The notes beneath the pieces were generated by a model, which saw nothing but the letters and a program-made list of their open reading frames with translations, made no database searches and was not told where the DNA came from. The translations under genes and the position numbers were made by a program. A stretch of DNA of 63,258 bases, counting the filler. It is 5 parts of 5 records of this genome, joined end to end, with 100 filler letters (N's around TTAATTAATTAA, not from the genome) between each part and the next. Parts side by side here need not be neighbours in the genome. Positions count along the whole stretch, not along the records: positions 46,775 to 63,258 come from SRR2962707_3585; 4 more parts are not named here. The stretch is one strand, 5' to 3'. This document shows, one piece after another, positions 1-63,258 of the stretch. The stretch's first letter is position 1; each line of letters starts with the position of its first letter.

Positions 1-26
1 ACTCACTCACTCACTCACTCACTCAC
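1..26 (+). repeat. (ACTC)n microsatellite at contig start
   Basis: Perfect ACTC tandem run, followed by CT-rich low-complexity sequence to ~200. Confidence 0.9.
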
Positions 27-807
27 GCAGCCGAGCTTGGAGTCTCCAAAGCGAGTCAAAGTGAGAGGGACTCTCGCTGCGTCTCTCGAGACGCTGCACA
101 CACTCTCTCTCTCGGTCGGACTCTCTCTCTCTCTCTCTCTCCGTCTCTCGAGACGCTCGAGATTCTCAACTCTCGACTCGCTGCTTCGAGGCTTCAAGTT
201 CACACACTAAAGCAAGCACACACAAAAGCACACAGCAACGCATGCACACAACACACTCGTCAAACACTGCAACGCATGCACGCACCACCCTCTGCACTGC
301 TGCTTTGAACGATAGTTGAGGGCAGGCTGGATACTTTACGCGATGGCTAGCTAGCTAGCTAGCGTGAGTGAGTGAGGGGCCACAGCTGTTCGACCTGCAT
401 TCCAGGGAGGGTTTCCACTCTGGTGGGCGGTTTAGCTCGCTGTTCTGGCTGTTCTTGGTGTGGTTCTGCTTTTGTTTTGTTTTGCCCTGCTTTCGTTTCT
501 GTTCGTGGTTCTTCGTGCTTGTTTCGTGATTCTTCGTGCTTACTTTTCCGTGCGTACGGGCATTCCAACTGTATTTCCTGAGGCCAACAAGGCGCAACTT
601 GCGCAGGAGAACGCGCGGGCGTCTGTGTGATCAGGGAGGGGCTTGTGGTGAATCCAAGCCGACGCTTCGCGCAAAACACTACATGTGAGCAACTGCCGTG
701 CCGTGGCGCCGATGCCACCGCAACCGCACAAGCCACGGTGGCGGTGGCGGCGCTGCCCAGCTGGTGGAACGAGCAGTACGGCAAGCTCGAGAATACGAAG
801 CCACGGC

Positions 808-3800
808 ATGTACTCGAAAGTGTCTGCGGCCTTGCTCCTTCTCTGGCTGTGCTCATTGCAGTTCCATGGGTTGGTGCTCGCTTCCGTGCCGATCCATCGC
901 GAAGCAGGATTCAACCCTTTCCCCATTGATGACGATGAACTTCTTGCCGAGCTCGCACTTGGTGGTGGGCACAATAGCATCTCTCCGACCAAATCGGTCC
1001 GCTTGCGCGGCAGCGGTGCCGCCCACTTCAGTGTGGACGCACCAGTGGCCGACCATTGCTCTGCGGCGCGCAGATGTCGTGATTGCCTTCCTGTCATGGG
1101 ATGCGGCTGGTGCGCGGCGTCTCACACCTGCCAACGGGGAAACAACCGAGGCCCAACGTTGCAGCAGTGTCCACATGAACATTGGCAATTTTCAATGTGC
1201 GACAACAGGTGTGAAGAGCGTGGCGATTCCTGCCTTTCGTGCCTGCAGGCCCCTGATTGCAACTGGTGCGAGCGTGCCGATCAAACAGCAACGGGAAGTA
1301 CATCACCTCATTTATCTGGGTACTGCTTTGACGGCGGCTCCACGAACTGCACCGGTGACCACGACTTTGCAGTGATGGGCAGCACAGAAGGTGGCTCCCG
1401 ACTGCCCAAAATAAGTGCACAATGTGACGCCGCTGCGGCATGGGTCCCAGAGGATTTAGGGCGCCTCATGCGTTTTGCTCAACACCGCTCACAGAGTACG
1501 GCATCCATGATGGCAAAGTTGGAGGCGTCTGCTTCGTTTCAAGCCGAGCTCCGACACCAAGTCGAAGGTCAAGCTGGCGTCGATTCCAATGCTTTGATGG
1601 AAGCTGCGGCTGAGCAAAGCCGCGCTGCCGCTCAAGAGCACCTGCAAATTTACCTGCAGCTCGATGAGCACAAAACGCTCGCAGATCCCCCACAGTTCAG
1701 TCATGAGTCAAAAACGCACTTCATGGTGGCCCCGACCAACCACGAGCATGCGCCACCGCCGTCGCTGGCAGGCATTGCAAGTGTGGCACGAGTACCCCAC
1801 CAGGGATCCCATGGTGGTGATTCGGTGCATATTCTCGGCAGCGGGCGATCAGCGCGTGTGGAGGCGACAATCAGCGACGGCGTGCGCATGTACTTACAGA
1901 CAAGTGAACAGGAAGCGGCGGCGCCTCAATTTAGTCACGCCATGAAAACTCATTTCATGATGCCTCCTGGAAGTCGATCTCGCGCCCCACCTCCTTCGCT
2001 TGCCGGTCTGGCGCTGTCTGGGGACTCCCAGAGCAGCCTGCACGTGGAGCTTGGCTCTCGACACTTTGCTTCGCCGCCAGTGGACCCCGATGGAAACGCA
2101 GTGCAACCAGCCACGGCAGGCGGTTGCAAGGCGCCGTGTATGCCAGCCTGCTTGCCAACGTGTGTGAGTGCGGTTGAGACTGCCGCAAATACTGCGACCA
2201 GAGCTGCCCAACAGGTCGTGAAACCTTCGAGCTCACCGTTGGACCTGAAGCAACCGAATTCGGCTCCGACTGTTTGCGTGACAGCGTGCATGCCAGCGTG
2301 TGCAGCATCCTGCTTGTCGACTCAGCTTGTGGTGATGACGTCGGTTGTCGAGCCACATACGTTGGCTAAAGCCGCGGACGTAGATACTGATGGACCAGAC
2401 GTGGTTGTTTCCGGTGACACCGAAGCTCAGGCAATGTGCGCATCGCCGTGCATGCCAGACTGTAGTGAGTCTTGCCTCCTAAACCACCCACCAACTGATT
2501 ACGTTGCATCGGAGCATGTAGAACGTTCGGAGGCATCCCGCCGCGCTGGGGATGAGAGCCCAACATTCGCTGTGACGTTTCATGATGTACCTGCCTCTGT
2601 TGATGCTTCCATGGATGCAACTCTGGATGGGCACTCGCTGGTGAGGGTGCCATCGGAAGAGGAATCTAAAAGCGCATGGGAGCAGGCCACTGGAAAGCAT
2701 CGAAATCACTTTCATAGCCATCACCATCACCGAAAGCCCCGGCCCGTGACGATGGACCGATCTTCAAGTCTTGACGCACGGGAGGCAGCAGCGTCATACG
2801 TCGCCAAAAACTCCCAACTGCAGAGGTTATTCTCCCATCTGAAGAATGGCGTGGTTCCGGCTTCGCTTGTGTCTGCACCGAGCCCCGCCGGTGACACGAA
2901 CGGTGGGACTAACCCTGCAGCCTGGATTCACCAACGCCTTGAATTGGAGCTGGTGGACGCCATCGTCTCCTTAGCAGAGGCGCAAATCAGCATGCGCCGT
3001 CGCTTAATGCGCGATCTCGAGGACGCGGCAGCGGTTCACAATTTCGCTGGAATGGGACCGGGCCTCATGTGCCCTGGTTTTGTGAGTCCAGTTGCATCTG
3101 CACCAAAACTCTCGATGCCTTCAAGCACTTCTGCCGAGTCCCCACAAAATCTCCAGCATGTCTTGGCGCTTGGAGCTGCCGCTGGGAGCGGCCCTGCTGC
3201 ACCGCTGGCAGCGAGCCAGCACCGTCTGCCAGGGAGCTCAAGTGAAAGCCGCTCAACGCTCAATCTCGCAAGTTTTTTGGAGCTTGCTGTCGACAACGCG
3301 CAGAACCATATTGCAACGCCACCGGCTGTGTCCACCGTCCCGCCTTCCAGCAAAGAAGCACGGGCCAACGGAATTGCAAATGCCAGCGCTGTGGCTGGTG
3401 CCATGACAGTCACCGCTTTCGAGAATGATCTGCAGACGATCAAAATGCAACGCAAGCTTATCCAGCAACTAATTGAGAGTGGCGGAATTTCAGTGTTTGC
3501 TGGTAGCAACAGCAGCCAGGAGCGCAGCAGCGCCGATGCAACACCGTCGCCGAGTGCGGAAGTCGTGCGATGGCGGCAAGCGGTCCTGGATCACACGCGT
3601 GATGTCTTAACTCGTGCCAAGGATCGCCTCTCAGACGCAGCAACGATCGACGCGGAACGTCAGCACAACGATCGATCCACGAATCGGGTACGCGTGGAGC
3701 TGGCGTTGGCGGCTCTGACCAACTCTGTTACGTCAGCGGACAGCCGCTTGAAGCGAACTTTTGACTCTATCCTTGCCGCCACGATTGAGCAGGCTCGCTT

Positions 3801-6800
3801 GCGGGTTAGTGGTTTGCAAGCGGAGCGGCAGCGCCTCGAGCAACAGCGTGCTCAGCTCGCAGCCCAGGTGCAAAGTATGCAAACCCAGTTTCAGGAGTAC
3901 GTCTTGCAGCAATTGTCGCGTGTAATAGAGCACACCAAGAAAACATCGGAGTTGCGAGTGCAGCAACGTGTGGCTGCTGCAAAGAATGAAGTTGAGGTGG
4001 CCGCTTACAATGCTGCACAATTGCAAGCTGCGCGCAACCGGTCTCTTGCAGACAAGGCGGAGCAAGTATCGCGCCGACAGCGTCAGTGGGCTCAACGTGT
4101 CGCTGCAAGGCCTATCAAGGCGGCGGCGCTGAATGCAACGCTGCAGCAGTTCACGGCAATGAAGTTACGTTTGGGAAATTTGACGCTTCAGCATGTGTTG
4201 GCGGGGAAGAACCAGAGCCACGCCGAACAGGCTATTGCGTACAACCGGTCGGTCGTCGCACTGCGCGCTGATTACGAAGACCTTGCCTCTGAGCTTCAAC
4301 GGCAGCGCTTTTTTCAGCTTCGCCTCGAAAACATTTCCTCCCGCGTCCGAGCGCACATCACAGCTCTGATACAAGCCCCGAATGTTTCGGCAGCTGCACC
4401 GGTGCCTGATAACGATACCAATGCCACGCCCCCAACTGTTCCTTTGGCACGGGTTAGAAATTCCTCCGCGGCAGCAGTGCACACTGCAGTTGTTGGTGCC
4501 GCTGCTGTCGCCGCCGCTGCTGGCGGTAATGCATCGTTGGCGGACACGGTATCTGCCGAAGCCGTGGCTGCGGTACAGTCTTGGTTCAACGCGCTGTGGG
4601 TTCACGCCGTCGGGTCAGTGGACCCGCTGAACCAAGACCTTGTCGACAAACAACTGCAAGAAATCAATGCTGGTGTGAAAAAGCTCCTGCACACAACTCG
4701 ACTTCAAGCAGAGGAAACGGATGAATACCAACAAATTCTTCGACGCGAGTCGCACACTCTAGCAGCCTCTACAATTGTTTCAGCAGCCAATACTGCTGGA
4801 CCGACGGTTGTCACGGCGATGACTGTCAAACAGTATAAGTGCCCAACGAACGGAATGCTGGTGCACGACCTGTCGTATTGTTCGAGCAGGCTTGGGCTTG
4901 GCACCAGCCTGGCTTCTGCGCCACGTGATACGGCAGATGGTACAGGCGATGGAGTTGACCTTGTGGCGATGTTATCGCAGTCACATCGGATGCGTGCAAC
5001 CGCTGTTGCATACCACGTTGCAGCCACCAATCTTGCGCACAGCGTGTCTGTCCTGGCAAAGAAGTTGTCTGATCTTTACACCGAGCATGGTGTTGCATCT
5101 GAGTTGCTTGAAAAGTCCAAAGCTAAAACGCAAGAGATGCGGAGTGTGGTGGATGACGCATTGCACAGGATGGTGCAGACAGCTGCGGAGGCAGAGACAT
5201 TTGCCGCAGCATTTCCCACACAGGCAGCGCTGGTGGCCATCAAGCAAACAGCACGTATCCGGGAGATCTTGGATGAACAAATTGCGGCACGAACGGTGTG
5301 GCGGGATGAGCACCTTGCTGCGCTGGATGACGCCGTGTCAGAAGCCCACAATGCTTACCTTGCAGCAAAGGAGGACTACGAGTCTGCAACTGCTGACGCA
5401 GAGCGGCAAACGGCTGCAGAATTGGCGCATGTCCGCGAGTTGCGCGCAAATGTCGTTTCACGTGTTGCCAACATTCAATTCGAAGCCAATGCATCCGTTA
5501 CAGCTGTTCTAGGCTCACTCGGTGCCCTACAGCGCCATGTCCACGACTTGGATCTTGCAAAGCAACAACCTTCAACTGTTGGAGAGGGAAGCGATGAAGA
5601 CGACACCATCGGCGAGGGATTTGAGTTTCTTGACCGGGTGGCGGGAGTCCTCAATCTTGGGGGTGTACTGGGCGGATCCAGGGCCTGGGAAGGGTTGGCG
5701 AAGCTTCGGGACTCCGTTGGAGCCCGTGTGTCGCGGCTTGCCCAAGAAGAAGCTGCTGCCAAAGCAGACGCGCAGCAAGCAAACGAGACGTTGCTGCACA
5801 CTTGGAGTCATTTTATGCTACAAGAACAAGCAAAGCGTAGTGGCGAGCAGCACCGTCTTGACGCGCGCCGGCAAGCGGCAACCTCAGCGATCAGTCGAGC
5901 AGATGCTGAGCAAACGCTCGCTCGCAATGCAACGCTAGACATTCTTCGGCTGCAGCTGGCGACAGTGAATGTGTTGATTTCAGCCGCTGACTCGCCTGCA
6001 GCTGGAAGTGCGCGATCTCCGCTGTCTGCGGTGGGGCCCCTGCTAATGCGCGCATTTGAGGCAACAGATGCCCTCGAAGGTGAGGTGCGTGCCTTCAAGC
6101 AGGCGAAAGCGGACGCACTTTTAGCGCAGTCTGCAGTATACGATACCGGAGAGCGCATCAGTCAGCGACGCATGGATGCCAACCAAGAGTTGGTTCACCA
6201 ACTGCAACACATTCAACAAGAGGCCGTTCAGAAAATGCCGGGAGCCGAGGCGCTTCAATTTCTCAACGAACCTAACAACTCTGCGCATGCGCTGACTGTG
6301 TCGTTTGTCGAGCTCGCCGAGGCACTTACAACAGCGCACCGCCACCGATCTCTCTCGAGTGTAAGCTCAAGCACGGGCGTGCCGACGATCGTCATATCAG
6401 ATGAGCCGGCGCCGACATCATTTGTGGTGCCACCAGTGGATGCCAAACCACCCCAGCTGGCCGTGCCACCGGCGATTTTAGTGCTTGAACGTCACGCCGA
6501 TCATGAAGATATGCAGACGGTATCGCGAGGGCAATCTGACGCTTATAGAGATGAACAAGTTGCTGTGTCCCGAGGAAAAGCTATGCCCTTTGGTGCGGAG
6601 GGAATTCAGCATTCTGTCGCTGCCCTGCATGGTGACACGGAGACGGTCACGGTAGCTGACCCAGGCGCAGTAGTCGATGTCAAAGATGCACCCAACGATT
6701 GCCCTTGTGATGAGCACGGCGAAACAGTGCCTGCAACACTTGTTGCAGTTGGGACGATATCCAAGCCGTGCCCATGCAAAAAGCCTGCAGCCCTGATGTG

Positions 6801-9340
6801 TGGCTGTGAGCCCATGCAGTGTCCATGTGGGGCCGCGGACTGCATTCCAAGCTCGTCTGCCGCTGTGTCAAAAATGCTTGGCGATAATAGGGCTGAGGTG
6901 TACCTGTTCGACAACGCCGTCGGCCACACGCTGCGGTGTGTTGTTCCATGCGAGAGTGTGGTTGTCACTCATGCGCCTTTCGTCGTTGGCACCATGCCCC
7001 AAAGCGGCCCCGACGGCAGTGGAAATCGCGTCGCTTTCTCTGGAGGCACCAGACCTCGTGATGTTTGTGTTGACATGTTTCAGCAAGCAATGCACGTCGG
7101 TTCTTTTGTGTGCGGGCGTTTCAAGGCGGAAGGCCGGTGCCATCTCCCCACCACCGCTGCGCCCCTGGGTATGGATGCAGCGCCGAATGAGCCCGTTGAT
7201 GTCACGACTACGACTGTTGCGTTCGGGAAAGTAACCACGGCCGCGCCTAATGCTGCGACCACCACGACAAAACTAGGCACGACGACGCCCACCCGCCCGG
7301 GAACCAAGACAACGACTGCGCTGGCAACGACCGAGCCCAGCAAGTCAACGACGACTCCAGGCAAATCGACGGCAACACCCACGTCGAACGCGCCAACAAC
7401 AACCGCCAAGTTACAAGCATCAACAACGTCAGCTGCCACTACGGGACCAACAACACTAGGTCCCAGCAGCAAGTCGACAACTTTGCCCCCTGGAAAGCCA
7501 ACCACTTCGGCGTCGACGACTGCGGCCCCGGTGACCCGTTCCACAAGCAGCACTCCCCCTGGAAAATCGACCACCACGACTTCGGCCTCACCTGGAAAAT
7601 CTACTACAGCGACCACTACCCTCGTTGTCAAAACGACTCAAGTTGCCAAGACTACTCAAGCTCAAGGGGGCAAGACTACTCAAGGGGGCAAGACTACTCA
7701 AACTGCCGTGACCACCACATCCGTCAAGGCAACTCTTGCTCCAAAAGAGACCACCAAACGACCCCCAGGAGCACGCACGACAACCCCTGCCAGTGGGTCA
7801 TGTGTCACAGCCAACGGGAGCCAGCTGAAGCCCGGGGATGTGGTGAGGTTGGGCACTGCCTTTGCGAATCTTGCCATGACAGAGCCTCCCGCTGCTGAGT
7901 TCGGTGTGTCAGGCACAGTTGTATCTGTCGTGCCCAGTGAAGGAAAGTTGAAGCTCAAGGCCATGCGTGGCGCTGGAGATGATATTCAGATCGGCAATGA
8001 CTCCAGCTTGGGTCAGTCAGAGTTTGCCAATGGAGATGGGGCGAATGCCACTGCCACAAATGAAGCAGCATACGTATTTGGGCTGTGTCGCGACGCCAGT
8101 TTTGTTAATCCCGCTGCGTCTTGCACATCCAAGGACGGCACACGAATCATGGCCGGGATGGATATTTCCCTGACATCAGATGATCAGCTGGGCAACTGGC
8201 CGGAGTTGAACTCTGCTGATTCAGATGTTGTTTCGGCCTCCGTTGTCCTAGTGATGAATCTCAACGACACCGACTTTGCCCTCGTGTACCCAAAAAGTTT
8301 GAATATGTCGTCCGCAAAACTCATTGCCTGCGATTCCGTTGCCGACGTGCGCGAAGAACAAGGTAAAGAACAGCGAAAGCGGTACACGGATTGTGCAACG
8401 ATGGTCGCAAAAAATGGGGCTTTGTACGGATTGGTGGGCAGTGGACTTCGCGCCAAGGTGGTGGAGGATCAATTTTCAACTGAGCGAGCCCTTTTGCTTG
8501 CATGCCTCTCCGGCCAAATCCAGATTGACCAGGACGAAGGGCAAAGCGGCAGCAAAGTTGCGGCCTCTGAAATCGCAGACGATCGTATGCGATCAATGAT
8601 ACCACTCCAAGATCCGGGACCAGGACCCCCCTCCACAATGGCTGGTAGTGTTGAATTTGTGCGCGATATCGGCCAACCCCAATTGCAAGCCCCACCCATA
8701 GTCGGTGAAGCCACGCCTCAAGCAGTGCCGAACGTGATGCGGGGACCAGGAGGCCAACTTGCCCGGGCACTCTTCGGAAAAGGTCCAGGGCTCTTTCTCC
8801 AACTGTCGAGCTCGCAAGATGCAAATGAACCGCACATAGGGAGACTGGAGGATACTGCGGAAGAAGCGAGTGCTGGCGATGTATTGCGCGAGGTGCGCGA
8901 CTGGCTCCAATCCAACGACCCAGACAGCCGCGAGGCCATACAGGCTCGCAACGATGCTGCAGTCGAGGAATACCTTGCGGCTGCCTCGAAAGCACTCCGC
9001 GCATACTACAAAAAAGTCAGTCCGAACAAGGAAAATCATGTCGACGCAATAGTCCAGGCGTATTTGGTCCCGAACGGGCCGTCGGGTGAAGACCGTAAGT
9101 CGGAGCTCGTGGCACGTCTTTCACATATCTATGGAGTTACCCCCATCCTTCCTTCGCGGTACGGTTTTTCAGATATTTTTCTTTCCTTGTGTTCGTTTCT
9201 CGCTTGTGGACACTGAGTCACGTTTGCGTAAACTTTATGCTTCCTTGTGCAGGCCAACCCACGTGCCGCTGTCTTCCGACGCGGAGCTTCGTCAGGGCTT
9301 TGATGTTGAGGGGTCGGTGCACATAGGCACAGGGCTGTAG
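808..9340 (+). CDS. Large secreted eukaryotic protein (two PSI domains, Cys-rich repeats, coiled coil, Thr-rich mucin-like region); predicted exons 808-9158 and 9253-9340
   Basis: 8.5-kb open frame (track ORF 685-9216 starts at GTG). ATG 808 is followed by a signal-peptide-like MYSKVSAALLLLWLCSLQFHGLVLA. PSI-like CxxCxxxxxCxWC motifs occur twice. A GTACGG...TGCAG intron at 9159-9252 joins in phase to RPTHVPLSS...GTGL*. Confidence 0.75.
7200..7790 (+). repeat. Thr/Pro/Ser-rich low-complexity coding region with a short tandem duplication (QGGKTT)x2
   Basis: Repeated PGKST/TTT motifs; CAAGGGGGCAAGACTACT occurs twice in tandem at ~7663-7698. Confidence 0.8.
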
Positions 9341-10163
9341 ACAGTCGTGCAAAAATTAACTCGGACCCGCTGCGACTCTCGCGCGGACAGGATTTGCCGG
9401 TCCACGGCCAGTCATTGAATATCTTTAACTTTTAATACTAACATCTTGACAATGACCTTTGCTTTTCACATTGACCGGTGTTCCTTCTCTCTCGCAATGA
9501 CAACAGTACAGTCGTCGCCACTGTCGTTGTTGGTCTCGCTCGCGGTGCTGCTGGATTCGGGCTCCAACATACTTTTTGCGTCAGCATAACCTCAAGTTTG
9601 TGCAACATTCTTTTTGTCGCATTGGCAGGCATTCGCCGTGTCTTGCATTCCACTTGCGTTCGTTCGTTTGGTTGCTTCCGCCCCCTCTCCATTGCTGCAC
9701 CATTCCGCCCACCAACTCGCACAAGCATTCGTCATCAACCGCAAGTACGTTGTAATTGCCGCATCGCAGGACCGGTACCGATAGGTTGGGGTGCTATGAA
9801 TAATACGAACCATAGTTGCATGGTCGTGCCCATTGTGTCCGCAGCCAAACAACAGAATGCAGCCGCCAACAGACAGACAGAATGGAGCAAAACACTGCCA
9901 GCATGGCGCGCGGTGCAGCGTCCCCATTTCTACGAATTCCGAACGTCGTCCTCCACAATGGAGCAGCACCGCAACTTCGCCAAGTGAAGTTCCTCAAAAC
10001 AAACAACAAGCAGCAGCAAAGATGGGGCAGAGTGTGACTTTAAAGCTTTGTGGGTAATGTTTTCAGTAATGTTGTCTAAGTGAGTAACGTTTCAGTGAAT
10101 GCGCAAAAATGGCATGCATCGACCTCGAGGTCAAGAAGTGGCCAACTCACTCCCTGTCTTCAG

Positions 10164-10188
10164 CTCACTCACTCACTCACTCACTCAC
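10164..10188 (+). repeat. (ACTC)n microsatellite at contig end
   Basis: Same unit and orientation as at the contig start; assembly breaks here. Confidence 0.9.
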
Positions 10189-10288
10189 NNNNNNNNNNNN
10201 NNNNNNNNNNNNNNNNNNNNNNNNNNNNNNNNTTAATTAATTAANNNNNNNNNNNNNNNNNNNNNNNNNNNNNNNNNNNNNNNNNNNN
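10189..10288. other. Artificial contig linker
   Basis: 44 N + TTAATTAATTAA + 44 N (stops in all frames). Confidence 0.98.
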
Positions 10289-11044
10289 TAACATAACGAT
10301 TCGTTTTTTGATTAATGAATTATAAAATGGATTGATGATGGAATATTGCATTCCGTTTAATTGCTTCAATAGTAAATATTGATATTCTTTTTGGGTATTG
10401 AGTTTATTAGAAGTATGCAGATCTGTTATATATTCTAAGTTTTGAGTGTGTTCCTTTTTATACAACCAAGCAATTGGGTTTATCCAGAATACAATGGTGT
10501 ATATATGAAGAAAAATAACATCAATAGAATGGTGCTGCTTTGCATGAATTTGCTCATGGGTTAGAATGGCTTCTAATTCCTTCTCTTTATATATGTTTGG
10601 ATTGTAAACTATATAGTTGAAGAATGAAAACGGACTCATATTTTCGTTTGTTAGCACATAGTTAAAATTACCTTTCTTGAGAGTTCCTTTTTTTATAAAC
10701 CGATATAATGAAGCTAATTGAATTAATAGCTTAGTGCTAAAAAATAATATTCCTAATAGATATCCATAGAAAGCATAAGTTAGTAATTTACTGGCTACAG
10801 AAATTTCTTGTGCTGTTTCATTTGTTATTGTAGGTAGAGAAGTAGGAGTATTTGTAGGAACTTCAATAATATTTATAGTTTTAAAATAAATAAAAGGGAT
10901 AACGATGGAGGCAATCAATCCAAAATTTAAAAACCATCTAGTTGAATTAAAAAAAGTTTCTTTTTTTAAAAATAGGTGGTAAACTGCCCAGAATAATACC
11001 AAAATCCCAGACGATTTTACGAGATGTATAAAGAAAACTTCCAT
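10289..11044 (-). CDS. M56 family (BlaR1/MecR1-like) membrane metallopeptidase, 3'-truncated by contig end
   Basis: N-terminal TM helices, SPFSFF, HExxH (HEQIH), WINP...E motif; translationally coupled to BlaI. Confidence 0.9.
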
Positions 11045-11403
11045 TAGTTATTTTTTTCTATTTGTTCTATAATTTCTTTTAATTCTGCAACGCTAATCTT
11101 TTTTTCATCAGCAAAAAACGAAACAATGTTTTTATAGGAGTTGTTGAAATAATCTTCAACTGCTGTCGATACAAATCTTTTTCGGTAGGCTTCCTTTTTT
11201 ATAATAGGGTAGTATTGATGTGTATTTCCAAAAGCATTATGTGCTACGTATCCTTTTTCTTCTAAATTTCTAATAATAGTAGAAAGAGTGTTGTAATGGG
11301 GTTTATCTTCCCTTATTTCTGCTTGAACTTCTTTTACAAAAGCTTTGTCAAGCTTCCATAAAATCTTCATAATTTCTTCTTCTTTATTTGTTAACTTTTG
11401 CAT
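11044..11403 (-). CDS. BlaI/MecI/CopY family transcriptional repressor
   Basis: MQKLTNKEEEIMKILW...HYNTLSTIIRNLEEKGYV winged helix. Start moved to ATG 11403; TAATG overlap with the M56 gene. Confidence 0.92.
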   Translation of the reverse strand: MQKLTNKEEEIMKILWKLDKAFVKEVQAEIREDKPHYNTLSTIIRNLEEKGYVAHNAFGNTHQYYPIIKKEAYRKRFVSTAVEDYFNNSYKNIVSFFADEKKISVAELKEIIEQIEKNN

Positions 11404-11442
11404 GAGTAGAAGTTTATTTCTTTTAAGTTGAAACGAATATAT

Positions 11443-11498
11443 AACTATTATTTTAGTTATACAACTATAAAAATAGTTAATCAACTATTATTTTAGTT
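11443..11498. promoter_or_regulatory. Three AACTA-N6-TAGTT palindromes, candidate BlaI-family operators
   Basis: Copies at 11443-11458, 11463-11478 and 11483-11498 with an exact 20-bp period, directly upstream of blaI. Confidence 0.75.
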
Positions 11499-11597
11499 TT
11501 CTATTGTTTTTGTTGTTGGTTATTTATAAATACTGTTATGTTTTGCTAAAGGAAAAAGTATCTTTGTTTAGCAAAATACTTTGTAAGAATTTTTTAT

Positions 11598-12533
11598 ATG
11601 AATTTACTCTTTATTGTTTCTGGATTAATCTTATTGATATTAGGAGGAAATTGGTTGTTAAAGTCGGCAGTTAGTATTTCTTTACGACTTAATATTCCTA
11701 AAATAGTAATCGGAATGACGGTGGTTTCATTTGCCACATCAGCTCCAGAATTAATTGTAAGTGTAAAATCTGCTTTAAATGGTTTTCCAGATTTAGCAAT
11801 GGGAAATGTGGTTGGTTCTAATGTGGCAAATTTAGGATTGGTTTTGGCAGTAACTATTATTTTATCTCCTATACAAGTGGAACGAAGCTTTTATAAAACC
11901 GATTGGCCAGTAATGATGATTTCTTCTTGTGTGTTATTTGGTTTTGTAGCTTTTGACAATTCTCTACAGCGCTATGAAGGGATTATCCTAGTGCTCTTTC
12001 TAATAATTTTTTTAATCTATCTTTTAAAAGTTCAAAAACCTGCAGTTGTGGAGGAATTGGAGGTAAAGGAGGAACCGCCTTTATCGGTTTTAAAAACAGG
12101 GATTCTCTTAGGTTTAGGAGGAGTCTGCTTATGGGGAGGTTCGGAATTACTAATTAGCGGAGCAGTTGGAATGGCCGAATTTTATGGAGTAAGTAAAAGG
12201 GTAATAGCGGTAACGGTAGTTTCTATAGGAACAAGTGTGCCTGAATTGGCAGCTTCTATAATAGCAGTAATGAAAAAGGAAAAAGCTATCTCTTTAGGGA
12301 ACTTAATAGGTTCTAATATGTTCAATATTTTGGCGGTTCTTGGAGTTACTTCAATTATTCAACCAATTATAATTAACGATAAGGGCTTACTTACTAACGA
12401 TATTTATTGGATGTTGGGAATCTCATTTATTATCCTACCATTGGTTTTTTTGCCAAGAGGATTACGATTAGGTTGGCGCGATGGAATAATTTTATTAGGG
12501 CTATACGGTATTTTTGTCTGGACTATACTTTAG
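11598..12533 (+). CDS. Calcium/sodium antiporter (YrbG-like, CaCA family)
   Basis: Two alpha repeats ATSAPE...GNVVGSN and GTSVPE...GNLIGSN; Bacteroidetes -7 promoter box TATCTTTG at 11559-11566. Confidence 0.92.
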   Translation: MNLLFIVSGLILLILGGNWLLKSAVSISLRLNIPKIVIGMTVVSFATSAPELIVSVKSALNGFPDLAMGNVVGSNVANLGLVLAVTIILSPIQVERSFYKTDWPVMMISSCVLFGFVAFDNSLQRYEGIILVLFLIIFLIYLLKVQKPAVVEELEVKEEPPLSVLKTGILLGLGGVCLWGGSELLISGAVGMAEFYGVSKRVIAVTVVSIGTSVPELAASIIAVMKKEKAISLGNLIGSNMFNILAVLGVTSIIQPIIINDKGLLTNDIYWMLGISFIILPLVFLPRGLRLGWRDGIILLGLYGIFVWTIL

Positions 12534-12663
12534 ATTAAGTATCTTATTTACAATGTTTTAGGATGTAATAGTTTTGCTATTTTAACGGCTATATCGAACC
12601 GTTTTTCAGTTTTTTTCTAGTGGTTATTGACCTATTTTTATGGTGTTCTATAAAAGAACAAAA

Positions 12664-12694
12664 AAAAATGCTGCCTAAAATAGACAGCATTTTT
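12664..12694. terminator. Bidirectional intrinsic terminator
   Basis: AAAAATGCTG...CAGCATTTTT hairpin between convergent genes. Confidence 0.75.
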
Positions 12695-12716
12695 ATATAT
12701 TAAATCTTAAAGGTGT

Positions 12717-13730
12717 TTAGGCTTTAACGTCTTTCACTGTTTCAATAATTCTTGAAGCAACTTTGTATGGATCTGCATTAGAAGCAGGACGTCTATCTTC
12801 TAACCATCCTTTGTATCCTTTTTCTACTGTAATAATTGGAATACGGATAGAAGCTCCTCTATCAGAAACCCCATAACTAAAATCGGTAATAGAAGCAGTT
12901 TCATGTTTTCCAGTTAAACGCTCGTCGTTAAACTCACCATAAACAGCAATATGTTCTTTAGTTACTGGTCTAAAAGCTTCACAAACTTTATCATAAACAT
13001 CTTTAGAACCACAAGTTCTCAATAATGTATTAGAGAAGTTAGCGTGCATACCAGAACCATTCCAATCTCCTTTAACTGGTTTTGGATGGTATTCAATATA
13101 GTAACCATATTCTTCACATAATCTATCTAATAAATAACGAGAAATCCAGATTTCGTCTCCAGCTCTTTTACCTCCTTTGGCGAAAATTTGGTATTCCCAC
13201 TGTCCGCATGCAACCTCTTGGTTAATTCCTTCAAAGTTTAATCCTGCGTCGATACATAAATCTGCGTGTCTTTCAACAACTTCTCTTCCGTGAGTGTTTA
13301 AACCACCAACCGAACAGTAATATAATCCTTGTGGACCAGGGTAACCTCCAACAGGGAATCCTAATGGAAGTTGTGTTTTAGCATCCATAATAAAGTACTC
13401 TTGCTCGAAACCAAACCAGAAATCTTCATCATTTTCATCATCAATTGTAGCTCTCGAGTTGGTTTCATGTGGCGTACCATCGGCATTTAGAACCTCTGCC
13501 ATTACCAAGTATCCATTTCTTCTTGCTGGATCTGGGAAAATAGAAACAGGCTTTAATAAACAGTCAGAAGAACCTCCTTCTGCTTGTTTTGTAGAAGAAC
13601 CATCGAATGACCAAATTGGACAATCTTCTAGTTTACCGCTGAAATTATCTTCAACTTTAGTTTTACTTCTCATGTTTTGGGTTGGAAAATATCCATCTAA
13701 CCAAATGTACTCAAGTTTAGCCTTGCTCAT
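12717..13730 (-). CDS. glnII: Glutamine synthetase type II
   Basis: EYIWLDG, WSFDGSST, GDWNGSGMH, EDRRPASNADPY; 337 aa. Confidence 0.93.
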   Translation of the reverse strand: MSKAKLEYIWLDGYFPTQNMRSKTKVEDNFSGKLEDCPIWSFDGSSTKQAEGGSSDCLLKPVSIFPDPARRNGYLVMAEVLNADGTPHETNSRATIDDENDEDFWFGFEQEYFIMDAKTQLPLGFPVGGYPGPQGLYYCSVGGLNTHGREVVERHADLCIDAGLNFEGINQEVACGQWEYQIFAKGGKRAGDEIWISRYLLDRLCEEYGYYIEYHPKPVKGDWNGSGMHANFSNTLLRTCGSKDVYDKVCEAFRPVTKEHIAVYGEFNDERLTGKHETASITDFSYGVSDRGASIRIPIITVEKGYKGWLEDRRPASNADPYKVASRIIETVKDVKA

Positions 13731-13790
13731 TTCTTATAATAATTTTTAATTGAACTTTACTCGTAGACAAAAATATGGTATTTTGTTTCT

Positions 13791-13866
13791 TGTCCCGAAA
13801 ATTAAAGGGGTATTTTTGAAAAAAGTTTGCTATTTTTATTAATACCCTATTTTTGTAGGGGGTATT
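13791..13866. promoter_or_regulatory. Two TACCC-N12-GGGTA-like palindromes between divergent glutamine synthetases
   Basis: TACCC-N12-GGGTA at 13843-13864 (extends to AATACCC/GGGTATT); degenerate TGTCC-N12-GGGTA at 13791-13812. Confidence 0.5.
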
Positions 13867-14013
13867 TTCTTTTTTATATAAATATCCTGAAATTTGTTAA
13901 TAATAATTTAATATTTTATTTACTTAAAGGTATCGAATAAAAAGCTTAAATAGCACTTTTGTTATTTATCAAACATTTAGAATTTAAAATCAACTTTTTT
14001 ATAACGAAGCAAT

Positions 14014-16200
14014 ATGTCAACAATTAGATTTAAGGCAATTAATAAAACTTTTGAACGCAAACCTTTACCAGTTGAAGTAACTAGTAAACGTTCTGAAATA
14101 TTTGGAACCAATGTTTTTAATGAAATGGTAATGCGTCAAGTTATGTCTAAGGAGGCGTACAATAATGTAATTTCTGCTATAGAAGGCGGCTTGAAAATTG
14201 ATAGGAAGTTGGCAGATGAGATTGCATCGGCAATGAAAAATTGGGCAATTACTAAAGGAGCAACTCATTATACACATTGGTTTCAGCCACTTACTGGAGC
14301 TACTGCAGAAAAACATGATTCTTTTTTTGAGCCTATAAATAGTTCTCAGGCGGTAGAAAAATTTGGAGGCGATCAATTAGTGCAGCAAGAGCCAGATGCT
14401 TCTAGTTTTCCGCATGGCGGAATTAGAAATACTTTTGAAGCTCGTGGTTATACAGCTTGGGATCCAACTTCTCCAGCTTTTGTTTATGGTACAACATTAT
14501 GTATTCCTACTGTTTTTGTTTCCTATACTGGGGAGGCTTTAGATAATAAAGCGCCACTTTTAAGGGCTTTACAAGCGGTAGATAATGCCGCTACAGAGGT
14601 TGCTCGCTATTTTGATAAAAGTGTTTCTAAGGTAAATGCAACTTTAGGTTGGGAGCAAGAGTATTTCTTAATAGATAAGGCATTAGCATATTCAAGACCA
14701 GATATTGTTTTGGCAGGAAGAACGCTTTTGGGGCATTCGCCAGCTAAAGGTCAGCAATTAGACGATCATTACTTTGGTTCAATTCCAGATAGAGTGCTTA
14801 ATTTTATGAGAGAATTGGAAAACGATTGTGTTAAATTGGGAATTCCAGTAAAAACACGTCATAATGAAGTAGCACCAAATCAGTTTGAATTAGCGCCACT
14901 TTTTGAAGAAGCTAATTTAGCGGTAGATCATAATTCTCTTATAATGGATTTAATGGATAAAACTGCCGATAAGCATAATTTTAAAGTGCTTTTTCATGAA
15001 AAACCTTTCGTGGGAGTTAATGGTTCTGGAAAACATAACAACTGGTCGTTGGCAACTAATAATGGAATAAACCTATTAAGTCCAGGGACTACACCTACAA
15101 AAAATCTTCAGTTTCTAACATTTTTTATTAATACAATAAAAGCGGTTCATGATAACGAAGAGCTTATTAGAGCTTCGGTGGCTTCAGCTACAAACGATCA
15201 TCGTTTGGGAGCAGGAGAAGCACCGCCAGCAATTATTTCAGTATTTATTGGTTCTCAGTTAACAAAGGTTTTAGATGAATTGGAAGATGTTTCTAAAGGG
15301 AAGTTATCACCTCAAGAAAAAACAGATTTAAAACTGAATGTAGTTGGAAAAATTCCTGAAATTCTTTTAGATAATACCGATAGAAACCGGACTTCTTCTT
15401 TTGCTTTTACAGGAAATAAATTTGAATTTAGAGCGGTTGGTTCAAAATCTAATTGCGCTAAACCAATGACGGTTTTAAATACAATTGTAGCAAAACAGTT
15501 AAAAGAGTTTAAAAAAGAGGTTGATGGTTTGATTGATAAAAAAGGATTGAAGAAGGATGAGGCTATTTTTAATGTATTGAGAGAATATATCAAAGCTTCT
15601 AAGAAAATTAGATTTGAAGGAGATGGTTATAGCGAGGCTTGGGAAAAGGAAGCTGAGAAGCGTGGACTTAGTAATAATAAAAATACCCCACAGGCACTAA
15701 AAGCAGTGGTTTCTAAAAAAGCAATCGATTTATATGAAGAAATGGGGGTGATGAATTCTGTAGAAATAATAGCGCGTCAAGAAATTGAATTAGAAGAGTA
15801 TGCGCATAAAGTGCAAATTGAAGGTCGTGTTTTAGGAGATATCGCTAGAAATCATGTTATTCCAACCGCTATTAAATATCAAAATACATTAATTCAGAAT
15901 GTAAAAGGATTAAAAGAGGTCTTTGGAAGCGATTTTAAAAAATTAGCTCCAGAGCAAATAGATTTAATTGAAGAAATTTCTAATCATATTTCAGAAATAA
16001 ATTCTAAAGTTAAATTTATGATTGAGGAGCGTAAAAGCGCTAATAAGTTAGAAAAAGCACAGTTAAAAGCGGAAGCATATTGTAATAAAGTATTGCCTTA
16101 TTTTGAACAAATACGCTACCATTGTGATAAATTAGAATTGTTGGTGGAAGATAATATCTGGCCGTTAACAAAGTATAGAGAGTTGTTATTTACAAGATAA
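14014..16200 (+). CDS. Glutamine synthetase type III
   Basis: THYTHWFQPLTGATAEKHD, EPDASSFPHGGIRNTFEARGY, GVNGSGKHNNWS, DRNRTSSFAFTGNKFEFR; 728 aa. Confidence 0.95.
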   Translation: MSTIRFKAINKTFERKPLPVEVTSKRSEIFGTNVFNEMVMRQVMSKEAYNNVISAIEGGLKIDRKLADEIASAMKNWAITKGATHYTHWFQPLTGATAEKHDSFFEPINSSQAVEKFGGDQLVQQEPDASSFPHGGIRNTFEARGYTAWDPTSPAFVYGTTLCIPTVFVSYTGEALDNKAPLLRALQAVDNAATEVARYFDKSVSKVNATLGWEQEYFLIDKALAYSRPDIVLAGRTLLGHSPAKGQQLDDHYFGSIPDRVLNFMRELENDCVKLGIPVKTRHNEVAPNQFELAPLFEEANLAVDHNSLIMDLMDKTADKHNFKVLFHEKPFVGVNGSGKHNNWSLATNNGINLLSPGTTPTKNLQFLTFFINTIKAVHDNEELIRASVASATNDHRLGAGEAPPAIISVFIGSQLTKVLDELEDVSKGKLSPQEKTDLKLNVVGKIPEILLDNTDRNRTSSFAFTGNKFEFRAVGSKSNCAKPMTVLNTIVAKQLKEFKKEVDGLIDKKGLKKDEAIFNVLREYIKASKKIRFEGDGYSEAWEKEAEKRGLSNNKNTPQALKAVVSKKAIDLYEEMGVMNSVEIIARQEIELEEYAHKVQIEGRVLGDIARNHVIPTAIKYQNTLIQNVKGLKEVFGSDFKKLAPEQIDLIEEISNHISEINSKVKFMIEERKSANKLEKAQLKAEAYCNKVLPYFEQIRYHCDKLELLVEDNIWPLTKYRELLFTR

Positions 16201-16216
16201 AGGAGTTTTTAAAAGG

Positions 16217-16268
16217 GCTAAACTGTGAAAACGCAAAACTGCTAATTTGAAAATTTTCACAGTTTAGC
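16217..16268. repeat. Perfect 15-bp inverted repeat downstream of GSIII (possible terminator or stabilising hairpin)
   Basis: GCTAAACTGTGAAAA (16217-16231) pairs with TTTTCACAGTTTAGC (16254-16268). Confidence 0.6.
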
Positions 16269-16371
16269 AATTCAACAATATTAACAGCTTAGAAATTTTA
16301 CAGGCTAGAACATACAACTTTTGTTTGTGTGCTTTTTATTAATAGGCTATTTTTGCACAAAATATTGATAC

Positions 16372-17550
16372 ATGAGTTCAGAGATTAGCAAAAGGTATGC
16401 ACAAAGAGGTGTTTCAGCATCTAAAGAAGATGTTCATAACGCTATAAAAAATGTAGATAAAGGATTATTTCCACAGGCCTTTTGTAAAATCGTACCCGAT
16501 TATCTTACGGGGAGTAATGAGCATTGTATTATTATGCATGCCGATGGGGCAGGTACAAAATCCTCTTTAGCATATATGTATTGGAAGGAAACTGGAGATG
16601 TTTCCGTTTGGAAAGGAATTGCTCAAGATGCGTTGATTATGAATATAGACGACCTTCTTTGTGTTGGAGCTACTCAAAACATTATGCTTTCTTCAACTAT
16701 CGGGAGAAATAAAAATTTAATTCCTGGAGAAGTTATTTCTGCTATCATAAATGGAACCGAAGAGCTAATTGCTGAATTGAAAAAATTTGGTGTTGAAATT
16801 CATTCTACTGGAGGTGAAACTGCCGATGTAGGAGATTTAGTACGTACTATTATTGTAGATTCTACCGTAACAGCACGGATGAAACGTAGCGATGTAATTG
16901 ATAACGCAAATATTAAACCTGGAAATGTAATTGTAGGTTTAGCATCTTTTGGTCAGGCTACCTATGAAACCGAATATAATGGTGGAATGGGGAGTAACGG
17001 ACTCACATCTGCTCGCCATGATGTTTTTGATAAGTATTTGGCTGAAAAATTTCCTGAGAGTTTTGATCATGCTGTTCCTTCTGAATTAGTGTATTCTGGA
17101 AAAGTAAAGTTGACAGATAAAGTAGAGAATTCTCCAATAGATGCAGGAAAATTAGTGCTATCTCCAACAAGAACCTATGCACCAATAATTCAGAAAATAT
17201 TAAATACCTATTCTTCAGAAAAAATTAATGGAATGGTTCACTGTAGTGGAGGAGCGCAGACTAAAATACTTCATTTTGTAGATAATGTACACGTTGTAAA
17301 AGACACTATGTTTGATGTGCCACCTCTTTTTAAATTAATTCAAGAGCAGTCTAAAACTTCTTGGAAGGAAATGTATCAAGTTTTTAATTGTGGACATAGA
17401 ATGGAGTTGTATGTAGACGAAAGTATTGCGCAAGATATAATAGCTATTTCTAAATCTTTCAATGTAGAGGCACAGATAATAGGTAGAGTAGAAGCTTCAG
17501 AAACTAAAAAACTTACCATAAAAAGTACATACGGTACTTTTGAATATTAA
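16372..17550 (+). CDS. purM: AIR synthase (phosphoribosylformylglycinamidine cyclo-ligase), Bacteroidetes type
   Basis: HADGAGTKS, GGETADVGD, GSNGLTSARHD, HCSGGAQTK, EMYQVFNCG; TATTTTTG promoter box at 16348-16355. Confidence 0.92.
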   Translation: MSSEISKRYAQRGVSASKEDVHNAIKNVDKGLFPQAFCKIVPDYLTGSNEHCIIMHADGAGTKSSLAYMYWKETGDVSVWKGIAQDALIMNIDDLLCVGATQNIMLSSTIGRNKNLIPGEVISAIINGTEELIAELKKFGVEIHSTGGETADVGDLVRTIIVDSTVTARMKRSDVIDNANIKPGNVIVGLASFGQATYETEYNGGMGSNGLTSARHDVFDKYLAEKFPESFDHAVPSELVYSGKVKLTDKVENSPIDAGKLVLSPTRTYAPIIQKILNTYSSEKINGMVHCSGGAQTKILHFVDNVHVVKDTMFDVPPLFKLIQEQSKTSWKEMYQVFNCGHRMELYVDESIAQDIIAISKSFNVEAQIIGRVEASETKKLTIKSTYGTFEY

Positions 17551-18039
17551 TTAATCCCTCATAAAGGGTTTTATTCCCTAGAGCCTGTCCGGAGTTGAAG
17601 AACTCTGCGCCGAAATAAGATTGTTTCGTTTGGAAATCCTGTGGACTACCCCGATGTAGTTGATTTAATTTTTGTTGAAAATAAAAGTAAGAATAAGCCT
17701 ATATACTTTTGTTAAAATAGGTATCTAATTCATAGTTTTTTATCCAAAAAACTAGTATTTCCTTTGAGATAATCATAAGGTTTTAATCGAATAAAATATT
17801 GATTTTTAATAAATTAAATTTCCTTACAATTAAAAAAGTTGTAAACTTTTCATTGTTAGTAAAATTATAAAATGCTAATAATTAGGTTTTTAAGTGTTTT
17901 TTCTTGTAAACTTTTTTAAAATAATTTTAATTCGTGTTTTAATTTTAATTAGTTTTGTGGTGTTGACAGCTTAGATGTTTTGTAAGTTGTTGAACATTCC
18001 CCTATACAGTTTAAGTATCCACACAAAATCATTATAAAA

Positions 18040-20592
18040 ATGCAAAAAATAGAGACTTCTAATTTGAAAAAAACATATACACAGGAAGAAGCTATAAAAG
18101 CCTCTTTAGAATATTTTAAAGGAGACGATTTAGCAGCAACGGTTTGGGTAAATAAATATGCGCTTAAAGATTCTCAAGGGAATATTTATGAGGCTACTCC
18201 AAACGATATGCATCGTAGAATTGCAAAAGAAATTGCAAGAATAGAGGAAAAGTATGTTAATTCAATGACAGAAGAAGAGGTGTTCGATTTGATAAAAGAC
18301 TTTAAATATATAGTACCTCAAGGAAGTCCGATGGCAGGAATTGGAAACCCATACCAAGTAGGGTCATTATCAAATTGTTTTGTAATTGGTAATGATGGAA
18401 ATTCTGATTCTTATGGTGGAGTCATGAAGATTGACCAAGAGCAAGTGCAACTAATGAAACGTCGTGGAGGTGTGGGGCACGATTTATCTCATATCCGTCC
18501 AAAAGGATCGGAAGTAAAAAATTCGGCATTAACATCTACCGGAATTGTACCGTTTATGGAGCGTTATTCTAACTCTACTCGTGAGGTGGCGCAAGATGGG
18601 CGTCGTGGAGCCTTGATGCTTTCTGTTTCTATAAACCATCCAGATGCTGAAGATTTTATTGATGCAAAAATGGAGCAAGGAAAAGTTACTGGTGCAAATG
18701 TATCGGTGCGTATTGATGACGATTTTATGAAAGCGGTTGATGGGAAATTAAATTACACACAAAAGTACCCTATTCATAGTCAGACTCCTAAAGTAGAAAA
18801 GGAGATTGAAGCCTCTAAATTGTGGGATAAAATTGTGCACAACGCATGGAAATCTGCCGAACCAGGAATTCTATTTTGGGACACTATTTCTAGAGAATCT
18901 GTTCCAGATTGTTATGCCGATTTAGGGTATAAAACAGTTTCTACAAATCCATGTGGTGAAATTCCGTTATGTCCGTACGATTCTTGTAGATTGTTGGCAA
19001 TCAACCTTTATTCGTATGTTGAAAATCCGTTTACAGACAAAGCGAGTTTTAATTTTGATTTATTCAAAAAGCATGTTGGTTTAGCACAACGTATTATGGA
19101 CGATATTATCGACCTTGAATTAGAAAAGATTGATAATATTTTAGCTAAAATAGATGCAGATCCAGAAGGAGATGATGTAAAATTGGTTGAGAAAAACCTT
19201 TGGCTTAATATCCGTAAAAAAGCATATGAAGGAAGAAGAACTGGAGTTGGAATCACTGCGGAAGGAGATATGTTGGCAGCGCTAGGTTATAGATATGGAA
19301 CTGAAGAAGCTAATGAGTTTTCAGTAAATGTACATAAAACAATAGCTTTGGCAGCATACCGAGCTTCGGTTGAAATGGCTAAAGAACGTGGAGCTTTTAG
19401 TATTTTTGATGCCGACCGTGAGAAAGATAATCCTTTTATACTTCGTCTAAAAGAAGCAGATGATAAGCTGTATTACGAAATGTTGGAGTACGGGAGAAGA
19501 AACATTGCGCTATTAACTATTGCTCCTACTGGAACTACAAGTTTAATGACGCAAACTACTTCTGGAATTGAGCCTGTATTTTTACCAGTATATAAAAGAA
19601 GAAGGAAAGTAAATCCAAATGATAAAAATGTACGTGTAGATTTTATTGATGAAGTAGGAGATTCATGGGAAGAATATGTTGTTTTTCACCACCGATTTAA
19701 AGAGTGGATGCAAATAAACGGAATTGATACTTCAAAAAATTATAGTCAGGAAGAAATTGATGAGCTCATCCAAAAGTCGCCTTACTATAAAGCTACTTCT
19801 AATGATGTAGATTGGTTGAGTAAAGTACAATTGCAAGGAGCTGTGCAAAAATGGATAGACCACTCAATAAGTGTAACCATAAACTTGCCAAATGATGCCA
19901 CAGAAGAATTAGTAGGACAATTGTATTTAGAAGCATGGAAGGTAGGATGTAAAGGTGTTACCGTGTATAGAGATGGTTCTCGTAGTGGGGTTTTAATTTC
20001 TAATGAAGAAAAGAAAGAAGAAGAAACTACAGAAAAGAAAGTATTAACCACAAAACGACCTCAGGTTTTAGAAGCCGATGTGGTGCGTTTTCAAAATAGT
20101 AAGGAAAAATGGATTGCCTTTATTGGTTTGATTGACGGAGAGCCTTATGAGATTTTTACAGGATTAGCAGATGATGAAGACGGAATTTTAATTCCGCGTT
20201 GGGTTGAAGATGGGGTAATTATTAAGAATAGAAATGAAGATGGAACCTCTCGTTATGATTTTCAATATAAAAACAAGAGAGGGTATAAAACTACTATTGA
20301 AGGGTTGTCTCATAAATTCAATCCTGAATTCTGGAACTATGCTAAACTAATTTCGAGTACACTTCGACATGGAATGGAGATTGAAAGAGTAGTGAATTTA
20401 ATTAACAGTTTACAATTAGATTCTGAGTCGATTAACACATGGAAAAATGGTGTGGCAAGAGCTTTAAAACGATATGTTCAGGATGGAACAGCGGCAAAAG
20501 GGCAGAAATGCAGCAACTGTGAAGGAGATAATTTGGTATACCAAGAAGGTTGCTTAACTTGTAAAGATTGTGGATCTTCTAAATGTGGATAA
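18040..20592 (+). CDS. nrdJ: Adenosylcobalamin-dependent (class II) ribonucleotide reductase
   Basis: SLSNCFV, TNPCGEIPL, TIAPTGT, TVYRDGSR; C-terminal CxxC...CxxCGSSKCG. Confidence 0.93.
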   Translation: MQKIETSNLKKTYTQEEAIKASLEYFKGDDLAATVWVNKYALKDSQGNIYEATPNDMHRRIAKEIARIEEKYVNSMTEEEVFDLIKDFKYIVPQGSPMAGIGNPYQVGSLSNCFVIGNDGNSDSYGGVMKIDQEQVQLMKRRGGVGHDLSHIRPKGSEVKNSALTSTGIVPFMERYSNSTREVAQDGRRGALMLSVSINHPDAEDFIDAKMEQGKVTGANVSVRIDDDFMKAVDGKLNYTQKYPIHSQTPKVEKEIEASKLWDKIVHNAWKSAEPGILFWDTISRESVPDCYADLGYKTVSTNPCGEIPLCPYDSCRLLAINLYSYVENPFTDKASFNFDLFKKHVGLAQRIMDDIIDLELEKIDNILAKIDADPEGDDVKLVEKNLWLNIRKKAYEGRRTGVGITAEGDMLAALGYRYGTEEANEFSVNVHKTIALAAYRASVEMAKERGAFSIFDADREKDNPFILRLKEADDKLYYEMLEYGRRNIALLTIAPTGTTSLMTQTTSGIEPVFLPVYKRRRKVNPNDKNVRVDFIDEVGDSWEEYVVFHHRFKEWMQINGIDTSKNYSQEEIDELIQKSPYYKATSNDVDWLSKVQLQGAVQKWIDHSISVTINLPNDATEELVGQLYLEAWKVGCKGVTVYRDGSRSGVLISNEEKKEEETTEKKVLTTKRPQVLEADVVRFQNSKEKWIAFIGLIDGEPYEIFTGLADDEDGILIPRWVEDGVIIKNRNEDGTSRYDFQYKNKRGYKTTIEGLSHKFNPEFWNYAKLISSTLRHGMEIERVVNLINSLQLDSESINTWKNGVARALKRYVQDGTAAKGQKCSNCEGDNLVYQEGCLTCKDCGSSKCG

Positions 20593-20694
20593 TTGCTAAA
20601 TAATTAATATTTGAATACTCAAAAGCCTTTCCTGAATTTTCGGTAGGGCTTACGCAGAAAATTTAAATATTTTAAAGGTGTACAAATGCTATAT

Positions 20695-20742
20695 AAAAAA
20701 CCTCAGAATTTACTTGAAAAAGTAAGTTCTGAGGTTTTTTTT
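20695..20742. terminator. Bidirectional intrinsic terminator
   Basis: AAAAAACCTCAGAATTTACTT...AAGTAAGTTCTGAGGTTTTTTT. Confidence 0.8.
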
Positions 20743-20785
20743 CTTGAACTCTTCACCCAAAGCTTTTTACTTTCATCATGATGAT

Positions 20786-20879
20786 GTCACCCTGAGCTTG
20801 TCGCCCTGATCTTTTTGCTGTGGAGCTTTTCATCATGAGGATGTCACCGTGAGTTTGTCACCCTGAGCTTGTCGAAGGG
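20786..20879 (+). repeat. Cluster of three REP-like GTCACCCTGAGCTTGTCGAAG units
   Basis: Units start at 20786, 20843 (degenerate) and 20857; related copies at 23154 and 29870-29932. Confidence 0.75.
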
Positions 20880-20920
20880 GTCATTCTGAAGAACTTCAAA
20901 AGGCGTATTTTCTTGAAGAA

Positions 20921-21571
20921 CTAACTTACCAAATAATGTTCGTTTACTAAATCTTGCCGAGAAGAAACCTGCTTTGTATGTCCGTTTCTTAAGAGGTATA
21001 AATCATCACATATATCTATTACATGTTCATATAAATGATCTGTAATAATAATTCCTTTTTGATCTTTTTCTTCATCAATAATTTCTATAATTTTTTCAAT
21101 ATAGAGTGGAGCAATATGAGAAAAGGGCTCGTCTAAAAGTACAAATTTTGCTTCCGATTTTAATATAAGATAGGTCTCTATAACTCGTAATTCTCCTCCA
21201 GATACTTCTTTTGGCTTTGCAGTTTTATGAGTTTCAAAACTCGGAAAAACTTTTACAAAATCGTTCCAATTTACACTCATCAGAAAAAAGGCATCCTTTA
21301 ATTTTATGTTGTTAGGAAGCATTTGGTGTTGTGGTAAATATTTAACTAAACCTGTTTTATAGAATGCTTTTAATAGGGGCTTTTCATCTAAGCGAAGAAG
21401 TTTATATTTTGGTTGCAGACTTCCGAAGATGATTTTTAAAAGACTACTTTTTCCGCAGCCATTTCTTCCTAATACTCCTGTTACTTTTCCTATATCATTC
21501 TTAAAATAAATACCAGCCAATATTTTTTTATCAGCATAAGAAAGCTCGATATTATCAATTTCTAATTTCAA
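20921..21571 (-). CDS. ABC transporter ATP-binding protein
   Basis: Walker A GRNGCGKS, signature VSGGE, Walker B VLLDEPF, ITDH. Confidence 0.9.
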   Translation of the reverse strand: MKLEIDNIELSYADKKILAGIYFKNDIGKVTGVLGRNGCGKSSLLKIIFGSLQPKYKLLRLDEKPLLKAFYKTGLVKYLPQHQMLPNNIKLKDAFFLMSVNWNDFVKVFPSFETHKTAKPKEVSGGELRVIETYLILKSEAKFVLLDEPFSHIAPLYIEKIIEIIDEEKDQKGIIITDHLYEHVIDICDDLYLLRNGHTKQVSSRQDLVNEHYLVS

Positions 21572-21855
21572 AATAGTGGGTTTAAAAAAGAATACATAAC
21601 AATGCTTACAACGAAATCTGTAAATAAAACTCCGACAAATAATTTTGGGATGGAAACAGAAAGATTTTGATAAAATGTAAATTTATTGTCATTCCCAATT
21701 TTGGCTGTAGTAAAAAATAAAGCACTAAAGAAAAGGGTTTTTGTAAATAAAATAGCAGGAATGGGAAATTTTATAAATAGTAAAACAAACTGTATAAAAA
21801 CAGAAATTAGAAGGTAGCTTTTATAAAAGTTGAAAATTAAGAATAGGGATTTCAC
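21568..21855 (-). CDS. Small hypothetical membrane protein coupled to the ABC ATPase
   Basis: Three hydrophobic segments, FYQNL motif; 4-bp overlap with the ATPase start. Confidence 0.65.
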   Translation of the reverse strand: MKSLFLIFNFYKSYLLISVFIQFVLLFIKFPIPAILFTKTLFFSALFFTTAKIGNDNKFTFYQNLSVSIPKLFVGVLFTDFVVSIVMYSFLNPLF

Positions 21856-22029
21856 ACGAATAAATTTAGAACAGGGATGATTTTAGTCATTATAAATCTC
21901 TCAATGAGAGTAAAAGTATTATTTTTTATAGATAAATGCTTATAATAAAGGAAATTTTAACTGAATAACATCTAACTATAAAAACAACAAAAATAATCGT
22001 AAATTTGCATTTCGAATTAGAGAATAATT

Positions 22030-23106
22030 ATGTTAGATAAATTAAATATTGTAAGACAACGTTTTGATGAAGTATCGGATTTAATCATCCAACCAGATGT
22101 AATTGCCGATCAAAAGCGTTATGTACAATTAAATAAAGAGTATAAAGAACTCAATGAACTTGTACAAAAGCGAGATGAGTATGTAGAGGTTACAAGTAAT
22201 ATTGAAGAAGCCGAAGAGATAATTGCTGATGGAAGTGATGCTGAAATGGTCGAAATGGCTAAAATGCAGTTGGAAGAAGCTAAAGAGAAACTTGGGCCAT
22301 TAGAAGACGAAATCAAGTTTTTATTAATACCTAAAGACCCAGAAGATTCTAAGAATGTAATGATGGAAATTCGTGCAGGTACTGGAGGAGATGAAGCTAG
22401 TATTTTTGCAGGAGACTTACATAGAATGTACACCAAATACTGCGAAAGTAGAGGATGGAAAGTTAATGTGGTAGATTTTAATGAAGGAACTTCTGGAGGC
22501 TATAAAGAAATTATTTTTGAGGTTAATGGAGAGAATGTCTACGGAACTTTAAAATTTGAATCGGGGGTACACCGTGTGCAACGGGTACCTCAAACAGAAA
22601 CCCAAGGTCGTGTGCATACGTCTGCGGCTACAGTAATGGTGTTGCCAGAAGCTGAAGAGTTTGATGTAGAGCTTGATATGGGAGATGTAAAAATTATCAG
22701 AACAACTTCTACAGGGCCTGGAGGGCAGTCGGTTAACACCACATATTCTGCTATCCAATTACAGCATTTACCTACAGGGATAGAAGTGCGTTGTCAGGAT
22801 GAAAAATCGCAACATAAAAACTTAGAAAAGGCTATAAAAGTACTTCGTTCACGTTTGTATGAGCGTGAATTGGCTAAAAAGCAAGAGGAGGATTCTGCAA
22901 GACGTAAGAGCATGGTTTCAAGTGGAGATAGAAGTGCTAAAATTAGAACTTATAATTATCCGCAGGGGCGTGTAACAGATCATAGAATTGGATTAAACCT
23001 TTACGATTTATCGAATATTATGAATGGCGATATTCAGAAAATTGTGGAAGAACTTAAAATGACAGAAAATACAGAGAAGCTTAAAGAAGCTAGTGAAACA
23101 ATGTAA
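22030..23106 (+). CDS. prfA: Peptide chain release factor 1
   Basis: GGQ motif, PxT (PQT), [24 protein letters not shown] promoter box at 22000-22007. Confidence 0.97.
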
Positions 23107-23153
23107 ATTGGATGTTATTTTGAATTTTAAATGATAAATTTTAAATGAAGAAT

Positions 23154-23180
23154 GTCATGCTGAGCTTGTCGAAGTATGGC
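23154..23180 (+). repeat. REP-like hairpin unit
   Basis: GTCATGCTGAGCTTGTCGAAGTATGGC is self-complementary at its ends; same family as 20857. Confidence 0.7.
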
Positions 23181-23205
23181 ATTTTTTATATCAGAAATAA
23201 AACAA

Positions 23206-24015
23206 ATGCAAACAGAACAATTAATTCAACAAATAAGAACTAAAAAATCATTTTTATGTATCGGCTTAGATGTTGATATCAAAAAAATACCGAATCATTT
23301 ATTGAAGGAAACAGATCCTATTTTTGAGTTTAATAAAGCTATTATTGATGCTACCCACCATTTGGCTGTGGCTTATAAACCTAATATTGCATTTTATGAA
23401 GCTTTTGGAATTAAAGGATGGGAAGCTTTGAAAAAGACAATTAATTATATCAATGAGAATTACCCAGAATTGTTTACCATTGCCGATGCAAAACGAGGAG
23501 ATATTGGGAATACTTCTACCATGTATGCAAAAGCTTTTTTTGAAGATATGGAGTTTGATTCTGTTACCATAGCGCCTTATATGGGGAAGGATTCTGTAGA
23601 GCCGTTCTTAGCTTTTAAAGATAAGCATACCATTCTTTTAGCACTCACTTCTAATGAAGGAGCATTTGATTTTCAGACATTAAAAGTAGGAGAAGTTCCT
23701 TTATATCAAAAAGTATTGGAGACCTCTAAATCATACAAAAACTCTGAAAATTTAATGTATGTAGTGGGCGCTACAAAAGCTGAATATTTAAAAGAAATTC
23801 GACAAATTGTTCCTGAAAGTTTTTTACTTGTTCCTGGAGTAGGAGCTCAAGGAGGAAGTCTGGAAGATGTTTGTAAATATGGGATGACAGAAAATATTGG
23901 CTTGTTAATAAACTCTTCTCGAGGAATTATATATGCTTCTAATGGAGAAGATTTTGCAGACAAAGCAAAAGAAAAAGCGTTAGAAATGCAGCAACAAATG
24001 GCTTCTTTTTTATAA
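23206..24015 (+). CDS. pyrF: Orotidine-5'-phosphate decarboxylase
   Basis: [41 protein letters not shown]. Start set at MQTEQL because ATG 23176 lies inside the repeat. Confidence 0.95.
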
Positions 24016-24024
24016 AGCTGTAAT

Positions 24025-24810
24025 TTGAAAGATCAATTAGGGCGACATATTAATCTAAAAAGTACTCCACAAAGAATTATATCTTTAGTGCCTTCGCAAA
24101 CCGAATTGTTATACGATTTGGGTTTGGAAGAACGTATTATTGGAGTTACAAAATTTTGCGTGCATCCCAAACGAGCCCTTGTGAATAAAACGGTTGTTGG
24201 AGGAACAAAAGATGTAAAATACGAACTTATACAATCGCTTAAGCCAGATGTTATTCTTTGTAATAAAGAAGAAAATACTAAGGAAATAGTGTCGACTTTA
24301 GAGAAGATTTCAACAGTTCATGTTTCAGATATTTACACGCTCCAAGACAGTTTAGCACTTATTAAACAATATGGAGAATTATTTTCCGCAGAAAATTCCG
24401 CAGAAAATTTAATTACAACCATTACGAGCGAATGGAAAAGTTTTAAAGCTTTTGTTAAGGATGCTTCAGAAAAAAAAGTGGCTTATTTTATTTGGAGAAA
24501 ACCATGGATGGTGGCTGGTAATAATACTTTTATTGATTTTTTGCTGAAAGAGAATAGGTTTATAAATGCATTTGGAGAGAAAGCTCGCTATCCAGAAGTA
24601 TTACTTTCAGAATTGAAAATGATGGAAGATATAGATTACATATTATTGTCATCTGAGCCTTTTCCGTTTAAGCAAAAACATATTGATGAAATTCACCGAG
24701 AGCTTCCTTCTGTAAAAATTATTTTAGTGGATGGCGAATACTTTTCATGGTATGGCTCTCGACTCCAAAATGCATTTAAGTACTTTGAGAGTTTGCATAA
24801 AAAAATATAG
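24025..24810 (+). CDS. Helical-backbone metal receptor (BtuF-like substrate-binding protein)
   Basis: PQRIISLVPSQTELL, GVTKFCVHP, GGTK, LSSEPFPF, DGEYFSWYGSR. Confidence 0.85.
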   Translation: MKDQLGRHINLKSTPQRIISLVPSQTELLYDLGLEERIIGVTKFCVHPKRALVNKTVVGGTKDVKYELIQSLKPDVILCNKEENTKEIVSTLEKISTVHVSDIYTLQDSLALIKQYGELFSAENSAENLITTITSEWKSFKAFVKDASEKKVAYFIWRKPWMVAGNNTFIDFLLKENRFINAFGEKARYPEVLLSELKMMEDIDYILLSSEPFPFKQKHIDEIHRELPSVKIILVDGEYFSWYGSRLQNAFKYFESLHKKI

Positions 24811-24947
24811 TAGACAAAGATATAAGACCGCTTCGCTGTAAGAAAAAAGAGAAAATATTTCCAAAATGTCTTTTAACCCTTAATATTAGGATGCTTTTCA
24901 GTATTTGAAAACATTTTATTGGATAAAGGGAATTAACTTTAAAGCAT

Positions 24948-25030
24948 AAAAAAACCGATTCGGAAAAATCGGCCTTTCTAAACTAACTAACTGCTAACTC
25001 AAACTATTCAAGTATGAAACTCATTTTGAT
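24948..25030 (-). ncRNA. Candidate ~80-nt small RNA
   Basis: Minus strand: -7-box-like CAACTTTG (25042-25035), a GTTA-repeat body, then a CCGATT/AATCGG hairpin followed by U7. Confidence 0.4.
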
Positions 25031-25143
25031 GGTACAAAGTTGCATAAACAGAAAGGAAATAGTGTTAACTAGAAATTACCAAAATATTAAGTTGAAGGTA
25101 ATTTTGTTTAGAATTGTTGCGCTAGAAGAGTCTGCTTTGAGAA

Positions 25144-25998
25144 TCAGCTAAAAATGATTGTTTTGTTATTAAAAACCATCGTTTTTCTATCGATATGAAG
25201 TTTAATTCCCCGTGCCAAAACTATTTTTTCCAAATCTCTTCCTTTCATAACTAAATCGTCTATAGAATGGGCATGTGTAACACGTGCAACATCTTGTTCT
25301 ATAATAGGGCCTGCATCTAATTCCTCGGTTACATAATGGCTAGTAGCTCCTATAATTTTAACCCCGCGTTTATAGGCGGAATGGTAAGGTTTTGCACCTA
25401 CAAAAGCAGGTAAGAAGGAGTGGTGAATATTGATAATTTTATTTTGATAACGCTCAATAAGTTTTTCTGATACTATTTGCATATACCTTGCCAATACTAT
25501 AAAATCAATTCCGTGTTCTTCTAATAGTTTTAATTGCTGTTGCTCGGCAATTTCTTTAGTATTTTTTGTTACTGGAACATGGTAAAAAGGGATTTTAAAA
25601 CTCTCGGAAATATGTTTTAAATCGGGATGGTTGCTAATAATAAATGGGATTTCAACATTGAGTTCGCCAGCATTATAGCGACCTAAAATATCGTACAAAC
25701 AATGATCGTATTTCGAGACAAAAATTGCCATTTTAGGTTTGTAGTCATCTGTATATGCCTGCCATTCCATTTCATATTTTTCTGCAATCAACTCTTGGAA
25801 AACCGATTTAAAATTTTCGTAATGAAAGGTTTTTGGGTTGAATACGCTTTCGCATCGCATAAAAAAAGTAGTGTTCTGTCTATCTACATGTTGGTCGATA
25901 TACACAATATTTCCATGGTTTTTATGGATAAAGTTGGTTACCGATGCTATAATTCCCGATGTATCTTTACAGTGAATGAGTATTGTTATTTTTGCCAT
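25144..25998 (-). CDS. purU: Formyltetrahydrofolate deformylase
   Basis: N-terminal ACT domain, VSKYDHCL, VLARYMQI, INIHHSFLPAF, GATSHYVT, DAGPIIEQ. Confidence 0.96.
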   Translation of the reverse strand: MAKITILIHCKDTSGIIASVTNFIHKNHGNIVYIDQHVDRQNTTFFMRCESVFNPKTFHYENFKSVFQELIAEKYEMEWQAYTDDYKPKMAIFVSKYDHCLYDILGRYNAGELNVEIPFIISNHPDLKHISESFKIPFYHVPVTKNTKEIAEQQQLKLLEEHGIDFIVLARYMQIVSEKLIERYQNKIINIHHSFLPAFVGAKPYHSAYKRGVKIIGATSHYVTEELDAGPIIEQDVARVTHAHSIDDLVMKGRDLEKIVLARGIKLHIDRKTMVFNNKTIIFS

Positions 25999-26311
25999 AT
26001 TTTTAAAAATAGCTTTCCAAAAATGGACGTGCTACCAGGTGTTTGGTTAATTTATTATTTGTAATATTCAGACGTAATGCACTGAGTATCTTTTTCTTTC
26101 AAAAATAATAGCTTTTAGATTATTATGCATATGGTTTCTTAAGTTTTATAGTTACTTATTGTTGAAAAATGTTATAAAAAGACTTTAGGATTTTCCTTAA
26201 GTTTGAGTAGAATTACAACGTAAGAAAATAGGATTAACTTATTCTTAAAATAAGCCCCTTTTTTATGCAAATTCTGTAAATTGCGTACGTATAAAACACA
26301 TCTTATTACAA

Positions 26312-29300
26312 ATGAAGCAATCAAACTCATATATACCTAAGAATAAAATAAGAATTGTAACTGCAGCTTCCCTCTTTGACGGTCATGATGCTACCATAAA
26401 TATTATGCGCCGTATTATCCAAGCAACTGGAGTGGAAGTAATCCATTTAGGACACGACAGAAGTGTTGAGGAAGTGGTAAATACTGCTATCCAAGAAGAT
26501 GCAAATGCTATAGCGTTGACTTCTTATCAAGGAGGGCATAATGAGTATTTTAAATATATGCACGATTTGCTTCAAGAGCGTGGTGCTTCGCATATCAAGA
26601 TTTTTGGTGGTGGCGGGGGTGTTATTCTTCCGGAGGAAATAAAAGAATTAATGGATTATGGTGTATCTAAGATTTATTCTCCAGATGATGGAAGGGAATT
26701 AGGATTACAAGGAATGATAGATCATTTGGTGGAAAATTCTGATTATGCAAACCCATCCCTAACCCTTCCCGAGGGGAAGGGAATAGAAGAAGCATTAAAG
26801 GAAAAAAATATCAATACTATAGCAAGACTTATTACACTAGCTGAAAATAACCACGATATATTTCTTAAAGAATTTGAAAAAATGAAGAATTCCTCTCCTT
26901 CGGGGAGGTCAGGAGGGGCTATCCCTGTCTTAGGAATTACAGGTACTGGTGGTGCTGGGAAAAGTAGTTTGGTAGATGAGGTGGTACGTAGATTTTTAAA
27001 CGATTTTGATGATAAAAAAATTGGAATTATTTCTGTAGATCCCTCCAAAAGAAAAACTGGAGGCGCTTTGTTAGGAGATCGTATTCGGATGAATGCCATT
27101 AATAATCCACGAGTATATATGCGTAGCTTGGCAACGAGGCAATCAAATCTAGCGCTGTCGAGACATGTTGCTGAAGCTGTAGAGGTTTTAAAAGCTGCTG
27201 AATACGATTTAATCATATTGGAGACATCTGGAATAGGACAAAGCGATACCGAAATTCTAGATCATTCGGATGTATCCTTATATGTAATGACTCCAGAATT
27301 TGGTGCAGCCACGCAGTTAGAAAAAATTGATATGCTCGATTTTGCCGATTTGGTGGCCATCAATAAATTTGATAAACGTGGGGCGCTAGATGCACTCAGA
27401 GATGTAAAGAAACAATACCAGCGCAATCATGGAATGTGGGAAGCTAAAGCAGATGATATTCCTGTATTTGGTACCATAGCCGCGCAGTTTAACGACCCCG
27501 GTATGAATACACTTTACAAAGAAATAATGAAAAAGATTGAAGAAAAAACTGACGCTCGTTTAAAATCGAGTTTTGAGATTTCTTCAGAAATGAGTGAAAA
27601 AGTATTTGTAATTCCTCCAAATAGAACTAGGTATTTATCGGAAATTGCTGAGAATAATCGCGCTTACGACAAGAAAGTGGATGAGCAGGTAGAAGTGGCT
27701 CAAAAGCTATATGGCATTTATCAAACCTTATGTAGCGTTACCAATACAAATTTGAGCTTATCGAAGCATGGAGTTGAAATTTCTTCGGAAGATAATAAGC
27801 AATCCGAATTTGTTAAACTTTTGGTAGGCGAATTTGATAGGGTAAAGCTTAATTTAGACCCTCATCATTGGGAGACAATTTTAAGTTGGAAAGATAAGGT
27901 TGCCAAGTACAAAGCACCATTATATACTTTTAAAGTTAGAAACAAAGAAATTAGTATGCAAACGCATACCGAGTCGTTATCTCACACGCAAATTCCAAAA
28001 GTAGCATTGCCAAAATACCAAGCTTGGGGCGATATTTTACGTTGGGTTTTACAAGAAAATGTGCCGGGGGAATTTCCGTATTCTTCAGGTTTATACCCTT
28101 TCAAACGTACAGGGGAAGATCCTACACGGATGTTTGCTGGAGAAGGAGGACCAGAACGAACCAATAGACGTTTCCATTACGTAAGTTTAGGAATGCCTGC
28201 AAAACGTTTGTCCACTGCTTTTGATTCTGTTACCTTATATGGGAACGATCCCGACCATCGTCCAGATATATACGGAAAAATAGGGAATGCAGGAGTCTCC
28301 ATTTGCTGCTTAGATGATGCTAAGAAATTGTATTCTGGCTTTAATTTAGCAGATGCTATGACTTCGGTAAGTATGACTATTAATGGACCTGCGCCGATGT
28401 TATTAGGCTTTTTTATGAATGCAGCCATAGATCAGCAGTGTGAAATCTATATCAAAGAAAATGGTTTAGAAAAAGAGGTTAAAGCGAAAATCAAGGCAAT
28501 TTATCAGCAAAAAAATAGTGAACCCCCAAAATATCAGAGTTTTTCTCGTAATGAAGGCGCAGATGAAGTAGGGTTGCCAGAAGGAAACGACGGACTCGGA
28601 CTCATGCTTTTAGGGGTTACTGGAGATATGGTGCTTCCAAAACATGTGTATCAAGAAATTAAAGAAAAAACTATAGCACAGGTTCGTGGAACGGTTCAAG
28701 CCGATATTTTAAAAGAAGATCAAGCGCAAAATACCTGTATTTTCTCTACCGAATTTGCATTGCGATTAATGGGAGATGTGCAAGAATACTTTATAGAAAA
28801 CAATGTTCGTAACTTTTATTCCGTATCAATTTCTGGTTACCATATTGCGGAAGCTGGCGCTAATCCTATTACCCAATTAGCATTTACTTTAGCAAACGGA
28901 TTCACTTATGTGGAGTATTATTTGAGTAGAGGAATGGATATTAATAAGTTTGGGCCTAATTTATCTTTCTTCTTCTCCAATGGAGTTGACCCAGAATATG
29001 CCGTAATTGGAAGAGTAGCTCGTAAAATTTGGTCAAAAGCATTAAAAGAAAAGTATGGTGCCGATGCACGTTCACAGATGTTAAAATACCATATCCAAAC
29101 TTCAGGTAGGTCTTTACATGCGCAGGAAATCGATTTCAATGATATCCGAACAACGCTTCAAGCACTGTACGCTATTTACGACAATTGTAATTCATTACAT
29201 ACCAATGCATACGATGAGGCAATAACCACACCTACAGAAGATTCTGTGCGCCGTGCAATGGCAATTCAGCTTATTATCAATAAAGAATTAGGCTTGGCAA

Positions 29301-29785
29301 AAAATGAAAATCCTATTCAAGGGAGCTTTATTATAGAAGAATTAACCGATTTGGTGGAAGAAGCTGTGTTAAAAGAATTTGACAGAATTACAGAACGTGG
29401 AGGCGTATTAGGAGCAATGGAAACCATGTACCAAAGGTCAAAAATTCAAGAAGAAAGCTTGTATTATGAAACCTTGAAGCATACAGGAGAATACCCAATT
29501 ATTGGAGTGAATACTTTTTTAAGTAGTAAAGGTTCTCCTACAGTAATTCCTTCGGAAGTAATCCGTGCAACAGAAACGGAAAAACAATTACAAATAGCTA
29601 CTTTAGAAAAGCTTCATAGCATTTATAGTGAAGAATCAAAAGATGCGATTGCTAAAATACAAGCAGCAGCTATTCAGAATAAAAATGTATTTGAAGCTTT
29701 GATGGAAGCAACTAAAGTGTGTTCATTAGGACAAATAACACAAGCATTGTTTGAAGTAGGAGGGCAGTATAGAAGAAATATGTAA
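26312..29785 (+). CDS. icmF: Fused acyl-CoA (isobutyryl-CoA type) mutase / MeaB-like GTPase
   Basis: B12-binding [10 protein letters not shown]-loop GTGGAGKS, mutase [27 protein letters not shown]; 1157 aa. Confidence 0.9.
26751..26783 (+). repeat. GC-rich palindromic element translated in frame in icmF (left copy)
   Basis: CCCTTCCC-GAG-GGGAAGGG perfect hairpin with a CCCATCCCTAA leader; encodes [10 protein letters not shown]. Confidence 0.7.
26891..26920 (-). repeat. GC-rich palindromic element translated in frame in icmF (right, inverted copy)
   Basis: CCTCTCC-TTC-GGGGAGG hairpin plus TCAGGAGGGG tail; reverse complement aligns with the left copy; encodes [10 protein letters not shown]. 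Confidence 0.7.
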
Positions 29786-29830
29786 ACTGATATACATTAC
29801 AAGTATAGAATTATAAGATTTAAGCTAGGA

Positions 29831-29972
29831 AAAGAGGCTCTCTAAAAAGCAATCTGTACTTGTCTAAAGGAGCTTGTTGAAGTTTTTAAACAACATATAA
29901 TCAAAATAATCCTTCAACAAGCTCAGGATGACGTATAGATTATACTATAGATACTTTTAGACAATTTCTTTT
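29831..29972. repeat. Degenerate REP-doublet / MITE-like element
   Basis: Perfect inner IR GAGCTTGTTGAAG (29870-29882) / CTTCAACAAGCTC (29912-29924); imperfect outer IR AAAGAGGCTCTCTAAAAAG / CTTTTAGACAATTTCTTT. Confidence 0.55.
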
Positions 29973-30054
29973 CTTTAAAGAGGGGCTATATATCAAGAAA
30001 CCCCAATTAAAAAGAAACAATTTTTTAAGTATCTTCGTCTTCAAAATAATAGAA

Positions 30055-31047
30055 TTGGAAAAGAAGCGAATTTTAATTACTGGAGCAGCAGGTTTCTTAG
30101 GATCTCATCTTTGCGATCGGTTTCTTGCCGAAGGCATGTATGTTATTGGAATGGATAATTTAATTACTGGCGATTTAAAAAATATAGAACATTTAAGAAG
30201 CAGTGAGTATTTTGAGTTTATCCATCATGATATAACTAAATATGTTGATATTTCTGGAACTTTAGATTTTATTTTACATTTTGCTTCTCCTGCTAGCCCC
30301 ATTGACTATTTAAAAATTCCAATTCAAACATTAAAAGTAGGAGCTCTAGGAACACATAATTTATTAGGATTAGCCAAGGATAAAGAAGCTAGAATTCTGG
30401 TAGCATCGACTTCCGAAGTGTATGGAGATCCATTGGTGCACCCCCAAACAGAAGAATATTACGGAAATGTGAGTCCCGTAGGACCTCGTGGTGTTTATGA
30501 TGAGGCAAAACGCTTTATGGAATCAATCACAATGGCATATCATCGTTTTCATGGAGTGGATACGCGTATTGCCCGTATTTTTAACACTTATGGACCAAGA
30601 ATGCGTCTCAATGACGGACGCGTAATTCCAGCTTTTATAGGACAAGCATTGAGAGGAGAAGATTTAACCGTTTTTGGAGATGGAAGTCAGACACGCTCTT
30701 TCTGTTTTGTGAACGACCAAATAGAAGGAATTTATAAACTTTTAATGAGTACTTATCACGAGCCAGTAAATATTGGAAACCCTACTGAAATTTCTATTAA
30801 AGATTTTGCTGAAGAAATTATAAAACTTACAGGAACAGATCAAAAAATAGTATATAAGCCTTTACCTACAGACGATCCACTACAACGGCGACCAGATATT
30901 ACCAAAGCAAGAGAAGTATTAGAATGGGAGCCAAAAACTTCAAGAACAGAAGGGATGAAAATTACCTATGATTATTTTAAAAATTTGCCTGAAGCAGAAC
31001 TTTATAAAAAAGAACATCGCGACTTTAGGAGTCACACAAAAGGGTAA
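30055..31047 (+). CDS. UDP-glucuronic acid decarboxylase family protein
   Basis: [44 protein letters not shown]. Confidence 0.93.
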
Positions 31048-31803
31048 TTTCATTCCTATAAAAAATTAATGCTTTTAAAGATTCAGGTAAGTATTTGCAG
31101 CCAATATTTTATACATTTTGGTATGATACCAAAAAGCCATGAATTTTTCATGAATTTGATTAAAATAATCCCTCTCAGATACATTTTAATCCCTTACAGA
31201 CATGTTTACCTCCTTAATTTTATCATTGAAATCCAGTGAAGTGCAGATATCCAAACGGATCTGATGCAACTTTAAATAATGGGGTACGGTCAAAATTCCA
31301 GATTTTTATAAAAAATAGCCAGATTTTGACATTTAGTATTTGATGAAAATTAAACATATTAGCTATCTGGAATTGTTCCATTTGATATATGGAATGCACC
31401 CTTTACGATTTTTTCATTAGCCCAAGAACAGGGAATGGGCATTATGCCCCCGACCTATAAAAATATAACATACCATATGTTAAATTTTGATGCTATGAAT
31501 AACGCTTTAGAGAACCACTGGATCAAAGGGTACATGTATAAAAGAGTGGTATGGATAGGTCATTGATATGCCCCTTTTTGAGCCCCAGACCGCACTTTAC
31601 AAGGGAAACGGTTTCTGTCATACTGAAATGCCTCAAAATGGAAAGAAGTAAATATGAAGATCACTGAAGGTATAAACGGAGTCTTTCAAAGTAGACTAAA
31701 TGTATACTTTTTTTATCCATAACGGCTACCTGGGCTGCGTTCGGACTTATTAATTTTAAATTTTACTATTCTATAAAATATAAAGTCAATAGAAAGGTGG
31801 GAT

Positions 31804-32328
31804 ATGAGAAAGAGTTACCACATATTATATATTAATGTTCCTTGGCATGTAATGGAAACATTTGAAAGAGTAATCCGTGAAGTTAAAAGGGAAAAAGAGA
31901 TTCAATTCCAGATAAGCAAGGCCTATACTCTGGGGCAAGCTCTCAGCTTTATGGATGACGGTTCCATTGATTTGGTTTTTCTGGATGTTTTTATATTCCC
32001 CGCTACGGATTGGGAGGGGTTGTCAAGGAATACTTTGGTGAAGAAGTTACATGAACGTCCCCCTAGGATTGGGGTAGTAATCTTTTCGAGTTATACAGAC
32101 CATTTCCATATCCGTTACATGTTCAAGAACCTTCATCCTATGGGTTTTGTAATTAAAAAAGAGATGTGTTATAAGGAGATGACCACAGCCCTATACCGTC
32201 TTATAGACAACACCCCATATTACAGCAGGACAGTCGTAGGATACCTGACCGAACAAGGAGCTAACACTTACCTGCTGGATGAAGAGAATCATCTGTTGCT
32301 ATACCTGCTCTCACGCTTTTATACCATG
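31804..32328 (+). CDS. Divergent response regulator (receiver domain, probably NarL-like), 3'-truncated
   Basis: IDLVFLD, VVIFSSY, GFVIKKE, YYSRTV layout; the N-terminal acidic pair is missing. Confidence 0.65.
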
Positions 32329-32428
32329 NNNNNNNNNNNNNNNNNNNNNNNNNNNNNNNNNNNNNNNNNNNNTTAATTAATTAANNNNNNNNNNNNNNNN
32401 NNNNNNNNNNNNNNNNNNNNNNNNNNNN
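32329..32428. other. Artificial contig linker
   Basis: 44 N + TTAATTAATTAA + 44 N. Confidence 0.98.
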
Positions 32429-33038
32429 GGGGGGGGGGGGGGGGGGGGGGGGGACTTGAAGTCCTCCAGGGGGACAGAGAAGCGGCGCACGATGCCTGCG
32501 CTGGGAGGTGTCGTGGGGAGGTGGTCGCGTTTTCAAGAGAGGCTGCCACTGCAGGGTCCGCAACCGGTCTTGGCGTTCATGGACGCCGCTGCAGGCAGTT
32601 GAAGGTCTCCAGCAGACCTTGTTTTACCTCGAACCACTCGGGTGCTGAGGCGGGAACCGCGCCTCAAGTTGGGGAGGTCCAGACCAAAAACAAAAAAAAA
32701 CAAAAAAAGGCGTGCACCACTTGAAGAGGTCCGAACCACGGTATGTTATTGTGTTATGCTTTACAGTTCTGCACACACAAAGAATGAATTGTACAATGTG
32801 TACTTGTGACCAAGGCACTAGCACTAGCAGCCAAAACGACCTTCACTCGCCCAATGGGCGACTGAAAGGCGCAGACTCTTCCGTGTGGCGCAGCACAAGG
32901 GCACCGTTGCTTTGCTTTTTGTTTGCTTCGCTCTGCTCCTCAGCAGGAAATGGGTGAGCAAACAGACAATTGATTGCATGCCATGCTTAACGGTTAAAAT
33001 GAAAAACGAATGGAAGATCGGCTGGGGAGCCACAAACA

Positions 33039-36000
33039 TCAGGGATTGCGACCACTGAGTCTTGACCTGATGTCTTGAACCTGCTGTGGGGTGAGCGCGA
33101 GAGCGTCGTCATCGTCGAGACTGCAGAATCGCAAGTAGGCTTTCACAACAATTAAGTGCTGTTGAAAGGCAGGAGAGTTACTGTGCTCCGAGATCCAACG
33201 GTGCAAGAAATGAAGCCCAAAGTTCTTGTACTCTGGGTCGAACTGTCGCTTTTGAACCTCAAGCCAAATGTCAACCCATCCAACAGCAGCCGTCAAATTG
33301 GTGATCATAGTTTCGAGATGGCTTCGGCCACCACCGCTTTGAATTTGGGCTTCTTGAGCCTTCTCCACTACCCATGTGACAATCTTGTCCAATCGAAACA
33401 CGTTGTATGATCGGTTGGAGTTGTGGTAGAGCTTTTCTGCCCAGGCGGGGATATCTTTGCCATTGGGTGCGGCCTGCCGCAGGAGCTCGTCCCAAATTTG
33501 GCCGACCTGAGAGCACATGCACGACGTTGAGATTCAGGGTGAATTCAACAACACTCCATCAATCACAGCTACAGCGCAAAATAGAATAAAAAAAGAAAAC
33601 ATGGGTGAGCAAAAGTACCTTTGGATTTTGACGCCCTTCAGCAGCAACAACTTGCAATTTTTGCAGTGGGCGATTCAGTTGGGAGGCAAGCCGATACACG
33701 TCTCCAGGAGGAAGAAGCATGGACGAAGTGCCCTGGCTCCCTGATGCAGGGGCCATGTCTTTTTCAAGATCTAGTTGAATATTTGCAACCTCGATCTCAG
33801 CAAGCAGCTTAGTTTGGAGTGTTTTGACATACCTGGTGCGCAGCAGAATAGCCACTCGGTGACGAAAGCCGTAATCACAAAGGCAGTGTTGTCAACGTTT
33901 TTTTATTTGTTTTTTTCTCAAAGCAAGCTGCAAGGCACTTACTGCATATTTCCGCGGTCCTGCAGTCGTCCAAGTGCGCTGCGCAAACATTGGACGCGGA
34001 CTCGCACGTCAATGTTATGCGTCTCTGTGCGAGCGCATCGCCGCAGCAGCTCAGCAGCCTTGAGCTGGTCTTCGAGACGACGGTCAAGGTTGCTTGTTGG
34101 CAGCTTGCAGAAAGTAACCAACAGTGGTTCATTTGTTCCGTCATGCTGCCATTCTCCTAACTCTTGGCGGGGGTTCGGCTCTTTGACGTTGCTCAGGTAT
34201 CGCAGAAGCTCAGCCTGGTCCCAGGCAAACTTGCGGAGACAGCATGCGCCGCGAACTCGAGCATCGCGAGAGTCTCGGGTGTCACATATTGTGCAAATCT
34301 CGTGATGACGAAGAATCCAGTCCCTGGCGCGCTCAGTCACCCGTTCACCGGTGGCAAGAAAAGGTCCATACACGTACTTCCGCAAGAAATCGTCCTCTTG
34401 CTCTTGCTCTGCGTGATCCAGGATGCCGAGGAAGACTTCGCGGTTAGCCTCTTCCTCGCTGGGGTCCTCATCCTTGGCCAAGCTGAAAAGCTTGCCGCGA
34501 ACATATTCATAATATGCCTGCGGGTGCCCTCGCTGCTTCGCAGCTCGCAGCATTTCTCGCGCCACTTGGATGCGGAGCTTAGGAGATCCGGCGCCTGCCA
34601 TGCTTGCACCGCTTGCAAGTCCCCCAGCACTAGGCTTATTGTAGAGCTTCTCGCAGTAGTCTTCCAACGATTCGAAGCTGAAGTCCGTTCTGTCACGGAC
34701 GTCACGGAAAACCCGATCGTGAGAGGACAACCGGTCGCCCGCAAAAGTGGCTGCTTTGCGCAGTGCAAAGTCTGATTCTTGAACTACGGAATCAATTGCA
34801 GCGACGGTGTCTGCATAGTACTCAACTGCAGCGGCAGCAAACACAAAGTGACGTGGCTGAAGATACTTTCGGCGCCACCGAACGAGGTCTTCTAGTTCGC
34901 GAACGTCAAGCCCCTTGTGTGACAAGTCCGCCACTGCAGCCATGATGGCATCGTGACAGTGTCGGCGAACCGCCTCCTTAGTGTCCAAAAGATCCAGAAT
35001 GGTGTCCTTGAAAAAGGCTTCAGATTTGTCGTTGAATGCATGTTCTGCTTCAACAGCATCCTCTGAGTTCCCTCGAAGACCAGCAGTATCAGCACTCCCT
35101 GCAAGAGATGCGCGTGGGCGTCCAGCTTCATTGACGACGCGCAAAAATTTGAAAAACTGGATGAGGTAATGAACAAAGTTCAAGATATTTGGGAATTCCT
35201 CGCGGAAAGAGAAGTCGTCCGCTTGCGGGGGGTTGCGCTTGAGCTCGAACATGTTGGGGTGGATCAGCAACTCCAGCAGACGGTCAAGTGTTGAGATGAG
35301 GCGATCGAGGACGCGTTCTGGAACACGGCCGTTGAATGACGCCGACGAGGCCCCTCGTGAAGTAAAGTACGCAAAGGGAATACTGGAAACGCGATACAGT
35401 ACCTGAGCAATAAAAACCTGCACAGCTTCAGCAAATTGGCCTCGCTTAAACTTCTCTGCCTCAGTCGTAAACTTGTCTTCGCTGCGAAAGAGATTGTGAG
35501 TAAACAGGTCTCGTAAATGCGCCCACGTGCGACTACGTCGCTGCTGGTTGGAGTCACTACCGCTCAGTGAGACAGTGTCGCTTCCGCCACAACACAGAAT
35601 GATCAGGAGGATGCAAATATAGTCACGAGCTGCCTCAATCTGATTCCTGTTCGCATGATGGGTTTTGGAGCCGCGAAGAAGCGTGCGGATAAATTCGTTG
35701 ACATCAGCAGCATTCCCGCGCTCTTCCAACGCAAGGCGTTCGTCGAGCAAACGCAGCATGGCGATGCGCTGCACTCTGGACTCACCCACAACCACAAATT
35801 CAGGTGCATGGAAGCGTAGGAGTGGATCTGGGCAATACTCCATGGCGTACTTCCCATTGCTGCATCTCTGGATGTGTGCATGCACATCAACTTCATCCCA
35901 GTCCCCAGAGCCAGCGGCCCCACTGGCGCCAGCTTTTCGCTTCTTCTGCGTCGCCGTGGTCTTGAAGTGCCAGTACAGCTGCTCAACTGCAGTTGCATCA

Positions 36001-37325
36001 TGATTCTCAGCTGCATCGATGTGGTACACTTTTCCGAGCAAGGCAATAGGCCGCTCGTGTGCCCCCTCAGTGGCCACTACATGTTCCAACGAGCGGTGAC
36101 TTCCCTTGCTTTGTCGGCAAGGAAGCGCAGTCACGAACTGCAAGCGATTTAATGGCCCATCGGCAGGCTTCGTGGTCGCAATGAGCATGGTTTGCTTCCA
36201 GCTGAACGGCAGAGCAACCATGACACCCAAAGTCGAGGTTTGGCGGTTTGAGGCAGCTGCGGTCCCCACTGATAGTGCCCGTTTGCCACCCTTGGTCTGC
36301 ATAGTCACGTAAACTACCTCACCATCTTGCATCACGACGGCCAATTTGTACAATGGGTTAGCGCGGCGGAACGGATGCTCGCGATCCAGAAGGAACATCG
36401 CCCGGGGCACGCGAGGTGCGGCGGCAGCACCACCGCCACCTGTCTTGCTGCTGCTGGAGGTTTTTCCTGTTGCAGTAGAGGCCGCCGCTTCGCCACGCAA
36501 CGATATGCGCCGCACGGTTGCTTCGTTCATCATCAGCACAAATATGGCATCGTCCTCCTCGTCGTAGCACATATCAATAATGTCACGACGAGCTAAGAAG
36601 AGGGCACCGACGAACGGCGGAAGAAGCTCGATGAGTTTTTCGTATCCAACAACGCGGGTTTTGGTGCAGGTGATCTCACTGCAGTTTCCGTTCAGGTAGC
36701 GATCTCGAAGAGTGGCGCGACGGTACTCAAGTTCGTACAAAAACCCATCAGCACCGCTCATGAAAATGCGTCCACTTTTGCTGGAGACGATTTTGGTCAT
36801 GGACACGTGATCCGATGAAGTAAAAAAGTCCGTCGGAGTGGGTTGGAGAGTACGCCGGGTGCGGTTGCGTTCCACTTGAAACAGAATGATGTCCACCGTG
36901 GTGGCCACAACCAAGATGTAGGGACTTTCCGCACGACCGGGGAAAACACCATCCTTCGCTCGGCACAAGTGCACGGCAGTGATGGCTTGGTCCAGCTGGT
37001 CCAGTTGGCTGCATTGCAAGGCTGGCCTCAGCGGCACAGGGCCGTCTCCATCGCTTGCCCTGCTGCTGTTTTCTCTGGACGAGATTTCCCAAATGTACAG
37101 GCAGTTGTCAACGGTGGCCCACACGTATTGAAAACACACAGTGCTGTTGCTTCCATCAACCGCGAGCTCCTCCCAGTTGAACACTCCCAAGTTCTTTGCG
37201 ACAAGGTGCGGGCGCTGGAAAATGGCCGGGCACACGACTTCCTGCACGCGGTGAGCTTGGTGTGCAATTTTGCCCCGCTCTCGCAAGGGGATCATTGACA
37301 CAAGGTCTTTGCTGCGCCGCGCCAT
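33039..37325 (-). CDS. NUP155: Nuclear pore protein Nup155/Nup170 homolog; predicted exons 37325-33943, 33832-33619, 33506-33039 (~1354 aa)
   Basis: N-terminal WATVDNCLYIW, ITAVHLCRAKDGVF, ILVVATTVDI, GRIFMSGADGFLYELEY; C-terminal IEVANIQ...IWDELL. Introns 33942-33833 (GTAAGT..CAG) and 33618-33507 (GTAC..CAG) join three track ORFs in phase. Confidence 0.8.
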
Positions 37326-37454
37326 GGTCAAGCGAGAGATGCCCGCCGGGACAAATTGCTGGAAAGTCTGCCTTCAAACGCGGGAGCCGTGCGCTCCCCA
37401 GCACGACAGCGTGACTCCGTCCCTCCACGTGGCAACACGAGCAAGCGTAGACGA

Positions 37455-37544
37455 CTAAAATAAAATAAGCAGAAAGGCAGACCCGCCACCTACTCGAACA
37501 AGAAAAAGAAGAAAAAGATGTCCACCACCTTCGGCTCCACTTAC
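37455..37544 (-). other. Probable 5'-UTR intron of the Nup155 gene
   Basis: GTAAGT donor at 37544, T-rich tract and TTTTAG acceptor at 37455; 90 nt, similar to the other introns. Confidence 0.45.
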
Positions 37545-37550
37545 CAAAGG

Positions 37551-37574
37551 AACAACAACAACAACAACAACAAC
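37551..37574 (+). repeat. (AAC)n microsatellite at contig end
   Basis: Eight AAC units abutting the linker. Confidence 0.9.
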
Positions 37575-37674
37575 NNNNNNNNNNNNNNNNNNNNNNNNNN
37601 NNNNNNNNNNNNNNNNNNTTAATTAATTAANNNNNNNNNNNNNNNNNNNNNNNNNNNNNNNNNNNNNNNNNNNN
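37575..37674. other. Artificial contig linker
   Basis: 44 N + TTAATTAATTAA + 44 N. Confidence 0.98.
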
Positions 37675-38066
37675 TTGAAGCTGACGCCGAACTGGGTAAT
37701 CGATCCGCCATACAGATTTTTTGAGGCAATGAACTCGTCACCCGGTTCCATCAGTGTAAAGAACGTCAGGAACTGAGCTGCATGGCCTGATCCGGCGCAT
37801 ACAGCGGCACGACCGCCTTCCAGATTGGCGATACGCTCTTCGAGCACGGAAACGGTCGGGTTGGTCAGGCGTGAATAGATAAAGCCGAAAGTCTGCAGAT
37901 TGAACAGATCCGATGCATGCTCGACATCATCGAAAACATAGGATGTGGTCTGATAGATCGGCGTCGCCCGGGCGCCGGTCACGGGGTCCGGCTGAGCACC
38001 GGCATGGATGGTGCGGGTCGCGAAGCCGTACTCGGGCGGGCCCGCTTGTTTCTTTTTTTCACTCAT
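37675..38066 (-). CDS. metY: O-acetylhomoserine aminocarboxypropyltransferase, 3'-truncated
   Basis: IHAGAQPDPVTGARATPIYQTTSYVF, YSRLTNPT, LYGGS. Confidence 0.9.
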
Positions 38067-38566
38067 GGCGTTTTATCCAGTTCCAGAGTCATGCAGGTGC
38101 TGAAGTCATCAAGGTTATAATCCGCAAACGGCGGGCAGGTGTTGAAGCCGAATGACGCATAAAGACTGCGGGCGGATATGAAGTCATCCGTTGCGCCTGT
38201 TTCAAGGCTGAGGCGCTGATAACCCCGTTCGCGTGCAGTCTTCAGGATATGCTCAACCATACGCCGTCCATATCCATGGCCCCGGAAAGCCACAGGCGTA
38301 TGCATGGATTTGATTTCGCCGTGCGTCGGGTCGAGTTCCCGCAAAGCCCCGCATCCTATGAGCGCACCCTGCAGCCACATGGTCCAGAATGTAATGCCCG
38401 GCTTTCTCAGGGCTTCAAGATCAAGCGCATGGACACTTTCCGGGGGCGAGATAGCACGCATATGATCCAGATGTGTTTCAAGAAGGGCCTTGATTTCAGG
38501 TCCCTTCAGATCATCGACGCGGATTTCGATCTGAGCTTCTGCCATGTGAGCGGTTGCCGGAATCAA
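38063..38566 (-). CDS. GNAT family N-acetyltransferase (YedL-like)
   Basis: SPPESVHALD, GCGALREL, GEIKSMHT, RGHGYG, RLSLETG. Confidence 0.9.
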   Translation of the reverse strand: MIPATAHMAEAQIEIRVDDLKGPEIKALLETHLDHMRAISPPESVHALDLEALRKPGITFWTMWLQGALIGCGALRELDPTHGEIKSMHTPVAFRGHGYGRRMVEHILKTARERGYQRLSLETGATDDFISARSLYASFGFNTCPPFADYNLDDFSTCMTLELDKTP

Positions 38567-39060
38567 GCCGGCGCCTTCCGACGCTTTGAAGTAATAATGC
38601 CCGAATTAACACCGGACCAGCCAAGTTCACCGAACAGGCGCCCGTATTCGATCTTGGGGCAGCGGTCCATGATGACGGTCAGTCCCGCGTCTTCGGCCCG
38701 CTTTGCGGCGTCTTCGTTGATGACACCCAATTGCATCCAGATGATTTTGATTTGCTTGTCATCCTTCAATTGGATCGCTTCGTCGACGAGAGCGCCGGCC
38801 GCTTCGGAATTCCGGAAGATGTCCAGCATGTCGATAGGCCCAGGTACGTCAGCCAGCGATGCATAGGTCAACCGCCCCCAGATTTCCTTGCCGGCATGGC
38901 CGGGGTTGATCGGGTGCACCTGATAGCCTTTGCCCTGGAGATACTTCATTGCGAAATTCGATGGCCGTACCCAATTCGGACTGGCCCCGGCCATGGCGAT
39001 GGTCCGGGTGTCCTTGAGGACACGCCGCATCAGGTCGTCGTCATATATGAGTGTACTCAT
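38563..39060 (-). CDS. CoA-binding protein (YccU-like)
   Basis: TIAMAGAS...RPS, DMLDIFR, IWMQLGV, MDRCPKIE. Confidence 0.9.
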   Translation of the reverse strand: MSTLIYDDDLMRRVLKDTRTIAMAGASPNWVRPSNFAMKYLQGKGYQVHPINPGHAGKEIWGRLTYASLADVPGPIDMLDIFRNSEAAGALVDEAIQLKDDKQIKIIWMQLGVINEDAAKRAEDAGLTVIMDRCPKIEYGRLFGELGWSGVNSGIITSKRRKAPA

Positions 39061-39932
39061 CCCTTTAACCCCAGCCGTTCACGCGCTTCGGCAACACTGG
39101 CGACACTGCCGCCCAGCTGGTTGACGATATTGCAGGCTTTTTCGACCAATGCTGCGTTCGACGGGGCCAGAACGCCTTTCTCAATGAAGATGTTGTCTTC
39201 GAGCCCGACCCGAGCATTGCCGCCCAGCAGGACAGCTGCGGCGACCATTTGAAACTGGAAGCGGGATATGCCGAACGCTGACCAGACGGCCCCTTCGGGA
39301 AGCAGATCGCGCATGAACTGCATGCTTTCGACCGTTGCCGGTGCGGCATAGTTGATGCCGAGGCAGAACTGGAAGTACGGCGGTGCGTCGATAAGGCCGT
39401 CAGCGATCATCTTCTTGGCAAGAATGATATGCCCGGTATCGAAGACCTCCAGCTCCGGCTTGGCGCCAGCCTTCCGGGCCCTGTCGGCCATGATGGCCAG
39501 GTGATCCGGGTGGTTCAGGAATACATGCTGGTTGAAATTCATGGTAGCGACGTCGAGCGAACAGATCTCCGGCGACATTTCTTCGATATGTACGACACGC
39601 CGCTCCGGCGTTGCCATGGTGCTGTCGTCGGAAGCCTGCCCGGGGATTTCAGGGTGCGGAATATATCGCGCCCCGGGACCGGTGGTCAGGTTGATGATGA
39701 CGTCCGTGCCGCTGTCGCGGATGCGCTCGGTGGTTTCGCGGTATAAGGCCGGATCCATGCTCGGCTTTGTCGTTTCCGGATCACGCACATGAATATGTAC
39801 AATAGCGGCACCGGCCTTGGCGGCATCGATGGCGCTGGCGGCGATTTCTGCCGGCGTGACGGGGACGGCGGGATTCTTGTCGGGGGTCGGCGCGGAACCG
39901 GTAACGGCACATGAGATGATCGTGGACGGCAT
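39057..39932 (-). CDS. Beta-keto acid cleavage enzyme (BKACE/DUF849, Kce-like)
   Basis: ISCAVTGS, VPVTPAEIA, HIHVRD, KPELEVFD, RVGLEDN. Confidence 0.92.
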   Translation of the reverse strand: MPSTIISCAVTGSAPTPDKNPAVPVTPAEIAASAIDAAKAGAAIVHIHVRDPETTKPSMDPALYRETTERIRDSGTDVIINLTTGPGARYIPHPEIPGQASDDSTMATPERRVVHIEEMSPEICSLDVATMNFNQHVFLNHPDHLAIMADRARKAGAKPELEVFDTGHIILAKKMIADGLIDAPPYFQFCLGINYAAPATVESMQFMRDLLPEGAVWSAFGISRFQFQMVAAAVLLGGNARVGLEDNIFIEKGVLAPSNAALVEKACNIVNQLGGSVASVAEARERLGLKG

Positions 39933-39961
39933 TGGATTTCCCTGATGAGAGTTGTTGATTT

Positions 39962-40768
39962 TTATGAGTTGTTACGATCCGGCCAGTCGGGGAGTGGCGA
40001 CTTGTCGAGGAAGCTATCGATGGCTGCCTGTGTCGCTTCCGCCTGCATGTTGCAGGTAATGGCTTTGCCGGCACGCTGATACGCGGCGTCCATGCCCTCT
40101 TCAAGCTGGCGATAGAACAGATATTTGCCCAGCGCAACCGCGTCCGGGCTTTTGGATGCGATCTTGGCGGCCATTTCCCCAACCTCGTCGTCGAGCCGGT
40201 CAGCCGGTACGGCGCGATTGATAAGTCCCCATTCGGTGGCCTGCTCAGCGGGGATCATGTCTCCGGTCATCAATAGTTCCATGGCCTGCTTGCGCCCGAG
40301 GTTTCGGGTAACCGGGACGGACGGGGTCGAGCAGTAAAGACCGACGTTGATCCCAGAGGTGCCGAACTTGGCATGATCAGCTGCAATCGCCAGATCGCAC
40401 TGGGCGACAAGCTGACAGCCTGCCGCAGCGGCCACGCCGTTGACCTTGGCAATAACGGGTTGCGGCAAGTGCGTCATTGCCAACATGTTGTCGGTGCACA
40501 GCGCAAACATCTTCTGCATGGCGGCTTCCGAGGGGTCGGCGCGCATTTCATTCAGATCGTGTCCGGCGCAGAACGCCTTGCCGGCACCCGTTATCACGAC
40601 AACGCGGATGGACGTATCGTCTTTCAGTGCTGCCAGGTGTGCTTTCAGTTCCAGCATCAACGGTGTTGAAAGAGTATTGAAGGCGTTCGGGCGATTGAGC
40701 GTCAGTGTCGCAATTCCGTGGTCATCGGAACGCAGGACCAGAGCTTCATTTTTAGCCGCTTCAGTCAT
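39962..40768 (-). CDS. Enoyl-CoA hydratase/isomerase family protein
   Basis: AFCAGHDL, PQPVIAKVNGVAAAAGCQLVAQCD, GLYCSTP. Confidence 0.92.
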   Translation of the reverse strand: MTEAAKNEALVLRSDDHGIATLTLNRPNAFNTLSTPLMLELKAHLAALKDDTSIRVVVITGAGKAFCAGHDLNEMRADPSEAAMQKMFALCTDNMLAMTHLPQPVIAKVNGVAAAAGCQLVAQCDLAIAADHAKFGTSGINVGLYCSTPSVPVTRNLGRKQAMELLMTGDMIPAEQATEWGLINRAVPADRLDDEVGEMAAKIASKSPDAVALGKYLFYRQLEEGMDAAYQRAGKAITCNMQAEATQAAIDSFLDKSPLPDWPDRNNS

Positions 40769-40858
40769 GATATTTCTCCCTGCCTGAGTGTCGCTAACCG
40801 CATCGATAATGACAAGGGAAGAGGGGGCAATGCGTATGCGCGTTGAACTGATTTTAAA

Positions 40859-40874
40859 GTGACGTTAACGTAAA
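40859..40874. promoter_or_regulatory. Candidate LiuR-type (MerR family) operator
   Basis: GTGACGTTAACGTAAA palindrome resembles TT(T/G)ACGTwwACGTAAA and lies between divergent acyl-CoA genes. Confidence 0.5.
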
Positions 40875-40916
40875 CGGAAATCAAATGAATATACACCTGC
40901 AGGATGGAAGCTAGCG

Positions 40917-41333
40917 ATGCCGCAAATTACCGTCGACGCCTTCAATGAGATCGTTGCCGATGAACTGCCATGGGCGCACGAACTTGGTGTGAAGGCGACC
41001 GAGATCGGGGAGGGGACGGCGACGCTGATGATCCCCTATGATGCGAAGATGCTGCGCCCGGGCGGCACCATGTCGGGGCCGACGATGATGATGCTGGCTG
41101 ATGCCTGCATGTACGCGGTGGTGCTTTCGGAAATCGGCATCGTCAAGCTGGCGGTGACGACCAACCTGAACATCAACTTTCTGCGCAAGCCTGAACCGCG
41201 CGATCTGTTGGCGAAGGGTTCCATGTTGAAGCTCGGCAAGCGCCTTGCGGTGATGGCCGTCGATGTCTACTCCGAAGGCTCGGACGATCTGGTCGCGCAT
41301 ACGACGGGGACGTATTCCATTCCGCCGAGATAA
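40917..41333 (+). CDS. PaaI family thioesterase
   Basis: LRPGGTMSGPTMMMLAD, AVTTNLNINFLRKP, LKLGKRLAV. Confidence 0.92.
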   Translation: MPQITVDAFNEIVADELPWAHELGVKATEIGEGTATLMIPYDAKMLRPGGTMSGPTMMMLADACMYAVVLSEIGIVKLAVTTNLNINFLRKPEPRDLLAKGSMLKLGKRLAVMAVDVYSEGSDDLVAHTTGTYSIPPR

Positions 41334-41558
41334 TCGAATGTAAAGTCGATGACCTGCTAGCCGATGAACCCGAAAGAGCCATGATTTCAAGGGGCTGGGC
41401 TTAATATGTAAATATGAGGTATTATAATACCATAATCGTAAGTTTCAGTTTTTAGGCGCTTTTTCCGTTGACTTCCGAATATTCGGTGTCATATTCCCGT
41501 CCGCGCACCGCAGGGGCGGCGCGTTTTGTTGTTTTTATTGGAAAGCGGAATCAAGCAA

Positions 41559-42020
41559 ATGAAAACCATTTCCGCCAAGGCCGCGGATATCGACCGCAAG
41601 TGGCACGTGATCGACGCTGAAGGCGTCATCCTCGGCCGTCTTGCCGCTGTTATTGCGACGCGGCTGCGTGGCAAACACAAGCCGCTCTATACGCCTCACG
41701 TCGACTGCGGTGACAACATCATTGTCATCAATGCCGAAAAAGTGCGTCTGACCGGTCGTAAAATGCAGGACAAGCGTTATTACCGCCACACGGGTCACCC
41801 GGGCGGTATCAAGGAAACCTCGCCGGAGAAGATCTTTGCCGGTGCATTCCCCGAGCGTGTCGTCCAGAAGGCCGTTGAACGTATGATCCCGCGCTCGCCG
41901 CTGGGCCGTCAGCAGCTCTCCAAGCTCCATGTCTATGCCGGGTCCGAGCACCCGCACGAAGCGCAGCAGCCGGAAGCTCTGGATGTTGCCGGCATGAACC
42001 CGAAAAACAAAAGGAAGTGA
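41559..42020 (+). CDS. rplM: 50S ribosomal protein L13
   Basis: [45 protein letters not shown]. Confidence 0.98.
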
Positions 42021-42023
42021 TCC

Positions 42024-42518
42024 ATGGCTGAGGAAACCAAAACCCTCGAGGATCTCAAGGATCTCGTCGATCCGGCGCTGGCCGAAGCCGCCGCCGAAAA
42101 CCAGGCCCCGCGCGTTCAGCAGCTTGATGAACACGGCCGTGCCTATGCCACCGGCCGTCGTAAAGATGCGGTCGCCCGTGTCTGGATCAAGCCGGGCCGT
42201 GGAGTCATCACCGTCAATGGCCGTGAGATCGAGCGTTATTTCGCCCGTCCGGTGCTGCGCATGGTGATCAACCAGCCGTTTGAAGTTGCTGCCCGTGAAG
42301 GCCAGTACGACGTCTATGTCACCGTCAAGGGTGGCGGTCTTTCCGGTCAGGCCGGTGCCGTCCGTCACGGCATTTCCCGTGCGCTGACCCTCTATGAGCC
42401 GGACCTGCGTGGGACGCTCAAGAAGGAAGGCTTCCTGACCCGTGACTCGCGTACGGTTGAACGTAAGAAGTACGGCCGCCGCAAGGCCCGCCGGAGCTTC
42501 CAGTTCTCCAAACGCTAA
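42024..42518 (+). CDS. rpsI: 30S ribosomal protein S9
   Basis: [38 protein letters not shown]. Confidence 0.98.
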
Positions 42519-42542
42519 TCGCGTTTACAAGTTCTGTATGGA

Positions 42543-42570
42543 AGAGGGCTGCCTTCGGGCGGCCCTTTTT
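42543..42570 (+). terminator. Intrinsic terminator of rplM-rpsI
   Basis: AGGGCTGCC-TTCG-GGCGGCCCT followed by a T run. Confidence 0.85.
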
Positions 42571-42596
42571 CGTTGTTTGTGTTCAGTCTAAGTATT

Positions 42597-42962
42597 TCAG
42601 GGCACGATCGCAGGTTTGACGTCGTCGAGCGCGTGCGAAATCCGTTCCATATCGGCACGCGATATGTCGAGCTCTGCGCAGGCTTCCTTGATGTGCGATA
42701 CGAACGCGTTGAAGTGCTCTTCCGTTATGATGCTGCCGTTCTTGTGAAGCCTGTGATGCGCCGCATACAGCTTGTCTGTGACGATGTCGGTATTGCCGAG
42801 GAACAGCATGGTGAAGAACAGGTGATGCTTGCGCGACAGCACGTCCATATCGACATCTTCGAAGATGGGCATGAGAAGCGGATCGCTTTCGAGTTTTTGC
42901 CTTAGCCGCCGAGAGATTTCTTCCAGGGTATGTTCATCGCTGAGGTCGCTTGACGGAGGCAT
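42597..42962 (-). CDS. Divergent group I truncated (2/2) hemoglobin-like protein
   Basis: DPLLMPIFEDVDM, AAH (proximal His) and ITEEHFNAFVSHI pattern of GlbN-type globins. Confidence 0.7.
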   Translation of the reverse strand: MPPSSDLSDEHTLEEISRRLRQKLESDPLLMPIFEDVDMDVLSRKHHLFFTMLFLGNTDIVTDKLYAAHHRLHKNGSIITEEHFNAFVSHIKEACAELDISRADMERISHALDDVKPAIVP

Positions 42963-43080
42963 GTATCCGGTTCCGTTTCTATATCAAATTGTCGCGTACT
43001 GTGAGATTGAGACTTGGTCGCATTGTAACGAGAAGACCTGAAGACATCATGACAGTCTGTCACTGTAAGGGACGGATCCG

Positions 43081-43422
43081 TCAGGTTTTTTTGACAAATA
43101 TCGATTTAAGGCCCATCGGACCGATCCCCGGGATCTTGCAGTCGATATCATGGTCGCCGTCGACAAGGCGTATGTTCTTGACCTTGGTGCCGACCTTGAC
43201 GACCGAGGAAGAACCTTTGACCTTCAGGTCCTTGATCACGGTCACGTCGTCGCCATCTTGAAGAACATTGCCATTGGCATCGCGCACGATGGTTTCGTTA
43301 TCGCCACTATCCGGCGCCTGGTCTTTAGGCCATTCGTGGGCGCACATCGGGCAAATCAGCATGGCGCCGTCTTCATAGACGCAATCGGATTGGCATTTCG
43401 GACAATCGGGTAGGGGATCCAT
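43081..43422 (-). CDS. yjdM: Zinc-ribbon protein YjdM (PhnA family)
   Basis: CPKC...[37 protein letters not shown]. Confidence 0.92.
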
Positions 43423-43522
43423 TGAACACATTCCAGGACATTAAGGGAGGATGACCCCGACCTACGATGTGCCCGGTCTAAATACAATAGTAACCTGTGG
43501 ATTTGTGCTTACTTTTTGCGGT

Positions 43523-44545
43523 TCAGGGTGTGCGGTCCAGAAATTCGCGCAGAACATCTTCCCATTTGTGCGCATCGAGCATCGGTCCCGTATGGCCATA
43601 CGGTGTGTCGATTTCGTGGAAGCTGGCATCGACCCCGAGGCTTTTCAGCCGTTCAACCGTCGGCGGGCCGAGTTTTACATCGACGACGCTGTCCGAATTG
43701 GCGAGCACGTCCAGAAGCGGAGCCTTGATCTTCGTGGCATCTGCTTCGGATCCTATGCCGGCTTCGTAGAGTTTGTAGAGTGAATTGGCATCGAACTGAT
43801 GCGCCCACTTTTCAGCGTTAGCCCGCACGATCTGCGCGATAGCCTCCGGTGTCTCACCGTTGTGTTTCAGATAATCGCCCAGACCATATCGCGTCAGCGT
43901 CCCGATCCGGGTTTCAATCATCTTTTCGCGGACACCGCCGGGCGCGTCGACTTGATCATAGTAATGTCCGTCATTCCAGCCGGTGCAGTCGGCAAACTGG
44001 GCGCGAATGCGATTGGTATCGGCTTCCTTTGTTTCACGTTTGATGACCCCGGCAATCGGCACCAGGGCGCGCATCCGGTCCGGGTAGTTGGCCCCCCACA
44101 GGAACGTCAGGTGCCCACCATAGGAATAGCCGATGACCGCCTTGAGCTGCCCGCAGCCCAGATGATCGATCAGAAGGTGCTGGGCGCGGATCATGTCGAT
44201 GGTGGTGTAGGCTGGGAAATCCGGGCCGTATGGCTTGCCGGTTTCAGGGTTGATGCTGGAAGGCCCGGAACTCCCGAAGGCCGATCCGATCATGTTGGAG
44301 CAGACGACGAAGTACTTGTCGGTGTCGATGGCCTTGCCGGGGCCGACCAGATGATGCGCCCAACCGTCTTCGTCACCACCGGCATGCGGATGGTTGGTGT
44401 AGCCGTGGCACATCAGAATGGCGTTGCTACCATCTTCGTTTAGGGTCCCCCAGGTTTCATAGGCGAGCGTCAATTCCGGCAGCATCGCCCCGGAGGTGAG
44501 TTCAAAATCCGGATGGGTAAACGTCTTTGAGGTCGCAAGTTTCAT
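43523..44545 (-). CDS. Homoserine O-acetyltransferase-like alpha/beta hydrolase
   Basis: LAYETWGTLN, GPGKAIDTDKYFVVCSN, YGPDFP, nucleophile GYSYGG, C-terminal YGH. Confidence 0.8.
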   Translation of the reverse strand: MKLATSKTFTHPDFELTSGAMLPELTLAYETWGTLNEDGSNAILMCHGYTNHPHAGGDEDGWAHHLVGPGKAIDTDKYFVVCSNMIGSAFGSSGPSSINPETGKPYGPDFPAYTTIDMIRAQHLLIDHLGCGQLKAVIGYSYGGHLTFLWGANYPDRMRALVPIAGVIKRETKEADTNRIRAQFADCTGWNDGHYYDQVDAPGGVREKMIETRIGTLTRYGLGDYLKHNGETPEAIAQIVRANAEKWAHQFDANSLYKLYEAGIGSEADATKIKAPLLDVLANSDSVVDVKLGPPTVERLKSLGVDASFHEIDTPYGHTGPMLDAHKWEDVLREFLDRTP

Positions 44546-44753
44546 GTTTTAATCCCAACGCTTTTCATGCTGCCCGGAGAATCTCGGGAAATAATTGTAA
44601 GGTCCGGCGGAAATGCCGGGTGCTGAGGACGGAAAAGTTCCCGTTTCATTGATATTAACAGCGACAAAGTTCACTTCAAGTTAGCTTCGCGGATTTGCAG
44701 TTGCTTTGCGAGAGGGGCTTTTCAACAGCGCTGGAAATTGGCATTCAGACTGA

Positions 44754-45566
44754 ATGACTGAATATCCTGATGATGAGTTTCTGATCGCGGCCGGCAAACG
44801 GCTGGAATACACGTGGGTCAACAGGCCGCCTGAGGGCGATGAACCGGTTCTGGTGTTCCTGCACGAAGGCCTGGGGTGCATCGCATTGTGGCGGGATTTT
44901 CCGCACAAGCTGGCTGCTGCCTGTGACATGCCGGGGCTGGTCTACAGCCGCGCCGGATACGGGCGTTCCGACGGGATCGACCTGCCACGTCCGATCACGT
45001 ATCAGGAAGACGAAGCCCGTGATACCTTGACCGCAGTGCTGGATCAATTCGCCATAAAACGGGCCATTCTGATCGGACATTCCGACGGCGGCACGATTGC
45101 CCTGATCCATGCCGGGCTGGATGAAACCGGTCGGATACTCGGCGCCGTCACCATGGCGGCACATGTCTTCAACGAGCAAATGTGTCTGGATGGAATTCGT
45201 GAAGCGAGAAAGGTCTGGGAGACAACAGACCTCAGGGAAAAGCTGAAACGCTATCACGGTGATAACGTGGATAATGCGTTTCTCGGCTGGAACGATACCT
45301 GGCAGCGGCATGATTACTGGCACTGGAATGTTGAAAAGTATCTGCCAGACATCAGGTGTCCGCTGCTCGTCATGCAGGGGATCGAAGATCATTACGGATC
45401 GGAAGCACAGGTCGACGCCATTGTATCGGGGGCGGGCGGAGAAGTCCGGAAACTGATGATCTCGGACTGCGGTCATAATCCGCACTTTGATCAACCGGCA
45501 GAAACGATGGCTGCGATCACCCGGTTCATTGAAGTTTTTCATGACAGATCGACTGTCGGACGTTAA
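44754..45566 (+). CDS. Alpha/beta fold hydrolase
   Basis: FLHEGLG, YSRAGYGRS, GHSDGG, QG.ED.YG, CGHNPH. Confidence 0.9.
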   Translation: MTEYPDDEFLIAAGKRLEYTWVNRPPEGDEPVLVFLHEGLGCIALWRDFPHKLAAACDMPGLVYSRAGYGRSDGIDLPRPITYQEDEARDTLTAVLDQFAIKRAILIGHSDGGTIALIHAGLDETGRILGAVTMAAHVFNEQMCLDGIREARKVWETTDLREKLKRYHGDNVDNAFLGWNDTWQRHDYWHWNVEKYLPDIRCPLLVMQGIEDHYGSEAQVDAIVSGAGGEVRKLMISDCGHNPHFDQPAETMAAITRFIEVFHDRSTVGR

Positions 45567-45575
45567 ACAGTCGCC

Positions 45576-46541
45576 ATGGTAAGCAGTATTTTCATCGATG
45601 GCGCCGAAGGCACGACCGGGCTGCAGATCAGATCGCGGCTCGAAGGACGTGACGATATTTCGTTGCTGACGCTCAGTGACGCCGACCGTAAAGACCCGGT
45701 TAAACGTGCCGGCATGCTGAATGCCTGCGATGTGGCGATCCTGTGCCTGCCCGATGATGCCGCGCGTGAAGCCGTGGCAATGATCGATAATCCTGATGTG
45801 CGGGTGATCGATGCATCGACCGCGCACCGGACAGCCGAAGGCTGGGATTACGGGTTTCCGGAGATGGACCCGGGGCAGGCGGCGATCATTGCCGCGTCGA
45901 AACGGGTTGCCAACACGGGGTGTTACGCCGTCGCTTCGGTGGCGATCCTGCATCCTTTGGTCGAAGACGGTCTGTTACCGAACGACTGGCCGGTAACGAT
46001 CAATGCTGTTTCCGGTTATTCCGGTGGCGGCAAGAAAATGATCGCCGGTTTCGAAGACCCGGAGTCACCGGACCGTATCGACACGCCGTATCGGGTTTAT
46101 GGTCTGAACCTCGGGCACAAACATATTCCGGAAATCCAGTACTGGTCAGAATTGTCGCGGACGCCGATTTTCGTGCCGAGTGTCGGGCGTTATCGGGAAG
46201 GCATGATCGTTCAGGTGCCGCTGCACCTGGCTGCGTTACCCGGCGCCCCCAGTGCTGAAGCCCTGCACGATATTCTGGCCACGCATTACGAAGGCCGCCG
46301 TTTCGTGACCGTCGCCGATCTGGTGAAAGGCGAGGGCGCTCCGATCCTTGATCCGGAAGAACTGAACGGCACCAACGAACTCAGGCTGCATGTCTATGCG
46401 AGCAAGGATGGTGGACAGGCGGTTGTCTGCGGCGTGCTCGACAATCTGGGCAAGGGGGCTTCCGGCCAGGCCGTGCAATGCCTCAACCTGATGATCGGTG
46501 CACCGGAAGAGGCCGGCCTTCTTGAGCCGGTACTGCTCTAG
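45576..46541 (+). CDS. argC: N-acetyl-gamma-glutamyl-phosphate reductase (type 2)
   Basis: IFIDG.EGTTGLQI, IDASTAHR, NTGCY, SGYSGGGK, DNLGKGASGQAVQ. Confidence 0.95.
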   Translation: MVSSIFIDGAEGTTGLQIRSRLEGRDDISLLTLSDADRKDPVKRAGMLNACDVAILCLPDDAAREAVAMIDNPDVRVIDASTAHRTAEGWDYGFPEMDPGQAAIIAASKRVANTGCYAVASVAILHPLVEDGLLPNDWPVTINAVSGYSGGGKKMIAGFEDPESPDRIDTPYRVYGLNLGHKHIPEIQYWSELSRTPIFVPSVGRYREGMIVQVPLHLAALPGAPSAEALHDILATHYEGRRFVTVADLVKGEGAPILDPEELNGTNELRLHVYASKDGGQAVVCGVLDNLGKGASGQAVQCLNLMIGAPEEAGLLEPVLL

Positions 46542-46560
46542 CTTAATAATCCGCTGTTAC

Positions 46561-46674
46561 ACCCCTCACCCGGCCCTCGTCCCGGGTTCTGGCCGGGACA
46601 TGCGCTACCCTCTCCCCAAGGAGAGGGGAAGTCGTGCGTGAGTTCCTTCTCCCTTGGGAGAAGGACAGGATGAG
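46561..46674. repeat. Inverted pair of CCCTCTCC/GGAGAGGG-type palindromic repeats, truncated by contig end
   Basis: CCCCTCACCC leader; hairpins CCCTCTCC-CCAA-GGAGAGGG (46608-46627) and CCTTCTCCC-TT-GGGAGAAGG (46645-46664); GGATGAG tail. Confidence 0.75.
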
Positions 46675-46774
46675 NNNNNNNNNNNNNNNNNNNNNNNNNN
46701 NNNNNNNNNNNNNNNNNNTTAATTAATTAANNNNNNNNNNNNNNNNNNNNNNNNNNNNNNNNNNNNNNNNNNNN
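46675..46774. other. Artificial contig linker
   Basis: 44 N + TTAATTAATTAA + 44 N. Confidence 0.98.
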
Positions 46775-46802
46775 GGTATTGCGCAGCAATGTCCCGAGAG
46801 GG
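46775..46802 (-). repeat. ~41-bp hairpin element, copy A (partial)
   Basis: CCTCTCGGGACATTGC-TGC-GCAATACC follows orfB codons LVHS, where DQG would be expected. Confidence 0.7.
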
Positions 46803-47185
46803 GGAGTGTACCAGAACTTTGTTCGTTGGTTTGCGCCTCGAAACAGCAATCAGCAGCGCCTGCAATACGAGGTCTGTTGGTTGTCGGCTTTGCATCGACC
46901 ACCCCACGATACGCCGTGAAAAGAGATGGATCACAACCACCAGATATGAGAACCCTTCATGTGTTTTAACGTAGGTAATATCTGTTACCCAGGCGCTGTT
47001 GGGGGCTTGGACATCGAATTGACGATCCAAAGTATTATCGACAACGACTGATGGCTTGCCACCATACTTGCCGGGTCGACGTTTGTATCCGATTTGCGCG
47101 TGTATCCCAGCCAATCTGGCCAGTCGGTCCACACGGTTTGGACAACACGTCTCACCCAGATCGCACAGATCGTCGTGCAGTTTGC

Positions 47186-47226
47186 TCCTCTCGGGACATT
47201 GCTTTGCAATGCCCTGACGGCCAGTG
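47186..47226 (+). repeat. ~41-bp hairpin element, copy B
   Basis: TCCTCTCGGGACATTGC-TTT-GCAATGCCCTGACGGCCAGTG; removing it restores GGC TAT CGC AAA CTG (GYRKL) in orfB. Confidence 0.8.
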
Positions 47227-47452
47227 GATAGCCGTAAATGTTGCCACACTCTTCCCAAGCTTCTTTGAGTAGCTTTGTCTGGCGCTCATCTTCCAGCGCC
47301 CGATGGCTTAACGGATTTTTAACCCACGCATAAAATCCACTTGGATGAAGGCACAGGCAACGACACATCGCGCGAACCGAAAACAACGGACGATGCTCGA
47401 CGATAAACGCGTACCTCACTTTACATCCCTGGCGAAGTACGCGGCTGCCTTC

Positions 47453-48748
47453 CTAAGAAACAGTCATGTTTGGTCTGTGCAGGTAATTCTTGCAAATCAT
47501 ACCCGAATGACTTGGCCCGTCGCTTGAGATTGCCGAGCACGCGATTGCGGTATCTTTCCTCATAATGGGGGACGCGCCGGGGTCTCGATAGGTCATGCCG
47601 TGGCGCAGGGTGTTGTAGAACAGGACCGCGATCTTGCGTGCTGTGGCTGTGACTGCTTTGGCCTTACCCGCGCGCGCGGACAGTCGGCGGTAGAAAGCAC
47701 CCAAAGCAGTGTCACTCCGCCCAATCGTGACGGCTGCCAATCGCAAGAGAGCTGCGGCGCGGCTGGATGATCGCCGTGTTCGGGATGATAACACCTTTCC
47801 TCCAGATATCTTGTTGCCCGGTGCCAGACGGAGCCATGACGTGAAGTGTTTAGCACTTAGCCATGCGCGCAAATCAGTGCCGCATTCGCCAACCAGCTTG
47901 AGCGACAGAGACCGGCCCATCCCATGGATTTGCGTCAAATCAACCCCGAGAACGCCAAACAGCGCGGCCCGCCCGCAGGTCAAACGAAGGCGTACTGACC
48001 TGCTTGGTCTTGGTGCGCGGGCGCGGCAACTTGCTGGGATCATATTCAGTGTCCGAGCCTAATCCCGCCAGTGTCGCCTCAAGATGACGATCACATTCCA
48101 GCACCTTGGCCTGATAGAAGTCATAGAGTTCGAGCGACTGGGTCAGCGCGAAGATGTGTTCGGGACGATCATTTCCATTGAGTGCAGCTTTGATTGTCTC
48201 AGTTGAAACCTTGCAACGCACGTCACGATAGGAGGCCAACACGTCCAAATCCCGTTCGCCGACGACGATGCCGCAGATGATCTTCATCCCCGTAATATCC
48301 GTGATGTCAGACACAACATGATGCAGTTGGAGGTTCACCTCCATTGGTGCTTTCTGCATGTGTTGAATGGGGGCCGCTGCATATTCCACCAACCGTTCAC
48401 GTTGGCGCAGATAGTCTCGCAAGGTCGCAATCTCGGCCGTTGGTCGAAAGCTGCCGCGTAGCGAGCGTTGACCAGAATGACCTCAAAGCCGTGCTGCTCA
48501 AGTATCTCGTAAGCTGGGATCCAGTACACACCGGTGGATTCCTTCGCAACGCTGGTCACACCGTGTGATTTAAACCAATCGGCCAAATCGTGCAGATCAT
48601 GCGTGAACGTGCCAAACGCACGCACCGGTGCATCCGTCACCTCTGGGTTTACAGCCGCCATGTGTTCGCGTGAACCGATATCAACGGCGGCAGCGCCAAT
48701 GTTCACAGTCTCAATCGTCGAGATCTTGTGGGTCTTTTGCTTCGCCAT
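47453..48748 (-). pseudogene. IS110 transposase, frameshifted with an internal deletion
   Basis: Split across track ORFs 48335-48769, 47940-48422 and 47453-48043. Jumps from VNARYA to RGSFRP near 48455, losing the KTDxxDA segment. Confidence 0.85.
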
Positions 48749-48771
48749 CTTCTGTCCTCCTGTTAGCAACA

Positions 48772-48927
48772 GAAGGGCGTGGGCTATGCAAATCCGTCAT
48801 CTTCCTAACCGGGATCACCGCAAGGCGGTGTCACCACTCTCAAGTTCGCATCAGCCCATGGACCACGTTTTTTAACGGGGTTCTGCCCAAAGACAGACCA
48901 CCAATAAGCGAACGGCCGCTGCCCTTC
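48772..48927 (-). ncRNA. Candidate IS110 bridge RNA
   Basis: Outer stem GAAGGGC/GCCCTTC encloses two stem-internal loop-stem modules; the loops contain TTAAAAAA (target match) and TTAGGAAG (element-end match). Confidence 0.7.
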
Positions 48928-49342
48928 ATAGCGCAACACTAGCACAGGCTGTTTCTACCGCGCACAGGCGGGCCACAACCCGGAACGGTTTTTAAGATAT
49001 CGCGCTCCTCAGAGACGCGGGCCAGTTCCTTCTTCAAGCGTCTGCTCTCCGCAGCCTGTTCGGCGGTCTCGTTGATCTGCTTGCGCGGCTGCGAAAAATG
49101 CGCCTTCCACGTGTACAGTGATTTGGTGCTGATCCCTAATCGCTCCGACACCTCAGCTACTGAATATCCGCGATCCACCACTTGGGCGACCGCATCACGC
49201 TTGAACTCATCCGTAAATCTAATCCCTGACATCACTGCCTCCTTGCTTCCAAAATTACCAAGCAAGGCGTCTAGGAAACTAGGGGCTATTCACTTTGCCG
49301 GTGCAGGAAAATTTCTGATACCCAAAGCTTTCGGCCTTTGAA

Positions 49343-49356
49343 TTGAGATCAATCAA
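49343..49356. promoter_or_regulatory. FNR/FnrL/FixK-type box
   Basis: TTGAG-ATCA-ATCAA about 50 bp upstream of the ABC operon. Confidence 0.7.
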
Positions 49357-49404
49357 TCAGGTTCCAGCACGGATGTATATCTAGGACCCACCTAGGAGGC
49401 GCAT

Positions 49405-50112
49405 GTGGCAGAAGTCGTTTTTAAAACTGAAGGTGTTACCAAGGTTTACGAAACCGGTGACGTAAAGGTTTACGCGTTGGCTGGCGTCGATCTTGAACTG
49501 TTCAAAGGTGAGTTGACGGTTCTGCTTGGCCCTTCTGGCAGCGGTAAATCAACGCTTTTGAATATTCTTGGCGGACTGGATCATGCGACGGACGGGCGTG
49601 TTTGGTTCGATGGTACCGAACTGACCGACATGTCGGATCGTGGGTTGACCAAATACCGGCGTGATCACGTGGGCTTTGTTTTCCAATTCTACAATCTGGT
49701 ACCCAGCCTGACAGCGCGCGAGAATGTGCAACTGGTCACCGATGTTTCCCCCAACCCCATGCCCGCCGAAGAAGCCCTGACGCTGGTCGGTCTGGGCAAT
49801 CGGTTGGATCATTTCCCGTCCGAGATGTCGGGGGGTGAACAGCAACGTGTTGCCATTGCGCGGGCCATCGCAAAGCGCCCGCAGATCCTGTTATGTGACG
49901 AACCGACAGGGGCGCTGGACAGCAGCACAGGTGTGCAAGTGCTCGAGGTTTTACGCGATATCAACGAGCGCTTTGGCACCACCACCGTTGTCATCACCCA
50001 CAACGCCGAAATCCAGCGCATGGCGCATCGGGTGATCTTTTTCCAAGATGGTAAAATCAGCGAAACGCGGGTCAACAAGACACGAGTCGCCCCCTCAGAA
50101 ATCGTCTGGTAG
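49405..50112 (+). CDS. ABC transporter ATP-binding protein (LolD/MacB-like)
   Basis: [35 protein letters not shown]. Confidence 0.95.
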
Positions 50113-50117
50113 GTCAG

Positions 50118-52481
50118 ATGCAGGCAATAGACATCAAATTACTGCGCGATTTCAGGCGGCTTTGGCTACAGGCGGTTGCGATTGCTTTGGTGTTGGCCTG
50201 CGGCGTGGCGATCCTTTTGACGTCTGTCGGGATGTACAAGGCGCTGTCTGAAACGCGCACCGCCTATTACGAGCGCAACCGCTTTGCCGATATTTTTGCC
50301 CAAACCAGACGTGCGCCTTTGTCACTGCTGGCCGAAATTGCCCGCATCGATGGCGTGATGAGCGTCGAGACGCGGATTACCGGCGCTGCAACTTTGGATA
50401 TTCCCGGGCGAACCAGAACGGCTGTTGGAAAAGTTCTTTCCTACCCCGAAGACTCTGACCCGCTATTAAACCTTCCTTCTCTGGTAAAGGGTCGTTTTCC
50501 CGACCCTATCAGCACCAAAGAAATTGTGGTGAATGAACCCTTTGCAATCGCAAATGGTTTCAAGCTGGGTGACAGCTTTAGCGCCAATCTCAGAGGGCAA
50601 AAACGCACCCTGACGATCGTTGGCACCGCATTGTCGCCCGAGTTTGTCTATACTATCGGGCCCGGTGCATTGATGCCCGACAACGAGGCCTTTGGCATCA
50701 TCTGGATGCCTGAACGCGCAGCGGCTGCGGCGTATGATATGACGGGCGCGTTTAACGACGTCTCGATTGCGGTGGCATCCGGCATGACGACCGCGCCCGT
50801 GATTGACGCGCTTGACACGCTGCTGGAGCCTTTCGGCGGGCTGGGTGCCTATGACCGCACGACGCAGCAATCTGATGCGTTTCTGGACGCCGAGATCAAA
50901 CAGCTGAAAGGAATGGCTGCGATCTTGCCGCCGATCTTTTTCTTGATCTCGGGTTTTCTGGTCAGCATGGTAATGAGCCGGATCATCATGCTGGAACGCA
51001 GCGAGATCGGGCTGCTCAAGGCCATCGGATATTCAAACATCGAAATTTGCCTTCACTATCTGATGCTCGCTGCCTTGATTGCTGTTGTGGGCGTGGGTGT
51101 CGGATGGGTGGCCGGAACAATGCTGGCGCGGACAATGGCCTGGCAATATGCACAGTTCTTCGACTTCCCGTTTTTGATTTTCCGCGTGTCTTATTGGGTC
51201 TATGCCGCGTCAGGATTAGCAGCCCTGCTGACCACCAGTCTTGGGGCCACACAAGCAGCCCTCAAGGCCGCAAGGCTGGCCCCCGCGATCGCCATGCAAC
51301 CCCCTGCCCCGCCCCGGTTCAAGCGGTCGTTCATTGACGACGCGATGGCGCATATGCGGCTGTCGCAATCCACTGTCATGATCTTGCGTTCGCTCTTGCG
51401 CTGGCCGCTGCGCAGTTTTTTGACATCCTTGGGTCTGGCGCTGGCTGTTGCGTCGGTCGTCTCGTCGACCTTTATCAACGACGCCCTTACCGAGATCGTC
51501 GATATGGCGTTTTACCAAACCAACCGGCAAGACGCGATACTGCTGTTTGCCGATGACCTACCCGAAGCGGTTCTGGAAGACGTGCGCCACCTACCAGGTG
51601 TATTGCAGGCAGAAAGCCAGCAGTTTCACGCCGCTATTTTGCGCAACGGCCATCTGACCAAGCGTGTGGCGGTTGAATCGCGGCGCCCCGGTAATGATCT
51701 GAGCAGGGTGCTGGATGCAGATGGCAACCCGCTGGATGTGCCCGCAAACGGCGTTGTCTTGTCAAAACGGCTTGCAACCCACCTTGATGTGAAGCCCGGT
51801 GAAAACGTCGATATAGAATTCCTGACCGGCCGTCGCGAGACATTTAGCGTCACAGTCACTGCACTGGTCGAACAGCACTTCGGCTTGGGGGCATATATGA
51901 ACCTCGAGTATCTGAACGCGCTTTTCAGGCAGGCACCACGTGTTTCCACGGTGAACATCACGCTGGACACGGATCAATCAGACGCGCTCCATGCTGCGGT
52001 CAAAAACACGCCGCACATCGCCGGCATCGTCGAGATGAACGAAAACCGCCGGTCGTTCGAGAACACGATCGAGGAAAACATAGTTGTCATGAACACGATC
52101 TACATCGTGGTGGCCGTGCTGATCACAATCGGAGTGACCTATAACGCGGCCCGCATCCAGCTGTCGGAGCGCGCGCGCGAACTGGCCAGCCTGCGCATCC
52201 TTGGCTTTGGACGCGGCGAGGTCTCCTATATTTTGGTGGGTGAAATGATGCTAATCGCATTGGTGGCGCAGCCCTTTGGCTGGCTGATTGGTGCGGGGAT
52301 CGCCCAACTGATGACCAGCGCCTTTACCAGCGATCTTTATGCAATCCCGCTGGTTCTGGAACCGTCGACATTCGCACTTGCCAGTCTTGTTGTGTTGGGC
52401 GCCGCGCTTGCGTCCGTGATGATCGTACGCCGTCGGCTGGACCGGCTTGATCTGGTTTCTGTCATGAAAACGAGGGAATGA
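50118..52481 (+). CDS. FtsX-like ABC transporter permease
   Basis: Duplicated permease layout with ERSEIGLLKAIGY and ERARELASLRILGF; 787 aa. Confidence 0.92.
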   Translation: MQAIDIKLLRDFRRLWLQAVAIALVLACGVAILLTSVGMYKALSETRTAYYERNRFADIFAQTRRAPLSLLAEIARIDGVMSVETRITGAATLDIPGRTRTAVGKVLSYPEDSDPLLNLPSLVKGRFPDPISTKEIVVNEPFAIANGFKLGDSFSANLRGQKRTLTIVGTALSPEFVYTIGPGALMPDNEAFGIIWMPERAAAAAYDMTGAFNDVSIAVASGMTTAPVIDALDTLLEPFGGLGAYDRTTQQSDAFLDAEIKQLKGMAAILPPIFFLISGFLVSMVMSRIIMLERSEIGLLKAIGYSNIEICLHYLMLAALIAVVGVGVGWVAGTMLARTMAWQYAQFFDFPFLIFRVSYWVYAASGLAALLTTSLGATQAALKAARLAPAIAMQPPAPPRFKRSFIDDAMAHMRLSQSTVMILRSLLRWPLRSFLTSLGLALAVASVVSSTFINDALTEIVDMAFYQTNRQDAILLFADDLPEAVLEDVRHLPGVLQAESQQFHAAILRNGHLTKRVAVESRRPGNDLSRVLDADGNPLDVPANGVVLSKRLATHLDVKPGENVDIEFLTGRRETFSVTVTALVEQHFGLGAYMNLEYLNALFRQAPRVSTVNITLDTDQSDALHAAVKNTPHIAGIVEMNENRRSFENTIEENIVVMNTIYIVVAVLITIGVTYNAARIQLSERARELASLRILGFGRGEVSYILVGEMMLIALVAQPFGWLIGAGIAQLMTSAFTSDLYAIPLVLEPSTFALASLVVLGAALASVMIVRRRLDRLDLVSVMKTRE

Positions 52482-52485
52482 ACAA

Positions 52486-53697
52486 ATGGCCCATTCAACA
52501 CGTACACTTGTACTGATCGGCATCGGGGTCACGCTTGTGGCCGGGCTGTCTTATTTCAGTTTCCGCACCGATCCCGTTGCTGTCGATCTGGCAACGGTCA
52601 CCCGAGGGCCGCTTGAGGTGACCATAAATGCGGATGGCCAGACGCAGGTGCGTGATCTGTTCGAAGTCGCCTCGCCGATCATAGGGACAGCGATGCGGTC
52701 ACCCGTCGCCGAGGGGGATAGCGTGCGCAAAGGCGAAACTGTCGTTGCGATTGTAAAGCCGTCTTCGGCGGGGTTGCTGGACGCGCGGGCACAGCTTCAG
52801 GCAGAGGCCGCGTTGCAAGAGGCAACAGCCGCGCGGCTGGTTGCCCAAGCCGATCTGAAACAGGCCGAGGAAACAGCGCATTTTGCACAGTCGCAATTTG
52901 AAAGAACGCAGGCGCTGGTGACACGCGGCGTTGCCTCTGTCACCCGGTTGGAAGATGCCACCCAAAGTCTGGCCGTCGCGAATGCCACGATTGAGGCGGC
53001 TCAAGCACGGATCGAGATGGCAGATGGCGCAATTGAACGGGCGCGCGCCAGTCTGTTGCCCCCTGAAAGTAGAAACGTCACCCCGGATAGCTGCTGTGTC
53101 CAGTTGACAGCCCCTGCGGACGGGGTTGTTTTATCGGTTGCTGCCATCAGCGAACGGCCCGTGTCCATCGGGACGCCTTTGGTTGGCATTGGCGATCCTG
53201 GCCAGCTTGAACTGGTGGCCGACATTTTGTCGAATGATGCCGTGCGCCTGAAACCCGGTGCCTTGGCCTATGTCGAGCGTTGGGGCGGCGAAGAGGTGTT
53301 GGAGGCAAGGCTTGACCGGATCGACCCCAAAGCGCGCACAAAGATTTCGGCGCTTGGGATCGAAGAACAGCGTGTTGATGCGTATTTCCAGCTGGTCAGC
53401 CCCATAGAAAACCGTCCTAGCCTTGGGGATGGGTTTTCGGTCTTTCTGCGGGTTGTTGAATGGCGTGCCGAGGATGTCTTGCAAATTCCGCTAAGCGCCG
53501 CCTTTAGAAATGACACGGGCTGGGCGGTGTTTGTGGATTTGGACGGGGTCGCTGAAAAGCGGGCCGTTACACTGGGCCGGCGCAACGACCGCATGGTCGA
53601 GGTGATACAGGGGTTGGAGTTCTCCGAACATGTTGTCACGCACCCCAGCGACGCGATTGCCGCCGGTGTGGCACTGGTGGAAAGGTCGCAGCTATGA
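52486..53697 (+). CDS. HlyD-family periplasmic adaptor subunit
   Basis: N-terminal TM, EGDSV lipoyl half, helical hairpin, APADGVV, ISALGIEEQRV. Confidence 0.92.
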   Translation: MAHSTRTLVLIGIGVTLVAGLSYFSFRTDPVAVDLATVTRGPLEVTINADGQTQVRDLFEVASPIIGTAMRSPVAEGDSVRKGETVVAIVKPSSAGLLDARAQLQAEAALQEATAARLVAQADLKQAEETAHFAQSQFERTQALVTRGVASVTRLEDATQSLAVANATIEAAQARIEMADGAIERARASLLPPESRNVTPDSCCVQLTAPADGVVLSVAAISERPVSIGTPLVGIGDPGQLELVADILSNDAVRLKPGALAYVERWGGEEVLEARLDRIDPKARTKISALGIEEQRVDAYFQLVSPIENRPSLGDGFSVFLRVVEWRAEDVLQIPLSAAFRNDTGWAVFVDLDGVAEKRAVTLGRRNDRMVEVIQGLEFSEHVVTHPSDAIAAGVALVERSQL

Positions 53698-55345
53698 GCA
53701 CCGAACAAGTCGACCCGCGCGGGCTCGATGCATATTGGCACTCAACACTTGGGCGGTTAACGTGTGGCCTGTCCTCTGCGGCCCTGACCACGGCATATGT
53801 CGATTGGTTGATGCACATGGCGGGGTCCCCGAGAAGCGATTTCAACAGGCCAGACAAGTCATGGCGCACAAGGCCCCGGCCGAGGTGGGACCCGACCCGA
53901 GGTTCTCTGACGCGGTGTGGAAACGTTTCTCATTCAACGTCTATGCACAACAGTTTCTGGCAGCCCAAAACTGGTGGGACCTTGCGACGACGGATGTCCC
54001 CGGTCTTGAGGTCAAACATGTGCAGATCGTCAATTTCGCCGCACGGCAGTGGATTGATATGATCTCGCCCTCAAACTTTGCCATGACGAACCCACAGGTG
54101 CAGGTGCGCACACGGGAGGAGCTTGGGCAGAACCCGATGCGCGGTGACCGCTATCGGATCGAGGATTTCAACCGGTTGCTAACCAAGCTGCCGCGCAAAA
54201 CAAGTGAATATACCGTCGGCCAAGACTTGGCAGCGGCTCCCGGCGATGTCATTTTACGAAATGAACTAATCGAATTGATCCAGTACCGGCCGACAACCGC
54301 CAAACTACGGCCCGAACCGATCCTGATCGTTCCCGCCTGGATCATGAAATATTACGTGCTGGACCTGACCGCGCAGCAGTCGCTGGTGACATATCTGCGA
54401 GATCAGGGTTTCGAAGTCTTCATCATATCGTGGAAGAACCCCGATAATGGCGACGCGGAATTGTCGATGCAGGACTATGTCGAGCTGGGGATGCGTGCCG
54501 CCATCACCAAGATCAAGCAACTGGGGCATGACCGGCTTCATACAGCATGCTATTGTCTGGGCGGTACTCTTTTGGCCATCGTCGCGGCTGCAATGGCACG
54601 GGATCACGATGACAGCCTTGCAAGCAGCAGCCTGCTTGCGGCCCAAGTGGATATTTCCGAACCCGGCGAGTTGGGGTTGTTCATCAACGAAAGCCAGGTG
54701 GCCTTTCTGGAAGACATGATGGCGACGCAAGGGTATCTCAAGGCGGACCAGATGGCCGGGGCATTCCAGTTGCGCCGCTCGAACGATCTGATCTGGAGCC
54801 GCGTTATACGCCATTACCTGCTGGACGAACGCACACATGCCAACCCGCTGATGGCATGGAACGCTGACGCCACCCGCATGCCGGCGGGGATGCATTCGCA
54901 ATACCTGCGGCACTTGTTCTTGGGAAACGAGCTGGCCAAGGGGCAGTTCAAAGTGGACGGCACCACCATCGCGCTAAGCGACATCCGCGCCAAGATATAC
55001 TGTCTGGCCACGGTGACGGATCACGTATCACCGTGGCAATCTGTTTACCGGCTGTCGTTGCTGACAGACACGGATGTGACGTTTGTTTTGACAAACGGCG
55101 GGCATAACGGTGGCATTTTGTCGGAACCCGGCCACGCGGGTCGGCATTTTCGCTGCGGGCACAAGGCCGAAGGCAACGCGCATACCGCAGCATCGGACTG
55201 GTTTGAAAAGCACCAACCCCGCGATGGTTCGTGGTGGCCAAATTGGGTGCAGTGGTTAAACAAACGCAGTAGTCCAGCCAGAAATCCGCGGGCTGCCGAT
55301 TTTGATGTATTAGATGCCGCGCCCCGTCGCTATGTCATGGGCTGA
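53694..55345 (+). pseudogene. phaC: Class I PHA synthase with an apparent 1-nt frameshift near 53832
   Basis: N-terminus (RLTCGLS...AYVDW...GSP) is in one frame; the rest (SPSNF, PAWIMKYY, YCLGG, DHVSPW, GGH) is in another. Confidence 0.8.
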
Positions 55346-55458
55346 GGTCAGGTGAGTTACGCCATGCTGAAATTTCACCACGGGATTGGTCGCGCTCAGG
55401 CGGCCACCAGACGTCTGCCGGATGCCAGACCCCAAACCCTGATAGTTGAGGCACACCA

Positions 55459-58035
55459 GTGACCGAAATTGCGCGACAGACCGGTTTAACAGCGCAAGAG
55501 GCCCTTGCCGCGCGGCAAATCCACGGCTGGAATGAACTGCCTGTGGTGGCGCGATCCGGTCCGTTTCGGGTATGGTTGCGCCAATTCTCCAGTTTCCTTG
55601 TACTGATCCTGATCATCGCTGCCGCCATCGCGCTTGCCTTGGGTGAAAGGGTCGATGCGATCACAATCGGTCTTGTGGTCATGTTAAACGCCACATTGGG
55701 ATTTGTTCAGGAATGGAAGGCAGAAACCGCCCTCGCATCCTTGCGAAAAATGCTGTCCCCCCAAGCAATGGTGCTGCGCGATGGTCAGGAACAAATGATC
55801 CCGGCCCGCGACATTGTACCCGGCGATATCCTTGTGCTCGCGCCCGGTGCAAAGGTGGCAGCCGACGGGGTCGTGGTTCGCGCTGCGGAACTACAGGTCG
55901 ATGAAAGTGTCCTGACCGGTGAATCCGTGCCAGTTGCCAAGGATGGCACAGAAAGCGGGCGGGACCTATTTGCCGGAACGTCTGTCATCGCCGGGCGGGC
56001 AGAAGCGCGGGTTACAGCCACCGGTGCAAATACCGAATTCGGCAAGATTGCACATCTGACAGGATCGGTTGGGCCAAAGGCAACGAACCTGCAAAACAAG
56101 CTGGGCCAACTCGCCCGTCAACTGGGCGCAGCCGCGCTGCTTGTTGCAGCCGCGGTCACAGGGCTGGGCTTACTGCTGGGGCGTGATCTGACCGAAATGG
56201 TGATGACGGGGCTTTCTTTGTCTGTCGCAATGGTGCCCGAAGGTCTGCCCGCGGTGGTCACGATCACACTTGCACTTGGGGCCGCAGCAATGGTGCGCCG
56301 GAACGCCTTGGCGCGCCATTTGCAGGCCGTCGAAACGCTGGGTGCCGCTTCGGTCATTTGTACGGACAAGACCGGCACGCTGACCGAAAACAAGATGACC
56401 GCGACGCAGGTCTGGACGATGGATCGCACCTATGACGTCACCGGAACAGGCTATGATCCCGCCGGACATATCGCAGTTGACGGGGCACGTCTGCGCGCAG
56501 CGGATGATCCTGTGCTTTCCGCGCTTTTGCAAGTTGGGCTTTATTGCAGCCATGCCCATCTGAAACACGAAGGTGATCACTGGCAAATGACTGGTACCCC
56601 TACCGAAGGGGCGCTGATTACCCTTGGCTACAAAGGTTGGTGCGACCTGCCCAATGAACGCGGCTTGCTGGCTGAAATCCCGTTCAGCAGCGCGCGCAAG
56701 CGGATGTCGGTGTTGTATCAATCGGAAAACGAGACATCGGTATTGACCAAAGGCGCGCCCGAACAAGTGCTTGAAGTGTGTACTCAGGTCATGACCCAAA
56801 CCGGTGTGCGACCACTGCAACCCGCAGATCATGACACTATTTCACAAGCCTTTCAGCACCTCGCAGAAAAAGGGTTGAGGGTAATCGGCCTTGCCCGCCG
56901 GGTCGCAACCACGCAGCAGATGACCGAGGAAGGGCTGACATTTCTAGGTTTGGTCGGCTTGATCGACCCCCCAAGATCCGAGGTGCGCGACGCAATTTCG
57001 CTCGCAAGGGCGGCGGGGATCAAAGTCATCATGATCACCGGCGACAGCCCCATCACGGCGGGTGCGATCGCGAACCAGTTGTCGTTGAGCGTAACCCGGC
57101 ACTTGACCGGCGCTGATCTTGATAAACTGGACGACGCCGAGCTTGATGATCTGTTGCAAGGCGAGGTCCTGTTCGCACGTACCAAGCCCGAACAGAAGAT
57201 GCGCATCGTTTCCGCGCTGCAAGCGCAGGGTCAGATCGTTGCAATGACCGGCGACGGGGTGAACGACGCCCCCGCCCTGAAACAGGCCGACATTGGCGTG
57301 TCGATGGGGATCAGAGGAACCGATGTGGCCCGTGACGCCTCTGATCTGGTGCTGCTGGACGACAATTTCGCAACCATCGTCCGCGCCATCGGCGAAGGTC
57401 GGCGCCAGTTCGCCAATGTTCAGAAATTCGTCCGCTATCTGTTGTCATCCAATGCCGGCGAAGTCGTCGCCTTGGTCGTCAACATTGCCATTGGCGGCCC
57501 GCTTGTATTCCTTGCCACGCAAATTTTGTGGATGAATCTTGTTACCGACGGCGTGACAGCGGTTGCACTGGGGTTGGAAAAATCGGAACCCGACCAGATG
57601 CGTCAAAGACCCCGTCGCAAAGATACCCCGATCCTTGGCGTCAGCGGCGTCGTCACCATCCTTGTTTTGGGAACCTATACCGGCCTGTCGAGCCTCTGGA
57701 TATTTTTTCATCTGATGGATTTCGGGGTCGAACTGGCGCGGACTACAGGCTTCACTGGCATGGTGGTTTTTGAAAAAGTTAGCGTTTTTGCCTTCCGTTC
57801 TTTGCGTCTGCCTAGCTGGAAAATTGGGTTGTTCAGCAACCCGTTTTTGTTGCTGGCGCTGACCGTTACATTGGGCGCTCAGGTACTGGCCATCTACTGG
57901 CCGCCCTTGCAAACGCTTTTACACACCGTCCCGATGGGGCGCGACGAATGGGCTTTGATTGCCGTATTTGCGCTTCCTATCCTTGTGGTGCCCGAAGTGT
58001 TCAAGGCTTTGGGGCTCGGGCTTCAACGCGCGTAA
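55459..58035 (+). CDS. Cation-translocating P-type ATPase (type IIA, Ca2+-like)
   Basis: TGES, PEGLP, DKTGT, KGAPE, TGDGVNDAPAL, ILWMNLVTD. Confidence 0.95.
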   Translation: MTEIARQTGLTAQEALAARQIHGWNELPVVARSGPFRVWLRQFSSFLVLILIIAAAIALALGERVDAITIGLVVMLNATLGFVQEWKAETALASLRKMLSPQAMVLRDGQEQMIPARDIVPGDILVLAPGAKVAADGVVVRAAELQVDESVLTGESVPVAKDGTESGRDLFAGTSVIAGRAEARVTATGANTEFGKIAHLTGSVGPKATNLQNKLGQLARQLGAAALLVAAAVTGLGLLLGRDLTEMVMTGLSLSVAMVPEGLPAVVTITLALGAAAMVRRNALARHLQAVETLGAASVICTDKTGTLTENKMTATQVWTMDRTYDVTGTGYDPAGHIAVDGARLRAADDPVLSALLQVGLYCSHAHLKHEGDHWQMTGTPTEGALITLGYKGWCDLPNERGLLAEIPFSSARKRMSVLYQSENETSVLTKGAPEQVLEVCTQVMTQTGVRPLQPADHDTISQAFQHLAEKGLRVIGLARRVATTQQMTEEGLTFLGLVGLIDPPRSEVRDAISLARAAGIKVIMITGDSPITAGAIANQLSLSVTRHLTGADLDKLDDAELDDLLQGEVLFARTKPEQKMRIVSALQAQGQIVAMTGDGVNDAPALKQADIGVSMGIRGTDVARDASDLVLLDDNFATIVRAIGEGRRQFANVQKFVRYLLSSNAGEVVALVVNIAIGGPLVFLATQILWMNLVTDGVTAVALGLEKSEPDQMRQRPRRKDTPILGVSGVVTILVLGTYTGLSSLWIFFHLMDFGVELARTTGFTGMVVFEKVSVFAFRSLRLPSWKIGLFSNPFLLLALTVTLGAQVLAIYWPPLQTLLHTVPMGRDEWALIAVFALPILVVPEVFKALGLGLQRA

Positions 58036-59060
58036 TAATATGCGACAAGGCTTGCGAGGAACGTGATCAGCACAAGGATTGAATCCAGCCCGAATACGCC
58101 AATCCGCAGCTTGCGCCGGACAATCAATCCGATCAGGTAAATCGCTGTCACAGTCAGGCCGAACCCCAACGCAAGGCTGACCATACGGGATGTGTTTTGC
58201 AATATCGGCCCCGAACGAAAAAGGATGTCGGCAGGGAAAACCAGAACCAACATGATCAGATTGCTGCCAAATATGTTCGAGATGGCCAAAGTATAGGCCC
58301 CGATACGCACCGCCGCGATGCTGGTGCTTAGTTCGGGAAGCGACGTCGCCGCAGCCAGTAACGTAACCCCGATGAAGCCCGTGCCAAGACCGGATCGATC
58401 AGCAATGCGTTCGGCAAACAAGACCAGCAACAGTCCGAAAACCAAAATCACGATACACGCAGCAATGGCTTGCCAGATCAGGCTTTTGTTTGCTGTCTGC
58501 GCCAGACCTGAGGGGGCCGGAAAGGCAAGCGGATCAGGGTCTGGCAGATCAACGGGGACCCAATCACTGTTGTCATCATAGCGGCGCAATAGCCAAATCG
58601 CCCCGACATAGACCGCAGCAATGGCTATACTGCCAAAGCCCACGCCTGAAATGACAAATGTCTCGCCCAGATTGGTGATGACCAAGGTCACGGACAGCAG
58701 CAGCACCAGCAACGTGGCCTCTAGCGCGTGGTTTGCCTTGCGCGGATAATTTGTAATCGGCCCGCGTGCTCCGAAATCTGCCATCGCCAAAATCGCCGTC
58801 TGAAGCGCAATGCCTCCGAAAAGGTTGTTCAAAACCAGGTCACGAGATTGTTGTACCGCAGCGGAAAGCGTCGTCGCGACCTCTGGCAGGGATGTTGCCA
58901 GTGACAAAAGCAATAGGCCGACAATAGATTTGGCCAGCTTGAACCGGTCTGACAGGGCATCTGCCAGATAAGCCAGCCTCGCACCCGCAATCCAAACGCA
59001 ACCCGCGCTTAGGGTGAATAAAATCAAGCTTTGTATCAGGGACGTGACCGGGATTTGCAT
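58023..59060 (-). CDS. Sodium:calcium antiporter (CaCA family)
   Basis: ATSLPE twice, NNLFGG, SNIFGSN; multiple TM helices. Confidence 0.9.
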   Translation of the reverse strand: MQIPVTSLIQSLILFTLSAGCVWIAGARLAYLADALSDRFKLAKSIVGLLLLSLATSLPEVATTLSAAVQQSRDLVLNNLFGGIALQTAILAMADFGARGPITNYPRKANHALEATLLVLLLSVTLVITNLGETFVISGVGFGSIAIAAVYVGAIWLLRRYDDNSDWVPVDLPDPDPLAFPAPSGLAQTANKSLIWQAIAACIVILVFGLLLVLFAERIADRSGLGTGFIGVTLLAAATSLPELSTSIAAVRIGAYTLAISNIFGSNLIMLVLVFPADILFRSGPILQNTSRMVSLALGFGLTVTAIYLIGLIVRRKLRIGVFGLDSILVLITFLASLVAYYYAR

Positions 59061-59093
59061 CACTGCTATCTAGCAAATTATCGCATCTTTGCT

Positions 59094-59107
59094 TTGACAT
59101 GGCTCAA
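59094..59107. promoter_or_regulatory. FNR-type box
   Basis: TTGAC-ATGG-CTCAA between the antiporter and the divergent protease remnant. Confidence 0.55.
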
Positions 59108-59208
59108 TTCAAATATGGTGTGGGGGGCAAGCTTGAAGGCCCTTTTTGAGCGATGCCAATTCGCCGCGACGCTTTCGCGTTAGGTTCAAAGCATATTAGG
59201 AGCCTGCT

Positions 59209-59279
59209 ACATTCTCAAATGCTGTGAAGCTATTTTCCATCAATGGGTTCGACATCAAGGTCGATCCCAGCTGGCTAAT
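59209..59279 (+). pseudogene. 5' remnant of a site-2 protease (M50) family gene cut by an IS3
   Basis: After an AGGAG RBS it reads FSNAVKLFSINGFDIKVDPSWL, a typical S2P N-terminus; no intact ATG; ends at the IS boundary. Confidence 0.55.
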
Positions 59280-60361
59280 TGAGCTTCCCCTGAAATTCGG
59301 ACACTGACGTAAGCTACGATTTGTTGTCTGCTGACCTTCAACACGAAGGAGATCAGAAATGTCGAAACGGAAGCAACATCATCCAGAGTTCAAGGCCAAG
59401 GTCGCGTTAGGGCTTAGAAAGGGGAAGAGACGGTCAGCGAACTGGCAAGCCGGTTTAGGGTGCATCCCACGATGATCCACCACTGGCAACGAACTTTGTT
59501 GGAAGGCGCGTCAGGCGTATTTGAGCGTGGCGGTCGCAAGGCACCAGAAGTCTATGAGGGGCAAGTTAAAGACCTGCACGCCAAGATCGGAGAGTTGGCC
59601 GTCACCAATGATTTTTTGGCCAGAAAGCTCAAACCCTGGACCGGCAAGTGAGGCGCAAGATGATCGAACGCGCCAATACCAACCTGTCCGTCGGGAAGCA
59701 GTGCAAGCTGTTGTCGATCTCGCGGTCATCATTTTACTACGAGCCCAAGGGTGAAAGTGAGATGAACCTCGTCCTGATGCGCGTGATTGATAGGCAGTTT
59801 CTGGAAACCCCGTTTTACGGCGTGCGTCAGATGACCTGGCACCTGCGCAATGACGACCACCCCGTTTACGAAAAGCGGATCAGACGCCTGATGCGGCTGA
59901 TGGGATTGATGCCGATCTATCAAAAGCCAAATACCAGCAAGGCTGCAAAGGGACACAAGATTTACCCTTACTTACTGCGTGGCCATCATGGACTGGCACA
60001 CCCGCAAGGTTCTGGCGTGGCGTATCTCGATTGACGGAAAAAGGCCGCTTTCTAACCTCTCGGGATCGTGCGGCGCATAACCCTGCCGGGCAACAGATCA
60101 ACATCTTTGTTGAGCGACTGTGGCGGTCGCTAAAATATGAATGCGTCTACTTACACGCCTAGGAAACCGGAACAGAGGCCAAGGCTGGCGTTAGAAAATG
60201 GATCGAGTTCTACAATCACAAACGGCCACATTCCGCTCTTGGTGGGCAACCACCTGCCGTGGTCTATTGGCAAAGGAATGAAACTCCAAACCCCGATCAG
60301 CAGGTGCAAAAAGTAGCTTAATTTACGTCAGAATCTGTCCAATAAATGGGGGGGTAGCTCA
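59280..60361 (+). mobile_element. Degenerate IS3-family element
   Basis: Ends TGAGCTTCCCC / GGGGTAGCTCA; orfA MSKRKQHHPEFKAKVAL is frameshifted; orfB has deletions and a TAG after ERLWRSLKYECVYLHA. Confidence 0.9.
60055..60095 (+). repeat. ~41-bp hairpin element, copy C
   Basis: ACCTCTCGGGATCGTGC-GGC-GCATAACCCTGCCGGGCAACA sits between the GRFL and NIFVERLW codons of orfB. Confidence 0.7.
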
Positions 60362-60422
60362 GTTGGGGCTGTCACTGGGTGATCGCGACTAATATCGCCT
60401 CACAGCCATCGCAAAAACAATC

Positions 60423-60455
60423 AAACGCCACGATGATATCAAGCTAGTGGCGTTT
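60423..60455 (-). terminator. Putative intrinsic terminator
   Basis: AAACGCCAC/GTGGCGTTT stem just after the DUF2267 stop, with a T-rich tail on the minus strand. Confidence 0.55.
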
Positions 60456-60464
60456 TCTTTGGCC

Positions 60465-60896
60465 TTATGGTTGGGGCCACAGGTCGCGGATCTTTTCTGA
60501 CAGGGTGGCGCGAACATCTTCAACTTCACCAATGCTAAGACGGTTGTTCAACACATCGAAAACGCATTTGATATCCTCGCGCCCCCGGAATTCGGCTGTT
60601 TCGCTCATCTCGGCTGCGATGAAGGCCACGAATTCTTCGGCACTGCGTTCTTTGACCGGGGTTTTCTTTGGCACCCAGCCTTCAAAAAAGAACCCCCGTA
60701 TCAGCACAGGTAATTGCGCAGAAAACTGTGCCAGTTCGTCAACCACCAGATGATCCCGCAAGTGGTGCAGTGTCACCCGCAAAAGGCGCAGTACGCTGCG
60801 TTTTGAAGACCAATCAAGTCGATCTGCCAGTTCATTGATCCATTCGTGAGTCACATGAACGCTGTTGTCGATTACTTCCAAACCTTGGGCCGTCAT
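60465..60896 (-). CDS. DUF2267 domain protein
   Basis: THEWINEL...LRVTLHHLRDHL...AQLPVLIRG.FFEGW.P...GEVEDVRATL...RDLW. Confidence 0.88.
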   Translation of the reverse strand: MTAQGLEVIDNSVHVTHEWINELADRLDWSSKRSVLRLLRVTLHHLRDHLVVDELAQFSAQLPVLIRGFFFEGWVPKKTPVKERSAEEFVAFIAAEMSETAEFRGREDIKCVFDVLNNRLSIGEVEDVRATLSEKIRDLWPQP

Positions 60897-60916
60897 TTAT
60901 CTTCTCCTAATTCAGG

Positions 60917-62098
60917 TCAGTTGCTGAGTGGTTTCTGATCGGCATCCAATGCAGCGCCGGAATTGCCGAGCAGTGAATGCAAAACCGGGCGCGCCATTGC
61001 CCCGATGCCAAGTAAAACCAACGTGAAATTTGCCGCCCAGCCGATGAAGGGAATAAAATTCAGCAGGCCAACAAAGAGCAGCGCAGCCGCGAAAACCAGC
61101 AAGCGCGTAATATTATTGGGGTCGGTTGCACCGCCGAAACCCATCAAAAGCCGCATTGCGATGCTATAGGCACCCAACGCATAGCCCAGCGTCCAGGCGA
61201 CGATGATCGCCAGCAGTACGACAGGAACAAAGGGAATGCCCACGATGGTCATGGCAGTGATCGGCACCATGCCGAACAACACCGACAAACCAAGCACGCC
61301 CAGAAGAAAGATTTTGCCAGGGGCCTCTGTCACACTGCGGCGCATTTTCGACAAGCGGTTGGGCATAAAGCCCAACATCAAGGCACCAAGCACCAGGAAG
61401 AAAAGGATCGAGATCACGAAGGCAAAAAAGACGGACATGAATGTTGGGAAAGCGGGCATGTCTTTGCCCATATCCTGCCATTCCTCCCAGACATGGCCGT
61501 TTGAAATTTTCTCATATGACACGCGTTCAGCAGCGGCGACCCGATCGGGAATAGTGATCTTTTCCTTGGTGCTATACGTCAACGTGCCAGAGATGACTGC
61601 ATCGGGTCCAAACGACAGCGTTTGCGCCAGAATACGTGCATCGCCATTGATCGCAGCATTCAAGATGACGTCACTCCCTATCACGGACAACGCACCCTCA
61701 ACCGGTCCTTCAATCGTAACCGTGTTGCCCAGAAGGCGGGCGTTCCCTTGTGTCAAAGAGCCGGTCTCGGTTCGTAAGGAAAACCCCGCGGCAGTCAGAT
61801 CCTGCGCGACGGTGCTGCGGATCACCACGGCACCACCCAAAGCATAAAGATCCGCGAACACATCCGTGCCGACCGAAACATCAAACCCTGCAACATGCAG
61901 GTCACCCTGCGAGGCCCCGTTCACCTTGACCGCGCGTGCCGCCATAAAGGTGTCACCCGCCGTATCCACCGCTTGACTAAGCTGTGATCCGGCAAAAAAT
62001 GTATCCTTACCGTTTCTGATAGAAACTGTATCTGCCAAACAGGCCGTAGAAAGCCCGAGCGCAGTAATCGCCGCCAATACGTTTGTGAAAGTGAACAT
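60917..62098 (-). CDS. Exported beta-helix (bactofilin-like) domain fused to a multi-TM membrane domain
   Basis: Signal peptide, repeated GD[L/T]xxxG.xV units, then about six hydrophobic helices (TIVGIP, IPFIG). Confidence 0.75.
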   Translation of the reverse strand: MFTFTNVLAAITALGLSTACLADTVSIRNGKDTFFAGSQLSQAVDTAGDTFMAARAVKVNGASQGDLHVAGFDVSVGTDVFADLYALGGAVVIRSTVAQDLTAAGFSLRTETGSLTQGNARLLGNTVTIEGPVEGALSVIGSDVILNAAINGDARILAQTLSFGPDAVISGTLTYSTKEKITIPDRVAAAERVSYEKISNGHVWEEWQDMGKDMPAFPTFMSVFFAFVISILFFLVLGALMLGFMPNRLSKMRRSVTEAPGKIFLLGVLGLSVLFGMVPITAMTIVGIPFVPVVLLAIIVAWTLGYALGAYSIAMRLLMGFGGATDPNNITRLLVFAAALLFVGLLNFIPFIGWAANFTLVLLGIGAMARPVLHSLLGNSGAALDADQKPLSN

Positions 62099-62160
62099 GA
62101 AAAAGTTCCTTCAAAGGGTTCTGATTACCCCATTGGATAATTGAAAACCCGAAAACCCGA

Positions 62161-62174
62161 TTGACTGGGATCAA
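62161..62174. promoter_or_regulatory. FNR-type box
   Basis: TTGAC-TGGG-ATCAA centred between divergent genes starting at 62098 and 62240. Confidence 0.75.
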
Positions 62175-62239
62175 TTCAATCTTTCGAAGCTCCGCTAAAG
62201 TTTATTCGAGGATAGAATTTACCAACAAGGAGTGAACGC

Positions 62240-63079
62240 ATGGGACTGAAGACAATATTGGTCTGTCTGACCACCCTGGAGAATACCGAAACACTGTTGA
62301 AGGTAGCAGTCCCTTTGGCGCGCAAACACAACGCACATCTGATCGGATTACACACGGTCGAAGCGTTGTTGGTTTATCCAGGCATCGCCATGCATATCCC
62401 CGAACCGGCATTTGCCACGTTTAACGCGAGTCAGAAAAAAGTATCCGAAGCGATAAAAAAGGTCTTTGCAAAATACACGACGCCAGAAGATTTCGTGAGC
62501 GAGTTCCGGTTGGTCCGGGCCGAATCCTCATCTGCCGGCGAACGGATGATTGAATGCGCCCGTGCGGCTGATCTGGTGATCATGGCGCATGAAGACAAGG
62601 AAAACGATCGGTATGACCAGCGGCATGTCCAGACTGAGGTGATCCGCGAAAGCGGTCGCCCCGTTGTGATTGTTCCGTTGAATTACGATGGCCCCGAGAT
62701 CGGGAAAAACCTCCTGCTGGGCTGGAGCGACACGAGAGAAGCGGCCCGCGCCGCCCATGATTTGCTGGGGCTGGCTGATCCCGGTGCAAACCTGACAGTC
62801 TTGCGAGTTGGTAAGGCCCGCCAAGACCCTTTGAAGGACGGGGATGCCATTGATGTCGTCGAAATGTTTGCACGTCATGGTCTGAAATCCACGCTGGAGT
62901 ATCGTGAACAATCGGGTAGCAGCGTTGCCGATATCCTGAACAAGGCGGCTTTTGAAAATGGGGCAGACCTTATTGTGACTGGTGCTTTTGGCCACTCTCG
63001 GACCTATGATTTTGTCATTGGTGCAACCACCTATGCGCTGCTGCGTGATCAAAAAGTGCCGATCATGTTCAGCAAATAG
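62240..63079 (+). CDS. Universal stress protein (tandem USP domains)
   Basis: KTILVCL, ADLVIM, SGRPVVIVP, W.DTREAARA, GAFGHSR...GATT...VPIMFS. Confidence 0.93.
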   Translation: MGLKTILVCLTTLENTETLLKVAVPLARKHNAHLIGLHTVEALLVYPGIAMHIPEPAFATFNASQKKVSEAIKKVFAKYTTPEDFVSEFRLVRAESSSAGERMIECARAADLVIMAHEDKENDRYDQRHVQTEVIRESGRPVVIVPLNYDGPEIGKNLLLGWSDTREAARAAHDLLGLADPGANLTVLRVGKARQDPLKDGDAIDVVEMFARHGLKSTLEYREQSGSSVADILNKAAFENGADLIVTGAFGHSRTYDFVIGATTYALLRDQKVPIMFSK

Positions 63080-63196
63080 CCGCAGCGAAAAGATTGTCGG
63101 GCCATCTTGTTAGATGGTCCGATGCCCTCCGTGTAGCTGGCCGGATCACCGTCAAGCTTGGCCAAGTGGATGCAGGGGCGTAATTCACCTGTCCGA

Positions 63197-63210
63197 TTGA
63201 GCGATCTCAA
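63197..63210. promoter_or_regulatory. FNR-type box upstream of the next, unseen gene
   Basis: TTGAG-CGAT-CTCAA perfect palindrome. Confidence 0.55.
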
Positions 63211-63258
63211 TCAAAGCGCCATGCAATGTGTAGATATGTACGGACTCTCGGGACACTT

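Follow-up and report, generated by a model that had tools for sequence, protein, structure and literature searches.

Small hairpin inserts of Rhodobacterales and their concentration within insertion sequences

Relation to described hairpin repeats

In the portions of the sources consulted, REP and REPIN sequences (TnpA-REP, RAYT), especially the long group 2 REPs with a bulged stem, resemble the hairpin family described here in size, in the absence of genes, in their many copies, in the lack of a target duplication and in an imperfect hairpin with a conserved mismatch zone, whereas they differ in forming doublets, the present family consisting of single units with fixed ends (PMC8266576; PMC3333891; 10.1101/279083). 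As in REPs, the hairpin is imperfect, falls within 20-65 bases and has a conserved bulge, but GTAG or GTGG does not occur 0-2 bases 5' of the foot on either strand, the copies lie almost all inside IS genes instead of being mainly extragenic, and no cognate tnpA-REP flanked by the repeat (REPtron) was found in the sampled genomes. The IS200/IS605 derivatives, as far as the source portion describes them, are alike in their one-sided target, their lack of duplication and a hairpin with an unpaired base (10.1101/279083). A one-sided target without duplication is indeed found here, but the hairpin is single where IS200/IS605 elements have two subterminal ones, the target positions are conserved at 51-79% where theirs form a strict tetra- or pentanucleotide, and, unlike in IS200/IS605, about a third of the junctions are imprecise by one base. 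MITEs are set apart by terminal inverted repeats and target duplication, the ends of the present family being asymmetric and a 4-base duplication occurring in 1 of 513 copies.

The integron attC site is a folded single strand whose outer stem is short and whose tip varies, and which also contains an unpaired spacer and an extrahelical base. The hairpin family resembles this fold; it lacks the GTTRRRY core and the cassette array, and neither array nor integrase is found beside the copies. The SDRs of Nostoc, which Elhai et al. are said to have described in 2008, are reportedly mobile repeats that are likewise very small and structured and for which no mobiliser is known, set apart by being shorter (about 21-27 bases) and cyanobacterial.

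RPEs, listed at about 105-146 bp, and the intragenic CGTC/GTAG repeats are, in the parts of the sources covered, palindromic inserts in coding sequences like the hairpin family, but they stand in frame in working genes, whereas the present inserts lie in mobile-element genes and mostly shift the frame (PMC3733652; PMC3184786). The net length is a multiple of three at only 20 of 129 junctions. Three motifs of the family are absent from the checked text of four supplements of PMC3733652, its figures and one.eps file lying outside the check. No description of the family was found in the literature searched, subscription papers and ISfinder lying outside the search, and closed bioRxiv supplements may list relevant REP families.

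Copies in the window

The window is a stretch of 63,258 nucleotides in which several contigs are joined by linkers, and its relevant part spans positions 46775-63258. The sequence CCTCTCGGGA has exactly three exact occurrences in it, and the three copies (A, B and C) proposed by the sequence-only reading are borne out at the following positions:

46775..49293, minus strand: IS3-family element 1, hosting copies A and B (right boundary judged by eye)
about 49265-48990, minus strand: orfA of IS3 element 1
minus strand, reaching the contig end: orfB of IS3 element 1
47451..48989, minus strand: IS110-family element, decayed and lying within IS3 element 1 (Pfam PF01548 and PF02371)
46775..46802, minus strand: copy A, the first 28 bases of the element, truncated at the contig end before the N-linker
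47186..47226, plus strand: copy B, complete at 41 bp, inserted antisense to orfB of IS3 element 1
59287..60365, plus strand: IS3-family element 2, hosting copy C (boundaries approximate)
60055..60095, plus strand: copy C, complete at 41 bp with a second type of core, inserted in sense into orfB of IS3 element 2

The assignment of copies to elements is corrected here, A and B sharing one IS3 element and C lying in the second. All three are confirmed as genuine inserts. Copy A is inserted in sense in IS3 element 1, immediately behind the His-Ser codons of its HSD motif, a site that is also occupied in L076. At copy B, exactly 41 bp are absent from an intact Mesorhizobium IS3, with a clean junction and no duplication, and in a relative from sequencing run X3, 5 letters replace 46 at this place. 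At copy C, 42 bp are absent from an intact Phaeobacter inhibens IS3, because one extra base lies just inside the right flank of the 41-bp element. The segments are absent from intact IS3 relatives, and the proposal of a tiny, non-autonomous element without target duplication is supported both by these empty relatives of B and C and by junctions across the family. IS3 element 2 is decayed, with two internal deletions and a stop codon. The nested IS110-family element at 47451..48989 has no hairpin copy, and the joint 47450-48989 is also present in contigs of runs X2, X3 and X5.

A covariance model recovers copy B at E = 8.5e-14 and copy C at 7.8e-11, both being among its 50 training rows, and the truncated copy A at 0.006, the next match having an E-value of 1. 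Folding of single copies is modest (z of -2.2/-2.4 for B, not significant for C), and in Rfam none of copies A-C is matched up to an E-value of 5, the gathering score not being reached. A near-match at 63243-63258 was rejected as a fourth copy and is probably an IS end.

Structure, junctions and distribution of the family

In total, 551 distinct copies of this widespread family, 34-46 bp long, were gathered from marine Rhodobacterales, Leisingera aquimarina DSM 24565 being one carrier; the size is not fixed at the 41 bp first proposed. The element has fixed, asymmetric ends, CCC-TCTC ... TGCC-GGG followed by a 5-base tail, around a palindromic core that varies symmetrically. Paired bases occupy 95.3% of 600 stem cells, against 30-43% in slid controls, and both sides change in 8 of 12 stem pairs. 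The hairpin of the sequence-only reading is real, but its stem is longer than that reading had it: bases 1-3 pair with 34-36 beyond a 4x4 internal loop, and the stem comprises a 3-bp foot, this loop and a bulged base. The tail reads CARYG, and its complement sits 5' of the foot on one strand, with host flank in that place on the other. A loose pattern made of the ends only, applied to five genomes, gave mostly chance matches and was set aside; two new palindromic copies were among the matches listed.

The target is a loose C|GAY (C 73%, G 79%, A 61%, T 51%) with no strict tetranucleotide, and no 5-base duplication is seen in the 513 copies. Among 252 copies tested, 129 have an empty homologue, and their junctions are clean in 82 cases, one base short in 27, one base longer in 14 and otherwise altered in 6. 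The extra base is placed two positions into the target and is found again, even out of frame, where different inserts occupy one site; selection for a restored frame is rejected as its origin because 4 of the 14 extra-base junctions are out of frame. The flanking base covaries with bases of the element, as would be expected from a guide-like contact. Within host genes, 246 inserts are sense and 190 antisense, and 246 of 304 sites are singletons. At in-phase Asp sites, at least 37 of 77 fit catalytic-motif patterns (motif labels being our presumptive assignment), the corresponding figure for two intact IS3 genes being 3 of 19 eligible Asp codons; this excess is largely due to two hot spots with 19 and 10 copies.

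Confinement to IS3 genes is not upheld, the copies occurring in at least 11 IS families; by homology alone, 246 of 310 and 243 of 302 candidates lie inside IS genes. The enrichment in IS DNA itself is strong. Among variants outside the searched set, 45 copies fall in 81.8 kb of IS DNA, 1 in 69.5 kb of non-coding DNA and none in 191 kb of other ORFs, that is about 0.5 per kb in IS DNA against 0.014 in adjacent non-coding DNA, and IS blocks without a searched copy hold 7 inserts in 15.5 kb. Exceptions outside ISs are mostly in other repeats (rRNA spacers, REP-like repeats, other copies of the element), and some lie in non-repeated DNA, namely phage methylase and RelE genes and a few intergenic sites. 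Related hairpins are present in 16S-23S spacers of at least four genomes (by Rfam, in L361 by eye). Neighbouring inserts give no sign of local hopping, since only 5 of 279 pairs have a common core. Some genomes carry their own core set across unrelated IS families; lineage-specific core sets are seen in G254, G167 and G128.

Searches for Y1, RAYT, DUF559 and GIY-YIG genes in sampled, possibly incomplete genomes found no mobiliser, and a co-occurring HUH or RAYT gene flanked by the motif, as had been suggested, is not supported. Y1 transposases (PF01797) match in 5 of 21 carrier genomes, no examined locus being flanked by the element; these loci have other hairpins, and those of the resident IS200 elements are unrelated to it. 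RAYT (NF047646) exceeds the cut-off in one of five genomes, where it is flanked by unrelated GTAG REPs. DUF559 is present in one of 12 genomes; GIY-YIG is present in all 12, mostly as long frames of UvrC size, and G128 alone has small stand-alone genes. About 650 bases separate one copy, itself within another repeat, from a small GIY-YIG gene; this copy is not counted as evidence. Inverted pairs of copies, considered as gene-flanking pairs, were rejected, being IS3 or IS5 inserts where classed.

Origin and spread of the inserts

Inserts multiply together with their hosts. All eight close copies of an IS5 in one genome (G005) and all six of an IS91 in another (G003) bear the insert, and insert-bearing ISs reach 6-8 copies per genome. 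Broken IS copies gather further inserts, several inserts in one IS being common, and in some genomes the insert is borne by whole IS families, close intact copies of which are missing from the draft assembly. Several insert-bearing copies look recombinant near the insert. In 15 same-insert pairs from one genome each, flank mismatch is 3.0% over the first 10 bases, 1.7% over the next 10 and 12-15% beyond 30, the distant rate being inflated by misaligned stretches; 33 pairs across genomes show no such dip. The recombination signal is less strong than these figures suggest, the 15 pairs forming 10 site clusters in 7 genomes, with one-sided mosaicism in about 6 of the clusters.

The best explanation, which we hold with moderate confidence, is that the family consists of gene-less, REP-like, single-hairpin mobile elements that parasitise the IS pool of Rhodobacterales and are kept by hitch-hiking and recombination. 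The data behind it are the hundreds of different sites, the strong IS excess, the multiplication of insert-bearing ISs, the covarying stems, the near-absence of duplications, the junction types, the covarying flanking base, the pattern of flank mismatches and the position of most exceptions in other repeats. By analogy with HUH transposases and REPs, an enzyme would read the folded single strand (foot, 4x4 loop and bulge) and join it into one target strand, the other strand being filled by repair synthesis that may sometimes slip one C at the left junction or place a single untemplated base in the right flank, two positions in. An insert in an IS would be carried with it on mobilisation in trans and could be exchanged between IS copies that have diverged, through recombination that would be easiest at conserved catalytic motifs. 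Copies at unique sites would be lost, and inserts would thus accumulate in repeated mobile DNA. Against this reading stand the lack of a mobiliser in the searches made, the degenerate target, the copies in non-repeated DNA and the rarity of common cores among neighbouring inserts; the 246 singleton sites, too, suggest that new insertion may itself favour IS DNA.

Such a preference could reflect active targeting, in which a system encoded by the host or the element recognises IS or repeated DNA, for example through the single strands that repeat pairing displaces, and places the hairpin there as a transposon defence. The density difference, which extends to IS blocks without a searched copy, the singleton sites, the prevalence of frame shifts, the Asp excess and the genome-specific core sets speak for it. 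We nevertheless consider it rather unlikely, as already broken ISs gather more inserts, insert-bearing ISs still reach high copy number, no targeting component or guide was found in the genomes searched, and the Asp excess comes mostly from two hot spots. The transposon-silencing idea of the sequence-only reading is weakened likewise, because one IS often has several inserts and insert-bearing copies keep multiplying. A bolder proposal, to which we give somewhat less credence, is a repeat-directed insertion system of Rhodobacterales, in which repetition of a sequence (its pairing with a homologue) would lead a structure-reading nuclease to drop the short hairpin there, breaking transposase genes of every family; if true, the system would be to bacteria what repeat-induced point mutation is to fungi, acting by insertion.

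Random insertion at C|GAY, followed by purifying selection that clears copies outside dispensable DNA, needs no special machinery and agrees with the lack of copies in 191 kb of other ORFs and their presence in dispensable phage genes. It is nonetheless improbable, as non-coding DNA beside ISs offers 2570 candidate sites and holds one copy, against 3332 sites and 45 copies in IS DNA, and intergenic DNA tolerates such hairpins at the sites that bear them. The related suggestion that the element survives only where it is harmless leaves the roughly 38-fold lower density in adjacent non-coding DNA unexplained. Copying of structured RNA pieces, such as the rRNA-spacer hairpins, by a reverse transcriptase that joins them into DNA would account for the hairpins in 16S-23S spacers, and untemplated bases and one-base slips are typical of reverse transcriptases. 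This route is very doubtful, as the spacer hairpins have diverged tails, are unlike the IS copies found in the same genome, stand in both orientations in the operon, and leave the IS preference unexplained. Least credible is a reversible switch, in which precise removal from DNA or RNA, or bypass in translation, would keep the transposase working: the IS families bearing the insert throughout, the hot spots at conserved motifs (where inteins also insert) and the excess of silent over replacing differences between same-insert copies (157 against 127, with crude frames) fit it, but both orientations are common, about a third of the junctions are imprecise, draft assemblies may miss intact copies, and the silent excess is expected if the ISs diverged before the insert arrived.

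These hairpins rank with the smallest mobile units that have defined ends, and, since they fall outside REP, IS200/IS605 and MITE membership, their mobiliser may be an unrecognised single-strand enzyme. The sampled neighbourhoods hold about one insert per 2 kb of IS DNA, and a single cause therefore underlies many of the 'broken transposase' calls made in this abundant marine lineage. Given the bias towards mobile DNA, the standing question of whether ISs are recognisable as a class, to bacteria or to parasites of parasites, becomes testable.

Copies A, B and C and their IS3 hosts

In the whole window the 10-mer CCTCTCGGGA has exactly three occurrences, all on the last contig (46775-63258), at the places where the sequence-only reading had put three copies (A, B and C) of a hairpin element.

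46775-46802, minus strand: copy A, truncated after 28 bases, in the same IS3 element as copy B
47186-47226, plus strand: copy B, antisense to its minus-strand IS3 element, which also hosts a nested IS110
47451-48989: decayed IS110, nested in the IS3 element that hosts A and B; relatives in three sequencing runs lack it
60055-60095: copy C, in the second IS3 element of the window

Had intact IS3 relatives already carried these segments, the idea of an insert would have to be dropped; B and C are extra relative to intact Mesorhizobium and Phaeobacter inhibens IS3. Against the former, copy B is a clean insert of 41 bp with no target duplication, as first read, and against the latter, copy C amounts to 42 bp net, made up of the element itself and a single additional base just within the right flank. 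A contig from run X2 covers A and B with 30 differences, no gaps and no IS110, so both inserts are older than the nested IS110. A bridge RNA may lie in the non-coding end of this IS110, at about 48770-48989. Different cores (the variable palindromic centres) occupy the site of copy B in a Shinella plasmid and that of copy C in Sulfitobacter D7.

At the contig end, positions 63224-63258 have 11 bases in common with the left part of the hairpin and are probably the terminal repeat of another IS. Linkers at 10189, 32329, 37575 and 46675 separate the five contigs, which are unlikely to come from a single genome, given a G+C content of 34% in the 22-kb contig versus 54-57% in the others.

Extent and anatomy of the hairpin family

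A genome-collection scan finds at least 124 loci, with Rhodobacterales in the majority among the 80 titles of matches listed, and copy B matches 48 plasmid records. With 40 candidates scored per genome, a covariance model gives matches in 65 of 150 further genomes from the family to which genome G003 belongs and in 3 of 150 further genomes from its class; a deeper search of five genomes gives 7 to 92 matches each at E up to 1. The further scanning proposed at the outset yields 551 distinct copies over all fetched loci, a convenience sample biased towards the first search pattern. The original size of ~41 bp holds as the commonest length (307 copies) and not as the only one, the remainder measuring 34-46 bp. 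The best 513 copies contain 288 different cores. The family is real and widespread, and apparently an undescribed variant of small hairpin mobile elements; a search of the openly accessible literature found no description of it.

The left end (CCC-TCTC) and the right end (TGCC-GGG plus a 5-base tail) are fixed, and the palindrome between them lengthens or shortens symmetrically. Among the 513 copies the tail is CAGTG in 188, CAATG in 116, CAGCG in 66 and CAACG in 51. The hairpin rises from a 3-bp foot through a 4x4 internal loop and a short stem to a variable tip, and many copies also have a bulged base. In 50 hand-picked copies, the same from which the structure was derived, 95.3% of cells pair (slid controls, 30-43%) and 8 of 12 pairs vary on both sides, the outer foot included. 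Individual copies fold weakly, so the evidence for structure is covariation and not energy.

Residence and junctions

Pfam matches in 48 of 134 flank frames, and in 30 of 125 of a second set, are all to IS genes; the 25 matches among 99 locus frames comprise 22 transposases, one phage-type integrase and two host genes beside intergenic copies. The hosts span IS3, IS5 (several groups), IS481-like, IS256, IS110, IS21, IS630, IS1595, IS6, IS66, IS91 and Tn3, which overturns the supposed restriction to IS3 transposase genes. By homology to Pfam-identified IS pieces, 246 of 310 candidates lie inside IS genes, as do 243 of 302 in another set, of which about 20 are stemless chance matches. Enrichment, which the sequence-only reading had left to measurement, is borne out by a density control confined to variants unselectable by the search pattern, in 83 loci: 45 copies fall in 81.8 kb of IS DNA (3332 candidate target sites), one in 69.5 kb of non-coding DNA (2570) and none in 191 kb of other ORFs (8327).

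Orientation in the host gene is sense in 246 copies and antisense in 190, and these 436 classed copies occupy 304 sites, of which 246 are singletons. The largest hot spot has 19 copies with 17 cores and the second largest 10 copies with 5 cores; they lie in IS5-family enzymes, both at what we take to be the first catalytic Asp. Exceptions outside IS genes are 16S-23S spacers, REP-like repeats, other element copies, a few plain intergenic sites, and phage genes for a C5-methylase and RelE. The spacers (loci L213, L217, L098 and L361) carry up to three related hairpins each around tRNA genes, in both orientations and some within longer stems. On phage contigs, hairpins with three different cores break a C5 DNA methylase gene close to a single position (L397, L408, L412; L397 by eye), and the element also breaks a RelE-type gene (L400, L403; L400 by eye). 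In G003 a composite repeat between genes (L189:1563, L190:1569) contains a minimal hairpin of 34 bp; one copy lies between rfbB-like and rfbD-like genes.

The element is preceded by C in 376 of the 513 copies; of the three bases after it, the first is G in 406, the second A in 314 and the third T or C in 413. A target duplication of 4 bases is seen in one copy and one of 5 bases in none. An empty homologue, a relative lacking the insert at the same site, is available for 129 of 252 tested copies: 82 junctions are clean, 27 lack one base in the C-run on the left, 14 have one extra base and 6 are other. Most of the 14 have an A or a G as the additional base, two positions into the target. Such a base appears again in different inserts at a single site, and out of frame too, and is therefore a product of the mechanism; selection as its source is ruled out. 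Flank and element covary, in counts uncorrected for kinship: of 54 copies preceded by A, 22 have T at the foot, and of 19 preceded by G, 12 have an altered tail.

Spread, mobiliser search and proposed mechanism

In the draft genome G005, all eight close IS5 copies, in different places and a few changes apart, carry the same frameshifting insert, and their next relative has 69% identity; draft G003 likewise has eight IS5 and six IS91 copies, all insert-bearing. Within-genome pairs of diverged IS copies sharing an insert (n=15; 10 clusters in 7 genomes) show 3.0% mismatches in the first 10 and 1.7% in the next 10 flank bases on each side versus 12-15% beyond 30, and between-genome pairs (n=33) show no drop near the insert. 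In about 6 of the 10 clusters the breakpoint lies on one side only, at 20-40 bases from the insert; the remaining clusters are uninformative. Such flanks suggest, without proving, that IS copies recombine close to the insert. Neighbouring inserts have a common core in only 5 of 279 pairs.

No mobiliser was found among the carrier genomes searched for Y1, RAYT, DUF559 and GIY-YIG genes. Matches to Y1 transposases occur in 2 of 5 carrier genomes and in 3 of 16 others; the G003 and G005 enzymes are of IS200 type and come with hairpins unrelated to the element, and the sole RAYT above cut-off is accompanied by GTAG REPs. The suggested HUH/RAYT gene flanked by the motif did not turn up at the loci examined. 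DUF559 matches in 1 of 12 genomes, and small stand-alone GIY-YIG genes occur, among the genomes searched, in G128 only. Either the mobiliser belongs to another enzyme class, or many carriers received their copies by inheritance on ISs.

In G128, hairpins of the CCCTCTCCC type stand at the 3' end of a DUF559 gene (L331:1348-1474), and an array of such hairpins ends the window's last contig but one (46560-46674). At L344:1300-1800 of G128, a small GIY-YIG gene lies REPtron-like between inverted CGTC-type palindromic repeats. According to PMC3733652, CGTC repeats have no dedicated transposase, which makes GIY-YIG a candidate mover of them.

We propose, as the likeliest course, that the element would be recognised as a folded single strand, which would be joined to one strand of the target, and that repair of the opposite strand would leave the one-base slips and the extra base. 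The IS pool would then retain and spread the insert through movement in trans and recombination, a step that is partly shown. The main rival is that IS or repeated DNA would be recognised directly, since singleton sites are numerous and non-coding DNA is almost without copies. Less weight falls on survival alone as the cause of IS residence, on a route through reverse transcriptase and on a reversible switch.

In its working, the proposed folded-strand insertion appears most like that of group 2 REPs, whose bulged stem is required for cleavage by TnpA-REP according to PMC8266576. Unlike REPs, the element has neither a GTAG foot nor an extragenic habit, no REPtron was found for it in the genomes searched, and membership tests place it outside IS200/IS605, MITEs and RPEs. 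What sets the hairpin family apart is that its copies reside almost exclusively in mobile and repeated DNA.

Follow-up and report, generated by a model that had tools for sequence, protein, structure and literature searches.

IS4321 and IS5075 are insertion sequences that target the ends of transposons. The targets of IS4321 and of ISPa11, both of the IS1111 family, are mentioned in work on the IS110-family element ISEc21, whose upstream non-coding region encodes a seekRNA (Siddiquee et al. 2024, PMC11187229). The natural target of ISEc21 is the DDE codons of IS3-family elements, the element moves without real target duplication, and elements of the IS110 type, as opposed to the IS1111 type, are marked by a long non-coding stretch ahead of the transposase gene (PMC11187229). 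On the sections of that paper drawn on here, ISEc21 offers the closest published natural history to the locus we describe, and its insertion at IS3 DDE codons is a printed precedent for the statement, made in a preliminary description of this DNA, that there are IS110 elements specialised on other mobile DNA (PMC11187229). In IS621, pairing by the RNA loops extends to both strands of target and donor alike and takes in a 2-nt core (Durrant et al. 2024, PMC11208160), and an account of genomic IS621 copies reports weak bridge RNA expression and "handshake" dinucleotides (Hiraizumi et al. 2026, PMC13626964).

Here we describe an IS110 lineage that, very probably, is RNA guided and inserts at the A AAA AAG frameshift motif of IS3 elements in the same direction as orfA. 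A full-text literature search returned no description of an IS110 insertion at the IS3 frameshift site, a target that the supplementary logos of PMC11187229 (>300 ISfinder entries) may already show.

A degraded IS110 element within an interrupted IS3

The window analysed here (the whole stretch of DNA, 63,258 nucleotides in length) carries an IS110-family element of 1537 bp on the minus strand, at positions 47452-48988, inside an IS3 element. The junctions, read from the sequence, place the split inside the A-run of the A AAA AAG frameshift signal. Read along the minus strand, ..GATATCTTAAAAA|CCGTTCC.. forms the left junction (48989/48988) and ..TTCTTAGG|AAGGCAGCC.. the right junction (47452/47451), where the IS3 sequence restarts with AAGGCAGCCGCGTACTTCGCC.. 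(K-A-A-A-Y-F-A). The preliminary description had read both junctions in this way, which the minus-strand sequence confirms, and had given the element a span of 47440-48998; an element is indeed present there, with true limits slightly inside that span. Its central proposal, an IS110 insertion in the slippery A-run of an IS3 orfA, is borne out by the junctions and by the Pfam assignments of the parts.

The IS3 host survives as two pieces, both on the minus strand. An orfA whose start codon is our own reading (48989-49232; HTH_Tnp_1, E = 1.8e-16) breaks off after ..EERDILK, and beyond the insert lie the orfA tail and an orfB remnant (46776-47451; rve, E = 8.3e-16), identified with Pfam and blastn. 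We read the left end of the IS3 as lying near 49292, while its right part and right end are missing because of a run of N and short linker at 46675-46775 that we read from the sequence as a contig joint. The orfB remnant contains a 41-nt insert (47184-47224) that is absent, by blastn, from the closest homologous IS3 (L016). The arrangement of orfA (HTH_Tnp_1) and orfB is that of the IS3 family both in the window, where it is in fragments, and in the genome G402, where it is intact; frameshifting at A AAA AAG in these elements is presumed from the known family pattern.

Intact relatives of the insert measure ~1600-1611 bp and encode a transposase of 455 aa. Against an intact copy from a Phaeobacter plasmid, the window element aligns by blastn in two pieces with a gap, at 87-90% identity, and is ~74 bp shorter. 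Pfam identifies DEDD_Tnp_IS110 (PF01548, E = 3.6e-09) on its first fragment and Transposase_20 (PF02371, E = 8.6e-11), with the domain fragments spread over three reading frames; the Transposase_20 region keeps a ..GNKISGG.. stretch by tblastn. The resulting transposase pseudogene (47453-48748, minus strand) was delimited with Pfam and with tblastn of the intact 455-aa homolog P0010, which matches in four pieces in alternating frames (residues 1-98, 123-286, 287-418, and 419-447). Residues 99-122 are deleted near 48455-48461, and frameshifts lie near 47975 and 47570. The ~74-nt deletion takes out two catalytic aspartates, the invariant D107 and D110 of our transposase alignment (A1), and the DEDD domain is thus present yet broken by their loss. 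The stop codon lies within the last 4 nt of the element.

Given the ~74-nt deletion, the frameshifts, and a left-flank run of five A's, as against six in most other copies, this IS110 copy is, to judge from its sequence, a dead relic unable to move. Its host IS3, with the 41-nt insert in orfB, is decayed too. The five-A run reflects either the loss of one A or a mis-sequenced run. No terminal inverted repeats were found for the element (0 of 17 inverted pairs connect both ends), and its flanks have just 2 nt (AA) in common, so that there is no real target duplication. An inverted match of 15 nt that links the right flank to the deletion junction in the transposase gene was also considered and set aside as being at chance level (by rough arithmetic, about one such match is expected).

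Recurrence of the insertion site among relatives

The preliminary description had cautioned that one insertion cannot show a preference, and a survey of the flanks of homologs now documents one for IS3. Plasmid blastn with the element returned 252 records, and a profile scan of genome contigs, one genome per species, gave 580 confirmed matches, of which the best 80 were kept; these 80 loci are a non-random sample, and many lie on short contigs. A DNA search across 401 genomes of the family yielded a single weak 59-nt match. The tally of flanks comprises 87 copies including that of the window, 86 of them from other records and 84 assessable, drawn from Rhodobacterales, Bradyrhizobium, other Alphaproteobacteria, and plasmids. 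The first four plasmid copies (from Phaeobacter, Sulfitobacter, Sphingomonas, and Pseudosulfitobacter) all read ..GAGxGGGAxxTxTTAAAAAA|element|AAGSC.. (4/4). By regular expression, both flanks match the IS3 frameshift-site sequence in 55 copies, one flank matches with the other lost at a contig end in 8, one flank only matches in 10 (tandem pairs, deletions, further insertions), and neither matches in 11; the flanks of 3 copies are not assessable. Two copies of the "neither" class nonetheless lie in IS3 elements: L007 sits at the ..LLKK end of another HTH_Tnp_1 orfA that is followed by an HTH_32/rve gene (Pfam), and L076 in an IS3 orfA judged by eye.

The 3' end of an IS3-family orfA is thus the site of 75 of the 84 assessable copies, a sample made up of the best 80 of 580 loci, the plasmid copies, and the window, and a concentration this high at one type of site far exceeds what chance would give. 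The other 9 of the 84 (L014, L015, L022-L025, L026, L050, and L059) lie outside IS3-family elements. In all 73 copies that passed the flank test the element runs parallel to orfA, with flanks leading from orfA to orfB. The left flank ends in YTAAAAAA in 66 copies and the right flank begins with AAG or AAAG in 80; upstream translations match HTH_Tnp_1 in 51 of 62 cases, and the 79 downstream reading frames include 54 with HTH_21 and 51 with rve (Pfam).

An empty site is available in the host genome of L052, which holds eight uninterrupted copies of GATATCCTAAAAAAGG. When two intact IS3s of this genome are aligned with the occupied copy, identity is 97.4% over its left flank and 99.7% over its right flank, with an overlap of exactly 2 nt between the two alignments: the empty ..CCTAAAAAAGG.. 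(six A's) becomes the occupied ..CCTAAAAAA|IS|AAGG... The number of A's common to both flanks is therefore two (AA), in place of the "one shared A" that had been supposed, as follows from the six-A empty site and from most copies, in which six A's precede the element and two follow it. Within the uninterrupted IS3, orfA ends 11 codons past the motif and the -1 frame is open into an orfB with HHSDRGSQY. An orfA stop soon after the motif together with an open -1 frame is the usual frameshift window of IS3 elements.

The copies do not share one host element. The 53 copies with 150 + 150 nt of IS3 flank fall into 19 clusters at >=80% identity and 37 at >=90%; at least 19 distinct IS3 types have been entered. 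Among seven pairs of elements that are >=95% identical, two have unrelated IS3 flanks with no detectable similarity, and at 90-95% identity the flanks differ in 24 of 43 pairs. The element of L011 is 97.5% identical to those of L009/L020, with undetectable flank similarity, whereas both element and flanks are common to the members of L009/L020, L055/L057, and L008/L010. Because closely similar elements occur in many different IS3s, a single inherited composite is insufficient to explain the distribution.

The fraction of copies in IS3 could also be set against the frequency of the motif, the comparison that the preliminary description had proposed. The nearest genome compared (G001), which has no copy of the element, contains 543 YTAAAAAAGS sites. 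Five host genomes contain 16, 4, 9, 11, and 13 such sites, with an IS3-like context in 8, 0, 0, 2, and 0 of them, respectively (8 of 16 within IS3 in G402), and the motif is rarer in the host genomes than a reversed-pattern control. Close copies in these five genomes occupy IS3 sites in 8 of 8 cases; of the 53 free sites, 10 lie in IS3 and 43 elsewhere, and none of these 43 holds a close copy. The difference between 8/8 occupied and 10/53 free sites in IS3 has a one-sided Fisher p of 1.5e-5, a value to be taken as a guide only since the copies and genomes are partly interdependent. Only ~10-11 nt seem to be recognised. A word of that length is inadequate for the IS3 bias, as 43 of the 53 free motif sites are non-IS3 and all lack a close copy, and the bias must need more, either a factor beyond the identified pairing or selection after insertion.

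Relatives extend beyond the Alphaproteobacteria. One is present in 155 of 5426 complete E. coli genomes, as one copy each, at ~70% nucleotide identity over half the query, and the single E. coli copy examined lies in an IS3-type element, which it splits in the same register (..MENEILKK|ATALLMSD..). The single Citrobacter plasmid copy examined has an IS3 left flank and a rearranged right flank. More distant relatives in two Bradyrhizobium genomes are inverted and lie in a T-run (GAT TTT TTA GAA); the genes flanking one of them (L122) belong to another IS3-family member (Pfam), with the T-run near the end of its orfA, and the flanking sequence of the other (L125) is the same.

The predicted leader RNA and its candidate guides

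The left end of the window element, ahead of the transposase start codon at 48748 (MAKQKT), is a 240-nt non-coding leader (48749-48988, minus strand) that we predict to be a bridge/seek RNA gene; with this leader upstream of its transposase, the element is of the IS110 type. The leader is kept in 69 aligned relatives with a mean column identity of 69%. RNAalifold on these 69 leaders predicts a structured core (48772-48927, minus strand) in which an outer stem encloses two stem-loops, each with an internal loop; the 41 pairs include 7 with compensatory double changes, for example at columns 10/169, where the change occurs in 29 of 69 sequences. Many conserved G-U pairs of the leader would be A-C mismatches on the other strand, and because these pairs fit this strand only, the leader RNA would be sense to the transposase gene. 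Rfam has no family for the leader, and its only match in 46000-50000 was a sub-threshold whalefall-1 outside the element.

Internal loop 1 would address the target. Its 3' side contains UUAAAAAAC (48867-48875, minus strand), a predicted left-target guide in the same sense as the left flank, which matches the left flank plus the first element base and is almost invariant in relatives. A guide reading TTAAAAAA and aiming the element at the slippery site had been conjectured in the preliminary description, and UUAAAAAA does sit in an internal loop of the conserved leader structure, where it may act in guiding. On the 5' side of the same loop, UUCGCUUAU (48904-48912, minus strand) includes a GCUU that complements AAGC, the stretch in which the shared A's run into the right flank. 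This 5'-side pairing is short, at 3-7 nt, and covaries only in part with the AAGTC and AAGSC flank types: leaders of the GAUU/GACU type lie in AAGTC flanks in 8 of 10 cases, yet 4 of the GCUU type lie in AAGTC flanks too. The corresponding loop 1 sequence in the relatives from E. coli and Citrobacter is GCCUUUU, complementary to a target AAAAGGC.

Internal loop 2 would correspondingly address the right end of the element. Its 3' side holds a predicted right-end (donor) guide, GUUAGGAAG (48801-48809, minus strand), that matches CTTAGG + AAG; on that side of the loop, UUAGGAAG corresponds to the right end CTTAGG followed by the shared AA and one base of the right flank, its first. Natural variants bear on both loops. 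In L022-L025, all from one Roseovarius metagenome bin, the loop 1 guide reads UUGAAAAA, and the left flanks end in CTGAAAAA in 3 of 4 copies and lie in IS3 in 0 of 4; loop 2 of these copies has UUGGGAA (for L024 according to the alignment), with a right end CTTGGG in 3 of 4, namely L022, L024, and L025. The E. coli and Citrobacter relatives carry UUCAGGAA with a right end CTCAGG, and across the relatives the right-end loop match (UUAGGAA, UUGGGAA, or UUCAGGAA) changes in step with the element's own right end. The guide-like loops thus vary together with flank and right end, in what appears to be natural reprogramming. Off-target copies also fit the guide, exactly in L026 and L059 and with one mismatch in L015 and L050.

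For the left end of the element no convincing guide was found in the alignment of 69 leaders, and mutual information between the first 12 element bases and the leader, in which clade structure dominates, yielded no usable left-end guide. The same alignment contained no guide sequence reaching into IS3-specific flanks. The GCCUU of the apical hairpin in the window leader was considered as a right-target guide and dropped, as that loop varies freely among relatives. Inspection by eye of the joined element ends revealed no convincing -35/-10 pair for a promoter.

Proposed mechanism, alternative readings, and comparison with described systems

We propose that the leader of active relatives encodes a bridge/seek-type RNA that would be produced and act as a guide. 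One internal loop would pair with both strands of the target YTAAAAAA/AAGS and the other with the joined ends (..CTTAGG-AA-CYGT..) of a presumptive excised circle, and the DEDD recombinase would swap strands at the shared AA. This target is the A AAA AAG -1 frameshift motif, which encodes ..I-L-K-K-A.. where orfA and orfB overlap in many IS3 elements, and the element therefore lands in IS3, always in the direction of orfA. Insertion parts orfA from orfB, and the fused IS3 transposase can no longer be made. Possible benefits to the element include a neutral multicopy site, read-through from the IS3 promoter, and hitch-hiking.

A fuller account, which we consider possible and offer tentatively, is that an old and widespread lineage, ranging from Alphaproteobacteria to E. 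coli, has become a dedicated parasite of IS3, with its guide fixed on a slippery heptamer that IS3 could not alter without losing both the frameshift and its LKK codons. The element would gain a harmless landing pad that is multicopy and travels horizontally, together with transcription from the IS3 promoter, and would act as a brake on IS3 expansion; a second determinant, maybe a DNA form of the frameshift-stimulating structure, would add to the guide and would account for the free look-alike sites outside IS3 that are unused.

Insertions at the non-IS3 look-alikes L026, L059, L015, and L050 are what would be expected if the lineage aimed only at the short A-rich word YTAAAAAAG, with the excess in IS3 arising because the word is rare in GC-rich hosts, because IS3 supplies much of it, and because other insertions are lost by selection. 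The scarcity of the motif, at 4-16 sites per host genome with 8 of 16 in IS3 in G402, agrees with such an explanation, as does the finding of no guide that extends into IS3-specific flanks. We nevertheless regard it as rather unlikely, given that 8 of 8 close copies are in IS3 when 43 of the 53 free sites lie outside it (p = 1.5e-5) and that relatives from Alphaproteobacteria through to E. coli use one and the same site; the distant inverted relative in a T-run near another IS3 orfA end further suggests repeated retention of IS3-type targets. That the pattern reflects descent and not targeting is scarcely credible. One ancient insertion would have to have been copied as a composite (for example, in trans by an intact IS3 transposase) and to have diverged with its host IS3. 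A split IS3 presumably keeps both its ends and would in principle be mobile in trans, and some loci do have element and flanks in common (L009/L020, L055/L057, and L008/L010), but near-identical elements lie in unrelated IS3s (L011 versus L009/L020, and 24 of 43 pairs at 90-95% identity), the host IS3s form 19 clusters, some insertions are at non-IS3 look-alikes, and intact empty IS3s coexist with an occupied one within the same genome.

Stimulatory structures lie downstream of IS3 frameshift sites, and these could be what is recognised if the choice of target fell to the transposase itself or to a structure in the DNA, such as a stimulatory hairpin, with the leader RNA having no guiding role. 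The unexplained IS3 bias leaves space for an extra layer of this kind, and for ISPpu10 a stem-loop in the target is reported in a preprint to add specificity beyond RNA pairing (10.64898/2026.03.19.712850). As a replacement for guiding by RNA it is nonetheless quite improbable, since the guide-like loops change with flank and right end in two independent variants and published relatives require RNA (PMC11187229, PMC11208160). Within the RNA-guided reading that we prefer, the ISPpu10 stem-loop may serve as a lead for the IS3 bias (10.64898/2026.03.19.712850).

If this reading is correct, the lineage would be a second and much broader example of an RNA-guided insertion sequence whose natural target lies in another insertion sequence's coding core, in this case the single short stretch on which IS3 depends for making its transposase via ribosomal frameshifting. 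It would provide a natural system in which to ask how a guide of ~10 nt reaches high site fidelity with free look-alikes unused, and a system for the study of conflict between mobile elements. It would also account for the "broken IS3 plus IS110" annotations that recur across many genomes, those of E. coli among them, and its natural guide variants could be used to work out programming rules for the IS110 subgroup with long transposases.

Compared with described systems, the lineage resembles ISEc21 in targeting a conserved coding stretch inside IS3-family elements and in having the top-strand match 3' of the bottom-strand match (PMC11187229). It differs in the target itself, a frameshift heptamer, in its wide host range, and in its transposase of 455 aa, as against 358 aa for ISEc21 (cluster 345-385 aa; PMC11187229). 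That length fits the size range (395-455 aa) of the subgroup that contains IS110, in which we place the lineage by size alone (PMC11187229). IS4321 and ISPa11 likewise combine a DEDD transposase with a fixed target in other repeated or mobile DNA, but belong to another branch of the family, with a downstream non-coding region and subterminal repeats, and the targets given for them in the sections of PMC11187229 drawn on here are not coding frameshift signals. With IS621 the lineage shares a DEDD recombinase, a two-loop leader RNA in which the target and the joined ends each have a loop of their own, and a 2-nt core, with which the shared AA agrees; the order of the target matches in IS621 is the mirror of that found here (PMC11208160). 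The extra C and G that follow the two guides may fit the "handshake" positions. The IS621 recombinase is much shorter, and in the sections of the IS621 literature drawn on here its natural targets are not reported as IS3, the element whose frameshift motif is the recurrent site of the present lineage.

Right end and tandem copies of the IS110 element

At the right end of the window copy (47452-47460), the transposase stop codon falls inside the final four bases of the element, so the right end that is matched by the second of the two guide-like loops of the predicted leader RNA is itself coding (..V-S-stop). At each of two compared loci, two copies of the element stand in tandem. Between them lie the shared AA and 11 further nt in one case (L003:3001-6213) and 26 nt in the other (L048:2264-5513), and both spacers duplicate the end of the left flank. 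The tandem arrangements look like products of an unequal exchange at a short sequence that resembles the right junction.

Variant and distant relatives and their sites

A variant lineage, comprising L022-L025 and L014, comes entirely from one Roseovarius metagenome bin, and each of its guide-like loops is altered by one base. Four copies of this lineage occupy sites outside IS3, ending CTGAAAAA. The loop sequences of L014 are a mixture of the old and new types, and L014 and L023 carry similar foreign sequence in place of the element's right end. More distant IS110 relatives in genomes G404 (L122) and G402 (L125), at 67-71% nucleotide identity, are flanked by ..CCTTCTAAAAAA on the left and AATCGTTCTCC.. 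on the right, and the sequence of the site reads GAT TTT TTA GAA on the opposite strand. The L122 site lies close to where orfA ends in a different IS3-family member, with HTH_Tnp_1 and HTH_21 (Pfam).

The short A-rich target word YTAAAAAAGS occurs 543 times in G001, the nearest of the genomes compared, versus 144 times for a reversed-pattern control; we suspect that these sites are terminator A-tracts seen from the other strand. G001 has no copy of the IS110 element.

Structured sequences near the host IS3

Directly ahead of the contig joint lies a GC-rich palindromic stretch (46562-46629), probably a terminator or a repeat. Its Rfam match to whalefall-1 is subthreshold, reaching 19.5 bits (E 0.12) where the gathering score is 37. 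The orfB of the host IS3 is interrupted by a two-hairpin insert of ∼41 nt (47184-47224; further places at 46776-46808 and, in another compared locus, L132:2489-2531), which is missing from the homologous IS3 of L016. Among Roseobacter-group plasmids, 49 records together contain 80 occurrences of 28 to 35 nt of this insert, and the one in Dinoroseobacter pDSHI04 splits the reading frame of an IS5-type transposase.

Follow-up and report, generated by a model that had tools for sequence, protein, structure and literature searches.

A probable bridge RNA gene with reversed guide order in a decayed IS110-family element at an IS3 slippery site

The element, its host site and its relatives

The window, that is, the whole 63,258-nucleotide stretch of DNA analysed here, carries on its minus strand an IS110-family element of approximately 1.5 kb lying within an element of the IS3 family, for which the orfA helix-turn-helix domain, the A AAA AAG slippery site and the orfB rve domain are all present (Table 1). 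The IS3 orfA DNA stops at ..GAGCGCGATATCTTAAAAA, the insert spans CCGTTCCGGG.. (48988) to ..CTGTTTCTTAGGAA (47450) and the host resumes with GGCAGCCGCGTACTTCGCC; in an uninterrupted IS3 relative from a Sulfitobacter plasmid the sequence ..ACTATTCTAAAAAAATGCGACCGCGTACTTTGCG.. is continuous where the two flanks of the window copy meet. The IS110-family insert occupies the A-run slippery site of the IS3-family element. Its left end reads CCGTTCC from 48988 and its right end TTAGGAA, the coordinates taking in a single AA core, the one at the right end. The left junction of the window copy is ATCTTAAAAA/CCGTT, with five As, where relatives have six, among them L011, which is inserted in the same kind of IS3 element.

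Table 1. Features of the element and its flanks (positions are those of the window)
Feature	Coordinates	Strand	Basis or remark
IS110-family insertion sequence	47450..48988	-	Junctions; ends align with 80+ relatives among the matches listed
Left flank, orfA of the IS3-family element, which stops at the A-run with ..ERDILK	48989..49232	-	PF01527, E 1.4e-16; alignment with uninterrupted relative
Right flank, IS3 continuation (orfB, integrase core)	46775..47449	-	PF00665 rve, E 8.3e-16; alignment with uninterrupted relative
Right end (left donor plus AA core) TTAGGAA	47450..47456	-	Includes transposase stop TAG, 47455-47453
Transposase pseudogene, three ORF pieces in different frames, approximately 24 codons missing	47453..48748	-	ORFs; Pfam; tblastn
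Subterminal inverted repeat, left copy AGAAACAG	48949..48956	-	Partner CTGTTTCT at 47455-47462
Hairpin close to the left terminus, CGGG-N6-CCCG	48969..48982	-	Alignment read by eye
Putative bridge RNA core: outer stem around target-binding and donor-binding arms	48768..48930	-	Covariance model R1, structure statistics
Outer stem, 5' strand GAAGGGC	48921..48927	-	Pairs with 48772-48778; helix 1, compensatory pairs 3/7
Outer stem, 3' strand GCCCTTC	48772..48778	-	Partner of 48921-48927
Target arm basal stem, 5' strand GGCCG	48913..48917	-	Pairs with UGGUC 48861-48865
Target arm basal stem, 3' strand UGGUC	48861..48865	-	Partner of 48913-48917
Target-binding loop, 5' side UUCGCUUAU; GCUU at 48906-48909 is the proposed right-target guide	48904..48912	-	Changes with right flank
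Proposed left-target guide TTAAAAAA, 3' side of target-binding loop	48868..48875	-	Same sense as left flank plus core
Donor-binding loop, 5' side GAACUUGAGAG	48837..48847	-	Nearly invariant
Donor-arm apical stem-loop	48810..48836	-	Helix 6, compensatory pairs 5/10
Proposed left-donor guide TTAGGAA, 3' side of donor-binding loop	48802..48808	-	Identical to the element's last 7 bases

The element encodes a recombinase with DEDD (PF01548) and PF02371 domains, which in the window is represented by a pseudogene whose pieces carry both Pfam domains and correspond in tblastn to residues 1-98, 123-286, 285-418 and 386-447, in different frames. The recombinase of the intact homologue, P0001, is 455 aa long and matches NF033542 ('IS110 family RNA-guided transposase') with 247 bits, the cut-off being 140. 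Towards the ends of the element lie the two copies of a subterminal inverted repeat with the core AGAAAC/GTTTCT (AGAAAC(AG) with (CT)GTTTCT) and 0-5 further complementary bases, placed asymmetrically, the left copy approximately 32 nt and the right copy 6 nt from the nearer terminus. Both sides of the extension have changed in L083 (TCCC/GGGA) and L086 (ACAA/TTGT), and L088 was also examined. The hairpin close to the left terminus seems, by eye, to be kept by compensatory changes, with GCGC/GCGC in L031 and GCA/TGC in L039.

Elsewhere in the window, eight masked 44-base runs of N occur as four pairs between 10189 and 46774, one pair (46675-46774) falling at the IS3 orfB just to the right of the element. 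A-rich 7- and 8-mers such as TTAAAAA are common at approximately 10,000-32,000 and scarce in the rest of the window, which suggests a stretch of lower G+C content.

Relatives were collected in three ways. A blastn search with the element matched 252 plasmid records, 48 of which spanned 80% or more of the element; scanning one genome per species with the protein as guide yielded at least 600 stretches, at least 505 of them encoding a relative, and the best 80 of these 505 were kept; and a tblastn search of plasmids matched 272 records, from which 12 distant relatives were taken with protein identities of 72% down to 39%. In G001, the nearest genome compared, the IS3 flank and the RNA are both absent. 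Among the matches listed, the left flank ends in [CT]TAAAAAA in 62 of 84 elements and is an open frame ending ..LK(K) in 60 of 84; judged from these flanking frames, 60 of the 84 relatives listed are inserted in IS3 frameshift sites. Because most relatives have this one target in common, they represent approximately 6 to 10 independent events, not 80.

Fold and conservation of the leader

The leader, between the left junction (48988) and the transposase ATG (48748-48746), had been read from the sequence alone as a non-coding end specifying an RNA with an outer stem around two arms. Covariance model R1, built on this arrangement as a structure of 36 pairs (the 7-bp outer stem plus a basal and an apical stem in each arm), matched the window once only, over its full length and with 169.2 bits, where intact copies range from 151 to 172. 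The two strands of the outer stem and the target 8-mer had been placed correctly on the minus strand (GAAGGGC 48927-48921, GCCCTTC 48778-48772, TTAAAAAA 48875-48868), as had the donor 8-mer TTAGGAAG (48808-48801). The inner stems TCTGTC/GGCAGA, GGGCTGATGCGAA/TTTGCATAGCCC and CACCGC/GCGGTG that were named in the same reading are all real; TCTGTC/GGCAGA proved to be a lineage-specific insertion on top of a conserved GG.GG/CCCC stem.

A lone sequence proves nothing here, since the single leader, whose minimum-free-energy fold recovers the outer stem and both arms, does not fold better than expected at random (z = -1.24, with folds as good in 21 of 200 shuffles), and support for the structure comes from the relatives. 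In set A4, comprising 35 diverse sequences out of 63 non-redundant leaders, 98.9% of cells are paired, a figure that falls to 42.8-48.0% when partners are slid by 1-3 columns. The stems are conserved, as had been proposed, through compensatory changes: both sides differ in 12 of the 36 pairs, against 6.7 +/- 1.3 in shuffles, and none of 500 shuffles attained any of five structure measures. Pair 14:71 in the basal stem of the target arm, for example, is GC in 25 sequences, UA in 8, AU in 1 and CG in 1. With the 63 non-redundant leaders as input, RNAalifold gave 43 pairs, and compensatory changes were present in 11 of these; one predicted pairing, CUUGA/UUAGG, which would sequester the donor guide, was dropped because by eye it is lost in distant relatives.

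The covariance model found full-length matches in L083-L090, L093 and L094, which have 50-72% protein identity, and a weak match in L091 (39%), while L092 fell under its threshold and had its guides read by eye. In this distant set, L091 included, 95.9% of cells are paired and 25 of the 36 pairs are compensatory, among them all seven pairs of helix 1, the outer stem, in an alignment that was fitted to the model and so tilts in favour of structure. Several pairs are kept as G-U, pair 15:70 being GU in 17 of 35 sequences and pairs 18:67 and 96:134 GU or UG in all 35, and the invariant ones point to an RNA on the transposase strand. A search of Rfam with the leader gave no match to a bridge RNA model; sub-threshold matches to sX9 (19.3 bits, threshold 44) and MIR8139 (17, threshold 90), on the other strand, were rejected as unrelated. 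No sigma-70-type promoter was predicted in the leader, nor across the natural right-end/left-end junction of L078.

Guides and their covariation with flanks and ends

The sequence-only reading had taken the two 8-mers for the recognition segments of a target-binding and a donor-binding loop. Each lies directly after the 3' strand of an apical stem and hence on the 3' side of its internal loop, which agrees with the proposal that the left-side guide is found on the 3' strand of each loop. Both 7-mers, TTAAAAA and TTAGGAA, occurred together in 23 of 200,000 first-order Markov resamples of the 240-nt leader. The further claim, that the target 8-mer is identical to the element's own empty site, stands for seven contiguous bases of the left flank; the window's left junction has five As, so the match to its own flank extends over 7 bases, and the six-A site is completed by one A from the AA core.

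The covariation check that had been suggested bears out the assignment of the loops, the 8-mers changing with the left flank and with the right end. Among the matches listed, 66 of 84 elements have TTAAAAAA as the target guide. When the best match of each of 11 distinct 8-mers was sought within its own upstream 170 nt, 76 of 88 positions agreed over the 11 guide classes, and only 12 of 100,000 permuted pairings were as good. The guides and left flanks that depart from the common pair are TTGAAAAA and CTGAAAAA in L017-L019, TCTAAAAA and TCTAAAAA in L087, CTGTAGAG and ATGTAGAG in L088, CTTGAGAG and CTTGAGAG in L089, TTACCTAA and CTACCTAA in L093, TTACCTAA and CTACCCAA in L094 and, by eye, TCCTGAAA and TCCTGAAA in L092. 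Poorer agreement with the element's own flank was seen in L027 (5/8) and L041 (6/8), and the left junction of L090 was not fixed confidently, its best match (7/8) lying at -109.

For the donor guide, the right end was located by its GTTTCT motif, independently of the guide. Guide and right end agreed at 41 of 42 positions over six classes, and of the 720 permutations only the identity did as well. The classes, right end before guide, are CTTAGGAA and [GAT]TTAGGAA, CTTGGGAA and GTTGGGAA, CTCAGTAA and TTCAGGAA, CTTGAAAG and TTTGAAAG, CTTGAGAG and TTTGAGAG, and CTCAGGAG and TTCAGGAG; by eye, L091 agrees at 7/8 and L092 at 8/8. Mismatches with the element's own end occur in L078, L035 and L083 (6/7 each), L081 (5/7) and L018 (2/7), the right end of L018 having apparently been replaced. 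The core dinucleotide is AA in the main clade and AG or AT in distant relatives, with both guides shifting together, and covariation of guide with target and of guide with donor is seen down to approximately 40% protein identity.

Some individual copies deserve mention. Four copies from one Roseovarius genome bin (L017-L020) have both guides altered, to TTGAAAAA and TTGGGAA, a right end without the TAG stop, and sites unlike IS3 frameshift sites. On the 1952-base contig L078, where the donor guide is TTGGGAA against TTAGGAA, the sequence at positions 1-100 begins with the 3' end of a transposase gene and runs as ..GGCTGTTTCTTAGGAA/CGGTC.. into a left end, a natural right-end/left-end junction that reflects a tandem arrangement, a circular form or an effect of assembly. 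A Sulfitobacter dubius plasmid (L002:1501-4625) holds two head-to-tail copies separated by ATCTTAAAAAA, which is an 11-base repeat of the left target and not a plain right-end/left-end junction. In L089:1-700, from the Burkholderia vietnamiensis G4 plasmid, the target guide CTTGAGAG is identical to an L088-type IS110 element's right end, and the insertion lies exactly where such a copy ends; apparently, one IS110 lineage has its target in the end of another. On the 5' side of the donor-binding loop, the invariant segment (48837-48847) includes CUUGAGAG, an 8-mer that recurs as L088's right end and as L089's target guide; this recurrence may be due to chance.

The right-side guides had been described as short or unclear, and this is how they turned out: the right-target guide GCUU is short and a right-donor guide was not found. 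The 5' side of the target arm ends in GCUU(A/U)U, complementary to AA plus G(C) on the top strand of the IS3 site. By eye, this segment shifts with the right flank in three lineages, being GAUU where the flank is AA/TC (L084, L085), GCAUU where it is AA/TGC (L093) and GGUAUU where it is AA/TTCC (L094, 5/6), and the C of CUU stands opposite G in 37 of 44 distinct combinations of guide and flank. The most distant proteobacterial relatives, L088 and L089, have GCCAA, which finds no complement in their own right flanks. The 5' side of the donor arm is invariant whatever the left end and does not covary with it, and a column-by-position complementarity search against the left end's initial 10 bases yielded only scattered, non-contiguous signals in place of a right-donor guide. 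Two candidates for that role, GAC after the left-donor guide and ACUUGAGAG on the 5' side, failed in distant relatives.

The bases that follow the long guides were also compared with the recombining DNA. After the target guide comes C, the first base of the left end, and 2-3 bases match in L089, L088 and L092. At position 9 of the donor guide, the base is the one with which the right flank begins in 41 of 54 distinct combinations (31.1 expected); since the conserved G drives this agreement, it is no more than suggestive. These observations are suggestive of a tendency of the bases after the long guides to match the recombination products, which might be the mirror image of the handshake guides that the available part of the IS621 account describes (Hiraizumi et al., 2024; PMC11208158).

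Taken as a whole, the comparisons indicate that the region is very probably a bridge RNA (seekRNA) gene that belongs to an IS110-family insertion sequence and shares the direction of transcription of the transposase gene. By analogy with IS621 and ISEc21, we infer that the RNA would be made, bind the recombinase and direct recombination. The 7-bp outer stem would enclose two arms, each a stem, an internal loop and a further stem; the left-target guide TTAAAAAA would pair with the bottom strand, and GCUU on the 5' side with the top strand at the AA core and at the base or two with which the right target begins. Read jointly, the guides give U/C-U-A6-G, corresponding to the slippery heptamer A AAA AAG in transposase genes of the IS3 family, the site occupied by the window copy and by most relatives.

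The leader might be a structured 5' untranslated region that controls translation or stability of the transposase mRNA, the 8-mer matches being leftovers of shared history and not guides. The outer stem indeed stops 24 nt before the ATG, with a small hairpin and a GGAGG ribosome-binding site next, and the failure to predict a promoter in the leader fits the same idea; we nevertheless regard it as extremely improbable, for it leaves unexplained both the loop 8-mers that shift with flank and far end in independent lineages and the 5'-side segment that shifts with the right flank. Scarcely more credible, though very slightly so, is the proposal that the matches act as DNA, as internal copies of the target and the right end in a DNA-DNA or protein-mediated synapsis that needs no RNA. 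The subterminal inverted repeat and the hairpin close to the left terminus do look like sites for DNA or protein. Against this, the stems are maintained with G-U pairs (15:70, 18:67, 96:134) which on the opposite strand would read as A-C mismatches, the recombinase belongs to a family that NCBI names RNA-guided, and published members, as far as the available parts of their accounts go, require the RNA (PMC11208160, PMC11187229).

The bridge RNA assignment is left untouched by a further reading, which has no bearing on what the region is and which we are somewhat inclined to accept, namely that recent insertion is the sole reason for the conservation of the RNA gene and that the window copy is inactive, even in trans. 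Its transposase gene lies in at least three frames and lacks approximately 24 codons, the A-run at its left junction is short by one base, and it is the single copy in the window, with none in the nearest genome compared (G001); its RNA core, however, scores as well as those of intact copies. As far as its sequence can tell, the window copy has an intact RNA gene and a broken recombinase gene, so that the RNA could work only with a recombinase from another copy, if at all.

Comparison with known systems and significance

Bridge RNAs and seekRNAs are established, and their structural diversity is acknowledged, in the parts of the literature available to us, to which the following comparisons also refer. 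For 85.7% of the IS110 entries and 93.0% of those of IS1111, Durrant et al. (2024; PMC11208160) predict bridge RNAs, and a 2026 preprint gives 86 covariance models, many of which depart from IS621 (10.64898/2026.10.21.760802). Like the RNA of IS621 (PMC11208160), the present one would be specified by a left non-coding end that is long and lies upstream of the gene for a DEDD recombinase, and its target-binding arm would precede its donor-binding arm, both arms having two stems with an internal loop between them. Further points in common are a left guide that is long (7-9 nt) and in top-strand sense, a short right guide of approximately 4 nt complementary to the top strand, and a 2-nt core common to target, donor and guides. 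The sequence-only reading had allowed that the layout may differ from that of IS621, and it is in fact the reverse: here the left guides come after the 3' strands of the apical stems, which places them on the loops' 3' side, and the right-target guide stands ahead of the 5' strand, whereas IS621 has the opposite arrangement (PMC11208160). The core is AA here and CT in IS621, no right-donor guide was recognized here, the recombinase has 455 aa against 326-328 and is only weakly similar (phmmer E 5.3e-08), and the target is the IS3 slippery site in place of REP elements.

A second point of reference is the seekRNA of ISEc21, which likewise stems from an upstream non-coding region and has its target in a conserved stretch of IS3-family transposase genes, with insertion that causes no target duplication (PMC11187229). 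An IS110-type element that targets IS3 genes is already in print (Siddiquee et al., 2024; PMC11187229); ISEc21, however, targets the codons around the DDE motif's second D and not the frameshift site, its bottom-strand match lies 5' of its top-strand match, which is reversed here, and its transposase has 358 aa (PMC11187229). Guide order reversed relative to ISEc21 is described for IS1111-type elements (PMC11187229), with which the present element shares a top-strand complement 5' of the bottom-strand complement and a subterminal inverted repeat (PMC11187229, PMC11208160). Unlike that group, which has its non-coding region downstream of the transposase gene and transposases of 330-350 aa (PMC11187229, PMC11208160), the present element has its leader upstream, a 455 aa transposase, and a stop codon within its last 7 bases. 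Subterminal inverted repeats of the IS1111 group are 7-17 bp long, and those here consist of AGAAAC/GTTTCT plus 0-5 bases; their placement at unequal distances from the ends (approximately 32 nt on the left, 6 nt on the right) is a further difference. A length of 455 aa is in the size range given for the subgroup around IS110 itself (PMC11187229). In the literature searched we found no description of the swapped layout in an element with an upstream leader, nor of an IS110 insertion at the IS3 frameshift site; published supplements may already list the clade, the layout or the target.

The window copy itself is a decayed relic; the kind of system is known, its layout is a variant, and the copy has no consequence for its host beyond being a relic. 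The insertions provide a clear case, in ecological terms, of one mobile element using another as a landing pad and inactivating it. We put forward tentatively, as a possibility that we hold to be less than even, that a clade of IS110 recombinases of approximately 455 aa uses a bridge RNA that mirrors that of IS621, with the short guide on the 5' side, and is moreover a specialized parasite of insertion sequences. If the latter part is true, the nine most conserved bases of IS3 genes would serve as a safe landing site. The mirrored geometry is what would be expected if the cargo of RNA plus recombinase had been inverted relative to the element's ends and, if it is true, the bottom strand, not the top, would be exchanged first.

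Bridge RNAs are, to our knowledge, the only known guides that specify both recombination partners, and they are under development as genome-writing tools. A natural clade in which the order of the guides within the loops is swapped would mean that the layout is not fixed, and such a swap would bear on the order of strand exchange and on the design of such RNAs.
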